Assembly: GCA_020184695.1 (NCBI GenBank)
Contig: JAANOX010000224.1
Location: forward strand, 1 to 64,000
DNA from: Histomonas meleagridis 2922-C6/04-290x
Taxonomy: Eukaryota > Protista > Parabasalia
Length of the DNA: 64,000 bases
Direction of reading: 5' to 3'
Part shown: one piece after another, positions 1-64,000 of the stretch
Layout: the number at the start of each line of letters is the position of its first letter
How positions within the stretch are numbered: position 1 is the first letter of the stretch
The notes under the pieces: generated by a model
The model's input: only the letters and a program-made list of their open reading frames with translations
Database searches by the model: none
What the model was told of the DNA's origin: nothing
Position numbers and translations under genes: made by a program

Positions 1-1563
1 AATATTTACCAAATCCAATTTCATATGATATAACTTCAAACAGTAAACTTTAGTTCCTGCAAATATATCAATCGCATATTTCACACATAACCATTGCCTA
101 TCTGATATCTCCTTACCTCCAATCATAGAATATTATAGAAACAAAGACACAAATGAACTTAATACATTTGGTAAATATAAAATAAGAAGTTAGATAATTT
201 TACAAAAGTCATATCCCACCAGAATTATTCTCTGAATTAATTGATCTCAAAATTACAAATTCTGGATCTTCATTCCGAATATATTTTCAATTTAATCAAA
301 AATTTAGGCTTACAAATACCCTTCCAATTTTCATTACACGAAAACATTAAGTGTAAAACACGTAGTTAAAATCGAACATAATCTGACTATTTATGTACAT
401 CACTGCCGATAGTGAGTAAACTATTCAAAAAGGCAACACCTCGAAAATTGCATTCATTCATGGATGAAATCTTATACAACAGAACAACATTGTGATTTAA
501 AAGGCAGAAACAACGACCAAAGGAAATGAAGATATTACATATTAATTTAAAGGCAGATTTGCATTTTCGAAGACATATCAAAAGTTCGAATACAATGAAA
601 AGTTATTAATGATCCAATATCATTTCCAATGGATTTAGAATTAGCAAAACCTGATGGAAATGGTACTGAAAAATACTCAAATGAGCACTGTATGCTATCA
701 CAATCAGGTCAACAATTAAATATAGAAAGTATAAAACATTTTGTTGCCGACTGCAAAGCTAGAAGTGGTTATTCTTTAGCGAAACAAGAAGTAGCATCTG
801 CCAAAGTCCGAAAGCAATATTCGAAAAGGAGTTAACATGGATGTTATTATGTACTAAACTTGAAGATGAAATTGATTGAAACTATAAATATTTGTTTGTA
901 TCAAAATAATAATTGATAAAATATGAATTTTATGCACACGTATCTCTAAACATTATCGAACACTTTCACTGTAAGGAAATTCCTCATTGTGTACAAACGA
1001 AAATCGCAACAGAGAATAGTGATTGGAGATTGATCATTAGCAATTCATTAAAATGGAAGGAAGCTAAGATAGTATTTGTATGGTAAAAATGGTAGATGCT
1101 AAATCCCTTCAATGGTTTCTTGTGCAAGTGATAGAGTCCTTGTTATTAAACCAGCTCAATACAAATATTGAACAAGAGATTCAACTAAGTTTGCAGATTT
1201 AAACCCCATTAAGCTTATCTCCACCAATAGCAGCATACATTGCATATTCCCACAACAATCAATTACCATGATTGAAAGATGCGCTTGCCTATGATCATGG
1301 TGATGGTACATTAGTTTTATCAGTAAGTGATATTAAAAGCAATTTTTGTTATTAACAGATCTTTCTATTAGTTTCGATATTGATGAAAAATGGCATCCCG
1401 CATGAACTGGGCATTCTGGTGTGACGGCTCAGCGGTGGAGAACATAACCAGTAACTTCAGTTGTATCGTGTATCACAAAAGTGCCAATACTTTGCGGATG
1501 TGACATAAAATCAAATAACTGGGTGAATTATTTTAGGTGAACCTAAATTAAAAATTCAATTTC

Positions 1564-3590
1564 TTAGTTTAGAATTGGGATGTGGAAGGTGATCTTGTTA
1601 CCAAAGTAGCGTTTTCGGAGTTGGATGCCTTGTGGTTGTTCGTTGTCATCTAATTGAACGTCTGTGATGGAGTAATCGCCGAATGTAACTGTTTCTTCAC
1701 CATCGAGCGTAGAAGAGTTCAAGGCTACGTTGCCTCTGATGAGGTCAGCGGCGAAGCAGATAACCTTCTTTGACAACGTTCCAGATCTTGCCCCAGTTCC
1801 ACTTGTTGGTTGATGGTTCTTCAACATCACCGAAGTCCAGCGATTTCCAGTGTGGACTGTAACTTTGACGCCATCTTCGTTTTGGAGAACAATGTTTCTA
1901 ACTTCATCGTTATCATCGACTTGGATATCAATAACCTTGAAGCCGTTGAAGACTGGTTGGCCGTTTTCTTCATCGAATGATTCGTCAATGAGAACGAAGA
2001 GCTTTTGAAGGAAGTTGACGACCTTCTTGATGCTCGTTCCAAAGTTTTCTTCCAGCTGAACTTGTTAGCAACTGGTGCTGAGTTGCTTCCGATAGAAATC
2101 TTAATCTTGATCTTGTTACCAGCTTCGTTTTCGAGCGTGATGCCTTGTGGTGTTTCCTTTTCGTCTAAGTCAACGTCTGTGCTTGAGTATCCACCGAGAA
2201 CTGGTTGTTCTCTCGCCATCCTTAGTTGTGAGTTCGAGGTTTCCTCGATGAGGTCAGCGACGAGCAGATAGCCTTGACTTTAACGTTCCAGATCTTGCTC
2301 CAGTTCCACTTGTTTTCTCCCTTCCATGAATGATTCTGATTCAGAAGTCAACGAGTGTTGTGTCGAGGATGATCTCAACACCTTCTTCGTTTTCAAGAAC
2401 GATCTTTGGTTGTTCAGTTTCTGTGAATTCGAGGTTTGTAACTGTGAATCCATTGAATTTGAATTCTTCACCATCTTCTTCGAAGGATTCGTCAATGAGA
2501 ACGAAGAGCTTTTGAAGGAAGTTGACGACCTTCTTGATGCCGTTCCAAAGTTTCTTCAGCTGAACTTGTGAGACTGGTGCTGAGTTGCTTCCGGATAGAA
2601 ATCTTAATCTTGATCTTGTTACCAGCTTCATTTTCGAGTGTGATGCCTTGTGGTGTCTTCTTCATCTAAATCAACATCTGTGATTAAGTAATCACCGAGA
2701 ACTGGTTGTTCTTCGCCATTCTAAGTTGTGAGTTCGAGGTTTCCCGTCTGATGAGGTCAGCGACGAAGCAGATAACCTCTTGACAACTTTCCCAGATCTA
2801 GCTCCAGTTCCACTTGTATCATCATCTAAAACGACTGTATCGAAACGGTGGAGTGTTGTGTCAAGGATGATTTGTGTCCTTGTCCGTTTTCAAGAACGAT
2901 TTCTTTGGTTTGTTATCTTCTGTTAATTGATGTCAATAACCTTGTAACCGTTGAATGAGAGACCTTCTTCTGTTTCCTGAATGATTCGTCCAATGAGAAC
3001 GAAGAGCTTTTGAAGAGAGTTGACGACTTCTTGATAGCGTTCCCAAAAGTTTCTTCCAGCCGAACTTGTTTGAATAGCAGCATTGTTTGGTGAACCGATT
3101 TCGACGTGGAAGATGGATCTTGTTACACAGTGATTTTTCCGAGTTGATGCCTTGTGGTTGGTCATTGTCACTCCATCTGTGTAACTTCTGTGATGGAGTA
3201 ATCGCCGAATGTAACTGTTTCTTCACCATCGACTGTTGAAAGTTCAAGGCTATTGCCTCTGATGAGATCAGCGACGAAGCAGATAACAACTCTTGGACAA
3301 CGTTCCAGATCTTGCCCTCAGTTCCATTTTGTTTGATGCTGGTTCTTCAACATCACCGAAGTCAGCGATTTCAGTGTGAACAAGAACTTTAACACCATCA
3401 TCGTTTTGGAGAACAATGTTTCTAACTTCATCATTATCATCTACTTGTACGTCAATAACTTTAAATCCATTGAATACTGGTTGGCCGTTTTCTTCATCGA
3501 ATGATTCGTCAATGAGAACGAAGAGCTTTTGAAGGAAGTTAACGACCTTCTTAAGACCGTTCCAAATGCCTTTCCAGTTGATCTTGTTTG
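1564..3590 (-). repeat. Four tandem ~510-nt coding repeats
   Basis: The block tcgtcaatgagaacgaagagcttttgaag recurs at about 1983, 2489, 2990 and 3507; cgttccagatcttg recurs at about 1778, 2284 and 3301. Confidence 0.9.
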
Positions 3591-3671
3591 GAATTGGATC
3601 CTTGAATTGTTTTCAACGCTTCCAATTAAAGCGAGGAAAAAGACAAATAACATAAATGACAATTTTGACAT
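1564..3671 (-). CDS. Secreted repetitive polyprotein (signal peptide + 4 x AB modules, each an amphipathic cationic helix followed by an acidic beta-rich domain); reading frame broken by many 1-nt indels
   Basis: Hydrophobic N-terminus MLFVFFLALIGSVEN. Joining frames of the overlapping ORF fragments gives repeated NK(I/F)(N/S)WKxxWNGxKKVVNFLQKLFVLI and NKWNWGKIWNVVKKVICFAADLIRG motifs. TAA at 1564-1566. C-ending codon bias. The frameshifts may be assembly errors or pseudogenisation. Confidence 0.65.
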
Positions 3672-3851
3672 TTATTTGAGAGGACTCATATTTCACTCAG
3701 AATTTTGAATCATTCAATTTCAAAGTTTTACGAGGCGGTTGAAAATTTGAGCTCACAAAGTTTGAACCCTTTTTTTTGGCACATTGCTTTTCAAAAGTGA
3801 AATTTCACTTGTCTTTTGACGATGACGTTAAAATAGGGTTGAAAAATCCAA

Positions 3852-4413
3852 ATGGAAGTGCAAATCAGTCAAAAACAACTAGAAGATCTTTACCATTGGA
3901 TTGACACGATTCCATTGTCGGGAGGAAGATCTTCCTAGAGTCTGATGCTGTATTGATATGGCTGAAGTAGAGCAATATCCAAATCTTGTTGATCTTTTTA
4001 ATTATGATCAAGGATTAAAAGTTGAGACAAAGGTGTATAATTGGAAAACTTTAAACACACGTGTCTTAAAAAAATTATCATATAATTTATCACCAGAAGT
4101 TATAAATAATCTTGCAAATGCGAAACCTGGTGTAATAGAAAAGGTTCTTTTTGATGTCAGAAATGTTATAAATAATAAAATTGAACAAGACCAAAATCCA
4201 TATGCAGATTTGATTAGTGATAATTCCATAGAAGAAGAAATTGAATCTGCAAAACATGAAACAAATAGAAAGGTTCTTGAAGCAAAAATTAAAGAAGTTG
4301 ATGAACAAAATCAATATATCAAAGAACTTGAAGAAAAAATAAGTAATATTGAAAAATTGATACAGACCAAAGATGAAAAAATTTTTCAATTATCAGATAG
4401 AGCAAAACGATGA
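3852..4413 (+). CDS. SPEF1: SPEF1/CLAMP-like CH-domain flagellar protein; 5' part frameshifted or corrupted
   Basis: ATG at 3852 gives MEVQISQKQLEDLYHWIDTIPLS. ORF 3958-4413 continues AEV..YPNLVDLFNY..KVYNWKTLNTRVLKKL..AKPGVIEKVL and ends in a coiled-coil tail. The two parts are out of frame. Confidence 0.75.
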
Positions 4414-4561
4414 AAAATACATTTCATAATATTTTGTAATAAATCATATAACTACATATATTTTTAGCAATTGAGAAATACGCGATATAAATCGTGAAAA
4501 AGCGAATTAGAAAAGAAATATGTTGAGATTTTTTGGTGTATAATGAAATGAGAAATGTCAT

Positions 4562-5911
4562 ATGAATTACAAGCGAACTGCAAAAAAGAAATTTTTTCAT
4601 GAAGAAATCAGAGCCATAACAAATCATGAAGAAACAAATGAATCAGATCTTCCAGCATACAGAGAAGATGATTTAGCATTTACCAAAATTCAACTCCCAA
4701 TTTTGGTCAATAACATTATTAATAGAAATGATGTCGAAAATACAATTACATATCTTTCAAAACTCACACAGCAAAAGTCATTTGCGTTAAATGATTTACT
4801 AATAGATGAAAATTTTTTAGCTCCATTATCAGAAATAATTACAAATTCCGATTATCCAGCTGAAATATCGGTTTATTTAATAATTTTTCTTCATAATATA
4901 TGGTATTATTCAAAACTTAATACACCAAATGTTTTTCATCCTAATTTAATTATTGCTTTCACAACTTTCTACTCATCTGAAAATCCTGTCATATTATCAT
5001 ATGCATACCATGCAACACTCATTTTAATTGATCATAGCTATAACTTTATACCTCTTCTAATTGAAAATGGAATAATTGATTCAATCGGTTGCTTTATTTC
5101 AAATAACGAAAATGACAAAGACTCTTTTCGGCCCATTCATATTATTTATGATTTTTACAAATACTTTGGCGAAAACAACGAAATTCTTGATCCATTAATA
5201 CCTTATTTTGCTAAATTCATTACAAGTCAACATGTTCCCCTTCGGGAAATGTCTACGCTTTGTATGGAACATGTCTTGAAATCGGAGCGATCTTTTCAAT
5301 TTGCAATGACAATACCAGATATACTCGAATTTTTTAAAAACGCCCAACTCCTTCGCCTCTTGTCTCAATCTGAGTCACTCTACCAGTGTTATATTTTTCT
5401 CTTTAAACATGGTGTTAATGAAATTTTTGTTGACACTTTTTTTGATGAGTTGCGAGAAACCGTTAAAAAATCCATCGATGAGAACAATCTGATTTACAGC
5501 ATTTATGAGTTCATTCGGCTAATTCTGCCTAATTATTGGAATGTTCTTAAGAACTATGGTTTTATTGATTTTTTCCTTGAAACTACACAAGACAGATGTA
5601 CTGAGCTGAAACTTGAATTCATTTCTTGTCTTGCAACATATGCATTGTCAGTTGATAATGCCGAGTTATTAGAATTTGGACAAAAAGGCGGATTTGAAGC
5701 TATAATCGAAATTATATATATCGGATATTCTCCTTATTTTTCGGTTTTCTTGAAAAGTTTGATTCGATTCTTGGCACTTGATAATTCTTTCGTTGAATTA
5801 GGAAATAATATTCAAATTCAAGATGCAATGGAGAGTATTGATACGGATGAACAGGAAATTCAAGAGTTGAAACAAAATATTTTGTCATATTATGTGGAAT
5901 CAGAAGAATAG
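4562..5911 (+). CDS. Hypothetical alpha-solenoid (ARM-like) protein, 449 aa
   Basis: Long open frame with helical composition; no recognisable motif. Confidence 0.7.
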   Translation: MNYKRTAKKKFFHEEIRAITNHEETNESDLPAYREDDLAFTKIQLPILVNNIINRNDVENTITYLSKLTQQKSFALNDLLIDENFLAPLSEIITNSDYPAEISVYLIIFLHNIWYYSKLNTPNVFHPNLIIAFTTFYSSENPVILSYAYHATLILIDHSYNFIPLLIENGIIDSIGCFISNNENDKDSFRPIHIIYDFYKYFGENNEILDPLIPYFAKFITSQHVPLREMSTLCMEHVLKSERSFQFAMTIPDILEFFKNAQLLRLLSQSESLYQCYIFLFKHGVNEIFVDTFFDELRETVKKSIDENNLIYSIYEFIRLILPNYWNVLKNYGFIDFFLETTQDRCTELKLEFISCLATYALSVDNAELLEFGQKGGFEAIIEIIYIGYSPYFSVFLKSLIRFLALDNSFVELGNNIQIQDAMESIDTDEQEIQELKQNILSYYVESEE

Positions 5912-6750
5912 AAAAAATCACTCGAAGATAATTCGTTTTCGTTTGTTAATAAAAATTCATCTGATGACATTTGTGTGACTTTCTTTAATGAAAAAGATGA
6001 TGTCGTTGATCGTATAGACATTTGTTCTTGATTTGAAATTTCTGAAAGTGAATCAAATTTCAACTTAGAAGTATATAACATATCAGAGCTATTCATGGAA
6101 CTATCAGAAATAACTTCCATTTGTGATTCTTCGATGAGATCTGGCTTTTGAATTTTTCTGAAAGATTGATTTTTATGTGGTTTGTTTTGATTGTGCTGCT
6201 TTTTCCTTGGTTCTTTTGTGATTTGATGAGGGTTTATTCCTTTGTTTCGAATTGATTTCCATTTTAGAAATATTTCAGAATGTTTTCTTTCAATATGTTT
6301 ATCAAGATATTTGATACTGCTAAAAGATCTGGAACAAATTGGACATTTTTCAATTTGTTTTAATTGGTTCTTTAAAAGATTTTGGGATTTTTGATTATAT
6401 TTTTTAAGTGAATGTATTTTTTGTTTTGCTAAAGAAAGCTCTGATTCAGATGTTGTTAATTTATTTAACAGACGCTTTTGAACATTGCTCATTAAAATTA
6501 ATGAAACCTGGAGAATTCGACAAAGTTTTCGAGATAACGGATGTGATAAAATCGATGAATCAGAATTAGAGAGATCTAGTCCAACAAAGTTTGTTAAAAA
6601 TGGTTGGATTCTGGTTATATCACCAGATTTTAAAATCAAATCTAGATCAATTGAAGATACAACAGACCAATCAATTAGCTCATCAAAGTTTGTGGTAGGA
6701 GTCTGACCTATTGAGACTGGTATAATTGGTAGAAGAACAGATCCCCACAT
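5890..6750 (-). CDS. DZIP1-like protein (Dzip-like N domain + C2H2 zinc finger)
   Basis: IDWSVVSSIDLDLILKSGDITRIQPFL..KLCRILQ, then a coiled coil and CPICSRSFSSIKYLDKHIERKH. Confidence 0.75.
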   Translation of the reverse strand: MWGSVLLPIIPVSIGQTPTTNFDELIDWSVVSSIDLDLILKSGDITRIQPFLTNFVGLDLSNSDSSILSHPLSRKLCRILQVSLILMSNVQKRLLNKLTTSESELSLAKQKIHSLKKYNQKSQNLLKNQLKQIEKCPICSRSFSSIKYLDKHIERKHSEIFLKWKSIRNKGINPHQITKEPRKKQHNQNKPHKNQSFRKIQKPDLIEESQMEVISDSSMNSSDMLYTSKLKFDSLSEISNQEQMSIRSTTSSFSLKKVTQMSSDEFLLTNENELSSSDFFYSSDST

Positions 6751-7259
6751 AAAAAGGTGAATTGGATTAACGTATTTAAACGTTCGGTAATAAAAAAAAG
6801 TTAATCACTGAACTGCATTTTTTACTTTAATAATATTGCTTCTTTATCATGCTTTTAAATTTGATGGCACATACTTAATCTTGACTTGTTACCAAAAAAT
6901 ATTTATCCAGTGTCCCTTAATTAACACTTTTCTGATTTATACAGCATGTATTATCAGAAAAATTAGGCAAATGCAAAATTAAGAAAGATATTTGGTTCCT
7001 TCTGAATAAAATTTATAAATAAAAAATAATTGAGAATTTTGCTATGGCAATAAGACTAAAATTCAAAAGAAACATATATAAAATTGATAGTGAATTTATC
7101 TAATCTGTTAAACAATTTTTATACATCGAATGAAACGATAAAATAATATGCAAAGTATAAACTTTTTAACTTAGTCAGATTGCATATTTTAACATCACAT
7201 GTTTTTTACGAGCATTCAAAAGGAAAGATTGAATGGTTGTAAAATAACATTTTGATAGG

Positions 7260-8657
7260 CCTAAACCATCGTCATAAAATGAATTCAAGACAGAAGCATT
7301 TGAAACATTCAGCCCAAGTACTCTTACAATAACTTTTTTAGAAGATTTGGAACAAAGCTCTAATTATAAAGATCAAATAAAACATATTATAATTGAGAAC
7401 GGTGTTGAAAATATTACATTTAATGATTTTAACTTTTTTACCTCTTTAATAACAATAGCAATTGGTAATTCAGTACGTTCAATTGAATATAGCCCTTTTG
7501 TGAGGCTTGTAAACCTTGAAATGATTAATGTATCTGAAGAAAACTTATTATTCAAGTGATACTAATGGAATTCTTTATGAAAAACATTTTAAATCATTGT
7601 TTTTTGTCCATTTGCAATGCCAATTAACTCTTTTATCATTCCAAATTCGGTAAATTCAATTGGTGATTCTGCATTTTATTCATGTAAAACATTAACAATT
7701 ATTACAATTACATGTTCAGTTACGTTAATTGGAACTGATGTATTTTGTCAATGAGATAATTTAGAAATACTCATCATTAACGAAGGTGTAAAAGCAATTG
7801 GAAATTTTTCATTTTACTATTGTTCATCATTAGCAAATATTACGGTTCCAAATTCAGTTTCTTCAATTGGAATGTCTGCATTTCGTGAATGCGATAAATT
7901 AAAAGCAATTATCATTGGTCAAGGTGTAACAGAAATTCAAAATTCTGAAATCTTGTTCATCATTAACAAATATTGCAATTCCGGATTCAGTAACTTCAAT
8001 TGGAGTTGAAGCATTTCGTGGATGCAATGATTTGGAAACAGTTATCATTGATGCATATAATGGAACAACATTTGGAGGACTTAATGTGTCAAAGGATCAT
8101 CAGTTGGAAAATGCGAACAATATCTCTGGCCGACGCACGCATTCGCGAAAACAAATACATTCACTAAGTCAAATGCATTCACTAAATCAAATGCATTCAC
8201 TGCATCATATATTTTGAGTGGAACATTTTCATATACATTTACTTTATATATAACTCAATCGTTAAAATTTCATTCATTTATATCGAATACAATCTTTAAT
8301 ACGATAATTAATTCATTTTCCACATATATTTATACTGAGTTTCTTTTTTATGGATACACAGTTCATAGATACTCCACATATTATTTGTATTATTCAAATT
8401 TCTTTACTATTCCACAAATTGATTCACAAATAAATAATAAATTACCAATGAATTTGTTAATTGGTATAATTTGTTGTTCAGTTATTGTGATTCTTTTAAT
8501 TATTGGAATTATTATTTTTGTTATTCATAAAAGTAAAAAATTAAATACAAAAGAAATGTCATGTGAATCATCAGATAATTTAAATCAAAGTGAACAATTA
8601 AATAAAAATTTCGATAAATATATTGGAAATGATAATGATCAATGGATAAAAGAATAA
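7260..8657 (+). pseudogene. BspA-type leucine-rich-repeat surface protein, disrupted
   Basis: Fragments IPNSVNSIGDSAFYSC, VPNSVSSIGMSAFREC and IPDSVTSIGVEAFRGC, an FTKSNAFT stalk repeat and a C-terminal TM helix (LLIGIICCSVIVILLIIGIIIFVI), with several stops and frameshifts. Confidence 0.75.
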
Positions 8658-8845
8658 TAAAAGTAATGTTTTGCGGTAGCTTAAGTTCATGAGAAATGAA
8701 ACATATGAATAAAATCTTTTTCATGATAAAATTTTTTATTATTATTAATGAAACAAAACGACATTATTTTGGGAACGTCAAGCGACCGTTATTACACCGA
8801 TACCAAAACTCTAACAGACCTGTTCAATTTCAAGTGTTCAGCCAA

Positions 8846-11800
8846 ATGACAGATCCTTCATACCAAAATCTTACATATGATTTAATAACATTAAACTTAC
8901 CTAACAGTAAACAATTAGTTCTCCTTGAAGAGGTAAAAAAGGTTCCGTCTGAACAAGTTCAAAAATTAACAGATTACATCGTTACTATTTGGAAAAAATA
9001 TCCTCTTCACCAAGAGGGTCTTCGTATTCTTCGTATTTTGAGTTCATTAAATGGTTTTGATAAATCTAAAATTGTACCTATAATATTTGAAATATTAAAT
9101 ATTATTGATAAGTCAAAGAAAGACCATCAATTTCTCTCTGCTTGTCGCTATGCATCCAAAATTTTAACAGTTAATGACATTCCATCAAAACCAACACTTC
9201 CTGTTTTTACTGTAATCCGTTTTATGAAAATAAATGATGAGTCATCACTTACAAAGTTTGCAGAAGAATTTGCTGAATGCCTTACAAAGGTCACCGATCT
9301 CCAACTTCCGTCATTTCATTATGCACATGCATTTTCTCTTTATCTTCCAAAAGATATTTACATGAAAACAGTAATTCCCCGTTTTGAACGTCAACTCCTT
9401 CGTGGCTCAGCTTCATTTCTTCCTGTTTGTACATACACACTACCTGAGATTGATCTTCCAGTTAATGAGAAATCAGCAGCATATACAATGTTATCAGAAA
9501 TATCATCAAAAGGTTCAAACTCACAGTCACTTAAACTTATTCAGCATTGTTCAAAATGTTTTAATACTAATGAACTTTTTTCAGCATCATTACGCCTTTT
9601 GACATCAGCTAACAACATTGAATCCAAAGTTGCGCTTAGCTCAGTAATTTCCAAGTTTGACTCAAGAAAATTAACAGGTGATTCATTACAAGAAGTTTAT
9701 AATCGTATTAAATCAGAACAAAACGCCGAAATTCAATCTAATTTAATCTTATCACTTAAGAACAAGGCCGATGAGTCATTTGACTTCATAAAATCAATTA
9801 AAATAACATCCGCTAATATTGACGCAGTCTGTGATGTTCTCATTAATTCAACAAAACAAAATGAAATTGTTGAATTCTTAAGACCATTATTTGGTTTATC
9901 TCCTTCTTCAGTTGCAAGAGTAATATTACAAAAAGGTTTCGAAAAATTAAGTAATGAAGAATTATCAAGTGTTATTTCGCAAACAAAGAATATTTCCGCA
10001 AGATTTGAAGCATTAATTCTTGATAATCAAATGGATAAATGCATTGAAATGATATCAAAGTCAACAATTCAATACATGCCGATAGCATTAACGTTCTCGC
10101 CGACCGTTTTGAAGCCGTTTATATATTCAATGATTTATTCCGAGGCGGTTTCAAACAAAGTGTTAATTCAATTTAAACATATCGTAAAGAATTCAAAACA
10201 GAATTTTGATGAAATAACATTAGCAATATTTTGTCCAGAAACTACAAAGCCTGAAATTGTACCAAAGCTTTTAGAATTAATACCAATTCGAGGAAAACTT
10301 GCAGGAGATGCATTATCATATGCAGGATTTACTAAAGAACAACATGAATATGTCAAGAACACATTTGATAAATATTTTGAAGATCCACTTTCAGAAGAAG
10401 ACACATTAATATTATTAAACAATGAACAAAACGAAGTCTTTGAAAAGCATTCATCAGCGGAAAAATACAATGAAATAAAAGAAGAAATATTACATCCAAC
10501 AGCGAAATCGAATTTACCACAACTCAAGAAACAAATTGAAAAAGTTAAAGTTAAAACAATTACAAATCAACAACAAATTCGACAAAACTTAAATCAAACT
10601 AAAGTTAAACCAATTAAAGATTGTGTTAACTTATTAATATCACATTATCATAACTTAAAACGTCCAGTCACAGCATCATTAACAACATTTACATCTGATT
10701 TAATTAAGTTACGCGAGAATGAAATCTTTTATGATATCATTAATGAATGTCTTTTATCAAGTTTCAATCGAGTTAATGCATTTCGATCAATACCTAAAAC
10801 TATATTACAAATATTAACCACAAATAATGAAGATATTGATTCTAATTTATTAAATTATTTAATTCCAAGTAATAAATTAACAGATGTATTATTACATTTA
10901 ATCTCAAGTGATTTACCAGCATTACTTAATAGTGAATTCCGATCTAAATTATGTGATACAGAAGCAATTACATCAGAGACAAACATTGAAATATTATTAC
11001 CGATTTATCTTGAACATTCGAATATTAGTGATGACATTTTAGAGTTTGCAATAGCAATGTGTGTTGATATATCAGCAACACGATTAAAAGTAGCATTTGA
11101 ACATTTATTAGATGATAATGAAATGATTCGAATCTGTTCATTAAATTGTATTGCAGTATCTAATTTTGATGTTCCTATAACATCGAAATTAGTTTGTATA
11201 TTTAATATTTGTGGCGTTTCTAATCAAATGGCATTAGATTTAATGGAAAGAATTAATGCACCAAAATTAGAACCAAATGAAATTATTAATAATTATTTAG
11301 AATTATTTAATATTAATTCCAAAGATTTGGCATTAACACGTGATATAGGTATATCATTTGGATTAATGATGGAAGAACATAAAGAATTAGCATTACGATT
11401 CTTAATTTCTTTATATAAGAAGAACATTGAAAAGACAGAAGTCTTTAATATACCAAAACAAAATAATGTTCGATTAGCTATATCATATTCATTTTTACAA
11501 TTAAAACCAATGTCAACTGAATCAATTGATTTTGTTTCACTTGTAACATTAAAAGATTCAATTGATACAGTACGTAAAAACATGACTGAAGTTTGTGAAT
11601 ATTATATTAAATCATATAAGAAAGAAGATTTATCACATTTATTTAACTTATTCTTTGACCCATTAAATTTACCACCAGTTTCATCAATTGAAAACAATAG
11701 ATTAAGAATTTGTTTATGTCATTTATGTAATAAAATCCTTGAAATTGATCCACAATTTTCAGATCAATTTTTAGATTCATTAATTAATTATAATATTCGT

Positions 11801-14800
11801 TCACCTGATGATGACTTACGAGAAATATGTGCTAAATATATATCAAAAATAGCCAAAAAGAAATCAGCTGAAATTCCATCAATGATTGAGAAACTTTTAT
11901 TAACACGTTCATCATTAAATAAACCAGAAAAGTTACAAGGATTTGGTTATGCATATTCTGCATTAATTCATGCGCAAGGTGTCGCATCATTAAAGAAAGA
12001 TGTATTTAATTTTACTGATGAATTATCTAATTCAAAGAATGAAAATGATCGACAAATTGTTTGTTATATCTTTGCTGGTTTATCTTATATGTTTGGAGCA
12101 ATATTAGAGCCTTCATTACCTCGAATTTTACCTGTCTTATTACAATCATTTGGTGATAAATTCGAATCTGTCCGTGTTGCAGGTTCAAAAGCTATACAAT
12201 CAATCATTAAAAACTTAACACATGCATGTGTCGAAAGAGTTTTACCTTATGCATTAGAAAAAGTAGAAAATGATGATTCATGGAGAATTCAACATACTGC
12301 TATATTACTTGTAGATTCAGTATTAAATGCTAATCCACGTAATATTAGTAAATTTGTACCAAATATTGTAAATTCATTAAGTAAAGCAGTGAAAAGTGCA
12401 GTAAGTCAAGTTAGAGAAGCAGCTTTGTTAACTATGGATAGAATTAAATCTTCAATAACTAATGAATCAGTTAATGAAATATTCCCATTCTTAATTAATG
12501 CTATATCACATCCTAAAACATTAGAAATAGCATTAGAAAAGATATCACATTTAAACCTTACACAAAAACTTGATAATTCATCATTATCACTAATTATACC
12601 TATAGTAATTAATGGTTGTCAATCAACTAACATGAATACAAAAACAAATTCATATAAAATTTTAGGTAATTTACCATTAATTTCAATGGATGGAGCACTT
12701 TCACAATTTGCTGATTTATTAATTAAACCATTATTAGATGGTGTATCAGATCCATCACCAAATTTACGTGCTATAGCAGCATCATCATTATCTTCAATAG
12801 TTTCATGTTTCGATCAAGACAAATATGATGAAATTATTAATAAACTCTTAAATGAAATGACACAAAAGAAGACATTTGCAGAAAGACAAGGTAATGCACA
12901 AGCTATAGCATCATTAATCAAGACTAAAGGTATTGATCAACTTAAACAACAACTTCAACAATTTGTTAATTTAGCAGAACATGGAGAAACATTAAGTGTT
13001 CGAGAAGGTTATGTATCATTATTAGGATTTTTATCACATTTCTTTGGAGAAGACTTCTCAGATTGTTATAATATTACAATTGATGCTGTATTAAATGCAT
13101 GTGCAGATCCTAATGATCAAATTAGAACAGTTGGTTTAAGATCAGCTTCATTAATTACAAAGGCATTTTCTAAATCTAATCCACAATTAATATTAACTCC
13201 ATATTTCAGTTGTGCAATGAAAGAAAATTGGAGACAAAGACTTTGTGCAGTTAATTTCATGAAAAGTTTTGTATATGCTATAGCAGGTATGACCGAAGCA
13301 GATGAAAAAGGTATTCGAGAAATTGGAGAAATGCTTGAAACATTAGAAACCCAAGTCTCGAAAGATGTATTATATCCAGCATTATTAACATTATTTATCT
13401 TATCAGCAGATCCAGTACCTACTGTAAGTAATGAAGCACAATTAGTCTGGAGACAAATCATACCAAATACTGGACAATTCTTAAGAGGTGTAATGAATAT
13501 ATTATTAGAACGTATTCATGCATTTACTTGTAGTGAATTTGAAGTCGTACGTACTGTAGGTGCTTGTGCTATGGCATTAGGAGTTAAACGACTTAAAACT
13601 AAATTCTTAACTGAATGTTTCAAATCAATTGAAACACAATTACAAGAAGATGATATTGATTGTGTACATGGGGCAATATTATGTATCCATATGTTATGTG
13701 ATTTATTAAGTCAAGATGATAAAATGCGCGCATGTACGATATTAGCACCTTATTTATCATCACCTTATGAACAAGTACGTAATGAAGCACTTCAAGCATT
13801 TGTTGAAATGCGTGATTCGATAGGTGAACAAGGTGCTAAAGAAGTATCAACTAATTTAGTTAAATATGTATTTAATAAGGCAGAAGAACAAGGTGACGTC
13901 TGTTCTTTATCTGGTTTATTAAATATTATTGGTCATCATGCAATGGTTGAATTAACACGTAAAATATTACAAAGACCTGTTGATGATAAACGCCCTGAAA
14001 TTGCTTATAATTTAACATATGCTTCAGGAAGTGCATTAGATAGTATAATGCCTACTTTCGCAGAACGTATGATATCTATGTCTGCACATCCTTCTACTGA
14101 AGAAGAAGGTTTAATTGCATTAAATATTGCTAAACGAGTCATCGATGCATTAGATAACACTAAGAAAGAAATCTTTGCGTCGAAACTTGTCGAAAATATG
14201 CGAAATCAACAACCACAAAATCGACGCGCTTCGATATTAATTGCTTCACATTTATTAGAAGAAGAATGTGAAAAGTTTAATCAAATCGTATCAGTATTAG
14301 TACGAGCTATCATTTATTTATTAGATGATCCTTTAGATGACATTCAAATCGAAGCAATTAAATCAATTAAAATTGTCGGAGAAAAATTTAATGTTAATGA
14401 TGTACCAAAATTAATCAAAGAAATTTGTGATACACTTGAATCAATATGTTCTGTATCTGATGTTAGAGCATTTGATAAACCAGAATCATTCGAAGCATTA
14501 AATCTATTGATCGAAGCAGCATTCGAAACTTCGGATCAAGTCGCAATAGAATCCGCTTGTACGATAATTGCTACTGTTGTGCCACAACTTTTGGAATCGC
14601 CAATAGCTACACGTAAGTTATTAGCGAGATGTGTATATCAATTACAAATATTTAATGATCCAAATGTCCAAATGAAGATATTAAAGGCTTCAAGAGCTTT
14701 GTTTGAGAAATCTGCGTCACAAAGACAAATGTTAGTTAACTCATTACCAACTGCTTATATCCGATTGTTTAGAAGTGGCGTCTTGTCTATCCAAACTATA

Positions 14801-15661
14801 GCTTCTGACGCTTTATGTTCTTTAGCTAAAAAGGTATCAAAGCCTTATTTAATAGTACGTTGTTTATTACAAATTGTTAAAACTCAACTACAAAACGTTT
14901 CTTCAACAGTATTAAACGCTATAATTAAAATAGTTAAAACAATTAAATTGGACGATGAAGAAACAAATGAAATTATCAAAAACGTTTTGCCTTTATTAAA
15001 GAATCCAAAAATTCCAATTAGAGAATTAACCGCTCAAGTAATAGCAACTTCACTCCTTTCTTCACAACCGTCAAAATTGGCAGCAACCGTCACCGATACC
15101 AACATCCTTAAGATGAATGATGAAGAATTACCTACAACTTTGATTATATTTAATGAGATCCTTAAATCTGGTACACAAGAAGTTACTAAGACATTATTGC
15201 CTTATGTACTTGACTTGTTACCAATGATTACATCAAGTAATAATCAACGAGTAATGAATTATATTCCAAAGATTTGCGTTTCATTGATGTTATGTGATCC
15301 TGAAAATTTGATTCCGAAATTGTTACATTATATAATTGAAATATTCGAAAAAGATGAAACAGAACAACAAGTGATAGCTTGTCAAGAAATGCATCGATTC
15401 ATACAAGTTAAAGTAGTGAAGAAAGAAGATAAAACACAAATATTAAACACTTTAACAAACGCATTCATGTTCAAGGCGCCTGCAGTACAATCTGCAGCCG
15501 CTAAAACAATATTCGACTGCTTCCATTTGGATGAACTCGATGAGAACCAACTCAAAGCACTCGCAGCAACTACTTCGACGCCAAGAGAAAGCTTGAGCGC
15601 ATTCAAGGAAATCATAGAGCTTGTGCAGGCCGACAGGGCAAACCAGAAGATAGTGAGGTAA
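8846..15661 (+). CDS. GCN1: GCN1 HEAT-repeat translational activator (~2270 aa)
   Basis: Very long HEAT ORF. LEPSLPRILPVLLQSFGD..VRVAGSKA, SWRIQHTAILL and AERQGNAQAIA match GCN1 motifs. ATG 8846 is the preferred start within ORF 8696-15661. Confidence 0.85.
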   Translation: MTDPSYQNLTYDLITLNLPNSKQLVLLEEVKKVPSEQVQKLTDYIVTIWKKYPLHQEGLRILRILSSLNGFDKSKIVPIIFEILNIIDKSKKDHQFLSACRYASKILTVNDIPSKPTLPVFTVIRFMKINDESSLTKFAEEFAECLTKVTDLQLPSFHYAHAFSLYLPKDIYMKTVIPRFERQLLRGSASFLPVCTYTLPEIDLPVNEKSAAYTMLSEISSKGSNSQSLKLIQHCSKCFNTNELFSASLRLLTSANNIESKVALSSVISKFDSRKLTGDSLQEVYNRIKSEQNAEIQSNLILSLKNKADESFDFIKSIKITSANIDAVCDVLINSTKQNEIVEFLRPLFGLSPSSVARVILQKGFEKLSNEELSSVISQTKNISARFEALILDNQMDKCIEMISKSTIQYMPIALTFSPTVLKPFIYSMIYSEAVSNKVLIQFKHIVKNSKQNFDEITLAIFCPETTKPEIVPKLLELIPIRGKLAGDALSYAGFTKEQHEYVKNTFDKYFEDPLSEEDTLILLNNEQNEVFEKHSSAEKYNEIKEEILHPTAKSNLPQLKKQIEKVKVKTITNQQQIRQNLNQTKVKPIKDCVNLLISHYHNLKRPVTASLTTFTSDLIKLRENEIFYDIINECLLSSFNRVNAFRSIPKTILQILTTNNEDIDSNLLNYLIPSNKLTDVLLHLISSDLPALLNSEFRSKLCDTEAITSETNIEILLPIYLEHSNISDDILEFAIAMCVDISATRLKVAFEHLLDDNEMIRICSLNCIAVSNFDVPITSKLVCIFNICGVSNQMALDLMERINAPKLEPNEIINNYLELFNINSKDLALTRDIGISFGLMMEEHKELALRFLISLYKKNIEKTEVFNIPKQNNVRLAISYSFLQLKPMSTESIDFVSLVTLKDSIDTVRKNMTEVCEYYIKSYKKEDLSHLFNLFFDPLNLPPVSSIENNRLRICLCHLCNKILEIDPQFSDQFLDSLINYNIRSPDDDLREICAKYISKIAKKKSAEIPSMIEKLLLTRSSLNKPEKLQGFGYAYSALIHAQGVASLKKDVFNFTDELSNSKNENDRQIVCYIFAGLSYMFGAILEPSLPRILPVLLQSFGDKFESVRVAGSKAIQSIIKNLTHACVERVLPYALEKVENDDSWRIQHTAILLVDSVLNANPRNISKFVPNIVNSLSKAVKSAVSQVREAALLTMDRIKSSITNESVNEIFPFLINAISHPKTLEIALEKISHLNLTQKLDNSSLSLIIPIVINGCQSTNMNTKTNSYKILGNLPLISMDGALSQFADLLIKPLLDGVSDPSPNLRAIAASSLSSIVSCFDQDKYDEIINKLLNEMTQKKTFAERQGNAQAIASLIKTKGIDQLKQQLQQFVNLAEHGETLSVREGYVSLLGFLSHFFGEDFSDCYNITIDAVLNACADPNDQIRTVGLRSASLITKAFSKSNPQLILTPYFSCAMKENWRQRLCAVNFMKSFVYAIAGMTEADEKGIREIGEMLETLETQVSKDVLYPALLTLFILSADPVPTVSNEAQLVWRQIIPNTGQFLRGVMNILLERIHAFTCSEFEVVRTVGACAMALGVKRLKTKFLTECFKSIETQLQEDDIDCVHGAILCIHMLCDLLSQDDKMRACTILAPYLSSPYEQVRNEALQAFVEMRDSIGEQGAKEVSTNLVKYVFNKAEEQGDVCSLSGLLNIIGHHAMVELTRKILQRPVDDKRPEIAYNLTYASGSALDSIMPTFAERMISMSAHPSTEEEGLIALNIAKRVIDALDNTKKEIFASKLVENMRNQQPQNRRASILIASHLLEEECEKFNQIVSVLVRAIIYLLDDPLDDIQIEAIKSIKIVGEKFNVNDVPKLIKEICDTLESICSVSDVRAFDKPESFEALNLLIEAAFETSDQVAIESACTIIATVVPQLLESPIATRKLLARCVYQLQIFNDPNVQMKILKASRALFEKSASQRQMLVNSLPTAYIRLFRSGVLSIQTIASDALCSLAKKVSKPYLIVRCLLQIVKTQLQNVSSTVLNAIIKIVKTIKLDDEETNEIIKNVLPLLKNPKIPIRELTAQVIATSLLSSQPSKLAATVTDTNILKMNDEELPTTLIIFNEILKSGTQEVTKTLLPYVLDLLPMITSSNNQRVMNYIPKICVSLMLCDPENLIPKLLHYIIEIFEKDETEQQVIACQEMHRFIQVKVVKKEDKTQILNTLTNAFMFKAPAVQSAAAKTIFDCFHLDELDENQLKALAATTSTPRESLSAFKEIIELVQADRANQKIVR

Positions 15662-16177
15662 GTAAACAGCTCTGAATGAGTAACTTGTTTTTGTGATATG
15701 GACAACGATTCGAATTATTTATAGTTTTAAAATTAATGAATTATTAATAATCTTTGAAATAATTATAGTTCTGAATAAGATTCATTTTGATTTTTTTGAT
15801 TATTCAACATCGCATTTAACTTATCGTGGTGATCATTGATTACTCCAATATTATTGATTAAAAATTTCCAAAAATATCCAGAAAAGATTTTCTAACGATA
15901 GAGTTGAATGAATGAAAAATCATAGTATTTAATTTCAAAAACCAGAAGCATTTGATGGTCAATTTATTCAACATTCCTTTCAAGAACCCTTATGCATAAC
16001 GCAAACACTTACTATTATAAACTAATGCTCTCTAAACAAGATTTCTTTGACACTTAAAAATTTCTGTCAGAAAATATATATATTTTCTAAAATTAATGAA
16101 GAATTGATGATAAATGCTATATAAAATATTTTGAAAGAAAAATTCGATTTTCAAAAGGAATATATTTATTAATTTAT

Positions 16178-17965
16178 TTATTGTAATTGATATTTAGCGA
16201 GATCTGCATAAATTCCTCCTTTCTTAAGGAGCTTTTCATGTGTTCCTGTTTCAACAATATGACCATCTTGGAAAACAAATATTTTATCTGCGTTAACAAC
16301 AGTTGCAAGTCTATGTGCAACCATAATCGAAGTTTTTCCATGTCTAAATGTTTCAAGTGATTGTTGAACTAATTGTTCACTTTCTGTATCCAAAGCAGCA
16401 GTAGCTTCATCCAACAAAAGTATTGGAGTTGGTGATAAGATTGCTCTAGAGATACAAATCCTTTGTTTTTGCCCACCACTTAATGAAGTTTGTTTTACGA
16501 TTGTTTTATAATTTTCAGGGATATCCATAATAAAGTTATGTGCATTACCTGTTTTAGCTGCTTCTACAATTTCATTTTCATTTGCTTCAAGTTTACTATA
16601 TCTAATATTATCAGCAATACTCATTGAGAATAATACTGGTGATTGTGGAACAATTGAAATAGCTTTTCTTAAACTTCTGGGTGAAACAGTTGTAATATCT
16701 ATATCATCAACTAAAATTTCACCTTCATCAATATCATAAAATCTTTGTAATAATTGTAATGTTGTAGATTTACCACAACCTGATTCACCTACAAATGCAA
16801 CTGTTTTACCAGGTTCAATAACAAATGATAAATGTCGAACGGCCCATTTTTCACATCCTTTATAACGGAATCCTACATTACGGAATTCGACTTTTCCTTT
16901 AACATTTGTAAGTTCTTTACCTTCATCTGGTTTAATACTTGGTTCTCTATCGATAATAGCAGATATGTTTCGCGCCGAACTTTTAGCTGTTCGTAAATCT
17001 TCTGTAACACTAAGCATTGTACGAATACCGACTGCACATAATATAATGCCATTAGCTACAACACATATATCAAATAAACTTTTTTGATCATCTTCTGGAT
17101 GAATCATAATTTTCATTAAATACCATATTAATGTAAGTCCTAAAGCACCAAGAATACCAAGTGCTAAACCTAATGTTGCCCCTCGAACAATAGAAACCTT
17201 ATTAAGAATTTTTTGTTCTGCATATAAATCAGATGCAAAACTTTCTGCTTCAAAATTTTCTTGATCAAATGATTTAACTGTTCGGAATTCAGTTACGACA
17301 GCAATTGCTTTTTCGACTGATTCAGTTCCTGCTGCTTTATATTGTTCCCATATTTTATCAGACCATTTATCACCACCCCATAATTCAAATGCTAAAACAA
17401 TTGGAAACGCTATAAACATTAATGTGATTTTCCAATCAAAAACAAATGCTAAAATTAATGTACCTAATGAAAGTGCTATTGCAGCAATAGTTCCATAGAT
17501 TTGATCAACATAAACATCTTTTATATAACTTACACCTTCTGATATACGTGAAACCATTGCTCCATATGAATGTGTATCAAAATATGAAATATCTGCATTT
17601 AATAATGCTGAATAAAGTTTCTTTCGAATGTCTAATAAAAACATTGGTGCTACAACGCCTTGAATTGCTGTACTTGCTGTTTGAATAAAAATACATATTG
17701 CACTAATCCATGCTGCTTCTTTTATGAATTCAATTGATGAATCTAAAAATCCAACAACTGCTCCAAATAGTTCTGTTCCTTTCTTTAATGGAAAGATAAA
17801 TAGTAAAGGCGTTAAACCTGCAATAAAAACTACTATAAATGAAATTATTAGAAAATGCTTATGATCAAAATATGCTAGAATTCGTCTATATTCCCTTCCC
17901 TTTACTAGTTGCCCTTGATCTGCGGCTTCAATTTCATCATTAAAAGCTGTTCCAAAGATAGGCAT
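16178..17965 (-). CDS. ABCB (MDR-type) half transporter, TMD-NBD
   Basis: Walker A GESGCGKST, signature LSGGQKQR, Walker B ILLLDEATAALD, six predicted TM segments. The ORF-track start is TTG; first ATG is at 17965. Confidence 0.93.
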   Translation of the reverse strand: MPIFGTAFNDEIEAADQGQLVKGREYRRILAYFDHKHFLIISFIVVFIAGLTPLLFIFPLKKGTELFGAVVGFLDSSIEFIKEAAWISAICIFIQTASTAIQGVVAPMFLLDIRKKLYSALLNADISYFDTHSYGAMVSRISEGVSYIKDVYVDQIYGTIAAIALSLGTLILAFVFDWKITLMFIAFPIVLAFELWGGDKWSDKIWEQYKAAGTESVEKAIAVVTEFRTVKSFDQENFEAESFASDLYAEQKILNKVSIVRGATLGLALGILGALGLTLIWYLMKIMIHPEDDQKSLFDICVVANGIILCAVGIRTMLSVTEDLRTAKSSARNISAIIDREPSIKPDEGKELTNVKGKVEFRNVGFRYKGCEKWAVRHLSFVIEPGKTVAFVGESGCGKSTTLQLLQRFYDIDEGEILVDDIDITTVSPRSLRKAISIVPQSPVLFSMSIADNIRYSKLEANENEIVEAAKTGNAHNFIMDIPENYKTIVKQTSLSGGQKQRICISRAILSPTPILLLDEATAALDTESEQLVQQSLETFRHGKTSIMVAHRLATVVNADKIFVFQDGHIVETGTHEKLLKKGGIYADLAKYQLQ

Positions 17966-18091
17966 GAAAAAATGTGATGTACCAAATTTCGTTCGTACAT
18001 TATTGAAAATGTGATCGTACAAGCATAAAATTGTATGGTCCGATCACATTTTCAATGGTTTTATTATGTGTTTCATGGCACATCACTTAAT
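17966..18091. promoter_or_regulatory. Compact bidirectional promoter with Inr-like motifs on both strands
   Basis: 126 nt separate the divergent ATGs. TCACTT lies just before ATG 18092 and TCACAT (minus strand) just before ATG 17965, matching the parabasalid Inr. Confidence 0.55.
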
Positions 18092-20089
18092 ATGAGCCTT
18101 ATAAGAAAAGCATCTAGTTATTCTTCATCAATAGTAGGTGACCCAGATAAGAGGATTACAAAAGACGAAAAAAATCATGCCAGAAAGAAATTATATGGAG
18201 TATTATTTTCTGATTATTTAACATGGATCGCTTTAATTCCAGCATTAGCTATGGGAGTTATGCCAAATCTAATAATTTATCTCGCAACAGATGTACTTGA
18301 CTCCATTACTGAATGGCAATATTCAATCGTTCGATTTGAATTTTTCCCAGAATACTATAAAAGCATTTATGATCCAATGCCATTAATTGAAACACAAATC
18401 AAAAAAATGGCAATTGTTGTAGCAGCTATGGTTATTCTTCAATTTTTTATTACAATGCTTTGGACGCGTATTGGTTCAAGAGTTATTGTAAATATTAAAA
18501 CAACAATGTTCACAAATATGATGATGAGTGATGTTGTATTTTTTGATGTTAAACCAGTTGGTGAAATTCTTACATTGTTATCAGAAGATGCTGAATCAGT
18601 AGAACTAGCATTTGGTAAAGTAAAAGGAGTACAAGCAACAGCATTTTCACAAGGTATTGTAGGTTTAATATTTGCATTTGTTAAAGGATGGGATATTGCT
18701 TTAATAGCATTAATTTGTGTTCCACTTATAGCAATACTTTTAGGCATTATAATTCCAAGTATTATTAGGAATTCAGATAAAAAATTCCAATATACATCGA
18801 AATCTATAACAATTGCAGAAGAAACATTAGCAGCAGTTAGAACAGTACGTATTTTTAATCGTGAAGATTATGAAATAGGAAGATTTTCTGATTCAACAAA
18901 ATCAGCTGCAAAACATGATACAAGAATTGGTAATATTCTTACAGTATTTCTATTCTTTGTTTTATGCTTTGTTGTAGCGAACGTTTTATGCGATTTTTAT
19001 TATGGTGCTATCAAAGTTGATAACAAAGATTTATCACTTGGTGAACTTTTATCTGTTTTTATTTATACTGTAATTGGTGCGTTATCAATTATCTCTATTC
19101 AAGGTACAATGCAAGGTGAACAAAAAGCTATTGCATCAGGCACACGTATTATGAAAGTTATAGATTATCAACCCGCAATTGAATTCGAAGGTGGAAGAAC
19201 AATTGATAACTTTAAAGGAAAAATTGAATTTCGTAATGTATCATTTAAATATCCTACACGTGATGCTTATGTATTACGAAATGTTTCATTTGTTATTGAA
19301 CCTAATCAAGCAGGCGCATTAGTAGGACATTCTGGTTCAGGTAAATCTACATGTGTACAATTACTTGAACGATTTTATGATGCAACAGAAGGTCAAATTT
19401 TACTTGATGGTCATGATATTAAAACACTTGATCAACATTGGTTACATAAACAAATGGCATTAGTTTCACAAGAACCAATTTTATTCAGAACTACAATAGC
19501 TAATAATTTAAGATATGGTGCAAAAAATGCAACTCAAAAAGAACTTGATAAAGCTATAGAAGTTGCTAATGCATCAAAAATTTTATCTAAACTTGAAAAA
19601 GGTTATGATACATTAGCAGGCGATAAAGGTACTTCTTTATCTGGTGGTCAAAGACAAAGAATTGCTATTGCTAGAGCCGTCTTAATGAAACCAAGAATTT
19701 TAATATGTGATGAAGCTACATCTGCTTTAGATGCACAAAGTGAAAAGAAAGTACAAGTTGCATTAGATAAAGTAATGAAAGGATGTACTTCTGTAATTGT
19801 TGCACATAGACTTTCTACAATTAGAAATGCTGATATTATTTATGTGTTTGATGCTGGTGAAATTAGAGAATTTGGTACACATGATGAATTGGTGAAGAAA
19901 CATGGAGCTTATTATAATTTAGTAAAGAGACAGTTGACAAAAGATACAACTAAAAAAGATAATAAGAAAAACAAACCAAAGAAAGAAGTAAAACAAACGA
20001 TACCAAAGAAAGAAAAGAAACAAAAGAAAATTATAAGAAAAGAATCATCTTCAAGTAGTTCAGAATCATCATTATCTTCAATAGAGTAA
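18092..20089 (+). CDS. ABCB (MDR-type) half transporter, TMD-NBD, with Lys/Ser-rich tail
   Basis: GHSGSGKST, LSGGQRQR, ILICDEATSALD, H-loop VAHRLSTI. Confidence 0.93.
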   Translation: MSLIRKASSYSSSIVGDPDKRITKDEKNHARKKLYGVLFSDYLTWIALIPALAMGVMPNLIIYLATDVLDSITEWQYSIVRFEFFPEYYKSIYDPMPLIETQIKKMAIVVAAMVILQFFITMLWTRIGSRVIVNIKTTMFTNMMMSDVVFFDVKPVGEILTLLSEDAESVELAFGKVKGVQATAFSQGIVGLIFAFVKGWDIALIALICVPLIAILLGIIIPSIIRNSDKKFQYTSKSITIAEETLAAVRTVRIFNREDYEIGRFSDSTKSAAKHDTRIGNILTVFLFFVLCFVVANVLCDFYYGAIKVDNKDLSLGELLSVFIYTVIGALSIISIQGTMQGEQKAIASGTRIMKVIDYQPAIEFEGGRTIDNFKGKIEFRNVSFKYPTRDAYVLRNVSFVIEPNQAGALVGHSGSGKSTCVQLLERFYDATEGQILLDGHDIKTLDQHWLHKQMALVSQEPILFRTTIANNLRYGAKNATQKELDKAIEVANASKILSKLEKGYDTLAGDKGTSLSGGQRQRIAIARAVLMKPRILICDEATSALDAQSEKKVQVALDKVMKGCTSVIVAHRLSTIRNADIIYVFDAGEIREFGTHDELVKKHGAYYNLVKRQLTKDTTKKDNKKNKPKKEVKQTIPKKEKKQKKIIRKESSSSSSESSLSSIE

Positions 20090-20187
20090 ATTAATTTAAA
20101 TTTATAAATAAATTAATTGTTTTTTTTCTTTAGAAAGTTGCTGTTGTGACATGTGATGTGGAAATTGAACGTTAGGTGCCTTTTCGA

Positions 20188-22203
20188 ATGGATTTTGAAA
20201 CTGATCCACATGATTGGTATCCAAGCGAAACGTCAAAAATTCATCTCGATTTTAGCGATCTCAGTTTTAAGAAAGATTCAATTTTATATGCAATTCAAAC
20301 TTATAAAGTTTTAATTTTAAATAGTTCAACTTTTTCCAGTAAGACATATTATATTCCACAAATTTTAATATCATCAGGTTTTGTTGAAAATGGGTGGCAT
20401 ATAGGCCTTCTTTTTTCGTCCAGAAATTCTGCAGTCTCAAAATCCAAATTAATATTACAATTATTTGGTGCTAATACAGTTGGCTTATCTTTAGACTGGT
20501 GTGAAAATATTGTTAACAATTCACTTATTAAAATACTAACACCAGAATCACTTTTAACAGATTTCAAACGATCCCCATTACTTGATTCTTCAACTACTGG
20601 TTATTCTGCCATATTCATCGATAACTTTTCGTCAACAGATCTTAAACTACAACTTTGTTTATCCCTTTTACACAAAGTCGCCAAAACGCGGCCATCATTT
20701 CGACTTATCATTGGAACTGTCTATAATGAATCAGTTTCAGAACTCCTCAGGTTCTTCAATGGCGAGGATTCCACTGATGAATTCCGTGGCTTTTCACCAT
20801 TGAATCTTCCACTTGCTAATGTTTTACATTTGGAAGAAATAAGTGGGGAAAACATCATAATAAAACATCTTCCAGTTACACCTGATGATGCAGTTGAGCG
20901 AAGTATGTTATTTCTCGAGCAACTTCATGAAACTTCAGGTCCTGGTAACATATTAATTTTTTTACCATCATTTATGGACTGTATTAATTACAGCACAGAA
21001 TTAAGCGAAAAGAAAATACCGAATCTTGTTATAGTCGCAGGAGGTAATGTCACTATATCATCAAATGAACTTAAACGTTATGTTTTTTTTGCGTCATCTG
21101 TATGTCAATTAGATCGATCATATCGTAACATTAAATATGTAATTGATTGTGGATTAACACAACGCATAGAATTCGATATACAAAAACAATGGACATATTA
21201 TAAATGTTCAAGAATTACAAAGAAAGAAGCTGATGTCCGTGCAGCTATAGCCGGGTTTTATCCAAATGGCCGCGGAATTGTATATCGAATGTTTCCACCG
21301 AATTGTTTTAACGAGGAAATCGATCAAGGAATGATTCAACAATTTCATAAGATTTCATTACCTCTTTTAGCATTAGGAATTAAGGATTTTAAGGCATTTA
21401 ATTTTTATTATAAACCTTCATTACCACTTTTATCATATCATTTATTACAACTTAATTATTATGGAATATTATCGAATGATGGTGAATTAACACCAACTAT
21501 CGGCGAGCCTATTTTGCATTTTTTTGGTTTGCCTTTATGTTTAGCCCGCTTTTTAATTGCTTCTTTCGAAAATGGTGTCACTGAAGATGCGCTTTCGATT
21601 ATAGTTATGATGACTTTGGATATGAAATTCGATTTCGGATCTTCTCGTGTTCGCGAAGGTGATCTATTGTCTTTACATAATTATTATCAACGTTTTATCC
21701 ATTTCGATTCGCCTGAACTGAAACAAAAAATTCAATATGTAAAACGTTTGAAGTTTTTATTACGTACGAAATGTGAAGAGCTTGGAAAAGTTTGTCATAC
21801 AAAACAAACGGAAAAATTAATTAAAGCGATTGTTGAAGGATTCTTTCCGAATGCCGCTGTGTTTAATATACAAAGACAAGCTTATATACATTTGGTCACG
21901 AATGAAATTCTTTATATACATCCGAATTCTGTCCTAAAAGATTTGGATATGAGATTGCACGTGCATTACGTCGTGTTCGGCTCAATCGAATATACGGATA
22001 AGCCGTACATGAAACATATCACTGTTGTGGATGACCCTTCTTTGTTGGTGGAAGTTGCGCCGAAGTTGTACACTGGAATACTCGGAAGTTTGCCTTCGGC
22101 GCATAGACAAAAGCCAATACATATTTTGGATGAGTCTGTTTTACCTTCGTCTCTTGTGAAGTTGGCACATACTACAAACTATTATACTATGAAAAGAAAG
22201 TAA
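20188..22203 (+). CDS. DEAH/RHA-family helicase-like protein with degenerate catalytic motifs
   Basis: GNILIFLP, NIKYVIDCG, ADVRAAIAG..G.VYRM, HA2-like and YIHPNSVL OB-fold motifs. Walker A reads STFSSKT and the DEAH box reads IDNFS. Confidence 0.8.
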   Translation: MDFETDPHDWYPSETSKIHLDFSDLSFKKDSILYAIQTYKVLILNSSTFSSKTYYIPQILISSGFVENGWHIGLLFSSRNSAVSKSKLILQLFGANTVGLSLDWCENIVNNSLIKILTPESLLTDFKRSPLLDSSTTGYSAIFIDNFSSTDLKLQLCLSLLHKVAKTRPSFRLIIGTVYNESVSELLRFFNGEDSTDEFRGFSPLNLPLANVLHLEEISGENIIIKHLPVTPDDAVERSMLFLEQLHETSGPGNILIFLPSFMDCINYSTELSEKKIPNLVIVAGGNVTISSNELKRYVFFASSVCQLDRSYRNIKYVIDCGLTQRIEFDIQKQWTYYKCSRITKKEADVRAAIAGFYPNGRGIVYRMFPPNCFNEEIDQGMIQQFHKISLPLLALGIKDFKAFNFYYKPSLPLLSYHLLQLNYYGILSNDGELTPTIGEPILHFFGLPLCLARFLIASFENGVTEDALSIIVMMTLDMKFDFGSSRVREGDLLSLHNYYQRFIHFDSPELKQKIQYVKRLKFLLRTKCEELGKVCHTKQTEKLIKAIVEGFFPNAAVFNIQRQAYIHLVTNEILYIHPNSVLKDLDMRLHVHYVVFGSIEYTDKPYMKHITVVDDPSLLVEVAPKLYTGILGSLPSAHRQKPIHILDESVLPSSLVKLAHTTNYYTMKRK

Positions 22204-22857
22204 TAGAAATTATGTTTGAAAATAAAAATTTAATTCTGAAGTTGTTTAGTGTGAAATTAAATGAAAATTTGTATAAAATTTTATACAAAGGCTAAAAATT
22301 ATTAGGAATAATTTTCATGAATATATAACTAATTTGTAATTTTATCATTTTTGGTTTAAGAAGAATTGGAAATACTTTTATAATGGGAGTTATAAAAAAA
22401 TCAACTCAATGATTTGAACTGAATCAGGGAAAATAGAAATAGAAAAATTACTTTTCAAAAAAGAAATTAATATTACACAAAAAATATTTATAATTTTATA
22501 TTAGTTTTAAGAAGTTATTTAAAACGGTATTAATGGCTGGTTATTAAAAATAAAAAAGATATTAATTTATTCATTTTAACAGTTGTTAATTTTGAATATT
22601 AATAAAAACACTATAATTACTAATATAAAGTTTATAATAGGCTATTTTGAGTATGTGTTTGCACAAAAATAATGTTGATAAGATTTAGATAAAACATGCT
22701 TTTATTTCGTTGATTTCGTATTTCGATAAACTAAGCTCCTCTTGGTCAAAAAATCAATAAATTATTTATATTTACATGAATTCCTGTTTGCTTCGGCTTT
22801 TAATGAAAAGTGACATGTTTACAAAAAAGTTCTTATTTCAAAAATTTGCATTTCGAA

Positions 22858-25800
22858 ATGCAACTTTTACGGAAACTCGAGCAAATCATATTCAACATAA
22901 ATGAAAAAAATTTTTTACTATCAGTTGATAATACAATACATTGTTTTGACAAAAATTTCCCATACACATTCAATGCTTCCGTATGTTTTTTAGTTTTTTC
23001 TGCTTTTTCTTCACAAAACAATTTAAGTGATGTATACTTAAATTATTTACATTTAATTCAAACAAAGGAAGAAGAAATAAATAATAACATCCCAAAAATC
23101 TTTGATATTTTTTCGTTTCAAATCAATACTATCTTCCAAACTAAAACACAAGAAATATGTTATCTTATTGAAAAAATGATCGTACAAAAATTAGCTCGGC
23201 CAAATATTGATAAAATCACTACAAAATATTTTGCACATTATAAATCAGAAAGATTAAGTAAACTTAAACAAAGTTTTGATTTATTTGAAGATACTTTTTT
23301 AAATAATTATGAAGAACTATCAAAGAATGATTGGGAACTTCATAAAAAGTTAATTAAAGAAGGAGTTAATCCGAATGAAATTGCAAAAATAATTCGAAAT
23401 GATGAAATAGAAAAACTTCAAGAAATATCATCACAATCAAACTTTTATTTTGATCAAACAATTGAACCATCACTTTATGAAAGATGTTCTTTTATTAATG
23501 AAAAGAATGTTACATTAATTGATTATGCAGCATTTTTTGGATCAATTAAATGTTTTAAATATTTACTTATGAATGGTGGAAATTTATCAAATACAGGTAA
23601 ATATGCAATTGCTGGTGGAAATGAAGAAATTATTCATTTATGTGAACAAAATCATTCATCATTTAAAGATGCATATGTAACCGCAATTGAATTTCATCGA
23701 AATGATATCTTTAAATATATTTATGAGAATAAATTCGAAAAACATGATAAAAATTATGTGGATTTGGGATGCATTTGTATTAAAAATGGGAATTATGAGA
23801 TTTTAACATTTTTAGAAAAAGAAGGAATGAAAGTTAATCAAAATATTATTGATGAATCAGCAAGAATTGGAAACTTATATCTTTTTAAATATTTTTTACA
23901 AAATGAGCAAATTCCAATCGATACTTTATTTTTTTCTATAGAATCAAATAACCATGAACTTGTCAAATTTATTATTGATCAAGAAGCAATTGATATTAAT
24001 GCTTATGCTATTTATTCGTTTTATTTAAGATTTACTTTAATAAAACAATGTTTCAAAATAATATTTGGAAATTATTTAAGTTATTTGAAACAGCATTTAT
24101 GAAAGCATCTTATTATGGTCATATAGAAATAGTCAAATTGCTTTTAAAACAGAAAGGAATTGATGTTAATGATGAAGATATTTATTTGTTTTATTTAATA
24201 TTTATTTTAATAATTTTGTATTTCAAAATAATATTTGGAAATTATTTAACTTATTTAAAACAGCACTTATAAAAGCATCTGAAAATGGTCATACAGAAAC
24301 AGTTAAATTACTTCTTGAACAAGAAGGAATTGATATTAATGCTAAAAATATTTATTTATTTTATATAGAATTTATTTTAATAATTTAATATTTCAAAATA
24401 ATATTTGGAAATTATATAAAATATTTTGGACAGCACTTATGATTGCATCTCAAAATGGTCATACAGAAATAGTTAAATTACTTCTTGAACAAGAAGGAAT
24501 TAATATTAATGAGAAAAAAAATATTTATTTGTTTTATTTAATATTTATTTTAATAATTTGATATTTCAAAATAATATTTGGAAATTATTTTAATTATTTA
24601 ATGCTGCACTTATTTTAGCATCTAAAAGTGGCCATATAGAAATAGTTAAATTACTTCTTGAACAAAAAGGAATTGATATTAATGCTAAAAACATTTATTT
24701 GTTTTATTTGGATTTTATTTTAATAATTTTCTATTTCAAAATAATATTTGGGAATCATTTAATTTATTTGATACAGCAATTATTTTAGCATCTAAATATG
24801 ACCATATAGAAATAATTAAATTACTTCTTGAACAAGAAGGAATTGATATTAATGCTAAAGATAAAATTTATTTATTTTAATTTATATTTATTTTAATAAT
24901 TTGATTTTTCAAAATAATATTTGGAAATTATTTAAATTATTTAATACAGCACTTATATATTCATCTAAAAATGGTCATACAGAAATAGTTAAATTACTTC
25001 TTGAACAAGAAGGAATTGATATTAATGTTAAAGATATTTATTTGTCTCATTTAAAATTTATTTTAATAATTTGATATTTCAAAATAATATTTGGAAATTA
25101 TTTAAATTATTTAAAACAGCACTTATATTAGCATCTGAAAATGGTAACAACGAAATCGTTAAATTACTTCTTGATCAAGAAGGAATCGATGTTAATGCTA
25201 AAGATATATATTTATTTTTTTAAAAATTTATCATAATTAATTGAATTTTATAAAAAATATTTGGGAAATATTCCAATAATTTAATACAGCACTTATTTTG
25301 GTGGCTAAAAATAGAATAGTTAAAAATGAAATCATCAAATTATTACTTCAACATAATCAAATCGATATCAACGCCAAAGAAGATGATTAACCTCATTATT
25401 CAAAATTTATTTTGATAATTTTATGTTTAAAAACAAAATTTGAAATTTATTTTTATTTTTTGAAACCGCACTTATATACGCATCTAGATATGGCAAGACA
25501 GAAATAGTTAAAATACTTCTTGAACATGAAGGAAATGACCTCAATGCTAAAGATAATGTCTATTAATTTTCTCTATTATTTGTTGAAATATTATGATATT
25601 TAATAATAATATTTGGAATTTTTGCATGTCTTTTAGAACAGCACTTATATGGGCATCTTTTAATGATCATATAGATATAGTTAAATTACTTCTCCAACAA
25701 AAAGGAATTGATATTAATGCAAAGAGTGATTTTTTCTTCTATCTGGAGTTTATTTATGAAATTTTCTATATCAAATTAATATTTGGGATTTATACTAATT

Positions 25801-26043
25801 ATTTCAAACAGCACTTATGTTGGCAACTCGTAGTGAACGAGTAGATGTAGTTAAATTACTTCTTGAACAAAAAGCAATCGATATTAATCTTAAAAATACT
25901 TATTAATCTCTTTTGAAGTTAATTTTAATAACATGATTTTTCTATTTTAAAATTGGTATTTATTGGAATTATTCGAAACAGCACTCGATATAGCTGTTGA
26001 AAATGGTCAAGATGAAATTGTAAAATTGCTTCAACAAAAATAA
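22858..26043 (+). CDS. DUF3447-type ankyrin protein, locus A (~789 aa after removing 48 17-nt spacers)
   Basis: N-terminal IIRNDEIEKLQE..LIDYAAFFGSIKCFKYL domain, then 12 arrays each followed by a stop-free in-frame TAL.. segment (11 of 30-33 codons, last 21 codons). TAA at 26041-26043. Confidence 0.85.
24010..25977 (+). repeat. 12 ankyrin linker arrays, each exactly 80 nt = 4 x (17-nt spacer + 1 codon)
   Basis: Arrays start at 24010, 24180, 24350, 24523, 24693, 24866, 25036, 25206, 25385, 25558, 25728 and 25898; each was counted at 80 nt. Confidence 0.92.
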
Positions 26044-26506
26044 ACCATTGATGATATCTTAAAAAAGAAATAGATTACTTCAGATCAATAGCATGTTAAA
26101 GAATAAAAATTAATTTAGTACTAAATCAATAATTTGTGAGTAAACTCTATAAATAACAATAGTTTAATTAGTTTTTTCGACTTCTGTGTACTGGATTTTT
26201 AAGTTTAATAAAATCGATATATATCAAATCATTAATAGATGTCAAAAGGATCTACATAAAATATTTTGGATATCAAACAATAGAATTAATTATTAAAAAT
26301 GGCAATCACTAATTAATGTGTGTTTCTAAGTTTCACATGAAAAAAAATCAATTTTTTTCAAAAAAATAAATTGAAAAATCCATTTTATTGATTTTGTAAA
26401 TTAAAAAAAAAATTATATGAACAAAATCAAAAATATATTAGCAAACCCTATTTAAATAATTACAGATAATGTTTGGAATAAATTTTTTCATATTATAAAA
26501 CCATTT

Positions 26507-27286
26507 TTACTCAGGCATATGATCAAAATCATGAAGATCTAAAACATCTGTTTGTGAAACGTATTCCTTTCCTGCTGCTGTTATATGCACAACAGTCACC
26601 CTACCACCACTTCCAGAATCTCTATATGTCGCATGATAGATCGCTTTCCTTCCGAGTGCACAAGCTTCTTCTTTGGTCATATCTGATCTCCAATCAGTAT
26701 CAAGAACACCAAGAGCATAAGTTGAGCCCGAACCAACAGAAAACCTTTTCCCAGCAATTCTTGAGCCGTCATTGTCGACGTAGAATATGTGTGGACCAGT
26801 ATTATCATATCCACAAATCATTGATCCAATGGATAAGTTATAACCTTTGTATTGATACAAATTGTTAACAAGTATTTTGGAGGCTGCAGCAACTGTTAAA
26901 GGTTGTTGATAACGGAATTTGTGAAGTCGATATATTCTACTGAGATTACGAAGCCAATATTGACAATCTGCAGCACCACCAGCCATGGTACCAACCATGT
27001 TCGGTGCAATATCAAGAATCTTCATTACGGTTCCAGAAAAAATAAATGATCCCCCAGTAGCACGTGAATCAACAGCTACAACAATTCCTCCATCATAGAT
27101 AAATGAGAGACAAGTAGTACCATGGTAAGCTGCCATACGTGTTGATCCAGGTGCATCATTAACATAATTAAAATGAAGGTGATCTTTAATAAAACCACAT
27201 GGATCTTGGACTTCAGCTGGTTGAAGAGGAGCATTCTTTTCATCCTTGATATCATTATCTACCGAGGGAAGGTTCAAGCCAAACAT
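26507..27286 (-). CDS. PSMB5: 20S proteasome subunit beta5
   Basis: Propeptide followed by HG/TTCLSF; AVDSRATGG, AGGAADCQYW, SVGSGSTYA and YRDSGSGG motifs. Confidence 0.96.
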   Translation of the reverse strand: MFGLNLPSVDNDIKDEKNAPLQPAEVQDPCGFIKDHLHFNYVNDAPGSTRMAAYHGTTCLSFIYDGGIVVAVDSRATGGSFIFSGTVMKILDIAPNMVGTMAGGAADCQYWLRNLSRIYRLHKFRYQQPLTVAAASKILVNNLYQYKGYNLSIGSMICGYDNTGPHIFYVDNDGSRIAGKRFSVGSGSTYALGVLDTDWRSDMTKEEACALGRKAIYHATYRDSGSGGRVTVVHITAAGKEYVSQTDVLDLHDFDHMPE

Positions 27287-27491
27287 TTGGTAATTTTTTA
27301 AAAAGGTTTGTTTGAACAATTATAGGGAAACAAAAGTGTCACCTAAAATGTAAAAAAAGTGCGCTTTTTATTTTATGCGTTATCAAAAATGATTTTATTC
27401 GTGTTTTATTTTTAAAAACGAGTAACCAAAATCATATGTTTTTAATCACATTTAATTAATGATTGTTAATTAACAATAAATAAAATACATT

Positions 27492-28532
27492 TTATTTTGA
27501 TTTTATTGATTTAAAAAACAAAAGAATGAAAAATACAAAAACAAAAATAACAAATATAGCAATGAAATATGTAAATGAAAAAGAATCCGAATCTTTCTCA
27601 TTTTCATAAATCGAAAAGTATCTATTACAATCACTAATTAATCGATTTATGTTGAATTCAGTACATTCATTAATTCGTTGAAGTGTTTCTTTTGCAGAAA
27701 TCCCGATTTGAATTTGGTTCAAATGCGAAATCAACAAAAGTTTGACGTAACTATTGTATTCGTTTATGTGCAAAAGAATTTGATCCCAAACAACCAAAAG
27801 TTCTTTCAGAGGATGATGATTTAAGAACATCAAATTTATGTATTCATACGCATACGTCTCAGGCTTGATCAAATATGAGTTCAACGCAGAAAATGTTGCG
27901 CCCGAATATTTCCCCATAAATTGCAATATTTGAAAATTGAGGAATTTGTTGTTTTCAAAAATGCCAAACTTTGTTTTTTCATATAGGCCTTTAAAGAGAT
28001 GGAAAATAAATGATTCTGCTATTTGTGAATTAAGATTTAAATATTGACAAAATGATAATGAAATTGTGGAAATAACCCAAACACATAGATCGTGCCCTTG
28101 AGAGTACTTATAGTTAATAATTTCTTTTTGAAAAATTTGGAAAATATTAAGAAACATTTCCTCATTGAATTTTGTTTTATCAATCTTCAATATTTTACAA
28201 TATTCATTAAAAAGAGGAAAAGATGACTTTATGTCACTTAATATTTGTTCAGATATTTGATTTTTGATGTCAAATTGAAAATTACTTTTGATTTGTGAAT
28301 AACTTTGATAAAGTTCTAACAATTTGTTTGCCCAATCCTTTGTTGATTTTTGAGTTTTTGGAATTAATTCTAATTGAAGAAAATAAGGAATAAGTCTTGA
28401 ATAAAATTCTTTATTACAATCAACATCTTGTAAATATTGTATAGCATGTTCAAAAGTTGGCACTCCGGTTGAGTCAAGCATTTCGGATGTGATCTTATCT
28501 GATTGTTGCGTTATTTCTGTTTTTGTTCTCAT
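27492..28532 (-). CDS. Rab-GAP TBC-like domain protein with C-terminal TM anchor (divergent)
   Basis: YKYSQGHDL motif (cf. Y.QG...), ELLVVWDQIL motif, hydrophobic C-terminus. Confidence 0.65.
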   Translation of the reverse strand: MRTKTEITQQSDKITSEMLDSTGVPTFEHAIQYLQDVDCNKEFYSRLIPYFLQLELIPKTQKSTKDWANKLLELYQSYSQIKSNFQFDIKNQISEQILSDIKSSFPLFNEYCKILKIDKTKFNEEMFLNIFQIFQKEIINYKYSQGHDLCVWVISTISLSFCQYLNLNSQIAESFIFHLFKGLYEKTKFGIFENNKFLNFQILQFMGKYSGATFSALNSYLIKPETYAYEYINLMFLNHHPLKELLVVWDQILLHINEYNSYVKLLLISHLNQIQIGISAKETLQRINECTEFNINRLISDCNRYFSIYENEKDSDSFSFTYFIAIFVIFVFVFFILLFFKSIKSK

Positions 28533-28588
28533 CAAAGGAAATTTTACAAAAAGTGCTACAACGATACGTTTTTTCGGCCTTTTTGAAA

Positions 28589-29230
28589 ATGGCCCACAAA
28601 CTTCAGGATGAATGGTCATTTTATGGCTTCACAATGCCAACCTCGGAAGAAGCTAACGAAAGCTACTCGGAACATATTAAGCTTCTTTCTCGTTTTTCCA
28701 CAGTAGAAGAATTCTGGACAGCATATTCACATATCATTCGTCCTTCATCACTTCCAAATCAAGACGCACTTCACATTTTCCGCGGCAAATCAAGGGCTAT
28801 GCGTGAAGATCCAGAACATCAAGATGGTGGGTCATTTCTTTTCCGTGTTTCAAAAGGGTTAGCTTCATATTATTGGGAACAATTGATTCTTGCCCTTATT
28901 GGTGGAAGGCTTCCTGATGATGTTATCGGAATTTTAATTTCTGCTCGTCCAAAATATTACAATATCTCAATTTGGCAGAAAAATGCAGATAATGAAGAGC
29001 TCCGCATGGACATATGTAAGAAATTCTGTGAATATTTACATTTACCATTGCAAACTAGAATTGATTTTTCTAAACATAACAAAGTACTTAGTATTGAAGA
29101 AGATGGCAAACATCCAATACACTATATCTTACAAGAAGATGGGCCAGTATGTAAAGAGATTCAACCAAGGAATAAACCATCTGAAGAAAAGTCTCCATCA
29201 AACCCTGTCAATGCAACACATAACGAATAA
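28589..29230 (+). CDS. eIF4E-family protein (atypical cap pocket)
   Basis: HKLQDEWSFY, FSTVEEFWTAYSHI, EDPEHQDGG, YWEQLILALIG, ISIW. Confidence 0.9.
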   Translation: MAHKLQDEWSFYGFTMPTSEEANESYSEHIKLLSRFSTVEEFWTAYSHIIRPSSLPNQDALHIFRGKSRAMREDPEHQDGGSFLFRVSKGLASYYWEQLILALIGGRLPDDVIGILISARPKYYNISIWQKNADNEELRMDICKKFCEYLHLPLQTRIDFSKHNKVLSIEEDGKHPIHYILQEDGPVCKEIQPRNKPSEEKSPSNPVNATHNE

Positions 29231-29549
29231 AAATATTAAAGTTATAAATTATCTTATGTGTAATTAATAAGAAGCGTGACCTTTCATTTTAATTTTTAAA
29301 TGTTAAATTTAATTTTGAAAAACTCATAATTTTCAGTTGTAATTTAGTTATGAAAGGAAACACATGACGATGTTATCTTTTCTTTTTTTTTTTTTACACG
29401 TGCGTTACTTGTGCTTTTTTTCCTAAATTTGTGAAATCTGGACTTTTTCAGTTGAAAGAAAGTGATCACATATTCAATACGTTATAAATTTTTTGTGAAG
29501 ATACAATAAAAATTGAATGATTATCAAATGATGAGTCCAATTTTTAGAA

Positions 29550-30809
29550 ATGCTCCAAGGTCGACCTCTTGTTGCATGGGAAAGTTATTTTGTCGGCGCT
29601 AAGGTATACCTCCAAATGGCATTAAAATGTAAAGACGCATCGTTGGTAGAGCCAACCCTTCAAAAAATGTCAAAATGTGTTTTAGGTCTACACTCAAAAA
29701 TTGTTGGCAACAATAAAATGTTAACCCAAAAACAGGAGGTTCCAGTATGTGCAATACCAGACAATTTGAACTTAGTTGATGCTTGTCAATACATGTACGA
29801 TAATCATACAAGACCAATGGATCAAACATTAGCAACTCTGGGTGCTAACAAGGATACAATTGTACTTAATGCAAGTCATATAGTTGCAGATGGCGCATAT
29901 CTTTTATATTTATTCAATGCTCTTAGATATGACTCCAAGTTAAATATTCCCAACGAAATCACACCCGTAGACATAGCTTTTAGGGATCAAATCCAAAGTT
30001 CAACGGTTAGATCTAAGTTCAATATCACAGATCCAGATCTTGCTCGATATAATTCCAAAGATCCAACATTTCTTAATCTCTGTGATGTTTCTCATCAAAA
30101 CGTACTTCAATCTTCCATTAAAGACTTCAAATGCTATTCGAATGGAAAAGTTCATGGGTTAACTGATAGTCTTTGGGCCAATATTCTTCTTACTATTGCA
30201 GCCATCAATGGTGATTTTGATCACAGAGCAATTTCGACCACAATAAATCTTCGCCCATACCGCGAATTCGTCGATTTTGGAATTGCATGTGCATTCTCAA
30301 GCTTAACGGTCACCGCTGATGCCGATAAGAACACAACTGTTGGCGAATTTATGAAGCGACTTCGTTCTAATTTCACGACACAAATAAATGCTGGAAATCA
30401 TTTTGGATACTTAAAAGGTATTGAAAATGGAATATCGAATGATGGCATTGATGAGTTGACTGGAGCAGCATTAGAACTTTCACATGTCGGACGCTTTCAA
30501 GTTGGAGGTCCATTTTCAGATGTGTCGATTGGATGCACAACAAAGCATCAATCTATTTATGGATTATATTCATTCGTTTCTTATAGCGTTGAAGATGAAA
30601 ATGGAAGAAATGATTTGGTGAGTAAAATAAGACACGACCCATGCCAAGTTACTGATGAAGATGCATTTTTATATGGAAGGACAATACACCACGCATTAAA
30701 GACAATTGATCCAAAGATAAAATGTGGAGATGCAATAGAAATATTGAAAGAATATTACAAAAAGCTTAGAAAGGAAACAAGAAGTAAGTTAATAAAGTAT
30801 AGGTTTTAA
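29550..30809 (+). CDS. CoA-dependent acyltransferase / condensation-domain-like protein
   Basis: HxxxDG motif (SHIVADG), STTINLRPY and ELSHVGRF motifs. Confidence 0.7.
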   Translation: MLQGRPLVAWESYFVGAKVYLQMALKCKDASLVEPTLQKMSKCVLGLHSKIVGNNKMLTQKQEVPVCAIPDNLNLVDACQYMYDNHTRPMDQTLATLGANKDTIVLNASHIVADGAYLLYLFNALRYDSKLNIPNEITPVDIAFRDQIQSSTVRSKFNITDPDLARYNSKDPTFLNLCDVSHQNVLQSSIKDFKCYSNGKVHGLTDSLWANILLTIAAINGDFDHRAISTTINLRPYREFVDFGIACAFSSLTVTADADKNTTVGEFMKRLRSNFTTQINAGNHFGYLKGIENGISNDGIDELTGAALELSHVGRFQVGGPFSDVSIGCTTKHQSIYGLYSFVSYSVEDENGRNDLVSKIRHDPCQVTDEDAFLYGRTIHHALKTIDPKIKCGDAIEILKEYYKKLRKETRSKLIKYRF

Positions 30810-31065
30810 ATGATAAAATAATTTTTTTTTTTTTTTTTTGTTTGTTTTTTGTTTTTGTTTTTCTAAGAACTTCCAGAAATATATTCCACAGGCAGGTTCA
30901 TGTTCGTCAGTCCAAAAAGAGCAGACAATGAATCACTTCCACTGGTGGATGACTCGGAAATTTGGTATACTTCAACAAACAATAACGAAAAGAAATTTTC
31001 TTGTTGTTTCTAATTCAAAAAGTGAAATTTCCAAACTTTATTTGATACCTCCTGGATCCTGGTTT

Positions 31066-33498
31066 ATGGATCAATCTTTGCTCAAATTCTCGAATTTTCA
31101 AAAAATAAGTACCAAAGATCTTAGAGGATGCAAGTGTATTACTAAGGGCGAAGTTACATATATTTTTACAGGTGATAGACAAGGCTTCCTATACGTAATA
31201 ATCCATAATCTCCAAAGTAATGAAATTAAAATGCTTAAAAAAATACAGGCTCACACCAATGGACTTTCAACTGTTGAATATGTACCAAAATGGAAAGGAA
31301 TTGAAACAATAGTCACAGGCAGTCTTGACAAGAGTGCACGTTTCTGGCGTGTTCAAGATCTTTTAGCTGAAGGAAGTGATGTGAGCAGTTATGATATTTT
31401 TCGAGCGCAAGATAATATTTGCAGAATTGCATTATTAGGAGAACACCAACTTGCTTATCAATCTTGGGATAAACAAACTTACATAATCAGTGAGCGTGAT
31501 GATAAGATTACTCTTAACCATGGTGATTTAGCATCATGGGATATTATTAAATTTTCAGATTTTTTCATAACGGCCGAAGCTAATCATTCCATTAAAGTCT
31601 GGTCCAATACAGGCAAGTTTCTCCACGAGCAAAAAGAAGCGCATTTAGAAGCTGTCCGTGGCTTATTTACATATCGTGTTAATATTTATTCATTTGGAAA
31701 TGACGGAGTACTTAAAGAATGGGAACTTCATTCTCGTTCATATCTACAAGAAACTCGCTCTCTTCAAGTCACAGATTCTTATTTATATTGTTGTGATATA
31801 ATTAATAATCATTGTTATCTTGGAAGCGAATCTGGTTTTATTTATGATATTGATTTACATGAATTTTGTATTAAGGATTCATATGCAACTAATACATCAA
31901 TTTGGAGTATTTGCCATTTTAATATGACTGATATTTACACTGCAGAGTCCACTGGTGTTATTCATTGTTTCACAAAAGATACAAATAAACTTGCAAATCC
32001 CGAACAAGAACAATCATATTTCATTACACTTAAATCACATGAACAACACAATCAAACATTAGAAAGAATGACTCCAAGTGATTTTCCTACAACACTTGAA
32101 GATAATCCTGAGCCAGGACAAGTATATCATATAATGGAAAATGGGAAACTTCAATTTTATTTTTATAGTTTTTCATATGAAAAATGGATATGTATTGGTT
32201 ACCTTAATTTCCGTGAAAAGAAACCAAAGATTTTAGACCAAGAAGGGAATTTGTGGGACACATCTTTCACTATTATGATTAATGATAATACGTCTTTACG
32301 TTGTTATTTAAATTATGATTCTGATCCTGATGAAATTGCAAATAATTTTATTCAAAAGCATAAATTACCAAATTTCTTTTTACCACAAATCAAAGAATTT
32401 ATAAAGATAAATATTATGTCACAAATGCCTAAAACCACTACTAAACTAAAACAAGGAGAATTTAAAGGAGAAAATTGGTTTATCCATTATTTTGGTTTTG
32501 AAGAAACATTAACAAATGTATATAAAAATATACAAATAATTCCAAAAGAAAATTACAACGAAATTATTTCATTAACAAATAGAAGACATTTTTCAGCGGG
32601 AACTTTTAACTTATATTCTCCAAAAGATTTCCAAAATTTACCAATTAGGGGAAATGGCCGATTTTTCATTATTAAAGGTAAAGGCGGGAAATCAATTGAA
32701 GATGTATTAAGACAACAAAATGATCCAAATTATAATGGCGCGACGTTTCAATGCGCGTCTAATTTTAATTGTTTAGAATTCCCAAGTATTAACTCATGTG
32801 CAAGCGATGGTATTTCTTCATATGCAATTGATCTTACACAAGGACCAACATTAGCCATAGCTTCCCCCGCTGGTATATTATATCGTAACTATTTTATTGA
32901 GCATGATAATGTTAAAGGACAAATTAAATCCGAAATTAATTTACTTCAAAAGACGCCTATTAAAGTTATACATGGAAAAGCTGTAATTAAATCAAATGAT
33001 ATCGATTCGTTCAATAGATATAATTGGGAAGATGAAAATAATTATTTAGTTGGCGTACATGAAAATCTCGATGTTAATACAAATAGAGGCGATGGGAAAT
33101 GGGTTTATAAAGAATCTGTGAAGGATCAAATGGTACATCAAATATTTTGCGCTGCATTTAACTTTAGAATGTGCCCGAAAACTGAACAAACTTTGAATTG
33201 GACTTATCACATGCTACGATCGGAATATAGAACAACGATTTTGGCAGCGTGGAATAACTCTCTGAAGTACCCGGGAAGAACCGGATCAAATAAATGCGTA
33301 CTGACGTTGGTTGGTGGTGGAGTGTTCGATAATCCAATGGAAGTGGTGTGTAAGGCAATAGAAGCTAATGAAGACGTGATTGCGAAGTCTGGATTGGAGG
33401 TGTACTTGGTGTGTTTTGATGATAGAGCATCAACAAAAGTTTGCCCACTGTTAAATGGTTTAGTAGAAAGAACTAATGGAGGAATTTTTGATGCATGA
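31066..33498 (+). CDS. PLAA/Doa1-like WD40 + PFU protein fused to an uncharacterised C-terminal domain
   Basis: WD40 repeats, WDTSFTIMIND..L..NYDSDPDEIANNFIQKHKLP (PFU-like), then an ATFQCASNFNCLE..DLTQGP domain. ATG 31066 is chosen within ORF 30838-33498. Confidence 0.7.
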   Translation: MDQSLLKFSNFQKISTKDLRGCKCITKGEVTYIFTGDRQGFLYVIIHNLQSNEIKMLKKIQAHTNGLSTVEYVPKWKGIETIVTGSLDKSARFWRVQDLLAEGSDVSSYDIFRAQDNICRIALLGEHQLAYQSWDKQTYIISERDDKITLNHGDLASWDIIKFSDFFITAEANHSIKVWSNTGKFLHEQKEAHLEAVRGLFTYRVNIYSFGNDGVLKEWELHSRSYLQETRSLQVTDSYLYCCDIINNHCYLGSESGFIYDIDLHEFCIKDSYATNTSIWSICHFNMTDIYTAESTGVIHCFTKDTNKLANPEQEQSYFITLKSHEQHNQTLERMTPSDFPTTLEDNPEPGQVYHIMENGKLQFYFYSFSYEKWICIGYLNFREKKPKILDQEGNLWDTSFTIMINDNTSLRCYLNYDSDPDEIANNFIQKHKLPNFFLPQIKEFIKINIMSQMPKTTTKLKQGEFKGENWFIHYFGFEETLTNVYKNIQIIPKENYNEIISLTNRRHFSAGTFNLYSPKDFQNLPIRGNGRFFIIKGKGGKSIEDVLRQQNDPNYNGATFQCASNFNCLEFPSINSCASDGISSYAIDLTQGPTLAIASPAGILYRNYFIEHDNVKGQIKSEINLLQKTPIKVIHGKAVIKSNDIDSFNRYNWEDENNYLVGVHENLDVNTNRGDGKWVYKESVKDQMVHQIFCAAFNFRMCPKTEQTLNWTYHMLRSEYRTTILAAWNNSLKYPGRTGSNKCVLTLVGGGVFDNPMEVVCKAIEANEDVIAKSGLEVYLVCFDDRASTKVCPLLNGLVERTNGGIFDA

Positions 33499-33861
33499 AT
33501 AAACAAATATTAAAATTGCTTTGAATTTTTCGGAGTTTTGCGAACTAATACAAAGTTTAGGCAAATTTGTCAAAATTTGAAATTTCAAATAAGTTTCTTT
33601 CCCAAAAATTTAAATCGATAATAGCGAAACGCCTTCTATAAGAGTGGAATTTATGCGGAAAATTTGATCAATATGTTAATAACGAAAAACAATTTTGTCA
33701 AATGAGCCGAAAATTCTTCTTTCCAACCTTTAACAATATTACGAGCAATGAGTCGTCTGCTCCAGTAAAATTCCAGTCAGCAGAAAAGCTGATGAATCAT
33801 CAATTGCAATTGATTTTGTATTTGCATAAAAACCAAACACCCACTATCGATTTTTATTTCA

Positions 33862-34401
33862 TTAAAATGGTATTTCGTGAAATTCAAATTCTTGAATTAA
33901 ACGCGAAAAGTTGGTTTCAATCGATTCATTAAAACAATCTGCATCATCCGCATCATGAATTAGCGTTACATCTGGCAAATCACCGTTGATTTTAAACTCC
34001 ATTAAGTCAGATGTAGTTTCATTATTTTCTTTTGGTATTGGAGGTGATTCTGATGGCGGTACACAAGGGACAACCTTCTGTAACGAACTGCTTTCTAATA
34101 AGATTTTCGAGAGCTGAGTCATATCAATTGTTAACATTGCCTTTTTTGCAATAGCACAACAAAGCTCTCTTGTTTTTGCATTCATGAGTTTCTGATAATT
34201 ATCTGCTGTGAGCTTTGAGTGGGGTGACCAGCATGCAGCCTCAATTGCTTGGGCATGTGCTACAGCCAATTTTTCATTTTTGTTGAAAGATTCCCCTTTA
34301 GCTAAAGATATTATGTCTAGTATAGTCTTTATTTGCAAAACACATTCATTGAGGTATTTCTTTCTTCTTATATAGTTTCGTTTGAGCTTCGAATCGCTCA
34401 T
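33862..34401 (-). CDS. Hypothetical protein, 179 aa
   Basis: ATG-started open frame with a helical N-terminal half and acidic/Pro tail. Confidence 0.65.
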   Translation of the reverse strand: MSDSKLKRNYIRRKKYLNECVLQIKTILDIISLAKGESFNKNEKLAVAHAQAIEAACWSPHSKLTADNYQKLMNAKTRELCCAIAKKAMLTIDMTQLSKILLESSSLQKVVPCVPPSESPPIPKENNETTSDLMEFKINGDLPDVTLIHDADDADCFNESIETNFSRLIQEFEFHEIPF

Positions 34402-34844
34402 TCAACGTTAAGTGACATTTCTCGTTGGATAACCGCCCTCAAAAAGTTGAATAAAGAATTCAATTAAACTGCAAATTCGATAAAAATCCACTTTTTTCAA
34501 TAGCATCAGTTAACATATTGCGAATGACAACTGTAACCGTATTATGAACACGTACTTCATCCATAAATCAAAAGATAAGAAGAACCTTCTCAATAATGAT
34601 ACGACACCCAAAGATATTAATGTATTTATTATTACGTTTGCGATATTTTTCATTGGTTATTTATAAAGATTTTTTAAATGATTATGGTAAATTTTCAAAG
34701 CGTGTATCGTTGTAACTTTTCTATTACCTACAGACGTTGTAAAAAGTAAACGTCATAAAAATGTGCGCTTTGTAAAGTTGACAAATGCAACCAAAAGTTG
34801 TAACCAATTTCCAAATAATTTCTTTGTGAATAATTATTAATATT

Positions 34845-36029
34845 TTATTTAGTCACTTCTTCGACCTTTTTCTGTTGTTCTATTTTCTTTCTTCCATCCG
34901 GCGTCAATTCTTCGCATATGTTTAACTTATCTGCAAACACAGAATTCCTTACCGCGATATATAGAATTGGGTATCCAGGAATTACATAGTCTGGCTGCAC
35001 AAAGATATCGTTTAATGTACATTCCATACTAACTTCTAAATTCTTTTGCGCACGTGACTTTGTTGTTCTTCCCCATTGGTAATTACAACAATTAGTTACA
35101 ACATATACAATAATGGAATCAATTTGATACCTTTTCTCAATGGAATCCCACGGTGGCGATTCAACTCCTTTCACAAGACCTGGAAGCATCATTGACACCA
35201 AATCAATGATTCGTGTGCTTTCGGAAACGCCTTCGATGAAATCAATTTGTAATACTTCATCATATGCAACTGCAACTGGCCAAATTGTTTCATTTTTATC
35301 TTCGTCAAAACATAAAGCAAGATCCCAATTGCCCATCCATGAGAAAGGAAGTTTTCCAACTGAGTAATTGCGTTTCTTAAAGTAATTATTACATGCATTC
35401 AAAGATTCGAGATATGAATGAGTTCGCTTTTGGATGGAATTAACTTGCTCGCTGACGTTCTTGATTACATCTTCGAACTGTTTATGCATTGGATCTTCTT
35501 CTGGAGTGATTTCAAGACCTGCTTTGGCAGCAGCTAATGATTTGTCCCAATCAGAAAGACCTTGATATGCATGAGCGGCACGAAGGAATGCACGCTTGTT
35601 GGTTTTATCATACTTGATGGCCCAGTTGGCATCCAGAACGGCTTTTTGATATTGTTGAAGACCCAATGATACAGTAGCGCGATTAGAGTGAAGAATTGAT
35701 TTCAATTTTGGATCTGATGGATTTTCTTGAAGACCGCGTGTCCACCAAGAGGAGGCAGCGGGCCAATTCTGCTTGCCAGATTTATAAAGTTCGTTACCAA
35801 GCTCTTTGAAATGAAGTGCTAATGAATCATGAGTTTCATTTTCGTACATTACAGTTTGGAAACAGCTAAGATATTTATCATTATCGACGTCTTCTGGAAG
35901 ATCGGTTCTAAACATTGGATGAATTCTCCAGTCTTCTTCATCTTTATCAACGCCATTCATTGCAGCTTGGTGTACCAAGTCATATGTTGCATCAATATTT
36001 CTTTGTTCGGAAGGAGTCAAAGGTTTCAT
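34845..36029 (-). CDS. TTC4: TTC4/Cns1-like TPR co-chaperone
   Basis: HPMFRTDLP N-terminus, TPRs (FKELGNELYK, ILHSNRA, RAFLRAA), C-terminal WPVAVAYDE..DFIE wheel-like domain. Confidence 0.8.
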   Translation of the reverse strand: MKPLTPSEQRNIDATYDLVHQAAMNGVDKDEEDWRIHPMFRTDLPEDVDNDKYLSCFQTVMYENETHDSLALHFKELGNELYKSGKQNWPAASSWWTRGLQENPSDPKLKSILHSNRATVSLGLQQYQKAVLDANWAIKYDKTNKRAFLRAAHAYQGLSDWDKSLAAAKAGLEITPEEDPMHKQFEDVIKNVSEQVNSIQKRTHSYLESLNACNNYFKKRNYSVGKLPFSWMGNWDLALCFDEDKNETIWPVAVAYDEVLQIDFIEGVSESTRIIDLVSMMLPGLVKGVESPPWDSIEKRYQIDSIIVYVVTNCCNYQWGRTTKSRAQKNLEVSMECTLNDIFVQPDYVIPGYPILYIAVRNSVFADKLNICEELTPDGRKKIEQQKKVEEVTK

Positions 36030-36349
36030 TCTAAAATCTTTGGTCGGGTAAGCAACGATAATATGTCAGATGATTAAAATTCATTCATTTTTTTGAAATA
36101 TAGTAGGGGTGACCCCGAAAATCGGGCATCAGCTGATGTAAGTATTTAGATCGATTCTCAATTTAAATATATTAAGTATCAATTTCATAATTTATATGCT
36201 AAAAAATAATATAGATTTAATAATGATGCAAATTGTTTCTAACAAGCTAGATGTTGGTTTTAGAATATCAGTCATAGTAAGGGATATTATGCCTCATGAT
36301 ATTGCATTTTATTATGGTTTTATGGGGTTGCTCCCGGATTTGAAAGGAA

Positions 36350-36612
36350 TTAAACGTATCGGATTTTTCGATTTCGTAAACCATGCAAATGAAACATGTT
36401 TTTCAATGCCTATTCAATTATTTTCATGTTTGTGAGAAAATATTTGCTCATTCAATTGTGTTTCAATCGAAATAATTTCGCCTAAAATATTCTATGAAAA
36501 TAAAAAATGACATATACTATACAACGAAAATTTGAATGCTTGCGAAAATTCTTAATATTATAATATTGAATTAATTCAATTTTCAATCAACAATTCGTAT
36601 CGTTGCATTCAT
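36350..36612 (+). repeat. Dispersed non-coding element, copy 1 (upstream of ankyrin locus B)
   Basis: Aligns by eye with 59462-59661: aacgtatcggattttt(c/t)gatttcgtaaa(c/t)catgcaaat, cctattcaatt, aaaatattctatga, aaaatgacatata, tatcgttgcattcat. Confidence 0.8.
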
Positions 36613-36752
36613 AATACCCGTTTTATATTATATCAATAACCACGTGCAATGGGTTCTCGAAATATGTAAAGCATGTAGAAAGTCGAATGTTTTTTATGAC
36701 ATATCATAAAAATGTTTAAAAAGTTCTAATTTCCCCTTACATTTTTTACATA

Positions 36753-38198
36753 ATGGGAATAGTTCCAAGCCAAAACATTGAAGAAAATTTCAAACAAGGC
36801 ACTGGAATAAAAGAAAGTCAGGATATAATTCCATTCAAAGAAAGTATTCGAAACTTACAACTGCTTGAAAAGTATATTTTTTCATTGAATGAAAACAATA
36901 TTCAAGAAACATCTGAATCAACGATGAAATTATTCAATAAAAGTTTTCCATATACATGGCACCTTGTAATTTGTCGATTGATATTCGCTTCTTGTATATC
37001 ACAAGATAAAACATTAACATATTTTTAGATTATTTAAAACTAATTGATAAAAAAGAAGAAGAAATGTCTGATCAAAGTTTTGACAGAATTCTTAATGTAT
37101 TAACACAATTCATTCTTACATTAACGTCACGCGAATCTGATTACATTCTAATGAAAATGTATGAACAAAACATAGTTAATCAAAGCATTATACAAAGAAA
37201 AAAAATCAATTATTTTGCACATTTCTTATCTGATAAAACAATCAATATAATAAAATACAAAAAAAATAATATTATTTTTAGTGCAGTTCTACAACGTGTT
37301 AAAGAAAATTATTTGGAATTGCATAAGCAATTAATTAAAGAAGGAGTTAATTCAAATGAAATCTCAAAAATAATTCGAAATGATGAAATAGAAAAACTTC
37401 AAGAAATATCATCGCAAGCAAATTTTAATTTTAATCAAAAAGTTGAACCATCACTTTATGAAAGATGTTCTTTTATTAATCAAGAAAATGTTTCGTTAAT
37501 TGATTATGCAGCATTTTTTGGATGAGTTAAATGTTTTAAATATTTACTTATGAATGGTTCTAAAATAGATAACACTGGTAAATATGCAATTGCAGGTGGA
37601 AATCTTGAAATTATTCATTTATGTCAGCAAAGTTGTGCAACATTTAAAGATACATATGAAACAACAATTCAATTTCATCAAAATGATGCTTTTAATTATC
37701 TCTATGAAAACAAAATTGAAGAAATTAATAATTTAACTTATTTAGGAATTAGATGTATTAAATATGATAATTATGAAATCTTTTCATTTTTGGAAAATGA
37801 GGGAATGGAAATAGATATGATCATTATTAACGAAACAATAAGAATTGGAAACATATTCTTTGCTAATTATTTTCTTGAAGGAAAAAATTATCCAAAAAAT
37901 AGTTTTTTTTTTAGTTTGAATTCAAGAAATGTCGAATTTATACGATATTTAATTGAGAAAAAGGATTACTTCTTGAACAAAAGGGAATTAATGTTAATGC
38001 TAAGGATAATTATTTATTTTATTTAGTATTGATTTTAATAATTTTATATTACAAAATAATATTTGGAAATTATTTAAATTATTTAAAACAGCACTTATTA
38101 AAGCAAGTGAAAACGGTCATACAGAAATTGTTAAGTTGCTTCTTGAACAAGAAGGAACTAATGATGACAAGAAAAGTGAAAATAGTACTGAAGAATAA
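36753..38198 (+). pseudogene. DUF3447-type ankyrin gene, locus B, disrupted; retains one 80-nt linker array (38008-38087)
   Basis: T-run frameshift near 37025, TGA at 37523 where paralogs have Ser (TCA/TCG), and a frameshifting internal deletion near 37965. The final repeat decodes as KD-SYGK-TALIKASENGH and ends at TAA 38196-38198. Confidence 0.8.
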
Positions 38199-39087
38199 AA
38201 ACAAAATTTGATGATAAAGTTTTTGAGGGAAATTTGAACATTTTAAAACAAATTTGATAATTATAGTATAAATTATAAATATAGATATTTATCCAAAAAT
38301 AGGTAGATTATATACTGTTTAGATTTGACAACATTCACCCTTTAAAATTTTAATTAAGATAAAAACTATTTGTATAACTAACATTACAGACACAACTAAT
38401 AAGTCAATTCCAAGAACTAAAGTAACTTTGGCTGCAGAAGAACAATCTGGATCATTAATGATATGTCGCATTTAGGGCTGACAGAAAAGCTTATCAACAC
38501 ACGCAAGCAACACGCATTTCGGCAATTTATAAAGCGCAAAAAAAAAATCTTGGAGTACCCACACTGTGACTTCCACAGCAAACCGATAGAACTTTTTGAT
38601 ATAAGCTATATACAATGCATTGTATTCAAAAAGTTGAGAACGCCGTTTATCCAAGAACGATAAACGATAGAGCTTTTTGGGCTTGTTGATTCACTGATGT
38701 GCATGCACGTTTATGATTCAATTAAAAACGATCGTCGTTTCGATGACATGTTTTCTCGTCAAAAGCGACTTTTTCACACCAAAAACAACGTCACTATAAA
38801 TATATCAACAATGAATCCACGTATCATCTCCATCATGGCAGCAAATTTGCTTTGACATTAGCTTCATAAATTTTAAAACATATGAAAGCTGGATAATTTT
38901 TCTTTTGAATATTTTGAATATAGTTCAACTTACATTGAATAAATTGTAAATCTGTAAAAAATTAAATAAAGTTTAGATTTTAAAGTGTCGCTAATACAGC
39001 ACTTTTTGTCTATAGAAAAGTGTCTATGTATTGAACAAATCCAATTGTCCATGTAAACTATTTAAAAATCGAATCTCACTTTTCGCA

Positions 39088-40050
39088 ATGAGTAACGCTG
39101 CATTGATTGAGATTGGTGATGATGTTACATCCCAACTTGCAAACTTCAAAAGTGATGAATCAAAGCGTGCCATTCAACTTACAATTGAAAATGAAGTCCT
39201 TCAAGTTGTCAGAACTGTTCCAGCAACATCATCCATGGAAAATGATTTTGATGGTCTTCAAGATATCCTTGAACAATCAAAACCATCTTACATCATTATT
39301 CATTTGAAGAAGGATCCAGATTATCCAGAATTTGTTTTAATTGTTTTCATTCCACCAAAATGCCCAATTCGCCCACGTACAATTTTTGCTTCCTCCCGCT
39401 CAACAGTTCAACGTTATCTCAACCAAATTTTCGTGAACTTAGGTGATTATTTTGTTGACAATATAGCCGAAGTTACATTCAAAGCATTTCTCCATGTAAC
39501 AACAAAGGACGAAGCTTCCATGACAATAGATGAAATCCAACAAAAGAAGGAAGCTCAAGAAAACACAGTTTCCCAAGTTTCATTACCAACACATGATACA
39601 TTTACATGGCCAGTTGCTGATGATCTCTTAGATCTCCTCAGGCAGTTTGCCAGTGGAAGCGGACCAACAGTTGTTGCCGGAATGGCATCAAATACTGGTG
39701 GAGCCATATCTACTGCAGGCACAGGAAACTCGCTCTCTGACATCGACAACTCAGCTCCGCGCTACATCGCTATCAACTATGATAACAAAGGAGAGAAATT
39801 GAAAGTCTTTGTATTGTATTGCCCCGATAATGCAAAGTCGAGAGAAAAAATGATGTCTTCCACTTGCAAGCACAGCTTCATCAAGGGATGTTCCGAAGTC
39901 GGTCTTGAGTTTGATAAGTTCTTCGAAATCAGAGATGAAAGAGATTTCAATGATTCGAACTTGGATCTTTTAATCAACCCAGTCCACGAAACTCACGGCT
40001 ATGGCGAGATCAAGGTTCACCGTAAGCCAAGAGCTCCTGGACGAAAGTAA
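39088..40050 (+). CDS. TWF: Twinfilin (two ADF-H domains)
   Basis: FIPPKCPIRPRTIFASSR and YCPDNAKSREKMMSST ADF-H motifs, basic tail KPRAPGRK. Inr TCACT at 39076. Confidence 0.85.
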   Translation: MSNAALIEIGDDVTSQLANFKSDESKRAIQLTIENEVLQVVRTVPATSSMENDFDGLQDILEQSKPSYIIIHLKKDPDYPEFVLIVFIPPKCPIRPRTIFASSRSTVQRYLNQIFVNLGDYFVDNIAEVTFKAFLHVTTKDEASMTIDEIQQKKEAQENTVSQVSLPTHDTFTWPVADDLLDLLRQFASGSGPTVVAGMASNTGGAISTAGTGNSLSDIDNSAPRYIAINYDNKGEKLKVFVLYCPDNAKSREKMMSSTCKHSFIKGCSEVGLEFDKFFEIRDERDFNDSNLDLLINPVHETHGYGEIKVHRKPRAPGRK

Positions 40051-40935
40051 ATAAACTGAGGTGAATCTTATTTGAAATTGAAGTAAACTTTTTGAATTGT
40101 TAAATGGTTGTAGCTGCAAATTATCAACGCTGGTTTAAATTTGGGATTTATAAGATTAAACATTAAATACTAACAACAAACAAAGACAAAAAACATGTAT
40201 ATACCGTTGGGACAAATTCAAAAAATATGAAAATATGATGATATCAATTTGGGATATAAAACCTATATCCTTTAACAGAAGTCAATATTTTTCTTTAAGA
40301 GTATGGGTTACTAAAAAAAATCATCATTATGACTTTAGGAATGCTAAGCATATGAATTATAATTTTTAGACAGTTGATAAACGGTTATATTCCATTTCAC
40401 CCCTCAAAATGTAAATTGTAAATTTTACAAACGAAAAGAAAAAACGCCCATATTTTTTAGAAAAAGTTGATTTAATTCAAAGAAAAAAGGACTTTGGATG
40501 GAAATATTGAATACGTAATGGAATTTTTCAATTCTTTCACAGTCGGATTTTAATTTTTAATAATGACACATCGATTGAAAGATAAAATTCTTCGTTAATT
40601 AAAGGTGCAAGAAGACCCAAAAAATTATCTTTTACAGTCAAACAAAAACAAAGGCATTGATAAAAAAATTTAATTTCGGAAAATTAAAACATTATCCTGA
40701 ATTTATTGCGATGATTTATTCGAGTTATTTCAAAGCATTCTGAAAAATCTTGGTAATTTCACGAAGAATCTTCTTTGTATGGTTTTAGGTTTCGAAATTT
40801 TTTCAAAATATCGTTTTGAATTTGAATACCTCTAAGAATAAAAAAAAAATTTCAATAGTTATTTCTCGTATAAACTTATCAAAAAAGTCTTTCAAAATTC
40901 ATTGAATATACGACTATCTAAAAGTGGCATAAAAA

Positions 40936-43611
40936 ATGGAGGAAGAACCATCAATATCAGTACAATTATCTCCTGTTTCAAACTTCAAGGTTAATGCATC
41001 AGATTTTAAGACTATAAAGCAAATTGGATCTGGAGCTTATTCAAATGTTTATCTTGCAATTCATCTTCCATCAAATTACCAAGTTGCTTTAAAAGTATTA
41101 ACATCAAAAAAACTCGAAGGAACCGCAAAAACATATTTTATCAGAGAAGTTATGGTTTTAGCTTCATGTAATAATCCATTTTTAATACAATTGTTAGGAT
41201 ATACTGATACCTACCCATATTGCATTGCAACACCTTATGTTGGAAATGGTTCTCTTTTTGATGCTTTAAAACACAAGCCAGGTTCACCACAAATCGATAA
41301 TACTCAAAAGACAATTATTGCAATGTGCATTGCAAATGGTATGGCATCATTGCACGAACTATCAATTATTCATCGTGACTTAAAGTCACTTAATATTTTA
41401 CTTGATAATAATTGTTTACCCAAAATTATTGATTTTGGAATTTCACGTTTTCGTGGTCAACAAGATGAACTTGTTACTGTTACTATTGGTACCCCACATT
41501 GGATGGCTCCTGAAATGTTTCATTCAGAACATTATGATAATAAAGTTGATGTTTATTCGTTTGCAATTCTTTTATGGGAAATGCTCACTGAAGAAACACC
41601 ATTTGAAGGATTAACTCTTTTTCAGATCATGCTTGGTGTTACCCAAAACAATCAAAGGCCACCGCTTCCAGATGATGTTCCAGATGGACTTCGGCAACTT
41701 ATTGAAAATTGTTGGGAAAATGATCCAAAAGATCGTCCTACATTTTCTGAAGTTTTCCAATCCTTTAAAAATCATGAAGCCTTTTTTGAAAATACAGATT
41801 TCGACAAAGTTGATGAAATCTATAATTTTATTAAAAATAAAGAGCAACAACAAAGCCTACAAGAGTTCCAAGAAAAGCAAGAGTTATCACATCTTGTACA
41901 ACGTATAGAACAAGAAGAAATAACTCAAACAAATTCAAGCCTCACAAAACTGAAAAGTGCCGCAGTTAACGGCCACCACCGATCACGTCGGTCTCGACAT
42001 CGAAATGATTATTTTGATAATGATTTCCAAGATAATTTCAGTAGTGGTAGTCATCGTAGTCGAAGGGCTAGACGAGAACGGATTTCGTATGACGCAGACA
42101 TTGATACAACTCAAGATATAATTAGTGCACCATATGTGAAATATAATTCATATGTACCACTTTTAAATGAATCACAAATAGCGATTAGTTATGCAGTTTC
42201 TAATAATAATAATTTATTGACATTAGATATGAGTGGTATTTATGATCCATTTTCATCAAACTTCTCAAAGAACTTACGTTATATTGTTTCACGAATTACT
42301 ACGTATCAAATTGATGAATTCTTTCATATCATTGATGATAACTTACGCCAAGGATTAGATGAAGAAACGACGTTATGTATTTATCAAAACATATATAAAT
42401 TACTTAAAAAGAATCCGAAGTTTTTACCGATGTTATTAGAATCTGAATGCATTAATAACATTTCATGTTACACTCCACAGTTATGCAAACCATTATTACA
42501 AATTATATTATTAATTGCTAGAAATGAACAAGAATTAACACCGTTACGAATTCTTAATGAATTATTCCAATATTCGAGTGAATATTCGAAACAACTTGTT
42601 TATTTGTTATCACAATTTCATATTAACTTTAAAGGAAATCCGAATTTCCAAATGATAGTTCAATTATATGTTGCACATTATATTAATTTATTAGTCACTA
42701 AAGACGCAGTTAATTTTTTAATTATATTATATCAAATATATCGTAGTCAGCCAACATTTACATTTATCTCGAAAGTGTTTACTAAAGCATTGTTATCAAA
42801 TGAATCCGAAGTAATAACAATTAGTTATAAATGTCTATGTTCAATGCCATTTGACATTAATCGTTTACCTTTAGAAGTTATTGTAAATCATTTCCAATAT
42901 TTCCCATTAGAAGCGACATCCATTATAGCGCGATTACCAAACTTACCAAATAGTACACGTTTAGTTAATGGTTTATTATTAGCAGTGAATAATATATCAT
43001 TAGCATTATATTTGTTATGTAAAATCACAATGACATTAAAAGGCTCATTAATATTAATCGAAAATAATCATTGGTTAGAGCCTAAAAAGATTAATATTGA
43101 TTCGAAATTAAAAATATTTTTATCAATATTTCAACATAATGAATTAAGACTTAGTTTAATACATTTACCTTATGTAATAGATATGTTTTTTGAGGTTATC
43201 GAAAATTGTTCTTTCGAATCAATTCAAGCAATTGTTACATCAATTAGAAGAATTAGTGCACAATCACCAGATTTTATAGAGTTATTAAGTCAAAGAGGTT
43301 TTCTACATGAGTTTATTCAAACAGCTTTCGTACAACCAAATGTCGAAATGGCAAATTGCGGTCTATTGTTGTTTGATAACATTGCACGTGTTTCTTACGT
43401 AAGCGATTATTTGGATATAATTCCTTACTTCCCGACTTTGTTAAGTAACCAACAATTACAAAATAACGCAATTTGTACAATGGTAATATTGACAATGTAT
43501 CAACAGACATTGCCAGTTTTTATCAAATATAATATACCGGAAATAGTAAGAAAATTGAAATTACCAAAATTGGAACAATATAAAAACCTATTTTTGGATC
43601 AATTTACATAA
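40936..43611 (+). CDS. TKL-family protein kinase with ARM-like C-terminal region
   Basis: GSGAYS, VALK, HRDLKSLN, DFG, GTPHWMAPE. Confidence 0.92.
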   Translation: MEEEPSISVQLSPVSNFKVNASDFKTIKQIGSGAYSNVYLAIHLPSNYQVALKVLTSKKLEGTAKTYFIREVMVLASCNNPFLIQLLGYTDTYPYCIATPYVGNGSLFDALKHKPGSPQIDNTQKTIIAMCIANGMASLHELSIIHRDLKSLNILLDNNCLPKIIDFGISRFRGQQDELVTVTIGTPHWMAPEMFHSEHYDNKVDVYSFAILLWEMLTEETPFEGLTLFQIMLGVTQNNQRPPLPDDVPDGLRQLIENCWENDPKDRPTFSEVFQSFKNHEAFFENTDFDKVDEIYNFIKNKEQQQSLQEFQEKQELSHLVQRIEQEEITQTNSSLTKLKSAAVNGHHRSRRSRHRNDYFDNDFQDNFSSGSHRSRRARRERISYDADIDTTQDIISAPYVKYNSYVPLLNESQIAISYAVSNNNNLLTLDMSGIYDPFSSNFSKNLRYIVSRITTYQIDEFFHIIDDNLRQGLDEETTLCIYQNIYKLLKKNPKFLPMLLESECINNISCYTPQLCKPLLQIILLIARNEQELTPLRILNELFQYSSEYSKQLVYLLSQFHINFKGNPNFQMIVQLYVAHYINLLVTKDAVNFLIILYQIYRSQPTFTFISKVFTKALLSNESEVITISYKCLCSMPFDINRLPLEVIVNHFQYFPLEATSIIARLPNLPNSTRLVNGLLLAVNNISLALYLLCKITMTLKGSLILIENNHWLEPKKINIDSKLKIFLSIFQHNELRLSLIHLPYVIDMFFEVIENCSFESIQAIVTSIRRISAQSPDFIELLSQRGFLHEFIQTAFVQPNVEMANCGLLLFDNIARVSYVSDYLDIIPYFPTLLSNQQLQNNAICTMVILTMYQQTLPVFIKYNIPEIVRKLKLPKLEQYKNLFLDQFT

Positions 43612-43902
43612 AAAATCCGCGATGCTGTTTAATCAGCATTGAGATGGAATTTATTTCTTTTGTTAATAAAAACGCTAGAAATAATAGAAATAATTTGTTT
43701 TGTTGTTAAATGAGTGTCTTTGTGTGCATTTGGTATTAAGAATTTCCCAAAAAATATTTGTTATTTCTTTTCCATGTACAATTTTATTATTTATTATATC
43801 AATGATCATGTTTTATGAATAGGTAATAATGTTTGGAAGATCTCAAACATTCAATCAAATATGACTCAAAAAAAAAAATCAGTAACTCTGTTCTAAAAAT
43901 GT

Positions 43903-44126
43903 ATGAAGGAATCGAAATAAATCATTCATAGTTAAAATTCCACATATTCATGAATATGTTATGATAAAACAATATGTTTATGTGTCCGATATTACACGTG
44001 TATTTCAAAACTTACCCGAGCATTTATAAATGGAAAAATGAAGGAATCAAAATAAATCACACATAGTTAAAAAACCACATATTCATTATTGTTATGATAA
44101 AACAATATGTTTATGTGTACGGTATT
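43903..44126. repeat. Imperfect direct duplication of a ~90-nt non-coding segment (period 135 nt)
   Basis: atgaaggaatc..tatgataaaacaatatgtttatgtgt occurs at 43903 and 44038. Confidence 0.85.
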
Positions 44127-44222
44127 ATCTTAAAAATATATTTCCTGAAGTATCAATAAAAAATAAAAAATTTTTATTAATATTTTCGATTAACAAATAT
44201 TTAATCATGAAAACATTTTTCA

Positions 44223-46061
44223 TTATTCGTCATTCATCAATTTGCACTTGTTTGGACACTTTCCACTACCGCAGCAGCACACGGCCATCTGCGGCGCGAC
44301 TTTTTCCAAATCGTGTCCCTTATGGCATTGCTTTGTGCATTCTCCGCAGCACACCTCGTTCTCCTTCATTTTGCACGTGTTGCACCTGAACACTTCTCCC
44401 ATCGCAACGAAATGTTTTCCATTTTTCTTACATGTGCATTCATGCGGCTGCAGCATCAGCGGCAACTTACAATATTTACCGCATTGGCATTCCATATCAG
44501 AAATGTCTCCTACGCATTCGACGCTATGTCCCATGTGGCAGAGCATAGCGCAGTGTTCGCAAATGTTCTCGACGCCGCATGTAGTGCACTTGAACCCGAG
44601 CTGTGACTTCGCGCACACGCACTCAATGGGCTCGATCTTAGATGCGAGTTTGCAGCGTGGAGTGCGCCTGCGCGCGTGCTCACATCCGCCGCACTCGTTT
44701 CCGCATTGGTGCTCACACCCATCACAGCCGTGGCCGTGCTCACATCCGCAGTGCCCGCCGCAGCACCGCTTCTGCGCCTTCGGATGTGACATCGACGTGC
44801 CGCAGCAGCACAGCGCGCACTTGCCTTCATCCGCCAAGCAGACGTCGTGCGACGCGTGGCACACTCGCGCGCACGCTTCGCACACAACCAAATTACCGAC
44901 GATTCCGCACGTGCTGCAATAGTACATTTTCTGTTTCACATATTTGACTCCGTTTTCTTGTATTGAGCATTTGTTTTCCTTTGTCTTCATTAGCTTACAC
45001 GGATACGCACAGTCGCCGGCGCCGCAGTCGCAGTAAAAGTCGGGAACGTTTTTGATTTCGACTAAATCGTGCCCTTTGTGACACACCTTAGCACACTCTT
45101 CGCATACGCCACTTCCATTATCAATTCGACACGTGCGACATTGGAACATTCGCTCGTGTGGCGCATATTCTTTGCCTGTTTGCTCAAACGTGCAATGTCC
45201 TTCGACGGGTTTGATAATTTGTCGTGGAATTATCATTGGAAGTTTACAATGTTTTCCGCATTCGCATTGCGTATTACTACTTTCGCCTTCAATTTCGAAT
45301 ATTTCATGTCCATTATGACAAAGTTGTGCGCATGATGAACAAATAGATGTGTTACAGGTATTGCAAATGTATTTTATCGTTTTGTCGCATTCGAGTTTTA
45401 GAGAAGATTCACTTCCTTGGAAAAATTGGCATTGAAATGGATTATGGAGAAATGCACAATCACAACAAAAAGAGGATTTCTCCCCACAATCAATGCAGTA
45501 ATGACCTCTGTGACACAATTTGGCACATGCTTCGCAAAGGCCATTGTTTTCATCCATGCCACATGTGACACAACGATAAACATGTTGACGTGTAAATTGA
45601 AGTCCATCTCGCTTAAAAGTGCATATATGAGGGGGATCGGGTGGAGGCATAATTTTACAGGGAGAAAGACCATAACCACTGCCACAATCACATTTTTGAT
45701 TGACAATGTCGTAGAGTGAAATAACATGGTCTTTGTGGCATTTGAGGGCGCATGACACACAGCAGATTACACCACATTCTTCACAGAAGAAAGTGAGTTG
45801 TTTTGATCCATTGGGATTTATCATATTTGAACATTTCATCTCGGATATTGGTGGCCTACACTTACATTCTCCAAATGTGCCACAGTCACAGTAACCATAT
45901 GCATCTTTTGAAATTAATACTAATTCATGCCCTTCATGACATGTTTTGGCGCATACTTCGCATATACCATAATCGTCAACAATACCACATGTTTTACAAC
46001 TGTATATTGGTTGTTTGATGATCGGATTTTTTTGAACAAGAGTGCAAAGACTTGGTTCCAT
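44223..46061 (-). CDS. Cys/His-rich protein made of tandem UBR-box-like zinc fingers
   Basis: About nine C.TC....C..CA..CH.GH......(F/Y)CDCG-like repeats. First ATG at 46061. Confidence 0.85.
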   Translation of the reverse strand: MEPSLCTLVQKNPIIKQPIYSCKTCGIVDDYGICEVCAKTCHEGHELVLISKDAYGYCDCGTFGECKCRPPISEMKCSNMINPNGSKQLTFFCEECGVICCVSCALKCHKDHVISLYDIVNQKCDCGSGYGLSPCKIMPPPDPPHICTFKRDGLQFTRQHVYRCVTCGMDENNGLCEACAKLCHRGHYCIDCGEKSSFCCDCAFLHNPFQCQFFQGSESSLKLECDKTIKYICNTCNTSICSSCAQLCHNGHEIFEIEGESSNTQCECGKHCKLPMIIPRQIIKPVEGHCTFEQTGKEYAPHERMFQCRTCRIDNGSGVCEECAKVCHKGHDLVEIKNVPDFYCDCGAGDCAYPCKLMKTKENKCSIQENGVKYVKQKMYYCSTCGIVGNLVVCEACARVCHASHDVCLADEGKCALCCCGTSMSHPKAQKRCCGGHCGCEHGHGCDGCEHQCGNECGGCEHARRRTPRCKLASKIEPIECVCAKSQLGFKCTTCGVENICEHCAMLCHMGHSVECVGDISDMECQCGKYCKLPLMLQPHECTCKKNGKHFVAMGEVFRCNTCKMKENEVCCGECTKQCHKGHDLEKVAPQMAVCCCGSGKCPNKCKLMNDE

Positions 46062-46731
46062 TGGCAAATTTGTGTCAGTTTTTGTAAAAATTTGCAGAAA
46101 AAATTCCTAAAAAATTACCATTATTTATTTATATCTAGCTTTGATTGAATACAATACTTAAAGAAGTCAAAGCGCATTGCCTTAAGATTGTTTAAAAAAT
46201 GATCTTATATTATATCACTAAATTAAATTTAATCTTCTACTGCTCTTATATTTTTCTAGAAGCTAATTTAATTCATTTATTCTATTATGAATTTAATATA
46301 TTAAATATAAATATTTATTTCAAGCAATTAATTAAATAAAATTTTCATTTTACATAATATTTTTGCAAAAAAAAAATTATGAAGAATTTGGTTTTAGGAT
46401 ACGATGAAATAATACAAGAAAAAAGGTAAGGATTCTTTGTTTTCATTTATCATTATAACTTTTCAAGAATTTTTGTAATGGTTGTATATTTAGATGAATC
46501 AAAATGATATTATTTCTTATGTTTTGTGCCTTAGTTTTGATGTATTTGAGGATATCTTATATGCATGAATAGATTTTTTGATAAACAAATTATTTTTAAT
46601 CAAAATATTGTGATTTATATTCGTTTACATCAAAAAGAAGAAAAACTTGAGTTTTATGTTTTCTTTTTTGCTTTTTATACTTTTGATTACATTCTTTCTA
46701 CAAAAAACCCTAAAAATATTAATTGAAAAAA

Positions 46732-47421
46732 ATGGTTATTAATAGAGATATAAAAAATTACTTTTATGATATGTCGACGTATCATATGATTCCCAAGCCA
46801 GATTTTATTGAAATTGATGATGAACTCCAATTTGAATATAATCTCGCTATACATAAATTAATTACACATAAGCAACTTTCAGAATTTATCAAAAACGATC
46901 AATTGTTTTTGGATAAATTTAAAAAAATTGCTATTATTGATGTAAGATTTTATTATGAATTTTTAGGTGGAAAAATAATAGGCGCAAAAAATATTAGAAC
47001 AAAAAAGGAACTAATAGAATTATATAACTCATATAAAGACACAGGAAAAGAAATAGCTATAATTTTTCATTGTGAATTTTCAAAAGAAAGAGGTCCTAAA
47101 GTAATGGAATTGTTTCGAAAATATGATAGAGAAATGAATAATTATCCAAATCTTTCATTCCCAAACATTTATTTATTGGAAGGAGGTTATAAAGAATTTT
47201 ATTTACATTACCCTGAATTATGTTGTGGTGGATATGTTTCAATGAGAGATCAACAATTTATAGAAAATGGTGAATTAAGAAAATGTACAACATTTTTTAG
47301 AAAAAATATGACTGAAGAAAACTTTTTATCAAATCATAACAGATTCTCATTCTTATTTAATTTATTTGACCTTTCAATAGATGAAATTAATTTTAATTTT
47401 GAATTTAGCAATCAGATATAA
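46732..47421 (+). CDS. CDC25: Cdc25-like rhodanese-fold phosphatase
   Basis: IIDVRFYYEFLGGKI, active site FHCEFSKERGP, IYLLEGGYKEF. Confidence 0.9.
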   Translation: MVINRDIKNYFYDMSTYHMIPKPDFIEIDDELQFEYNLAIHKLITHKQLSEFIKNDQLFLDKFKKIAIIDVRFYYEFLGGKIIGAKNIRTKKELIELYNSYKDTGKEIAIIFHCEFSKERGPKVMELFRKYDREMNNYPNLSFPNIYLLEGGYKEFYLHYPELCCGGYVSMRDQQFIENGELRKCTTFFRKNMTEENFLSNHNRFSFLFNLFDLSIDEINFNFEFSNQI

Positions 47422-47745
47422 TATTTATTTCATTAAAAAAAAATTTCTTTAAAAACATAAAAGAACTTCTTGTTATAACAAAAAAACAAACCCTCAAAAG
47501 AAAAACACCCTGGTTTATTTGATTTCCAAATTTGAATTTGACTTAATAAAAATTAATTTAATTCAAATCAACGGTCACATTAACTAATGGAATGAGGTTC
47601 TTTACATTGTCAATATATCAACAAAGTCACCTCTAAGCATCCAAAAAAATTAGTTAGGCTCAATTGAGCCTTTTTTTAGCTTTTTCTAAACTTAAATACG
47701 TTGTGTAATGCATTCAATTTTTTTGTACATTGGCAGAAGAGAGAA

Positions 47746-48699
47746 ATGGACCTTTCTTTAGATCAATTCGAAATCATCAGAACTATAGGCGTTGGGTCAT
47801 TCTCTCATGTAGAACTTGCCTTCCATATTCCATCTCAGATTTATTGCGTGCTTAAAATTATGAGCAAAGAAAGAATTATCGAACTCAATCAGAAAGAACA
47901 TGTTATTAACGAAGTATACACATTACGCGATGTACAACACCCTTTTGTTGTAACTCTGCATGGAACTTTCCAAGATGACAGAAATGTTTATTTAATGCAA
48001 GAATTTATTGCAGGCGGTGAAGTTTTTTCTCACTTACGTACCCTTCAGTGTTTTGATCTTGATGTTACACGCTTTTATGCTGCAGAAATTCTTCTTGTAT
48101 TTCAAATGCTCCATTCAAAAGGATATGTTTACAGGGACTTAAAACCAGAAAACCTTGTATTCAATGCCGAAGGCCACATCAAATTTATCGATTTTGGATT
48201 TGCAAAACGAATTGTTGATAGAACATATACTCTTTGTGGAACGCCAGAATACCTAGCACCAGAGATTATCAGAGGTGAAGGGTCTTCATTTTGTAGTGAT
48301 TGGTGGGCGTATGGAATTTTAATATATGAATTTTTGGTTGGCCAGACACCTTTCGTCGATGAGAACGAAAACAAAATGTATCAAAAGATTTGTCGAGGGC
48401 AAGTGTATTTCCCAGATTATATCGATCCAATTACAGCAGATTTTTTGGAAGGCCTTTTAACGGTTGACGCCACACATCGTTTGGGCTGCACAGCGATTGG
48501 GGCAGAAGAAATAAAACAGCATCAGTGGTTCCAGGGAATTGATTGGAGCAAGGTCTATCATATGAGATATCAACCGCCATTGGTGCCGATTGTTGAAGAT
48601 GATGGCGATTCGAGTAACTTCGCAGATTATTCAGATCCTGCTACTATACAGGAAGTAGTTGCAACGCGACCTTTTGACGTTTATTTCGAGGGATTCTAA
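47746..48699 (+). CDS. cAMP-dependent protein kinase catalytic subunit (AGC)
   Basis: GVGSFS, YRDLKPEN, DFGFAKRIVDRTYTLCGTPEYLAPE, DSSNFADY, C-terminal F.GF. Confidence 0.95.
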   Translation: MDLSLDQFEIIRTIGVGSFSHVELAFHIPSQIYCVLKIMSKERIIELNQKEHVINEVYTLRDVQHPFVVTLHGTFQDDRNVYLMQEFIAGGEVFSHLRTLQCFDLDVTRFYAAEILLVFQMLHSKGYVYRDLKPENLVFNAEGHIKFIDFGFAKRIVDRTYTLCGTPEYLAPEIIRGEGSSFCSDWWAYGILIYEFLVGQTPFVDENENKMYQKICRGQVYFPDYIDPITADFLEGLLTVDATHRLGCTAIGAEEIKQHQWFQGIDWSKVYHMRYQPPLVPIVEDDGDSSNFADYSDPATIQEVVATRPFDVYFEGF

Positions 48700-48903
48700 G
48701 TAAAATAAATTTGAAAGTTCATCGATTATTTTCTATAAACATATGTATCTTTTATAATATAAAGGCATCTAAAGCCAAACAAGCTGATATTACACGTTTT
48801 TATCTGTAAAAATGTGATTTTTCAACAGAGAAAAAAATTTTGTATTTTGATATGTTTACAAATTTTAATTGGGGTGCCCTGATTACAACGCCTGAACAAC
48901 GAC

Positions 48904-51444
48904 ATGTTATGTGAAATATTAATGGATGAAGAAAGAAATGTTGATCTTATACTTGAAAATTTATTTAATTTAGAAATCCCTGTTTCAAAACAAACTTTTA
49001 GTGAAATGTCAAGGTACAGAGCAGAACTTCCATTTAATTTTGTATATCGTTGTGCTTTGATTCTTCAACAGATATCACGAATTGAACTTCAACCACATGA
49101 AGTTCAAAGAATGGAGTTAATTACAAACTTAATGTCAGCAACTATTTCTACTAAACTTTTTCAAGAACAATGGATCACAAATAATCAAGAAGAAAAGAAA
49201 AATATAATCAAAGATCTTTTTGCAAAAACACTTGGTAATCCATATCATATCATGTCTCAAAATGCATGTTTTTCACTTTCACGAATCGCAATAATTTCAC
49301 TTATTAATAATGAATGGCTTTCATTTTTTGATGACATGAAGTCACTTATTTTTTCTGAATCTGTAGGTGATGGTTATCAAATTGCAAATTCCATTAAGTT
49401 AATTCAGGATGTTATTGATTCCAATATCATTACTCCAAATTATCCAAAATTTGACTCAGTCACATCATTTATTTACTCGCTTTTATTGTATGATTGGAAA
49501 AGCATATTCACTGAAGATTTTGAGTCATATTCAAATATCCAAATTAATGTACTTAAACTTTTCAAAAGTTCATTTCATCTTTTAACCAAATTTTTAAACT
49601 TGCAAAACTATTGCACACAAATTATCTCGTTTCTTTTAACATTACCTGATGAACTTAGTGAATATACATATGATATCTTAAGTCTAATATTTGATAATTC
49701 ATATCGTATAATTTCACCAATTAACAACAAAAACAATTTTGAACCACTTAATATGTTGTGTCATTCTATTTTCGAACATGTTTTAAATGATATTAATAAT
49801 AATAATTTATATTCGATACGATTTATGAAACGAATTTCTGAAATCGAATATGAAATTATCAACACGAAAAATTCGAATTACATTTCGAATCATTTTATTT
49901 TAGGACTATATAAACAAATTTTACCGATTTTCATGAAAATTATTATAGAAAATGATTTAAATGAAGAAGAAGAACAAATAATTAACGAAGTAACAAAATG
50001 TTTAAAATCATTTATTAAAACAGAACCACAAAAACTTATTCAAGAAATTTCGGATTTATTTCGAATGAATATAATTGGGAATGAACAACAAAAATATTTA
50101 GCGATTAAAGTATTAAATTGTTCAACGAATTATTGTTCAATTGAATTACCGAAAAATTATTTAATAAATATTTTTGATTGCATTACAGAAAGTCAATTTT
50201 ATACATTAAAAAAGTCATCTTTAAGTTTGATATATAATTTATTAAAACGATTTCAAAACATTATTGATGAATCTGATATTAATTCTGTTTTTACTATTCT
50301 AAATAAAAATATTATTCAGTCGGAAATATTAATAAAAGAATCATTTAAATTTATGAATAAATTTATACAAACACAAAACATAAATTTAATTTATGAACAA
50401 ATTGTTTCGATTCTTTCACAAACGAATAATAATGAATCATTTTATATATATCCAACTTTAATTAAATGTTTAAATAATAATAAAAATAATGAAAGAATTA
50501 ATGAAATTATTCAATTGTTATTTGATAAATTAAATGATATTAATGAATTGGAAATAATTTTCATAATAACAAATGTGTTAATAGAAATATTTCATATAAT
50601 AAAAGATAATATTAATAATTATATTACATCAATAATTAATTTCATTAAAAACATTACAAATATAAATAAAATCGAATTAAATGACGAAAATAATAGTAAA
50701 TTTTATTTCGATGAAAATATTTTGTTATTATTAATCGAAATTTCGCAATATTTATTTGCTAATGATAATGATTTTACAGAGAAATTTATAAATTATTTAT
50801 TCCAAAGTCAAGAAATTATATTTAATAATCAAAAAATTCTATTTTTATCTTCTCAATTATTATCAAATTTGTGTTTAAATAATCCCGAAAAAATGTATAA
50901 TCAAATTGAGCTATTGCAAAAATGGTTTTCTAATATATTATCTGATGAATCAAACATATTTTATGATTCATCATTATTATTAAATATATTTTCTGATATA
51001 ATAAATGGATTTAAAGATAAATCCGAACCTTTTTTAATGATTTTCTTTTCGAATACTGAAAAAATTTGTTTGAAATTAATGAATTCGAATGGTTTGGAAA
51101 TCAATTTCATTAAAAATAATATCGAATCGATTTTTAGAGTTTTTTTGTCTTTTGTAATGAATTGTAAATTACCAATTGAAATAAGGTATTTAATACAAAA
51201 TTATATAATTTCATTGATTAAAGAAATGAAAAATATTATATTTAGTGATGAAAATTTGATTTGTTTTGTTGTTATGTTCTTCGATAACTTTTATAATAAT
51301 AATGAAACAAAACAAAGAATTAAATTTATAGCACAACAAAATATTATTAAAGAGTTGTTTATATATGCTAAAAAAGTTAAAAAGTTCCCAAATTTTGATG
51401 CAAAAGTTAATTACTTATATATGGAATTATATACGAATGAATGA
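48904..51444 (+). CDS. Divergent HEAT-repeat (importin-beta-like) protein
   Basis: 846-aa open frame, QNACFSLSRIAII..EWLSFF importin-beta-like N-terminal motif, very N/I-rich. Confidence 0.6.
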   Translation: MLCEILMDEERNVDLILENLFNLEIPVSKQTFSEMSRYRAELPFNFVYRCALILQQISRIELQPHEVQRMELITNLMSATISTKLFQEQWITNNQEEKKNIIKDLFAKTLGNPYHIMSQNACFSLSRIAIISLINNEWLSFFDDMKSLIFSESVGDGYQIANSIKLIQDVIDSNIITPNYPKFDSVTSFIYSLLLYDWKSIFTEDFESYSNIQINVLKLFKSSFHLLTKFLNLQNYCTQIISFLLTLPDELSEYTYDILSLIFDNSYRIISPINNKNNFEPLNMLCHSIFEHVLNDINNNNLYSIRFMKRISEIEYEIINTKNSNYISNHFILGLYKQILPIFMKIIIENDLNEEEEQIINEVTKCLKSFIKTEPQKLIQEISDLFRMNIIGNEQQKYLAIKVLNCSTNYCSIELPKNYLINIFDCITESQFYTLKKSSLSLIYNLLKRFQNIIDESDINSVFTILNKNIIQSEILIKESFKFMNKFIQTQNINLIYEQIVSILSQTNNNESFYIYPTLIKCLNNNKNNERINEIIQLLFDKLNDINELEIIFIITNVLIEIFHIIKDNINNYITSIINFIKNITNINKIELNDENNSKFYFDENILLLLIEISQYLFANDNDFTEKFINYLFQSQEIIFNNQKILFLSSQLLSNLCLNNPEKMYNQIELLQKWFSNILSDESNIFYDSSLLLNIFSDIINGFKDKSEPFLMIFFSNTEKICLKLMNSNGLEINFIKNNIESIFRVFLSFVMNCKLPIEIRYLIQNYIISLIKEMKNIIFSDENLICFVVMFFDNFYNNNETKQRIKFIAQQNIIKELFIYAKKVKKFPNFDAKVNYLYMELYTNE

Positions 51445-51720
51445 TAAAATAATATGTTAAATAAATAAAAATAAATTTTTAAAGCTTAATTTTGTTATTA
51501 TTACATATGTTTTATAAATGTAACTCTGAATTTCTATGTATAATTTTCACAAACAGAACCGAGCAAATTTGAAACTTTTTTCATATGATTTCAAACGACT
51601 GGTCTTAGAATTATATTATAGCCGTTTAGAAATAAACTTGAACGCGTAAGGTGGAGCATCATTGAAATTCCCACAAATAAAAATTTACGATAGGCATCAA
51701 AAAAACCCCAGATCACAAAA

Positions 51721-54126
51721 ATGGAAACAAAGGGAGAAAAACTCTTCAGACAAATTCAAGTTGAACTTTCTGAATACATTGTACAATTATCTGATTTCGT
51801 TATCCAAAAAGAAATCGGAAAAGGAGGAAATGGGATTGTATATATGGGGTTCCAAAAATCAACAAATTTTATAGTTGCCATAAAACAACCACACGTAGAA
51901 GAGAACAAAGACAACACTTTATTAAATTTTTGTCTCGAAATACAAGTACTTTCACATTGTGATTTTCCAAATCTTTTAAAATTTATTGGATTTACAGTGA
52001 CAAAACCTTTTTCAATAATTACAGAATATGTTCCATGCGGTTCATTATACCAAACCATTCATTCATCCAAAAGCAAGATAAAATTATCAGGTGATCAAAA
52101 AAACATTATTGCTATTGGTATTGCTGCAGGGATGTATAAACTTCATCAACGTGATATTATTTATCGTGATTTAAAATCCAGTAATGTTTTGCTTAACGAT
52201 AAAACAGAACCAATCATTTGTGACTTTGGCTCTGCAATTTTTATTGATATTGAAGACATTGTTCCTATGATAACTCGAGTTGGTACTCCTGGTTGGATGG
52301 CTCCTGAATTATTTCGAGCGGGTACATATACAAATAAAGTCGATGTATATTCATATGGAATGATATTATGGGAACTTGAAACTGGCTTAATTCCATATCA
52401 AGGATATTCATATGAGCAAATTTCAGAAGCTGTAAAGAAAGATGAAAAGCCTTCTATTCCTCCACGAGCACCACAAGGACTTAAGACACTTATTCAATAT
52501 TGTTGGCATCAAAATCCAGATAAAAGACCTTCTTTTGAAAAAATTCTCAAATATTTCTTCACTAAAAAAGCATATTTTGAAGGTGCAAAAGATGAAACAA
52601 TTCAAACGTTAAAAGATACATTTGAAAAATTGGAAGCAGATGAAGCAAAGAAAATTCGTATTCCAGATAATATTCCAAAGTTTTTTGCCAAAAAGAATCC
52701 AGCAAAAATTCTTACATTTACGAATGCAATAACAATTGAAACGTGTAAACAATTTTTCGATTCTGTTATGTTCCTAGTCAATAATGAAGAAAATATACAA
52801 GTTAATCAAATTGCTCTTTTCGAAGTTCTAAAATTGATTTCGAAGGATAAAGAATGTCTTAATTTCTTTATTGAACATGAATATGCAAAACAACTTCCAT
52901 TTAATAATGATGATCTTTTAGATATATCACTTTCTATAATAATTCCTATTTTAGAAAGTGGGAAAATAATAAAATCCGAAGTATTACAAAAAACAGATAA
53001 ATTAATTCCAAAAAATGCGCTTAAAATGGCTCGTTTATATTCGATATTATTAAATCAAAAAGAAAATGAATTAATATCAACACAAAACCTTCGTATTGCA
53101 GAATTGTTAATTATGTGGTCAGATGTATTCATAAAAAATGGTGCAGCACAACCATTACTTCAAATGTTATATCAATTAATTAAAATAATTCCTCATTTTA
53201 TAGAAAGTAGAGGAAGATATTGTATGAATGTTTTTGTACAATGTTTAGAATCAAATGATGAAGAAATAGTAAAAACAGCTTATTCTGTTTTATATGCACT
53301 TAGAGATCAAGATATCAAAATTACAAATGAAGTTATTGTAAAACATCTTAAAGATAATAAAAATATAGAACGTGCATTAAAATTACTTTCTGTTATGGAA
53401 CCAGAAGAAATAACAATTGAAATATTAGATTTAATTATAAAACATTTTCAAGCTTCAAAATGGGCCTTTTTCGCATTTCTTAATTTATGTGAAAGTAAAG
53501 AATTAAAATCAAATTTAATTGATTATTTTGTTAAATTACTTTCATCTGATAAATTTACAGAAGAACAAAAATTAAGTTTCCTTCTAGTTTTAACCAAAAA
53601 TGAAGGAATTATAGAATATATACCAAAAAATATTGAAATTTATATATTTTTAAAGTCACTTATTGTTTCTAAAGACTATGATAAATTAAATATTGTTTGT
53701 TCCTATCTAAGAAAATTGGATTTTGATCCAATATCTTTAGGATTGCTTCATTTATCTTCTTTGCTTAAAAACTTCTTAGAAATAATTGTCGAAATTAATC
53801 AAGAAGAGTTTTATTTACTCGGTTATTTATTAATTGATCATTTAGGAAGGGTCGAATATTTACCTGAATTTACAATAATTTTAAAGCCTTCATTAGAACA
53901 TTTACATGAAGATACTTGGCTTCAATATTGTGCATTAAGTTATTATGCAATAATTAGTAATTATATGGAAGCACTTCCTGAAATAATGAAATATAATGTA
54001 ATAAATGAACTTCAATCTTATAAATTTACTGGATTGAGTTATCAATGCGCTTCAACAGCAATTTCAAATATTAAAAATTTGTTAAAGGAAATTAGAAAAA
54101 CAAATGGAAACAAAAAGGATATATAG
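51721..54126 (+). CDS. TKL-family protein kinase with ARM-like C-terminal region
   Basis: GKGGNG, VAIK, YRDLKSSN, DFG, GTPGWMAPE; same architecture as 40936-43611. Confidence 0.92.
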   Translation: METKGEKLFRQIQVELSEYIVQLSDFVIQKEIGKGGNGIVYMGFQKSTNFIVAIKQPHVEENKDNTLLNFCLEIQVLSHCDFPNLLKFIGFTVTKPFSIITEYVPCGSLYQTIHSSKSKIKLSGDQKNIIAIGIAAGMYKLHQRDIIYRDLKSSNVLLNDKTEPIICDFGSAIFIDIEDIVPMITRVGTPGWMAPELFRAGTYTNKVDVYSYGMILWELETGLIPYQGYSYEQISEAVKKDEKPSIPPRAPQGLKTLIQYCWHQNPDKRPSFEKILKYFFTKKAYFEGAKDETIQTLKDTFEKLEADEAKKIRIPDNIPKFFAKKNPAKILTFTNAITIETCKQFFDSVMFLVNNEENIQVNQIALFEVLKLISKDKECLNFFIEHEYAKQLPFNNDDLLDISLSIIIPILESGKIIKSEVLQKTDKLIPKNALKMARLYSILLNQKENELISTQNLRIAELLIMWSDVFIKNGAAQPLLQMLYQLIKIIPHFIESRGRYCMNVFVQCLESNDEEIVKTAYSVLYALRDQDIKITNEVIVKHLKDNKNIERALKLLSVMEPEEITIEILDLIIKHFQASKWAFFAFLNLCESKELKSNLIDYFVKLLSSDKFTEEQKLSFLLVLTKNEGIIEYIPKNIEIYIFLKSLIVSKDYDKLNIVCSYLRKLDFDPISLGLLHLSSLLKNFLEIIVEINQEEFYLLGYLLIDHLGRVEYLPEFTIILKPSLEHLHEDTWLQYCALSYYAIISNYMEALPEIMKYNVINELQSYKFTGLSYQCASTAISNIKNLLKEIRKTNGNKKDI

Positions 54127-54783
54127 AGAATCAAAATGTTTGCTAAGAAATGTTTAATGTTAATAAAAATAGTATTGTTTTAATAATAAATTTGTACGTA
54201 TGTTCTTTTGAGATAATGTTTTTAAAATATAAAAGCATTGAATAATAATGTGCTCGAAATGTTTCTTAAAGAAGCTTTAGAGTGTTTTCATCTTTTTAAG
54301 TTTGATTAGATCATAAACACTTCTTGAACATTTTATTTTGCTGATACTTGTTTTAACGTTTTACAAACAAATCAAAAATTTTAATAATGTCTGAAAATGA
54401 ATATTTGTATATCATATATATGTTAACATATTATTAAATGAAATATATAATATTAGGCGCTGGAATGCCAAAAAATTAGAAATCTTAAATACCAAGAATT
54501 CTGTACATAGTTGATGTAATATTTATTGACTTCCTATTTTTTTTTTATCAATTTTACAATATCCTTAAAATTGTTTTCAGATGTATACATAAATATTTTT
54601 AATAATTTCTAAATATTATTTTGAAATATCAAATTATTAAAACAAATATAAAATTAAAGGTAAAAATTTTTCATAATTTTAAAAACAATTGGTGGTATGT
54701 TATAATGTTTTCTGTTCGTTCATAGAATAATTAAAAACAATTTTTATTAAAAACAATAAATAGAACCATGAACTAGCCTTAAG

Positions 54784-55221
54784 TTATGACCACTTTTCAC
54801 TAGTAATATTTTTCGAAGGGTTATTAATTAATTTTTGGAATTGTTTTGAAATTTTTGCAAATTCAAAATACCATTCATCTTCTTCGGAATGAGGCATTAA
54901 GAGGAGGCGCTTTTGAAACCAATTTTTTTGTTCTAAAGCAATATCATATATAATGCTTTTTTTCGAAAAATTGTTTAAAATATCATTCCACCCTTTTGAA
55001 CAATCTTCTGCCCATTCATCAACATTTTGGTATTCATTATTTTTTAGTTTGCCTAAAATTATTGAGAAATCTGTTGTATCTTGCATAATCCATTTGCTTT
55101 CTTGAAAAGATAATTTTGTTACTTCCGTTTCTTGTTTATCAATTGAAAGACATTTAAATAAAGGTCTTGCTAACATTTTTTCTGTAATTTGGATGCACAT
55201 CCTCTTTTCTGCTCTGTTCAT
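54784..55221 (-). CDS. Small bromodomain-like protein
   Basis: TDFSIILGKLKNNEYQNVDEWAEDC motif (cf. MDLSTI..KL....Y.....F..D). Confidence 0.7.
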   Translation of the reverse strand: MNRAEKRMCIQITEKMLARPLFKCLSIDKQETEVTKLSFQESKWIMQDTTDFSIILGKLKNNEYQNVDEWAEDCSKGWNDILNNFSKKSIIYDIALEQKNWFQKRLLLMPHSEEDEWYFEFAKISKQFQKLINNPSKNITSEKWS

Positions 55222-55340
55222 CTCATTGATAAAATATATTTTTAGTTAAAAAAATTGTGCCGACATATTTTTACACAAATTTCTTCTTGCCAAAAAACGA
55301 ATACTTATGATTGAAAACTTTACAAAATGATCCGTTTGAT

Positions 55341-56441
55341 TTAGAAGCATTTCAAGTGTACAATTGAGTTTCCTGTTTCATCATATTCTTCTTTTGTTAT
55401 CCACATTTGACTAAATGTTGCCAATGATGCTAAAACAGATCCACCAATCCAAGCCGAGATATCTCTATTCTTTGGCGCCATTATGCGTAAATTTGTTTCA
55501 GCTAGTTTCGATACATCTTTTTTCAACCTCTCACTTAAACCAGGTAACATAGATGTTCCTCCTGCAAGCAAAATATTGCTACAAAAATGTGCTCTTAAAT
55601 CTCCACATTTATCAAGAGTCTCATTAACAAGAATTGGGAGCCCAGGCTGCTGAACTTGCACCATTGGTGGGTCAAAAAGTGGTTCAGTGCATTTGAAGCG
55701 TTGAGTAGAAAGTGCAATTTCATTATCATTTGAAATAGGATACTTTATCGCAAACTCATTAAGATACTCGGCTTTCTGCATCTCAGCGTCGACATCAAGT
55801 GCAACATAACAATACTTTTCTTTGATGTCTCGAAGAATCTTAGATTCAGAACTCTTTTGTAATGTAATATCGCTTTGGGATAGAAGCTTCTTAAGTGCCT
55901 CATTGATGTGAAAACCACCAATGTCGAGTTTGGAAAGAATATGCGTCATTGCATAACATTCAAAAATTGGTAATATATTAACACTCGTCAAACCAGCATC
56001 AATAACAAGACCTGTGGTTTGACCAGAATGATACAAAGAAAGAATTTCGGGAAATGTTGAGTAATATGAAGGAACTTGAAATTTTTCCATCATGATTTCA
56101 ATTGATCTTTCTCTTGATATTTTTGTTGCATATGGAGATTCTGTGATAAGAACTGGATGTTCTTCTGGTTTAAGTTTGAGTTTATTTTGGATGATTTCTT
56201 TCCAAATTTGTTCTATTGATTCATAGTCTACAATTGTACGATTTTCGATTGGACATGTTACTGATTTCGTGTTTTTTCGTCGGAGAGCATCATGTCCAAT
56301 ATAATAATTAATTTCTTCACTTTTATGTTTCCTTTTGGACCCAATATATGGGGGCACTGAAACTGCTGGTTCAGGTTCACCGCTCAACCCTGCACGGATT
56401 AAATAACTACCGTTATCAATCACAATGGTACTAATTTCCAT
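55341..56441 (-). CDS. Actin-related protein
   Basis: IVIDNGS, PIENRTI, HPVLITE, NILLAGGTSMLPG, AWIGGSVLASL, C-terminal KCF. Confidence 0.93.
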   Translation of the reverse strand: MEISTIVIDNGSYLIRAGLSGEPEPAVSVPPYIGSKRKHKSEEINYYIGHDALRRKNTKSVTCPIENRTIVDYESIEQIWKEIIQNKLKLKPEEHPVLITESPYATKISRERSIEIMMEKFQVPSYYSTFPEILSLYHSGQTTGLVIDAGLTSVNILPIFECYAMTHILSKLDIGGFHINEALKKLLSQSDITLQKSSESKILRDIKEKYCYVALDVDAEMQKAEYLNEFAIKYPISNDNEIALSTQRFKCTEPLFDPPMVQVQQPGLPILVNETLDKCGDLRAHFCSNILLAGGTSMLPGLSERLKKDVSKLAETNLRIMAPKNRDISAWIGGSVLASLATFSQMWITKEEYDETGNSIVHLKCF

Positions 56442-56513
56442 ATTTGATAAACCTCTGTCACTTTTTATCTTTTTACGTTATTGTCAGCAAATTCATCAAC
56501 ACAAAAAATACAA

Positions 56514-58130
56514 ATGCTGAGTGCAGGAGAAACAGACATTCAAAATAAAGAAAAACCAAAACGTTTTGACTTCAAACTTCCTGCTATATCAACAGAATCT
56601 GCTTCTTATGTAATTCTATATCCACCAAACTCAAAACAGGGAAATGAAGCCGCGACACGCTTTAAAACATCATTGAAAAAAATGGAGGAATATTATCGAT
56701 ATTTTGACAACAAAGTAAATTCTCAAAAAATCAAATTTTATAACTATCAAATAAATTTAGAATTACCAAATATTAATCCAATCGCTCGTTACTGTGCTTT
56801 AAAGCTCGAAAGAATGGATAATAAATTGCAACTTTTATATCACAAATTGTATGAAAAAGGGCGTGATATTTCATCAGAAGTAATCTCTTTTTTAAAACAG
56901 TGTAAATCTAGTGGCTCTATTTCCGTCGTGTGTAAATATCAAGAATTTTGGAAATCAATGAATTCGTCAATCCAAAACAATCAATATCTAGATAAATACA
57001 GAATAAGGATACAGCGGCTCAATAACTATGCTTTAACTCTCAAAAAATTCAAACAAATCCCAGATGTATCAATAAATGAAATTCATGTTCAATTAGAAAT
57101 AGCTTCCAAAAATTTCATTCCTTTTATTGATTATTGTCCACCATCAGCATTTGACCAAATATTTTATGATTATATTTGTTGCAACAACATGCTTTCATAT
57201 TTTGATAAAATTATTTCCAAAATTGCATCTGATCCTCGGATATCAAATCCTAAAACCCAAACACATTTTAGTCTTCCTAAAGCACAATTTTCATCATCGC
57301 CTTCATTAGGAAGTTTTTCATCACAAGAAGAATTATCAGAAAGTGTAATTCTTAAAAAACCTAAAGAAATCCCAAAGAAGAAATATACAATAGACCTGGC
57401 AGATCTCGTTGAACTTATGAAGTTATTTTTAAAAAAACTATCTATTAAATCCAATTCCTTGCAGTCGGTAGTCAACTGCAGTATAATTCGAATATTTTTC
57501 GACCGTTTATATATCGTAAAGCCGTCAATTTTAAAAAGTGACGATGAAACTTATTTTTTTGCTGAAAAGTGCGCGTTATTAAAATCTTCAACACCATATG
57601 ATATGTCTATACCCACCACACTCATTAAGGAAGAATTTTCAAATGTTCCATGTTCAATAATTTATACTAATTCACCAATAATGAAAGATGCACTTAATGA
57701 TTTAGAAATGATACAATTCTTAACAAATCCTATTGACATTATTTATAATGTTTTTGATTCTTTAAAATGTGTTGAGGTGTTTTCTGAGAAAAATAGATTA
57801 GAACAAAAATATGGAATTTTTGCTTCGATGTTTTCAGGAGCTAAAAATGAAAAAAGTAATTTATCTTTCGATGATATTTTTGCTCTTTTTATATCTGTTG
57901 TGGCTAATTCTTATCCTGCGAATTATGAATCTGTGTGTTCTTTGTTGGAGGCGATAAGAAATTTGAAATTTTCTTCTCATCTCGAATTTGCAAAAAATCT
58001 TTTGGAATCTGCTTATAATTATATATCAGAAATGAATGTAAATGATTTGTTCAGACAACCTAATGACCATAGAGATCCTTTGAACTTAATGGTGGTTGCT
58101 TCAAATGATGCAGAAGAGAGCATAATATAG
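56514..58130 (+). CDS. Hypothetical protein with C-terminal VPS9-like domain
   Basis: NPIDIIYNV..LSFDDIFALF motif resembles the VPS9 core. Confidence 0.6.
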   Translation: MLSAGETDIQNKEKPKRFDFKLPAISTESASYVILYPPNSKQGNEAATRFKTSLKKMEEYYRYFDNKVNSQKIKFYNYQINLELPNINPIARYCALKLERMDNKLQLLYHKLYEKGRDISSEVISFLKQCKSSGSISVVCKYQEFWKSMNSSIQNNQYLDKYRIRIQRLNNYALTLKKFKQIPDVSINEIHVQLEIASKNFIPFIDYCPPSAFDQIFYDYICCNNMLSYFDKIISKIASDPRISNPKTQTHFSLPKAQFSSSPSLGSFSSQEELSESVILKKPKEIPKKKYTIDLADLVELMKLFLKKLSIKSNSLQSVVNCSIIRIFFDRLYIVKPSILKSDDETYFFAEKCALLKSSTPYDMSIPTTLIKEEFSNVPCSIIYTNSPIMKDALNDLEMIQFLTNPIDIIYNVFDSLKCVEVFSEKNRLEQKYGIFASMFSGAKNEKSNLSFDDIFALFISVVANSYPANYESVCSLLEAIRNLKFSSHLEFAKNLLESAYNYISEMNVNDLFRQPNDHRDPLNLMVVASNDAEESII

Positions 58131-58467
58131 GGAATTCTTATTTTGTTTGTTTATTTTTTAGAGATTTAAATAAAAGCATTAATGTCTGTGAAATTTTTAA
58201 TACCTAATAACATTCTTGTGTAAATCATCACTAAAGTTGTGTGACGTAAATTTTCAAACAAGTTTAAAAAGCACTTTTGCCCTCATTGGTGCCAGTAAAT
58301 TTTTTCTATAATCATACATTTTGCAACAGAAAGCGGTTATAAATCATCGAAATGTTGAGTATGCCAACAAAATTCGATTGAATATTTCAATACTACCCAC
58401 TAAAAATTCTGTTATGAACGCGATTCAATTTTGATAAGCTTAAAATGATTTGTTCAAATCACATTTA

Positions 58468-59325
58468 ATGCAGAGAAGAGAAATAAAATCAGGAGAAGTA
58501 ATTTCTCATTATATAATTGATAAAAAAGTTGGTGAAGGAGGGTATGGTGCTGTTTATTCTGTTTTTGATCAAAATGATAATCAAAAGTATGCAATGAAGA
58601 TTGAATATATGAATGCAAAAAAGAAAGGTTTAACAAATGAAATTCGTGTTTTGTACGAATTGAATGATTGCCCTTACTTTCCACATTTAATTGATGACGG
58701 TGTTGGTGATGACTTTATATATTATGTCATGGAACTTTATGGGCCTTCTCTTCATAAAATTCAAAGAGAAAGTAACAAGAAAAAATTCCCTATAAATCTT
58801 GCTACAAAAATTGGATTAGAAATGCTTCATGCTATTGAAGCATTACATAAAAAAGGGTTTGTACATCGTGATATAAAACCATCTAATTTCTTAATTAATC
58901 AAGATTCTGAACAACATATTATGCTTGTTGATTTTGGTCTCACAGAAAAATATTTAGAAAGAAATAACAAAATTCGTCCATATTTATATCATACAGGGTT
59001 TCATGGAACATCACTTTATGCTTCAATTAATATACACCATGGGATAAGATACTCACCAAGAGATGATTTATTATCATGGTTTTATTCTCTAATTGAGATT
59101 GCAAAAGGAAAACTCCCATGGGATAAAAAGATGAATAGAAAACAGATTCAAAGAGCAAAGGAATTTATTCCTTCTATGAAAATATGTAGTGGACTTCCAT
59201 TTGAATTTGATGAAATATACTTTTATTTAAAGAAGCTTAGATATGATAAAATACCAGATTATAAATATTTGGAAAAACTAATGAAACATGCAATTAAGAA
59301 AACAGAAAAAGATAATACAAAATAA
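58468..59325 (+). CDS. Casein kinase 1 / TTBK-family kinase
   Basis: GEGGYG, AMKIE, MELYGPSL, HRDIKPSN, DFGL, GTSLYAS, RDDLLSW. Confidence 0.93.
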   Translation: MQRREIKSGEVISHYIIDKKVGEGGYGAVYSVFDQNDNQKYAMKIEYMNAKKKGLTNEIRVLYELNDCPYFPHLIDDGVGDDFIYYVMELYGPSLHKIQRESNKKKFPINLATKIGLEMLHAIEALHKKGFVHRDIKPSNFLINQDSEQHIMLVDFGLTEKYLERNNKIRPYLYHTGFHGTSLYASINIHHGIRYSPRDDLLSWFYSLIEIAKGKLPWDKKMNRKQIQRAKEFIPSMKICSGLPFEFDEIYFYLKKLRYDKIPDYKYLEKLMKHAIKKTEKDNTK

Positions 59326-59461
59326 AAATAAAGAAATTGTGTTTAATTGAAAATCTATAATAAATAAATGCGTTGTTATTTAACATAAACATTTTTTGAG
59401 AATAAAAGTGATCATTGTTTGAACACGGTGTGTCGATTGGCACTTCTCGATTTGAAAAAAA

Positions 59462-59661
59462 TTGAACGTATCGGATTTTTTGATTTCGTAAATCATGCAA
59501 ATAAAAAATTTGCCTATTCAATTGTGTTTCAATATAAATAATCTTGCCCAAAATATTCTATGATAATATAAAATGACATATACGATACAATATAAATTTG
59601 TTTCTGAAAATTATGAATATTATGACGAGATAGATTGAATAATGGATATCGTTGCATTCAT
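59462..59661 (+). repeat. Dispersed non-coding element, copy 2 (upstream of ankyrin locus C)
   Basis: Homologous to 36350-36612 with an internal deletion. Confidence 0.8.
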
Positions 59662-59962
59662 CATCAATCATTTGTTGGTATGTTTTAAAATGTGATGTTT
59701 TATATAACTGAACAAAAAATACGTGCAATTATGACATAAAAATAAATTTATGAAAATAAATAGATAATATTGTATATTAAAATATATCAAGTTGACATTT
59801 GTGGATATCGATATTACTTGATTATCGAACATTTGCATTAGATCAATAAATGTTGTTTATTCACCAGATATAATCATTAATTCAATAAAAATATAACGAG
59901 AGATTACCTGTAAAATTTTCTGAGGTACCACGGCAAAAACGGTCGCCCATACATTATTTTAA

Positions 59963-62900
59963 GTGGGGGGAAATCAAAGTCAAGCGATTATCAAATACAA
60001 TGAAAACCTTCAAATATTGCAAGCTATTGAGAGAATTATTTTCGATTTAAATGAGGAAAATATTGATCAATCAGTCGAATCTTCTTTTCAATACTTTTCT
60101 CAAAAATTTCCAATTTCATTCCTTCATATTATTAGCAGAATTATTTATTCATATTTTGTTTCAAAAGGATTTGAAAAATTGTGTATCAAATATTTACAGA
60201 AAGCAGAAATAAAATCAAATAATACCTTAATTAATGTTGTTACTCAATTTTTATTATCAATTAATAACGAAGAATCAAATTATCTTCTTGAAAAAATGAT
60301 TGAAAGCAAATTAATAGAACCAAAAATTATTCAAAATAAAAATAAACCTTTTTATATACATTATGTTTCAGAAGAAGAATTCATAAAACTGCAATCTCAA
60401 AGGCTTATATTCAAAAATGAAAATAATTTCAAAGATCTTTCTGAAAATTTTGAACTTCATAAGAAATATGTTAAGAATGGGCACAATCCAAATAAAATTG
60501 CAACAATAATTCGTAATGATGAAGTCGAAAAACTTCAAGAAATATCATCACAAACAAATTTTAATTTTAATCAAATAATTGAACCATCACTTTATGAAAG
60601 ACATTCATTTATTAACAAACCAAATGTTACATTCATTGATTATGCAGCATTTTTTTCTTCGGTTAAATGTTTTAAATATTTACTTATGAATGGAGCAAAT
60701 GTAATAAACACAGGTAAATATGCAGTTGCAGGTGGAAATGAAGAAATCATTCATTTATGTGAACAAAATCATTCGACATTTGAAGATGATTATGAAACAG
60801 CAATTATGTTTCATCGAAATAATATCTTTAAATATATTTATGAAAATAAAATTAATCCTGATAATAATTTAGAAGAATTAGGGAAAGAATGTATTTTACA
60901 TGATAATTTTAATCTTCTTTCATTTTTAAAAGAAGAAGGAATGAATATCAATAAGATTCATATCATTAATTCTATTAAAACAGGAAATATTTTTATTTTT
61001 TTTATATTTCCTCGGAAATAATAAAATTTCACTAGATTTTTTAGAGATTTCAGAGATTTCTATTAAGGAAGAATTTCTTGACTACCTTATTAAACATAAA
61101 TATATTAATTTAAAGAGAAGTGTTTGAAAATTTTATTGAAATTTTATTAAAACGATTTGATATTTTAAAATATGATTTAAATTTTTATTATAAAATTTAA
61201 TACAGCATTTCATATAGCAGTTAGAAATAATAATATAGAAATAGTAAAATTCCTTTTAGATAAAGGAATTGATGTTAATGCAATAAATATTCATTTGAAT
61301 TTTTTGAAATATGTTTTAATAATTTGGAATATGTTTTAATAATTTGAAACAGCACTTTATATAGCAGCTAAAAATAATAATATAGAAATAGTAAAATTAC
61401 TTTTAGATAAAGGAATTGATGTTAATGCAAAAACTATTCATTTGACTGATTTAAAATATGTTTTAATAATTTTATGTATGTTTTAATAATTTGTAATACG
61501 TTTTAATAATTTGTAATACGTTTTAATAATTTGTAATACGTTTTAATAATTTGGAATATTTTTTAATAATTTAAAATATGTTTTAATAATTTTGGATATG
61601 TTTTAATAATTTAGAATATGTTTTAATAATTTGAAACAGCACTTCATATAGCAGTTAAAAATAATAATATAGAAATAGTAAAATTACTTTTAGATAAAGG
61701 AATTGATGTTAATGCAAAAACTATTCATTTGAATAATTTGGAATATGTTATAATAATTTTATATATGTTTTAATAATTTGAAACAGCACTTCATATAGCA
61801 GTTAAAAATAATAATATAGAAATAGTAAAATTACTTTTAGAACAAAAAGGAATTGATGTTAATGCAAAAGATATTCATTTGAATAATTTGGAATATGTTT
61901 TAATAATTTGAAATATGTTTTAATAATTTGAAACAGCACTTCATATAGCAGTTAAAAATAATAATATAGAAATAGTAAAATTACTTTTAGACAAAGAAAT
62001 TGATGTTAATGCAAAAATTATTCATTTGAATAATTTAAAATATGTTTTAATAATTTTGGATATGTTTTAATAATTTGAAATATGTTTTAATAATTTGTAA
62101 TACATTTTAATAATTTGAAATTTGTTTTAATAATTTTATATATATTTTAATAATTTGGAATATTTTTTAATAATTTAGAATATGTTTTAATAATTTGATA
62201 TATGTTTTAATAATTTTATATATGTTTTAATAATCTTATATATGTTTTAATAATTTGGAATATGTTTTAATATTTTTGGATATGTTTTAATGATTTGTAA
62301 TATGTTTTAATAATTTGGAATATGTTTTAATATTTTTGGATATGTTTTAATAATTTAAAATATGTTTTAATAATTTAAAATATGTTTTAATATTTTTATA
62401 TGTGTTTTAATAATTTAAAATATGTTTTAATAATTTAGAATATGTTTTAATAATTTGAAATATGTTTTAATAATTTGAAACAGCACTTCATATAGCAGTT
62501 AGAAATAATAATATAGGAATAGTAAAATTACTTTTAGATAAAGGAATTGATGTTAATGCAAAACTATTCATTTGAATAATTTTGGATATGTTATAATAAT
62601 TTTATATATGTTTTAATAATTTGAAACAGCACTTCATATAGCAGTTAAAAATAATAATATAGAAATAGTAAAATTACTTTTAGATAAAGAAGGAATTGAT
62701 GTTAATACAAAAGATATTCATTTGAATAATTTGAAATATATTTTAATTATTTTGGATATGTTTTAATAATTTTATATATGTTTTAATAATTTGAAACAGC
62801 ACTTCATATAGCAGTTAAAAATAATAATATAGAAATAGTAAAATTACTTTTAGAACAAAAAGGAATTGATGTTAATGCAAAAGATATTCATTTGAATAAT

Positions 62901-63184
62901 TTGGAATATGTTATAATAATTTTATATATGTTTTAATAATTTGAAACAGCACTTCATATAGCAGTTAAAAATAATAATATAGAAATAGTAAAATTACTTT
63001 TAGATAAAGAAGGAATTGATGTTAATACAAAAGATATTCATTTGAATAATTTGAAATATATTTTAATTATTTTGGATATGTTTTAATAATTTGGAATACG
63101 TTTTAATAATATTTTACTGCGACTCAAATTGCACATCAAACAGGTTACACAGAAATAGGAAATTTACTTCATGAAAAAAAATAA
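59963..63184 (+). CDS. DUF3447-type ankyrin protein, locus C, with ten 20-nt-unit linker arrays
   Basis: DUF3447-like N-terminus (begins GTG-GGG-GGA, no ATG). One extra T in the run 60996-61003 and one missing A near 62563 (possible homopolymer errors). Nine near-identical TA(L/F).IA..NNNI.IVK segments, then a terminal TATQIAHQTG..EKK-TAA at 63182-63184. Confidence 0.7.
61122..63115 (+). repeat. Ten arrays of 20-nt units (consensus ATATGTTTTAATAATTT-NNN) of 4,3,10,3,3,23,3,4,3,4 units between ankyrin segments
   Basis: Arrays: 61122-61201, 61289-61348, 61436-61635, 61723-61782, 61873-61932, 62020-62479, 62566-62625, 62716-62795, 62886-62945, 63036-63115. Confidence 0.93.
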
Positions 63185-63319
63185 AAATATAAAATTAAAA
63201 ATAAAGTACAAACAAAAATTTTAATTCAGATTCCTCTTCTACATAAAATCTTCATTCTCAATAAGAAATGGAAATAAAGCACATATTGCTAATAACATTA
63301 AAATCAACTTGAAGATCAA

Positions 63320-63592
63320 ATGTTCGCAAGAAACACTAGAAAGAAAAGTAAAACAAAAGTTGATATAAACATACAAACAACCATATTTCCAGAGCATAGC
63401 GGTCTTCGGAATTTGAAAAAAAAGAATATCACATTAAGGGTCTACTCAAATCGTAAAATTATGTACGTTAATTTTTCTGAGGTTTACTTGAAAAAATCTA
63501 AGATTAAAAAAATCATAGAGAATTTGTACGAAAATGCCTCCTCTCAAATTGAGGAATCTTTATGCCAAGAACTTGACAAGAGTCAGCTTTGA
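63320..63592 (+). CDS. Small hypothetical ORF, 90 aa
   Basis: ATG-started basic ORF with no recognisable motif. Confidence 0.25.
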   Translation: MFARNTRKKSKTKVDINIQTTIFPEHSGLRNLKKKNITLRVYSNRKIMYVNFSEVYLKKSKIKKIIENLYENASSQIEESLCQELDKSQL

Positions 63593-63812
63593 TAGAATCC
63601 AAATTTTGGAATTATCAGGTTGTCATTAAAATTAATATCCCATGTTCTAACCATTCCGTACCATTGACCTGAGTGTTTTTATGGGAACAAGTTTCGAGAA
63701 TCCTAGGATATTATGTTGCTGAGGTTTAAACACCCCATCTCAGTAAGGAGAGTACGTTAAAAATGTTTGAGAGAGTGTGTTCAGAATTACTGGAAGGAAA
63801 AAATCAAAAAAT

Positions 63813-63884
63813 TGGAAATATGGGGGATTGAACCCCAGGCCTCCACTATGCTAAAGTGGCGCTCTCCCACTGAGCTATACTCCC
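63813..63884 (-). tRNA. tRNA-Ala (anticodon AGC)
   Basis: GGGAGTA TAGCTCAGTGGGAGAGC G CCACT-TTAGCAT-AGTGG AGGCC TGGGG-TTCAATC-CCCCA TATTTCC A: full cloverleaf with the G3:U70 Ala identity pair. Confidence 0.97.
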
Positions 63885-64000
63885 TTACATATATTTCATA
63901 ATTATAATATATTTAGTGATAATTTTTAGTCATCCTAAAGTCGAACAAACCTTGAAGAATCGAGAATTAAAAATGTTTTCAGACTTAATTGAGTTAATCA

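Follow-up and report, generated by a model that had tools for sequence, protein, structure and literature searches.

Single-codon exons between 17-nt spacers: a proposed decoding of interrupted ankyrin-repeat genes in Histomonas meleagridis

The window analysed here, a 64,000-nt stretch of Histomonas meleagridis DNA, holds three members of an ankyrin-repeat gene family (Table 1). Gene 1 is a member of the parabasalid DUF3447–ankyrin family: positions 22858-24009 match Pfam DUF3447 (PF11929, 9e-10) and Ank_2 (1.5e-8), with Ank_4 also matched, and homologues come from H. meleagridis, Tritrichomonas and gut metagenomes. A preliminary description of the locus had proposed that each of 12 downstream ankyrin repeats is interrupted by exactly 80 nt divided into four 20-nt units, and the coordinates confirm this. 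Every insert consists of four 17-nt spacers, each followed by a 3-nt triplet, and the exons between inserts are 90-99 nt long and always a whole number of codons. The raw ORF ends at a stop at 24102, and removal of all 48 spacers yields an ORF of 789 amino acids with no internal stop, both as originally claimed; the joined coding sequence measures 2370 nt. The four triplets of each insert encode the xxGx hairpin loop of an ankyrin repeat, just before T-A-L. Only once the spacers are removed does the region show tandem repeats of 33-34 residues with the D-x-x-G-x-T-A/P-L loop, the ankyrin pattern ..G.T[AP][LIF] then being matched by 10 of the 12. The triplet readings first given for all 12 loops were reproduced exactly, a recount upheld glycine as the third residue in 11 of them (through the codons GGA, GGG and GGT), and stops are indeed missing from the 48 triplets, against 3.1 expected.

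Table 1. Positions of the ankyrin family members in the window and of the interruptions in gene 1.
Feature	Position	Strand	Remarks
Gene 1, exon 1	22858-24009	+	N-terminal DUF3447/ankyrin domain, parabasalid-specific family; from ORF and Pfam
Gene 1, repeat region	24010-25977	+	12 ankyrin repeats; an 80-nt insert precedes each 90-99-nt exon
Insert 1	24010-24089	+	triplets encode KNGE
Insert 2	24180-24259	+	triplets encode NCGK
Insert 3	24350-24429	+	triplets encode RNGW (AGA AAT GGA TGG)
Insert 4	24523-24602	+	triplets encode NDGN
Insert 5	24693-24772	+	triplets encode GSGD
Insert 6	24866-24945	+	triplets encode YDGN
Insert 7	25036-25115	+	triplets encode KDGK
Insert 8	25206-25285	+	triplets encode KEGN
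Insert 9	25385-25464	+	triplets encode KYEE
Insert 10	25558-25637	+	triplets encode IDGR
Insert 11	25728-25807	+	triplets encode GSGQ
Insert 12	25898-25977	+	triplets encode EDGE
Gene 1, one-codon exon GAA	25975-25977	+	fourth triplet of insert 12
Gene 1, last exon	25978-26043	+	TAA stop at 26041-26043
Gene 3, third family member	36755-38198	+	single array at 38008-38087; triplets AGT TAT GGA AAA encode SYGK
Gene 2, paralogue	59963-63184	+	17+3 arrays of 3, 4, 10 or 23 units; 60 triplets

Gene 2, whose spacer sequence is ATATGTTTTAATAATTT, has two frame breaks outside its arrays, both in homopolymer runs (at about 61000 and 62563). Gene 3, also outside its array, has a TGA in frame (37523-37525) and shifts frame near 37020; it is probably a pseudogene or else contains assembly errors. 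Reading the break near 37020 as a further 17-nt element was rejected, a change of one nucleotide within a run of T giving the better fit. With the paralogue L003 added to the three genes of the window, each of the four members of the family examined here is interrupted. Neighbouring genes show no interruption, and a scan of the window for pairs of long ORFs that could be bridged by 17 nt returned ankyrin genes only.

The spacers are AT-rich, lie in phase 0 and share the consensus 5'-RTTT...ATTT-3' over 17 nt. Those of the window mostly begin with AT (84/108) and rarely with GT (7/108); G occupies position +1 in 20 of 36 spacers of the relatives L004 and L032, and the elements of Tritrichomonas foetus start with GTTTT in 3 of 3 examples. 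None of the 108 window spacers ends in a 3' AG, the relatives' ends being TTT, CTT, TAT or similar, and a CTAA branch motif is present in only one; where a branch site was sought, the sole trace is an A that is conserved at position 14 (-4). The T. vaginalis-type intron motif (GTAYGT...ACTAAC..AG) is absent throughout the window. RNAalifold, run on 16 diverged inserts with their flanks, returned no conserved RNA fold (0 pairs, 0 kcal/mol), and structure-guided unconventional splicing, as in tRNA bulge-helix-bulge motifs, Ire1 stem-loops or euglenid nonconventional introns, was set aside for want of a conserved end-joining structure in that analysis. Moving the intron borders to obtain GT-AG ends was also rejected: the flanking triplets are variable, so any move alters the mRNA.

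Variation within the 20-nt unit is concentrated in columns 18-20. Across gene 1 repeats 1-7, divergence per site reaches 0.41 in the triplets, with 0.18 at exon third positions, 0.15 in exons and 0.08 in spacers; the values for gene 2 are 0.56 in triplets, 0.06 in spacers and 0.03 in exons. When expected counts are derived from column composition, the 60 triplets of gene 2 (61122-63115) should contain 11.4 stops and contain none (P about 3e-6), and the 108 triplets of genes 1 and 2 pooled are likewise free of stops, with about 14 expected. Of the 22 fully parsed four-residue micro-exon loops, 20 have glycine as their third residue and 11 have D or N as their second, a count that covers genes 1 and 3 of the window and the relatives L001, L004 and L032. 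Restoration of the ORF is insufficient as proof of the 4x(17+3) parse: if 12 contiguous nucleotides are retained at any of several other offsets of the gene 1 insert, the result is stop-free as well. The parse was therefore selected on the glycine pattern together with the relatives and the RNA contigs described below. One 68-nt intron accompanied by 12 contiguous coding nucleotides was considered and discarded, as it puts glycine third in at most 3 of 12 repeats at every sampled offset (every 4 nt) and is also ruled out by loose ends in RNA, in which GGA-AAA-ACA are adjacent.

In L001, L004 and L032, relatives with 45-58% protein identity, the 170-nt period of 90 + 4x(17+3) recurs and the glycine triplets are kept, while the spacers have diverged in sequence with their 17-nt length unchanged. 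In L002, and in a single repeat of L003, there are only three units and the exon runs directly into the first codon of the loop; on sequence grounds, exactly one 17-nt spacer has been lost. Among more distant relatives, interruptions of 17 nt occur singly (repeats spaced 99 or 116 nt apart), and because the only repeat spacings found among distant relatives are 99, 102, 116, 119 and 133 nt, all frame-breaking ones exceed a multiple of 3 by 17 or 34. T. foetus appears to carry interruptions of 17 and 22 nt; when a version of its gene derived from transcripts was sought, only the genomic model was returned. The fixed length, the loss of a single spacer and the kept glycine thus give independent support to the reading that these segments are excised.

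Three sequencing runs were taken as RNA by guess only, and the comparison of joints used one DNA run. Within this scope, we show for the family, and for one boundary of the exact gene, that spacers are absent from most RNA contigs and present in DNA contigs. At the level of the family, contigs of the RNA runs replace the 80 letters of the DNA by 12, with GGA-AAA-ACA adjacent. Joints that skip 80 or 79 nt, from 24349/24350 to 24430, are found in 17, 23 and 10 contigs of the three RNA runs and in none of the DNA run; 13 of the 15 best-supported joints listed lack any DNA contig, and a related skip-83 joint has one. A paralogue deletion (23676 to 23955) found in all four runs served as a control. 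Loose ends before 24430 read ...AAT AAT GGA AAA in the RNA runs and spacer sequence in the DNA run. The share of 31-mers of the repeat region is 0.38-0.41 in the RNA runs and 0.79-0.81 in DNA runs, with 0.356 expected if only exons were present. For gene 1 itself, two RNA contigs (record 24 of X4 and record 32 of X5) align to 25975-26100 without a mismatch; the match begins at 25975, where the last triplet starts, not at 25978, and the 57-58 letters upstream have no contiguous genomic placement.

The listed RNA joints derive largely from paralogues, the family being very multicopy, and no single gene 1 RNA contig was seen to cross an entire insert and carry the four triplets that belong to it. 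One RNA run holds an unspliced gene 1 contig (25744-25878) at a depth of 40, similar to that of the spliced 3' contig. RNA contigs lose their match at 24003 rather than at the predicted exon end, 24009, which we infer to reflect an allelic variant and a branch in the graph. A search of a protein collection with the exon-9 piece of gene 1 gave no candidate for RNA-derived peptides. The central inference of the preliminary description, precise removal of 17 nt leaving single-codon exons, draws support from the family-level joints, the 25975 boundary, the 31-mer share and the relatives.

We put the probability at roughly 0.78 that gene 1 is expressed, that its 17-nt segments are cut out of the RNA, and that each loop tetrapeptide comes from four one-codon exons within a 789-aa ankyrin product. 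Removal of the segments from the transcript would give a protein with canonical ankyrin repeats, and the spacers, being excised at the RNA level, would be mini-introns in an operational sense. The excision may be a splicing reaction that measures length, an inference for which the chemistry is not shown. The 20-bp unit of spacer and codon is also inferred to be a DNA module that may be duplicated or lost, so that loops could grow, shrink and be reshuffled codon by codon.

The interrupted genes could instead be dead copies into which a 20-bp minisatellite has spread, with normal-looking ankyrin loops in RNA coming from other, uninterrupted paralogues. Such decay would fit a hugely multicopy family whose RNA joints are mostly paralogous, the unspliced contig in one RNA run, and the frameshifts, stop or transposon in genes 2 and 3 and L003. 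It sits badly, however, with 108 triplets free of the roughly 14 stops expected, with glycine and the 17-nt length kept in relatives at 45-58% identity whose spacers have diverged, and with the interruption of all members examined in this genome. The listed skip-80/79 joints, and 13 of the 15 listed overall, have no DNA contig, the annotated H. meleagridis family models found are about 400-430 aa long, and the L003 model stops short of the repeats, inside a transposon insertion. Moreover, the point at which RNA contigs of gene 1 depart from the genomic sequence is the edge of a triplet, and we consider decay improbable. Fainter still is the chance that the spacers are retained in the mRNA and hopped over by the ribosome, one codon at a time, in programmed translational bypassing. 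A fixed spacer length with weak sequence signals, and unspliced sequence in one RNA run, would be compatible with hopping; against it stand the joined form in RNA contigs, a 31-mer share close to the exon-only value, take-off and landing codons that do not match (spacers end in TTT, and only 1 of 108 triplets is TTT) and the need for 48 consecutive hops. Equally hard to credit is elimination of the spacers from DNA in some nuclei or molecules, as with ciliate IES, with RNA copied from the processed DNA. Precise excision of short, AT-rich units would suit such elimination, but skip-80/79 joints occur in 50 RNA contigs and 0 DNA contigs (one DNA contig has the skip-83 joint), the DNA runs hold 0.79-0.84 of words with spacers included, and boundaries of the TA type are absent. 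To our knowledge, nuclear dimorphism has not been described in parabasalids.

Excision from RNA, the reading we prefer, leaves the enzyme to be identified. It is probably derived from spliceosomal splicing, yet works without a 3' AG or a CTAA branch motif; this is an inference drawn from the mostly GT 5' ends in relatives and T. foetus, in the absence of lariat or snRNP data. An endonuclease and RNA ligase measuring 17 nt, of the tRNA or Ire1/RtcB type, would be a variant of the same reading that differs in the enzyme only. The missing AG and CTAA and the mostly AT 5' ends in this genome speak for it, as does a length that stays strictly invariant while the sequence diverges, and we infer that 3-nt exons leave almost no space for exon-side spliceosomal contacts. 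Conversely, no bulge-helix-bulge or stem-loop emerged from the 16 diverged inserts in RNAalifold, the GT or GTTTT that mostly opens the elements of relatives and T. foetus resembles a degenerate 5' splice site, and minimal spliceosomal introns, such as those of Stentor and Bigelowiella (cited in PMC12316389), typically fall into narrow classes of length, so that this variant is possible but doubtful. Only slightly less tentative is a fuller proposal, in which a dedicated length-measuring excision without GT-AG ends, whether derived spliceosomal or non-spliceosomal, decodes arrays of one-codon exons, and 20-bp cassettes are duplicated, lost, recombined and perhaps alternatively included. If the cassette reading holds, a large ankyrin family would have target-binding loops that are hypervariable in both length and sequence; in gene 2, loops range from 3 to 23 codons, and triplets diverge 10-15x as much as the flanking exon and spacer. 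Loops rich in Gly, Tyr and Trp, built from single-codon cassettes, suggest a route by which binding surfaces might evolve codon by codon.

We found no description of one-codon exons between 17-nt segments in the literature searched, and the earlier statement that no such mechanism had been described stands. Should cDNA confirm the structure, four introns and four exons would fit into every 80 nt, and up to 23 into 460 nt; we know of no denser exon-intron packing. The spacers would then be the shortest intervening sequences reported in Metamonada (T. vaginalis, with 23 nt, having held the previous minimum) and would work with neither an AG nor a recognisable branch motif; such elements would make the minimal needs of splicing, and length alone as the definition of an intron, open to testing. 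A large ankyrin family of these veterinary parasites is probably mis-annotated, as judged from models of about 400-430 aa, a raw gene 1 ORF that stops at the first spacer of what joins to 789 aa, and T. foetus, in which at least one model appears to read through or terminate inside such elements.

Several known systems share some of these properties. Programmed translational bypassing, known from phage T4 gene 60 and the byp elements of Magnusiomyces mitochondria, also skips short non-coding gaps in an ORF to make a protein, but bypassed gaps stay in the mRNA between matched codons, whereas the spacers are missing from RNA and their codons are unmatched. Ciliate IES resemble the spacers as numerous, short, AT-rich interruptions of coding sequence that are precisely removed; they are, however, cut from DNA, bounded by TA and at least 26 nt long in Paramecium, and here the DNA run lacks the skip-80/79 joints of the RNA runs. 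The type B spliceosomal introns of T. vaginalis and T. stableri are 23-25 nt long with a minimum of 23 nt, all GT...AG, with their (T/A)CTAA branch site joined directly to the 3' end and one or two per gene at most (PMC12316389). Like the spacers, they come from the same phylum, are very short, T-rich and of a narrow length class, are removed from RNA, and lie in an intron-poor genome with repeat-protein genes among their hosts. The spacers differ in their 17 nt, their AG ends (0/108), CTAA motifs (1/108) and AT starts (84/108), and in numbering up to 48 per gene between exons of 3 nt. Minimal introns, of 15-16 nt in Stentor coeruleus and 18-21 nt in the Bigelowiella natans nucleomorph, are cited in the same source (PMC12316389). 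They share with the spacers a length fixed to within ~1 nt, near the presumed physical minimum of the spliceosome. Those minimal introns are canonical GT-AG introns spread across most genes, whereas the spacers have non-canonical ends, stand in tandem in one loop of one family and have uninterrupted genes as neighbours. Micro-exons of 1-3 nt in animals and plants (PMC8831610 and PMC8042270, for example) likewise show that exons down to one codon can be spliced into mRNA, but these are isolated between long canonical introns, whereas here up to 23 follow one another at a spacing of 20 nt.

Gene 1, judged by the match of its N-terminal 384 aa to the DUF3447 and Ank models, is a member of the parabasalid DUF3447-ankyrin family. 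Its raw open reading frame starts at 22858 and stops at 24102. From 24010, the gene consists of twelve 90-99-nt exons, every one a whole number of codons, with twelve inserts of exactly 80 nt between exons, each composed of four units in which an AT-rich spacer of 17 nt precedes a 3-nt triplet (hereafter 17+3). The third loop residue is Gly in 11 of the 12 repeats and is encoded by GGA, GGG and GGT, and a scripted join of exons and triplets yields 2370 nt and 789 aa with no internal stops, closing at a TAA at 26041-26043. Re-measured in this way, the gene bears out the preliminary description, which had reported the twelve 80-nt inserts and their 17+3 composition, the twelve tetrapeptides that the triplets translate to, the third-triplet Gly with its three codons, the stop of the raw frame and an open reading frame of about 789 aa ending in TAA on removal of the spacers.

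The restored reading frame taken alone is weak evidence for the 17+3 parse, because an alternative in which 12 contiguous nt of each insert are kept is likewise stop-free at several other offsets. At every sampled offset of that alternative, Gly is third in at most 3 of 12 repeats. Under the 17+3 parse, unit-to-unit variation lies mostly in columns 18-20, with per-site divergence across repeats 1-7 of 0.41 in triplets, 0.08 in spacers, 0.15 in exons and 0.18 at exon third positions. The proposed lack of stop triplets also holds, with 0 observed in gene 1 (3.1 expected) and 0 of 60 in its paralogue, gene 2 (11.4 expected from column composition, P ~3e-6).

Features in the window
Feature	Coordinates	Strand	Remarks
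Gene 2, paralogue of gene 1	~59963-63184	+	17+3 units, nearly invariant spacer ATATGTTTTAATAATTT
Gene 3, damaged third family member	36755-38198	+	one array, 38008-38087
tRNA-Ala (AGC)	63813-63884	-	sole hit in the window to reach the Rfam gathering score

The arrays of gene 2 (region 61122-63115) hold 3, 4, 10 or 23 units, and the 23-unit array (62020-62479) codes for KWEVEYGRDYYGWVGWKKYKREE. Differences amount to 3% in exons, 6% in spacers and 56% in triplets, which use a limited repertoire of codons (GAA, GGA, TAT, TGG, AAA, GTA, AGA and a few others) with C present in 0 of 60. Three successive GTA units share one variant spacer, which shows tandem duplication of the 20-bp unit. The reading frame of gene 2 is broken twice, each time within a homopolymer: in the N-terminal domain at ~61000 (a T8 run) and at an exon end at 62563 (AAAACT shortened to AAACT). 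Either long-read assembly error or genuine damage could account for these breaks. In gene 3, the single array is intact, with four units and the loop SYGK; the gene carries an in-frame TGA at 37523-37525, where paralogues have Ser, and two frameshifts, one near 37020 within a T run and one near 37960. The window as a whole is AT-rich (29% GC) and also carries conventional eukaryotic genes without interruptions (ABC transporters, a GCN1-like HEAT protein, a proteasome subunit and kinases). At 7690-8657, a BspA-like leucine-rich-repeat region containing a tandem repeat of 138 nt is divided among three overlapping reading frames and may be frameshifted or mis-assembled.

The 17-nt segments are absent from RNA, although one of the runs, which are labelled as probable RNA of this species, also has an unspliced gene 1 contig (25744-25878). 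Sampled 31-mers of 22800-26100 were present at 0.48-0.50 in four such runs versus 0.81-0.84 in the two best DNA runs, and those of the repeat region only at 0.38-0.41 in four such runs versus 0.79-0.81 in DNA runs; the computed exon-only transcript share is 0.58-0.60 and 0.356, respectively. When contigs of three RNA runs and one DNA run were aligned to gene 1, joints from 24349/24350 to 24430 appeared in 17, 23 and 10 RNA contigs and in 0 DNA contigs, and 13 of the best-supported 15 joints had no DNA contig. A 278-nt paralogue deletion was seen in all four runs, so the DNA run can show DNA-encoded differences. Joint letters, where given, total 12 in frame (for example, A + ATAGAGGAAAT = AAT AGA GGA AAT). 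In all three RNA runs the loose ends that precede 24430 read AAT AAT GGA AAA, whereas those of the DNA run read spacer sequence; GGA and AAA are adjacent in RNA and 17 nt apart in DNA.

Most of these RNA joints derive from paralogues of a very multicopy family, and the four triplets of gene 1 itself occur in a row in no contig shown from these four runs. Contigs of gene 1 itself in two RNA runs match 25975-26100 without mismatches. The match opens exactly where the last triplet does, at 25975, and a further 57-58 letters upstream of it do not align there; we infer that 57 letters comprise 9 nt of triplets and 48 nt of exon 11 from 25850, a position that is also the start of a DNA contig. At the other end, matching breaks off at 24003 for contigs from all three RNA runs and for a DNA contig, 6 nt short of the predicted exon 1 end at 24009, with 6, 6 and 15 non-matching letters beyond it in RNA; this is explained only by assuming an allelic variant. 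The removal of 17-nt segments put forward in the preliminary description is thereby supported mostly at the family level, through joints with 12 letters, and for the exact gene at the 25975 boundary.

Named-species homologues comprise H. meleagridis proteins annotated as 'caskin'-like and Tritrichomonas proteins, and a further paralogue lies on the H. meleagridis assembly GCA_020186115.1. Gut-metagenome relatives, at 45-58% identity in the N-terminal domain, retain the 170-nt period, 90 + 4x(17+3), with diverged spacers and triplets encoding RAGY, HFGN, HEGR, YDGK, YNGM, KSGK, KDGL and SDGF. Conserved over these spacers are R1 T2 T3 T4 and A14 T15 T16 T17, position 1 being mainly G in relatives. 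Only three units are present in one relative (L002) and in one repeat of the H. meleagridis paralogue (L003, WSYJ01000186.1), where the first loop codon is joined to the upstream exon and exactly one 17-nt spacer is lost. The first insert of another relative (L004, 1353-1444) is better parsed as four spacers and one 6-nt exon, TGT GGA, giving the loop GYCGK; micro-exon length is therefore not invariably 3 nt. The L003 paralogue is split at 5210-6485 by a ~1.27-kb insertion with terminal inverted repeats and a mariner/Tc1-like ORF, and its downstream repeats contain stops and spacer indels (14 nt, not 17), as expected of a decaying copy. On L004 and L005, metagenome contigs of a Histomonas relative, a DDE_Tnp_IS1595 transposase ORF (4380-5279 and 4622-5521) lies ~2.3 kb 3' of the ankyrin gene.

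In two JGI metagenomes, 25 more distant loci have adjacent ankyrin cores at spacings of 99 (n=50), 102, 116 (n=16), 119 and 133 nt, so that all frame-breaking ones exceed a multiple of three by 17 or 34. The 116-nt (99+17) spacing occurs in L016, L018, L023 and L027-L030 (contigs Ga0074193_* and Ga0209639_*, GC 30-34%), where the exact site of each element in the loop cannot be fixed from DNA alone. In Tritrichomonas foetus, TRFO_07820 (L034, MLAK01000938.1, 3716-4095) has one loop reading SR, 17 nt, GGT, 22 nt, TGG-TPI and another reading NNEG, 22 nt, TGT-TPL. These 17- and 22-nt intervening elements are an inference from DNA only; all three have a GTTTT start and lack a terminal AG. Translation of the annotated protein appears to run through the first pair (39 nt, in frame) and to end after the second 22-nt element, beyond which 128 more codons with ankyrin loops continue, unannotated, in a shifted frame.

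As the segments are missing from RNA, translational bypass and DNA elimination are both unlikely. Parabasalid spliceosomal introns, as described in PMC12316389, run GT...AG, carry at their 3' end a fused (A/T)CTAA branch site and measure at least 23 nt. The spacers fail these defining features: in the window, 0 of 108 end in AG, 1 contains CTAA and 84 start with AT, and no T. vaginalis-type intron motif was found anywhere in it. Recognition through a bulge-helix-bulge or stem-loop is disfavoured, since RNAalifold detected no pairing conserved among 16 diverged inserts; the signals that are left comprise the fixed length, RTTT at the 5' end, an A at -4 and a run of T at the 3' end. That GT predominates in relatives and T. 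foetus suggests descent from spliceosomal introns, and so sharply fixed a length is typical of minimal-intron systems. On both grounds we favour a derived spliceosomal mode in which length-measuring splicing would remove the 17-nt segments, at roughly even odds, among RNA-level routes, against excision by an unknown endonuclease-ligase.

The published H. meleagridis genome (PMC8529796) has a GC content of 28.7% and few predicted introns. Within the parts of the literature searched, including genome or intron papers on Histomonas, T. vaginalis, T. foetus and T. musculus, neither 17-nt intervening sequences nor tandem one-codon exons are described, in keeping with the earlier remark that no such mechanism was known. 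It is a real possibility that the machinery of excision, or the cassette-like behaviour, is of a new kind; the feature itself belongs to known kinds, namely intervening sequences removed from RNA and micro-exons.

Follow-up and report, generated by a model that had tools for sequence, protein, structure and literature searches.

In Histomonas meleagridis, a gut parasite of poultry, we find an ankyrin-repeat gene whose hairpin residues are probably coded singly between 17-nt spacers that are cut from the RNA, its arrays of such units acting as frame-neutral cassettes. The gene (gene 1, ~59963-63184 on the + strand) lies in a window of 64,000 nt of contig JAANOX010000224.1 and is a member of the very large DUF3447-ankyrin family of this organism. 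For the short arrays, the spacers are absent from RNA contigs and the triplets between them are retained. We take the spacers to leave the RNA and the codons to stay because RNA contigs join the exons through triplets and because RNA depth drops by a factor of 20 to 170 over the arrays.

The N-terminal ORF of gene 1 (59963-61021) encodes DUF3447 (PF11929, E=4e-7) and degenerate ankyrin repeats; Pfam matches the N-terminal ORFs in general to Ank and DUF3447. Its stop results from a T-run near 60990-60997 that shifts the frame by 1 nt; the continuation in the next frame (60998-61121) is open to the first array and is homologous to the matching part of a second gene of the family (gene 2). Downstream, 10 arrays of 80, 60, 200, 60, 60, 460, 60, 80, 60 and 80 nt lie between near-identical ankyrin exons, and all 60 of their units consist of a 17-nt T-rich spacer followed by three variable nucleotides. 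Array 1 (61122-61201) has four divergent units that decode as KDKN, and RNA contig alignments end just before it at 61121. It is followed by exon 1 (61202-61288, 87 nt), array 2 (61289-61348, three units, EGE), exon 2 (61349-61435, 87 nt), array 3 (61436-61635, ten units, KYVVVGKWRE), exon 3 (61636-61722, 87 nt), array 4 (61723-61782, three units, GYE), exon 4 (61783-61872, 90 nt), array 5 (61873-61932, three units, GEE) and exon 5 (61933-62019, 87 nt). The longest array, array 6 (62020-62479), has 23 units, decodes as KWEVEYGRDYYGWVGWKKYKREE and contains no stop triplet. Then come exon 6 (62480-62565, 86 nt), array 7 (62566-62625, three units, WYE), exon 7 (62626-62715, 90 nt), array 8 (62716-62795, four units, EWYE), exon 8 (62796-62885, 90 nt, identical to exon 4), array 9 (62886-62945, three units, GYE, identical to array 4), exon 9 (62946-63035, 90 nt, identical to exon 7) and array 10 (63036-63115, four units, EWGF). 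A terminal capping half-repeat with the stop codon (63116-63184) closes the gene.

This parse reproduces exactly the ten arrays, all multiples of 20 nt, and the decodes that an earlier note on this DNA had read from the letters. The 20-nt period was also found independently by TRF (up to 22.8 copies, 86% matches), and the arrays are minisatellites in that their units run head to tail and copy number (3, 4, 10 or 23) differs from array to array. The loops of varying length that the note had envisaged are thus encoded, at 3 to 23 codons. Its homogenised spacers are seen across most arrays, the exception being array 1, whose four spacers diverge. An ankyrin repeat has 33 residues, with T-A-L-H...L-L...G-x-D-x-N helices and a D-x-x-G-x-T hairpin; the exons of gene 1 supply 29-30 residues of this consensus, and just 2 of the 10 arrays preserve the canonical Gly position.

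The triplets and the spacers differ sharply in their variation. Per-site entropy is 1.2-1.5 bits at triplet sites and 0.0-1.1 bits at spacer sites, 12 of the 17 lying below 0.5 bits. Among the 47 non-first units of gene 1, the off-consensus share is 43% at triplet sites and 3.1% at spacer sites, a variation rate ~14x higher for the triplets (p = 2e-36 by Fisher's test), which bears out the observation that the triplet varies while the spacer stays nearly constant. As the earlier note had seen, the 60 triplets include no stop codon; the triplets' own base composition at each position would predict 11.4 (P = 3e-6). With gene 2 included, stops number 0 of 108 vs ~14 expected (P = 4e-7), and the only T-initial triplets in the two genes are TAT, TGG, TTT, TCT and TGT, with TAA, TAG and TGA all at zero. 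In a pair of recent 230-nt duplicates, differences fall at 0 of 90 exon, 2 of 119 spacer and 8 of 21 triplet sites, and three triplets are replaced whole. The triplet repertoire comprises only 10 types. To judge from these sequences, point hypermutation accounts for the pattern less well than does a swap, between identical spacers, of units that already existed. Of the hypervariability claimed for the triplets, it stands that they vary most, and whole-unit exchange fits better as its source.

The same design is found in other genes. In gene 2 (22810-26043, + strand), which belongs to the same family and has non-homogenised spacers, all 12 inserts are exactly 80 nt, that is 4x(17+3), though its repeats are only ~80% identical; the exons measure 90, 93 or 99 nt, and pairwise identity is 0.80 for spacers vs 0.79 for exons. 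The decoded hairpin of gene 2 reads x-N/D-G-x, the ankyrin consensus, with Gly third in 11 of the 12 inserts and encoded there by GGA, GGG or GGT. A third member (gene 3, 37064-38200, + strand) has an in-frame stop in its N-terminal part and a single 80-nt insert (38008-38087) that decodes as SYGK; the decoded codons of genes 2 and 3 together thus yield the hairpin consensus. Fifteen insert sequences align without gaps, including that of gene 3 and that of a gut-metagenome relative, which shares the 17+3 design. A further family copy (L003) is interrupted by a transposon. Scans of JGI metagenomes with two patterns gave no match. Searches with the N-terminal ORFs retrieved only paralogues of at most 67% identity whose own ORFs end at the first spacer, and no RNA-derived protein with decoded loops was in the database searched; both genes queried in this way appear to be unannotated.

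The RNA evidence comes from contigs assembled at k=31 for a family of thousands of near-identical pieces; such contigs lose rare variants, and the DNA comparison of joints rests on one run (X1). In RNA contigs of three runs (X5, X6 and X7), ankyrin exons are joined through short stretches whose lengths are multiples of 3. One such joint connects 61435 to 62476 with GGATA between them and so reads AAAACT-GGA-TAT-GAA-ACAGCA, the exact decode of array 4 (61723-61782). It occurs in RNA contigs of all three runs; it has no counterpart in the contigs of DNA run X1 and is absent from the window DNA. The proposal that a 20-nt unit is a one-codon module thus finds its direct correlate in an exon-GGA-TAT-GAA-exon junction seen in three RNA runs and not in the DNA run. 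The RNA-only joints bridge arrays with 5 to 21 letters, which are the codons GGA, GAA, AGA, TAT and similar, and the frame is kept in all of them. Alignments of RNA contigs break at the borders between spacer and codon, namely at 61121|61122 and 63112|63113, and one X6 contig matches 63113-63244 with 0 differences, beginning at the TTT triplet of array 10. Two other ways of dividing the sequence were rejected on these grounds: a removed piece starting at the GT of ATATGT, which would leave a constant TAT, is contradicted by the GGA-TAT-GAA junction, and removal of whole arrays conflicts both with that junction and with an alignment break that falls at 63113 rather than 63116. Over the N-terminal part of gene 1, RNA contigs and the window disagree at 3-6% of sites; most of the listed RNA joints come from paralogues and are not provably products of gene 1, and none of the listed RNA contigs carries a decoded 10-unit or 23-unit array.

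Read depth agrees with these joints. Over the arrays, RNA depth is 0.6-7% of that in the flanking exon-dominated bins vs 25-57% for DNA; array 3 stands at ~0.6-0.9% in RNA and 25-30% in DNA, and array 6 at 2-7% and 37-57%, respectively. Upstream of the gene, the intergenic positions 59500-59890 have an RNA depth of only 0-2, compared with 570-4400 in DNA, and the RNA libraries therefore contain little DNA; the residual array signal in RNA fits unprocessed precursors. For gene 2, the share of 31-mers present is 0.39-0.43 in four RNA runs and 0.78-0.81 in the two best DNA runs, the value expected of RNA without inserts being 0.366.

We next consider what the spacers are. They are 93% A+T and T-rich, with the consensus ATTTATTTnnATTATTT. 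Among 112 spacers, the 5' ends are AT (86), AA (10), GT (7), TT (6), GA (2) and AC (1), and 100 of the 3' ends are TT, the others being AT, CT, TC, TG, AC or TA. As with U2-type introns, the spacers are out of mature RNA and the exons are joined precisely at the GGA-TAT-GAA joint, but not one of the 112 has the GT..AG boundaries. One GT-AG intron per insert is also excluded, as several inserts lack any GT and the phases do not fit. Neither of the Trichomonas type A/B motifs, which in parabasalids are 5' GTAYGT and 3' (A/T)CTAAC...AG (PMC12316389), occurs in the spacer consensus. Many spacers begin with AT as U12-type AT-AC introns do; an AC end, however, is seen in just 1 of 112, and ATATCC in none. 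RNAalifold predicted no conserved pairs (energy 0) for the 15 inserts with their flanks, and an Rfam search gave no match in the inserts, its sole match being a tRNA-Ala at 63813-63884. Spacer excision is thus distinct from the standard GT-AG spliceosomal reaction and does not rely on a conserved RNA fold. We know of no enzyme that would explain recognition at a fixed length of 17 nt, and our literature searches turned up no account of 17-nt spacers or single-codon exons in parabasalids.

Several known systems share single features with this design. Ultrashort spliceosomal introns have been described in Stentor (15-16 nt), the Bigelowiella nucleomorph (18-21 nt) and Trichomonas vaginalis (type B, 23-25 nt) (PMC12316389). 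They resemble the Histomonas spacers in being very short, AT-rich, of near-fixed length and out of the RNA, and they are found in an intron-poor parabasalid relative; however, their ends are GT-AG, they possess a branch-site motif and their exons are normal, whereas the Histomonas spacers (0 of 112 with GT..AG) lack the ACTAAC...AG motif, flank exons of 3 nt and occur in up to 23 units in tandem. The 3-nt microexons of animals and plants (PMC8831610, PMC7821500) likewise present a single codon as an exon of its own. They are isolated between long canonical introns, in contrast to the Histomonas units, which stand in tandem 17 nt apart. To our knowledge, microexons never form tandem arrays with a 17-nt separation. 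Tiny introns are also removed by an endonuclease and a ligase in IRE1/RtcB splicing (XBP1, HAC1 and bZIP60, with introns of 20-26 nt) and in tRNA-type bulge-helix-bulge introns, yet both need conserved stem-loops at the two cut sites, and the 15 aligned Histomonas inserts have no predicted pair. Coding minisatellites and contingency repeats also alter protein length through tandem copy number; an ordinary 20-nt unit would, however, shift the frame, and the Histomonas unit is neutral only since 17 nt leave the RNA. In designed proteins (DARPins), the ankyrin hairpin is the binding surface, and variation is placed in the hairpin here as well; the DARPin or CDR3 likeness of the gene 1 loops that the earlier note drew would be an analogy only.

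The alternative that deserves most attention grants the 17+3 system to the family and treats gene 1 as a decaying member, in which the unit is an inert minisatellite and the long arrays never become protein; we consider this unlikely. It would account for the two 1-nt frame lesions of the assembled copy, one in the T-run near 60996 and one in the A-run of exon 6, for the loss of the canonical Gly position from the loops, and for the presence of other decayed copies, namely gene 3 with its in-frame stop and the transposon-interrupted L003. The N-terminal RNA contigs, being 94-97% identical to the window, are therefore from paralogues, which also agrees with decay. Exon 6 is 86 nt and not 87, its A-run being one base short, and the frame is thus lost 3' of the 460-nt array in the assembly; the claim that units can change without a frameshift accordingly holds per unit, since 3 nt are kept, and breaks down at this exon of the assembled copy. 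The N-terminal ORF reaches array 1 only with one T fewer in its T-run. The extra T is absent from most of the RNA contig depth and from 43% of the DNA contig depth, so this lesion may be an assembly error. For both lesions, the source may be homopolymer error, the assembly being nanopore-based, or else genuine decay. Decay is further at odds with the lack of any stop among the 60 triplets where 11 are expected, with spacers held at 3% divergence while triplets vary, and with the RNA contig that is identical to 63113-63244 and starts at a codon border.

Other readings concern the step at which the spacers are lost. A repertoire of loops made per molecule, by use of a subset of triplets in each transcript or by removal of long arrays as a whole, is improbable: family RNA contigs do show many loop lengths, from 3 to 8 codons, but these can be explained as products of different paralogues, and GYE, the sole array with an identifiable product, keeps all three triplets in order. 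Very little weight goes to elimination of spacers from the DNA of a subpopulation of molecules or cells, with only that DNA transcribed, as for the eliminated sequences of ciliates. In its favour, the spacers are short AT-rich elements of one fixed size, and rare DNA forms can escape contigs; against this, no contig of DNA run X1 contains the joints listed in RNA runs, and RNA with no other sign of intergenic DNA still carries the arrays at low depth, which is what precursors would give. Least credible of all is retention of the spacers in the mRNA, where the ribosome would bypass or hop over them, or a reading of the ankyrin segments by repeated frameshifting. Phage T4 gene 60 and the Magnusiomyces mitochondrial byps carry ORF inserts that are missing from the protein and retained in the mRNA, and the Histomonas inserts are similarly short, frame-breaking and stop-bearing. 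Bypass elements remain in mRNA, however, whereas the RNA contigs here carry joined triplets without spacers, and RNA depth and 31-mer share both fall over the inserts.

Under removal of the spacers from the RNA, the reading we prefer, the hairpin residues of the ankyrin repeats would be encoded one codon at a time, each 3' of a 17-nt spacer. The spacers would be transcribed and then removed with the triplet kept, and one 20-nt unit would yield a single amino acid, no more and no less. A minisatellite of one 20-nt unit type (spacer ATATGTTTTAATAATTT) would have spread in gene 1 and built its arrays of 3 to 23 units. Because the spacers are identical, slippage and out-of-register exchange could act on them, and units may be gained, lost or swapped as whole cassettes; such changes would be frame-neutral because each unit leaves 3 nt after processing. 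Selection would purge stop triplets and spacer mutations. We infer full decoding, and translation, of the 10-unit and 23-unit arrays. As to the machinery, our guess would be a dedicated endonuclease and ligase or a highly unorthodox spliceosomal reaction, and a candidate might read the 5' A/G-T-T-T motif and measure 17 nt. More tentatively, and with rather low confidence, the system may represent a new RNA-processing reaction (17-nt excision with single-codon ligation) that serves as an evolvable loop generator, possibly with alternative retention of units.

The published annotation of Histomonas meleagridis reports that introns are scarce, with at most one per gene (PMC8529796), and the 17+3 design, if so processed, would account for the absence or truncation of a large ankyrin family there. 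Provided that raw reads bear out removal at the RNA level, such a system of gene interruption would be unprecedented. The 17-nt intervening sequences are among the shortest reported, next to the 15-16 nt of Stentor, and they are non-GT-AG and of strictly fixed length; single-codon exons, up to 23 in a row, would challenge ideas of exon recognition and would point to an unknown machinery of excision and ligation. A 20-nt tandem repeat, which normally breaks the frame, would here allow frame-neutral lengthening and reshuffling of a protein loop. Should the loop-generator reading also be true, a binding surface would be diversified over the thousands of repeats that make up the family.

The ankyrin region of gene 1, a DUF3447-ankyrin family member (~59963–63184, plus strand), comprises nine near-identical exons of 86–90 nt within 61122–63115, each encoding T-A-L-H-I-A-V-K-N-N-N-I-E-I-V-K-L-L-L...D-V-N-A-K-x. 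Between and flanking these exons lie ten arrays of 80, 60, 200, 60, 60, 460, 60, 80, 60 and 80 nt, all tiled with remainder 0 by 20-nt units consisting of a 17-nt spacer followed by a 3-nt triplet. The spacer reads ATTCATTTGAATAATTT where a unit opens an array and ATATGTTTTAATAATTT in all later units, and the 20-nt period was found independently by Tandem Repeats Finder (22.8 copies, 62025–62480). The earlier note had read the triplets as codons, and its decoded strings were reproduced exactly by a parse into 17+3 units. The N-terminal ORF (59963–61021, plus strand; 352 codons) contains DUF3447 and degenerate ankyrin repeats, while a capping half-repeat and a stop (63182–63184) form the 3′ end. 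A minus-strand tRNA-Ala (AGC) gene lies ~630 nt downstream (63813–63884).

We aligned Logan contigs to 59500–63400, using three RNA runs and one DNA run. As many as 27,560 DNA contigs mapped on these 3.9 kb, the family consisting of thousands of near-identical pieces. The intergenic stretch upstream of gene 1 is silent in RNA (depth 0–2) and covered in DNA (depth 570–4400), so DNA carry-over in the RNA libraries is slight. Relative to flanking exon bins, the depth of the 200-nt array was ~0.6–0.9% in RNA and 25–30% in DNA, and that of the 460-nt array was 2–7% and 37–57%, respectively. RNA contigs link ankyrin exons across the arrays by short stretches that, once ambiguous bases are assigned, are always whole array-type codons, as in joints reading N-G-E, N-G-E-E-E, K-R-R-E-E-E, R-R-R-E-R-E-E and Y-E-D-E-I-I-R-E; every joint of this kind that was listed has zero contigs in the DNA run, although assembled contigs can miss rare DNA forms. 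Most joints derive from paralogues. A joint from 61435 to 62476 with the letters GGATA, found in all three RNA runs, reads AAAACT-GGA-TAT-GAA-ACAGCA, the exact product predicted from array 61723–61782 and the exons on either side; neither the DNA run contigs nor the window DNA contain it. Here the cut sites of the middle spacer are unambiguous, the spacer being removed as AT...TT. Contigs from the N-terminal side end at 61121, the last base before the first array, and the TTT triplet of the final array is precisely where an RNA contig identical to 63113–63244 starts to match. Among the RNA matches listed, none contains the decoded 10-unit or 23-unit array. For gene 2, 0.39–0.43 of sampled 31-mers were found in four RNA runs versus 0.78–0.81 in the two best DNA runs, and 0.366 of its 31-mers lie wholly outside the inserts. 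Taken together, these data show removal of the spacers from RNA and retention of the triplets, with unprocessed precursors at a low level.

Gene 2 (22810–26043, plus strand) is the cleanest case of the 17+3 system within the window. All twelve inserts in its ankyrin repeats (12/12) are exactly 80 nt, or 4×(17+3). The repeats are only ~80% identical, the exons measure 90, 93 or 99 nt, and the spacers are not homogenised. Spacers and exons are equally conserved (pairwise identity 0.80 and 0.79, respectively; 0.76 at third codon positions). The decoded tetrapeptides, namely KNGE, NCGK, RNGW, NDGN, GSGD, YDGN, KDGK, KEGN, KYEE, IDGR, GSGQ and EDGE, conform to x-N/D-G-x, the consensus of the ankyrin hairpin; Gly is encoded as GGA, GGG or GGT. 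Gene 3 (37064–38200), whose N-terminal part contains an in-frame stop, has one 80-nt insert (38008–38087) decoding to SYGK. A spacer profile search of the window detected 20-nt phasing only in these three genes and in a minus-strand relic of two or three spacer-like units (~54560–54680).

Inserts of 4×(17+3) also occur in a relative, on a gut-metagenome scaffold, with quite different spacer sequences and decodes HFGN, HEGR and YDGK, and a decayed family copy is present on an H. meleagridis contig of another assembly (WSYJ01000186.1). On that contig, an apparent transposase-bearing insertion splits a family member (6270–7480), decayed ankyrin repeats that retain 80-nt inserts follow, and the annotated protein terminates in junk sequence at the insertion. 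One Tritrichomonas foetus homologue has no interruptions. In T. foetus MLAK01001067.1 (4640–5075), three extra ankyrin repeats with shifting frames lie past the annotated stop of TRFO_35377, with AT-rich inserts (~69, 31 and 30 nt) between them where the hairpin would again be encoded. An 18-nt GT...AG intron that leaves four codons (Y-N-N-K) would fit the insert of 30 nt. T. foetus may have a related type of interruption of different size.

Taking RNA and DNA contigs together, translational bypass is contradicted and DNA elimination of the spacers unsupported. Spacer length is constant at 17 nt, with zero exceptions. None of 112 spacers has GT..AG ends; the 5′ end is AT in 86 of them and the 3′ end TT in 100, the rest having several other dinucleotides. 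Neither parabasalid intron motifs in the spacers nor a conserved secondary structure of the inserts was found. On these grounds we favour a fixed-length excision reaction of a novel kind, which might be carried out by a dedicated endonuclease plus ligase or by a recursive spliceosomal reaction of a very unorthodox type. The spacers are T-rich (58% T, 35% A), with a weak consensus beginning A-T-T-T-A (5′) and ending A-T-T-T (3′). No sequence boundary separates the terminal T-run from codons that begin with T, which suggests that the spacer is measured from its 5′ side rather than by recognition of the 3′ junction.

Several systems come near to this one, and each differs in at least one tested defining feature. 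This holds for the spacers when compared with the ultrashort GT-AG introns of Stentor (15 nt), Bigelowiella (18 nt) and Trichomonas (23 nt) (PMC12316389), with IRE1-type and tRNA-type unconventional introns and with translational bypass elements; for the array triplets when compared with isolated 3-nt microexons; and for the gene 1 arrays when compared with coding minisatellites. Full-text literature searches retrieved no description of a 17+3 spacer/codon system. On the evidence of assembled contigs, the system would be distinct from all of these.

The window has a GC content of 29.2%, compared with 28.7% published for H. meleagridis (PMC8529796), and the named proteins that best match the ankyrin family are from H. 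meleagridis. Of the words of gene 2, 5–7% are present in chicken-gut metagenomes. An ABC transporter of the window has a 100% match, the next-best match being a paralogue from H. meleagridis (75% identity), and a 138-nt (46-residue) tandem repeat of BspA-like leucine-rich type (7690–8201) lies upstream of a 2321-codon HEAT-repeat ORF. The published annotation describes introns as scarce, at most one per gene, and the main text of the genome paper has zero mentions of "ankyrin" (PMC8529796). The coordinates of the window coincide with those of NCBI contig JAANOX010000224.1 of GCA_020184695.1. No gene call covers gene 1 in that record (45341–66441), and neither gene 1 nor gene 2 gave a 100% match when its N-terminal ORF was searched. 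The ankyrin family appears to be largely absent from the published proteome.

Two single-base frame lesions of gene 1 were absent from the earlier note. Exon 62480–62565 (86 nt) has an A-run one base short of its sister exons, and a +1 frame change in a T-run at ~60990–60997 is needed to connect the N-terminal ORF with the first array. In this T-run, a form shorter by one T than that of the window makes up most of the RNA contig depth and 43% of DNA contig depth, which suggests homopolymer errors left over from the nanopore-based assembly of a repetitive family. Given both frame lesions and its non-canonical loops, decay of the gene 1 copy itself retains appreciable weight.

Across 47 non-first units, triplet sites depart from the consensus in 43% of cases versus 3.1% for spacer sites (odds ratio 24, p = 2e-36). 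None of the 60 gene 1 triplets is a stop versus 11.4 expected from their own position-wise composition (P = 3e-6), and pooling genes 1 and 2 gives 0/108 versus ~14 (P = 4e-7). The repertoire of gene 1 is restricted to ten types (GAA, GGA, TAT, AAA, TGG, GTA, AGA, GAT, AAT and TTT). Two recent 230-nt duplicates (62566–62795 and 62886–63115) differ at 0/90 exon, 2/119 spacer and 8/21 triplet sites, three triplets being replaced outright. The variation fits whole-unit exchange between identical spacers, together with selection against stops and spacer changes, and fits point hypermutation less well. A single unit type has grown into a minisatellite within gene 1. With 17 of every 20 nt taken out, gain, loss or exchange of units leaves the frame intact, and the arrays are predicted to encode loops of 3 to 23 residues in which E, K, G, Y and W are abundant.
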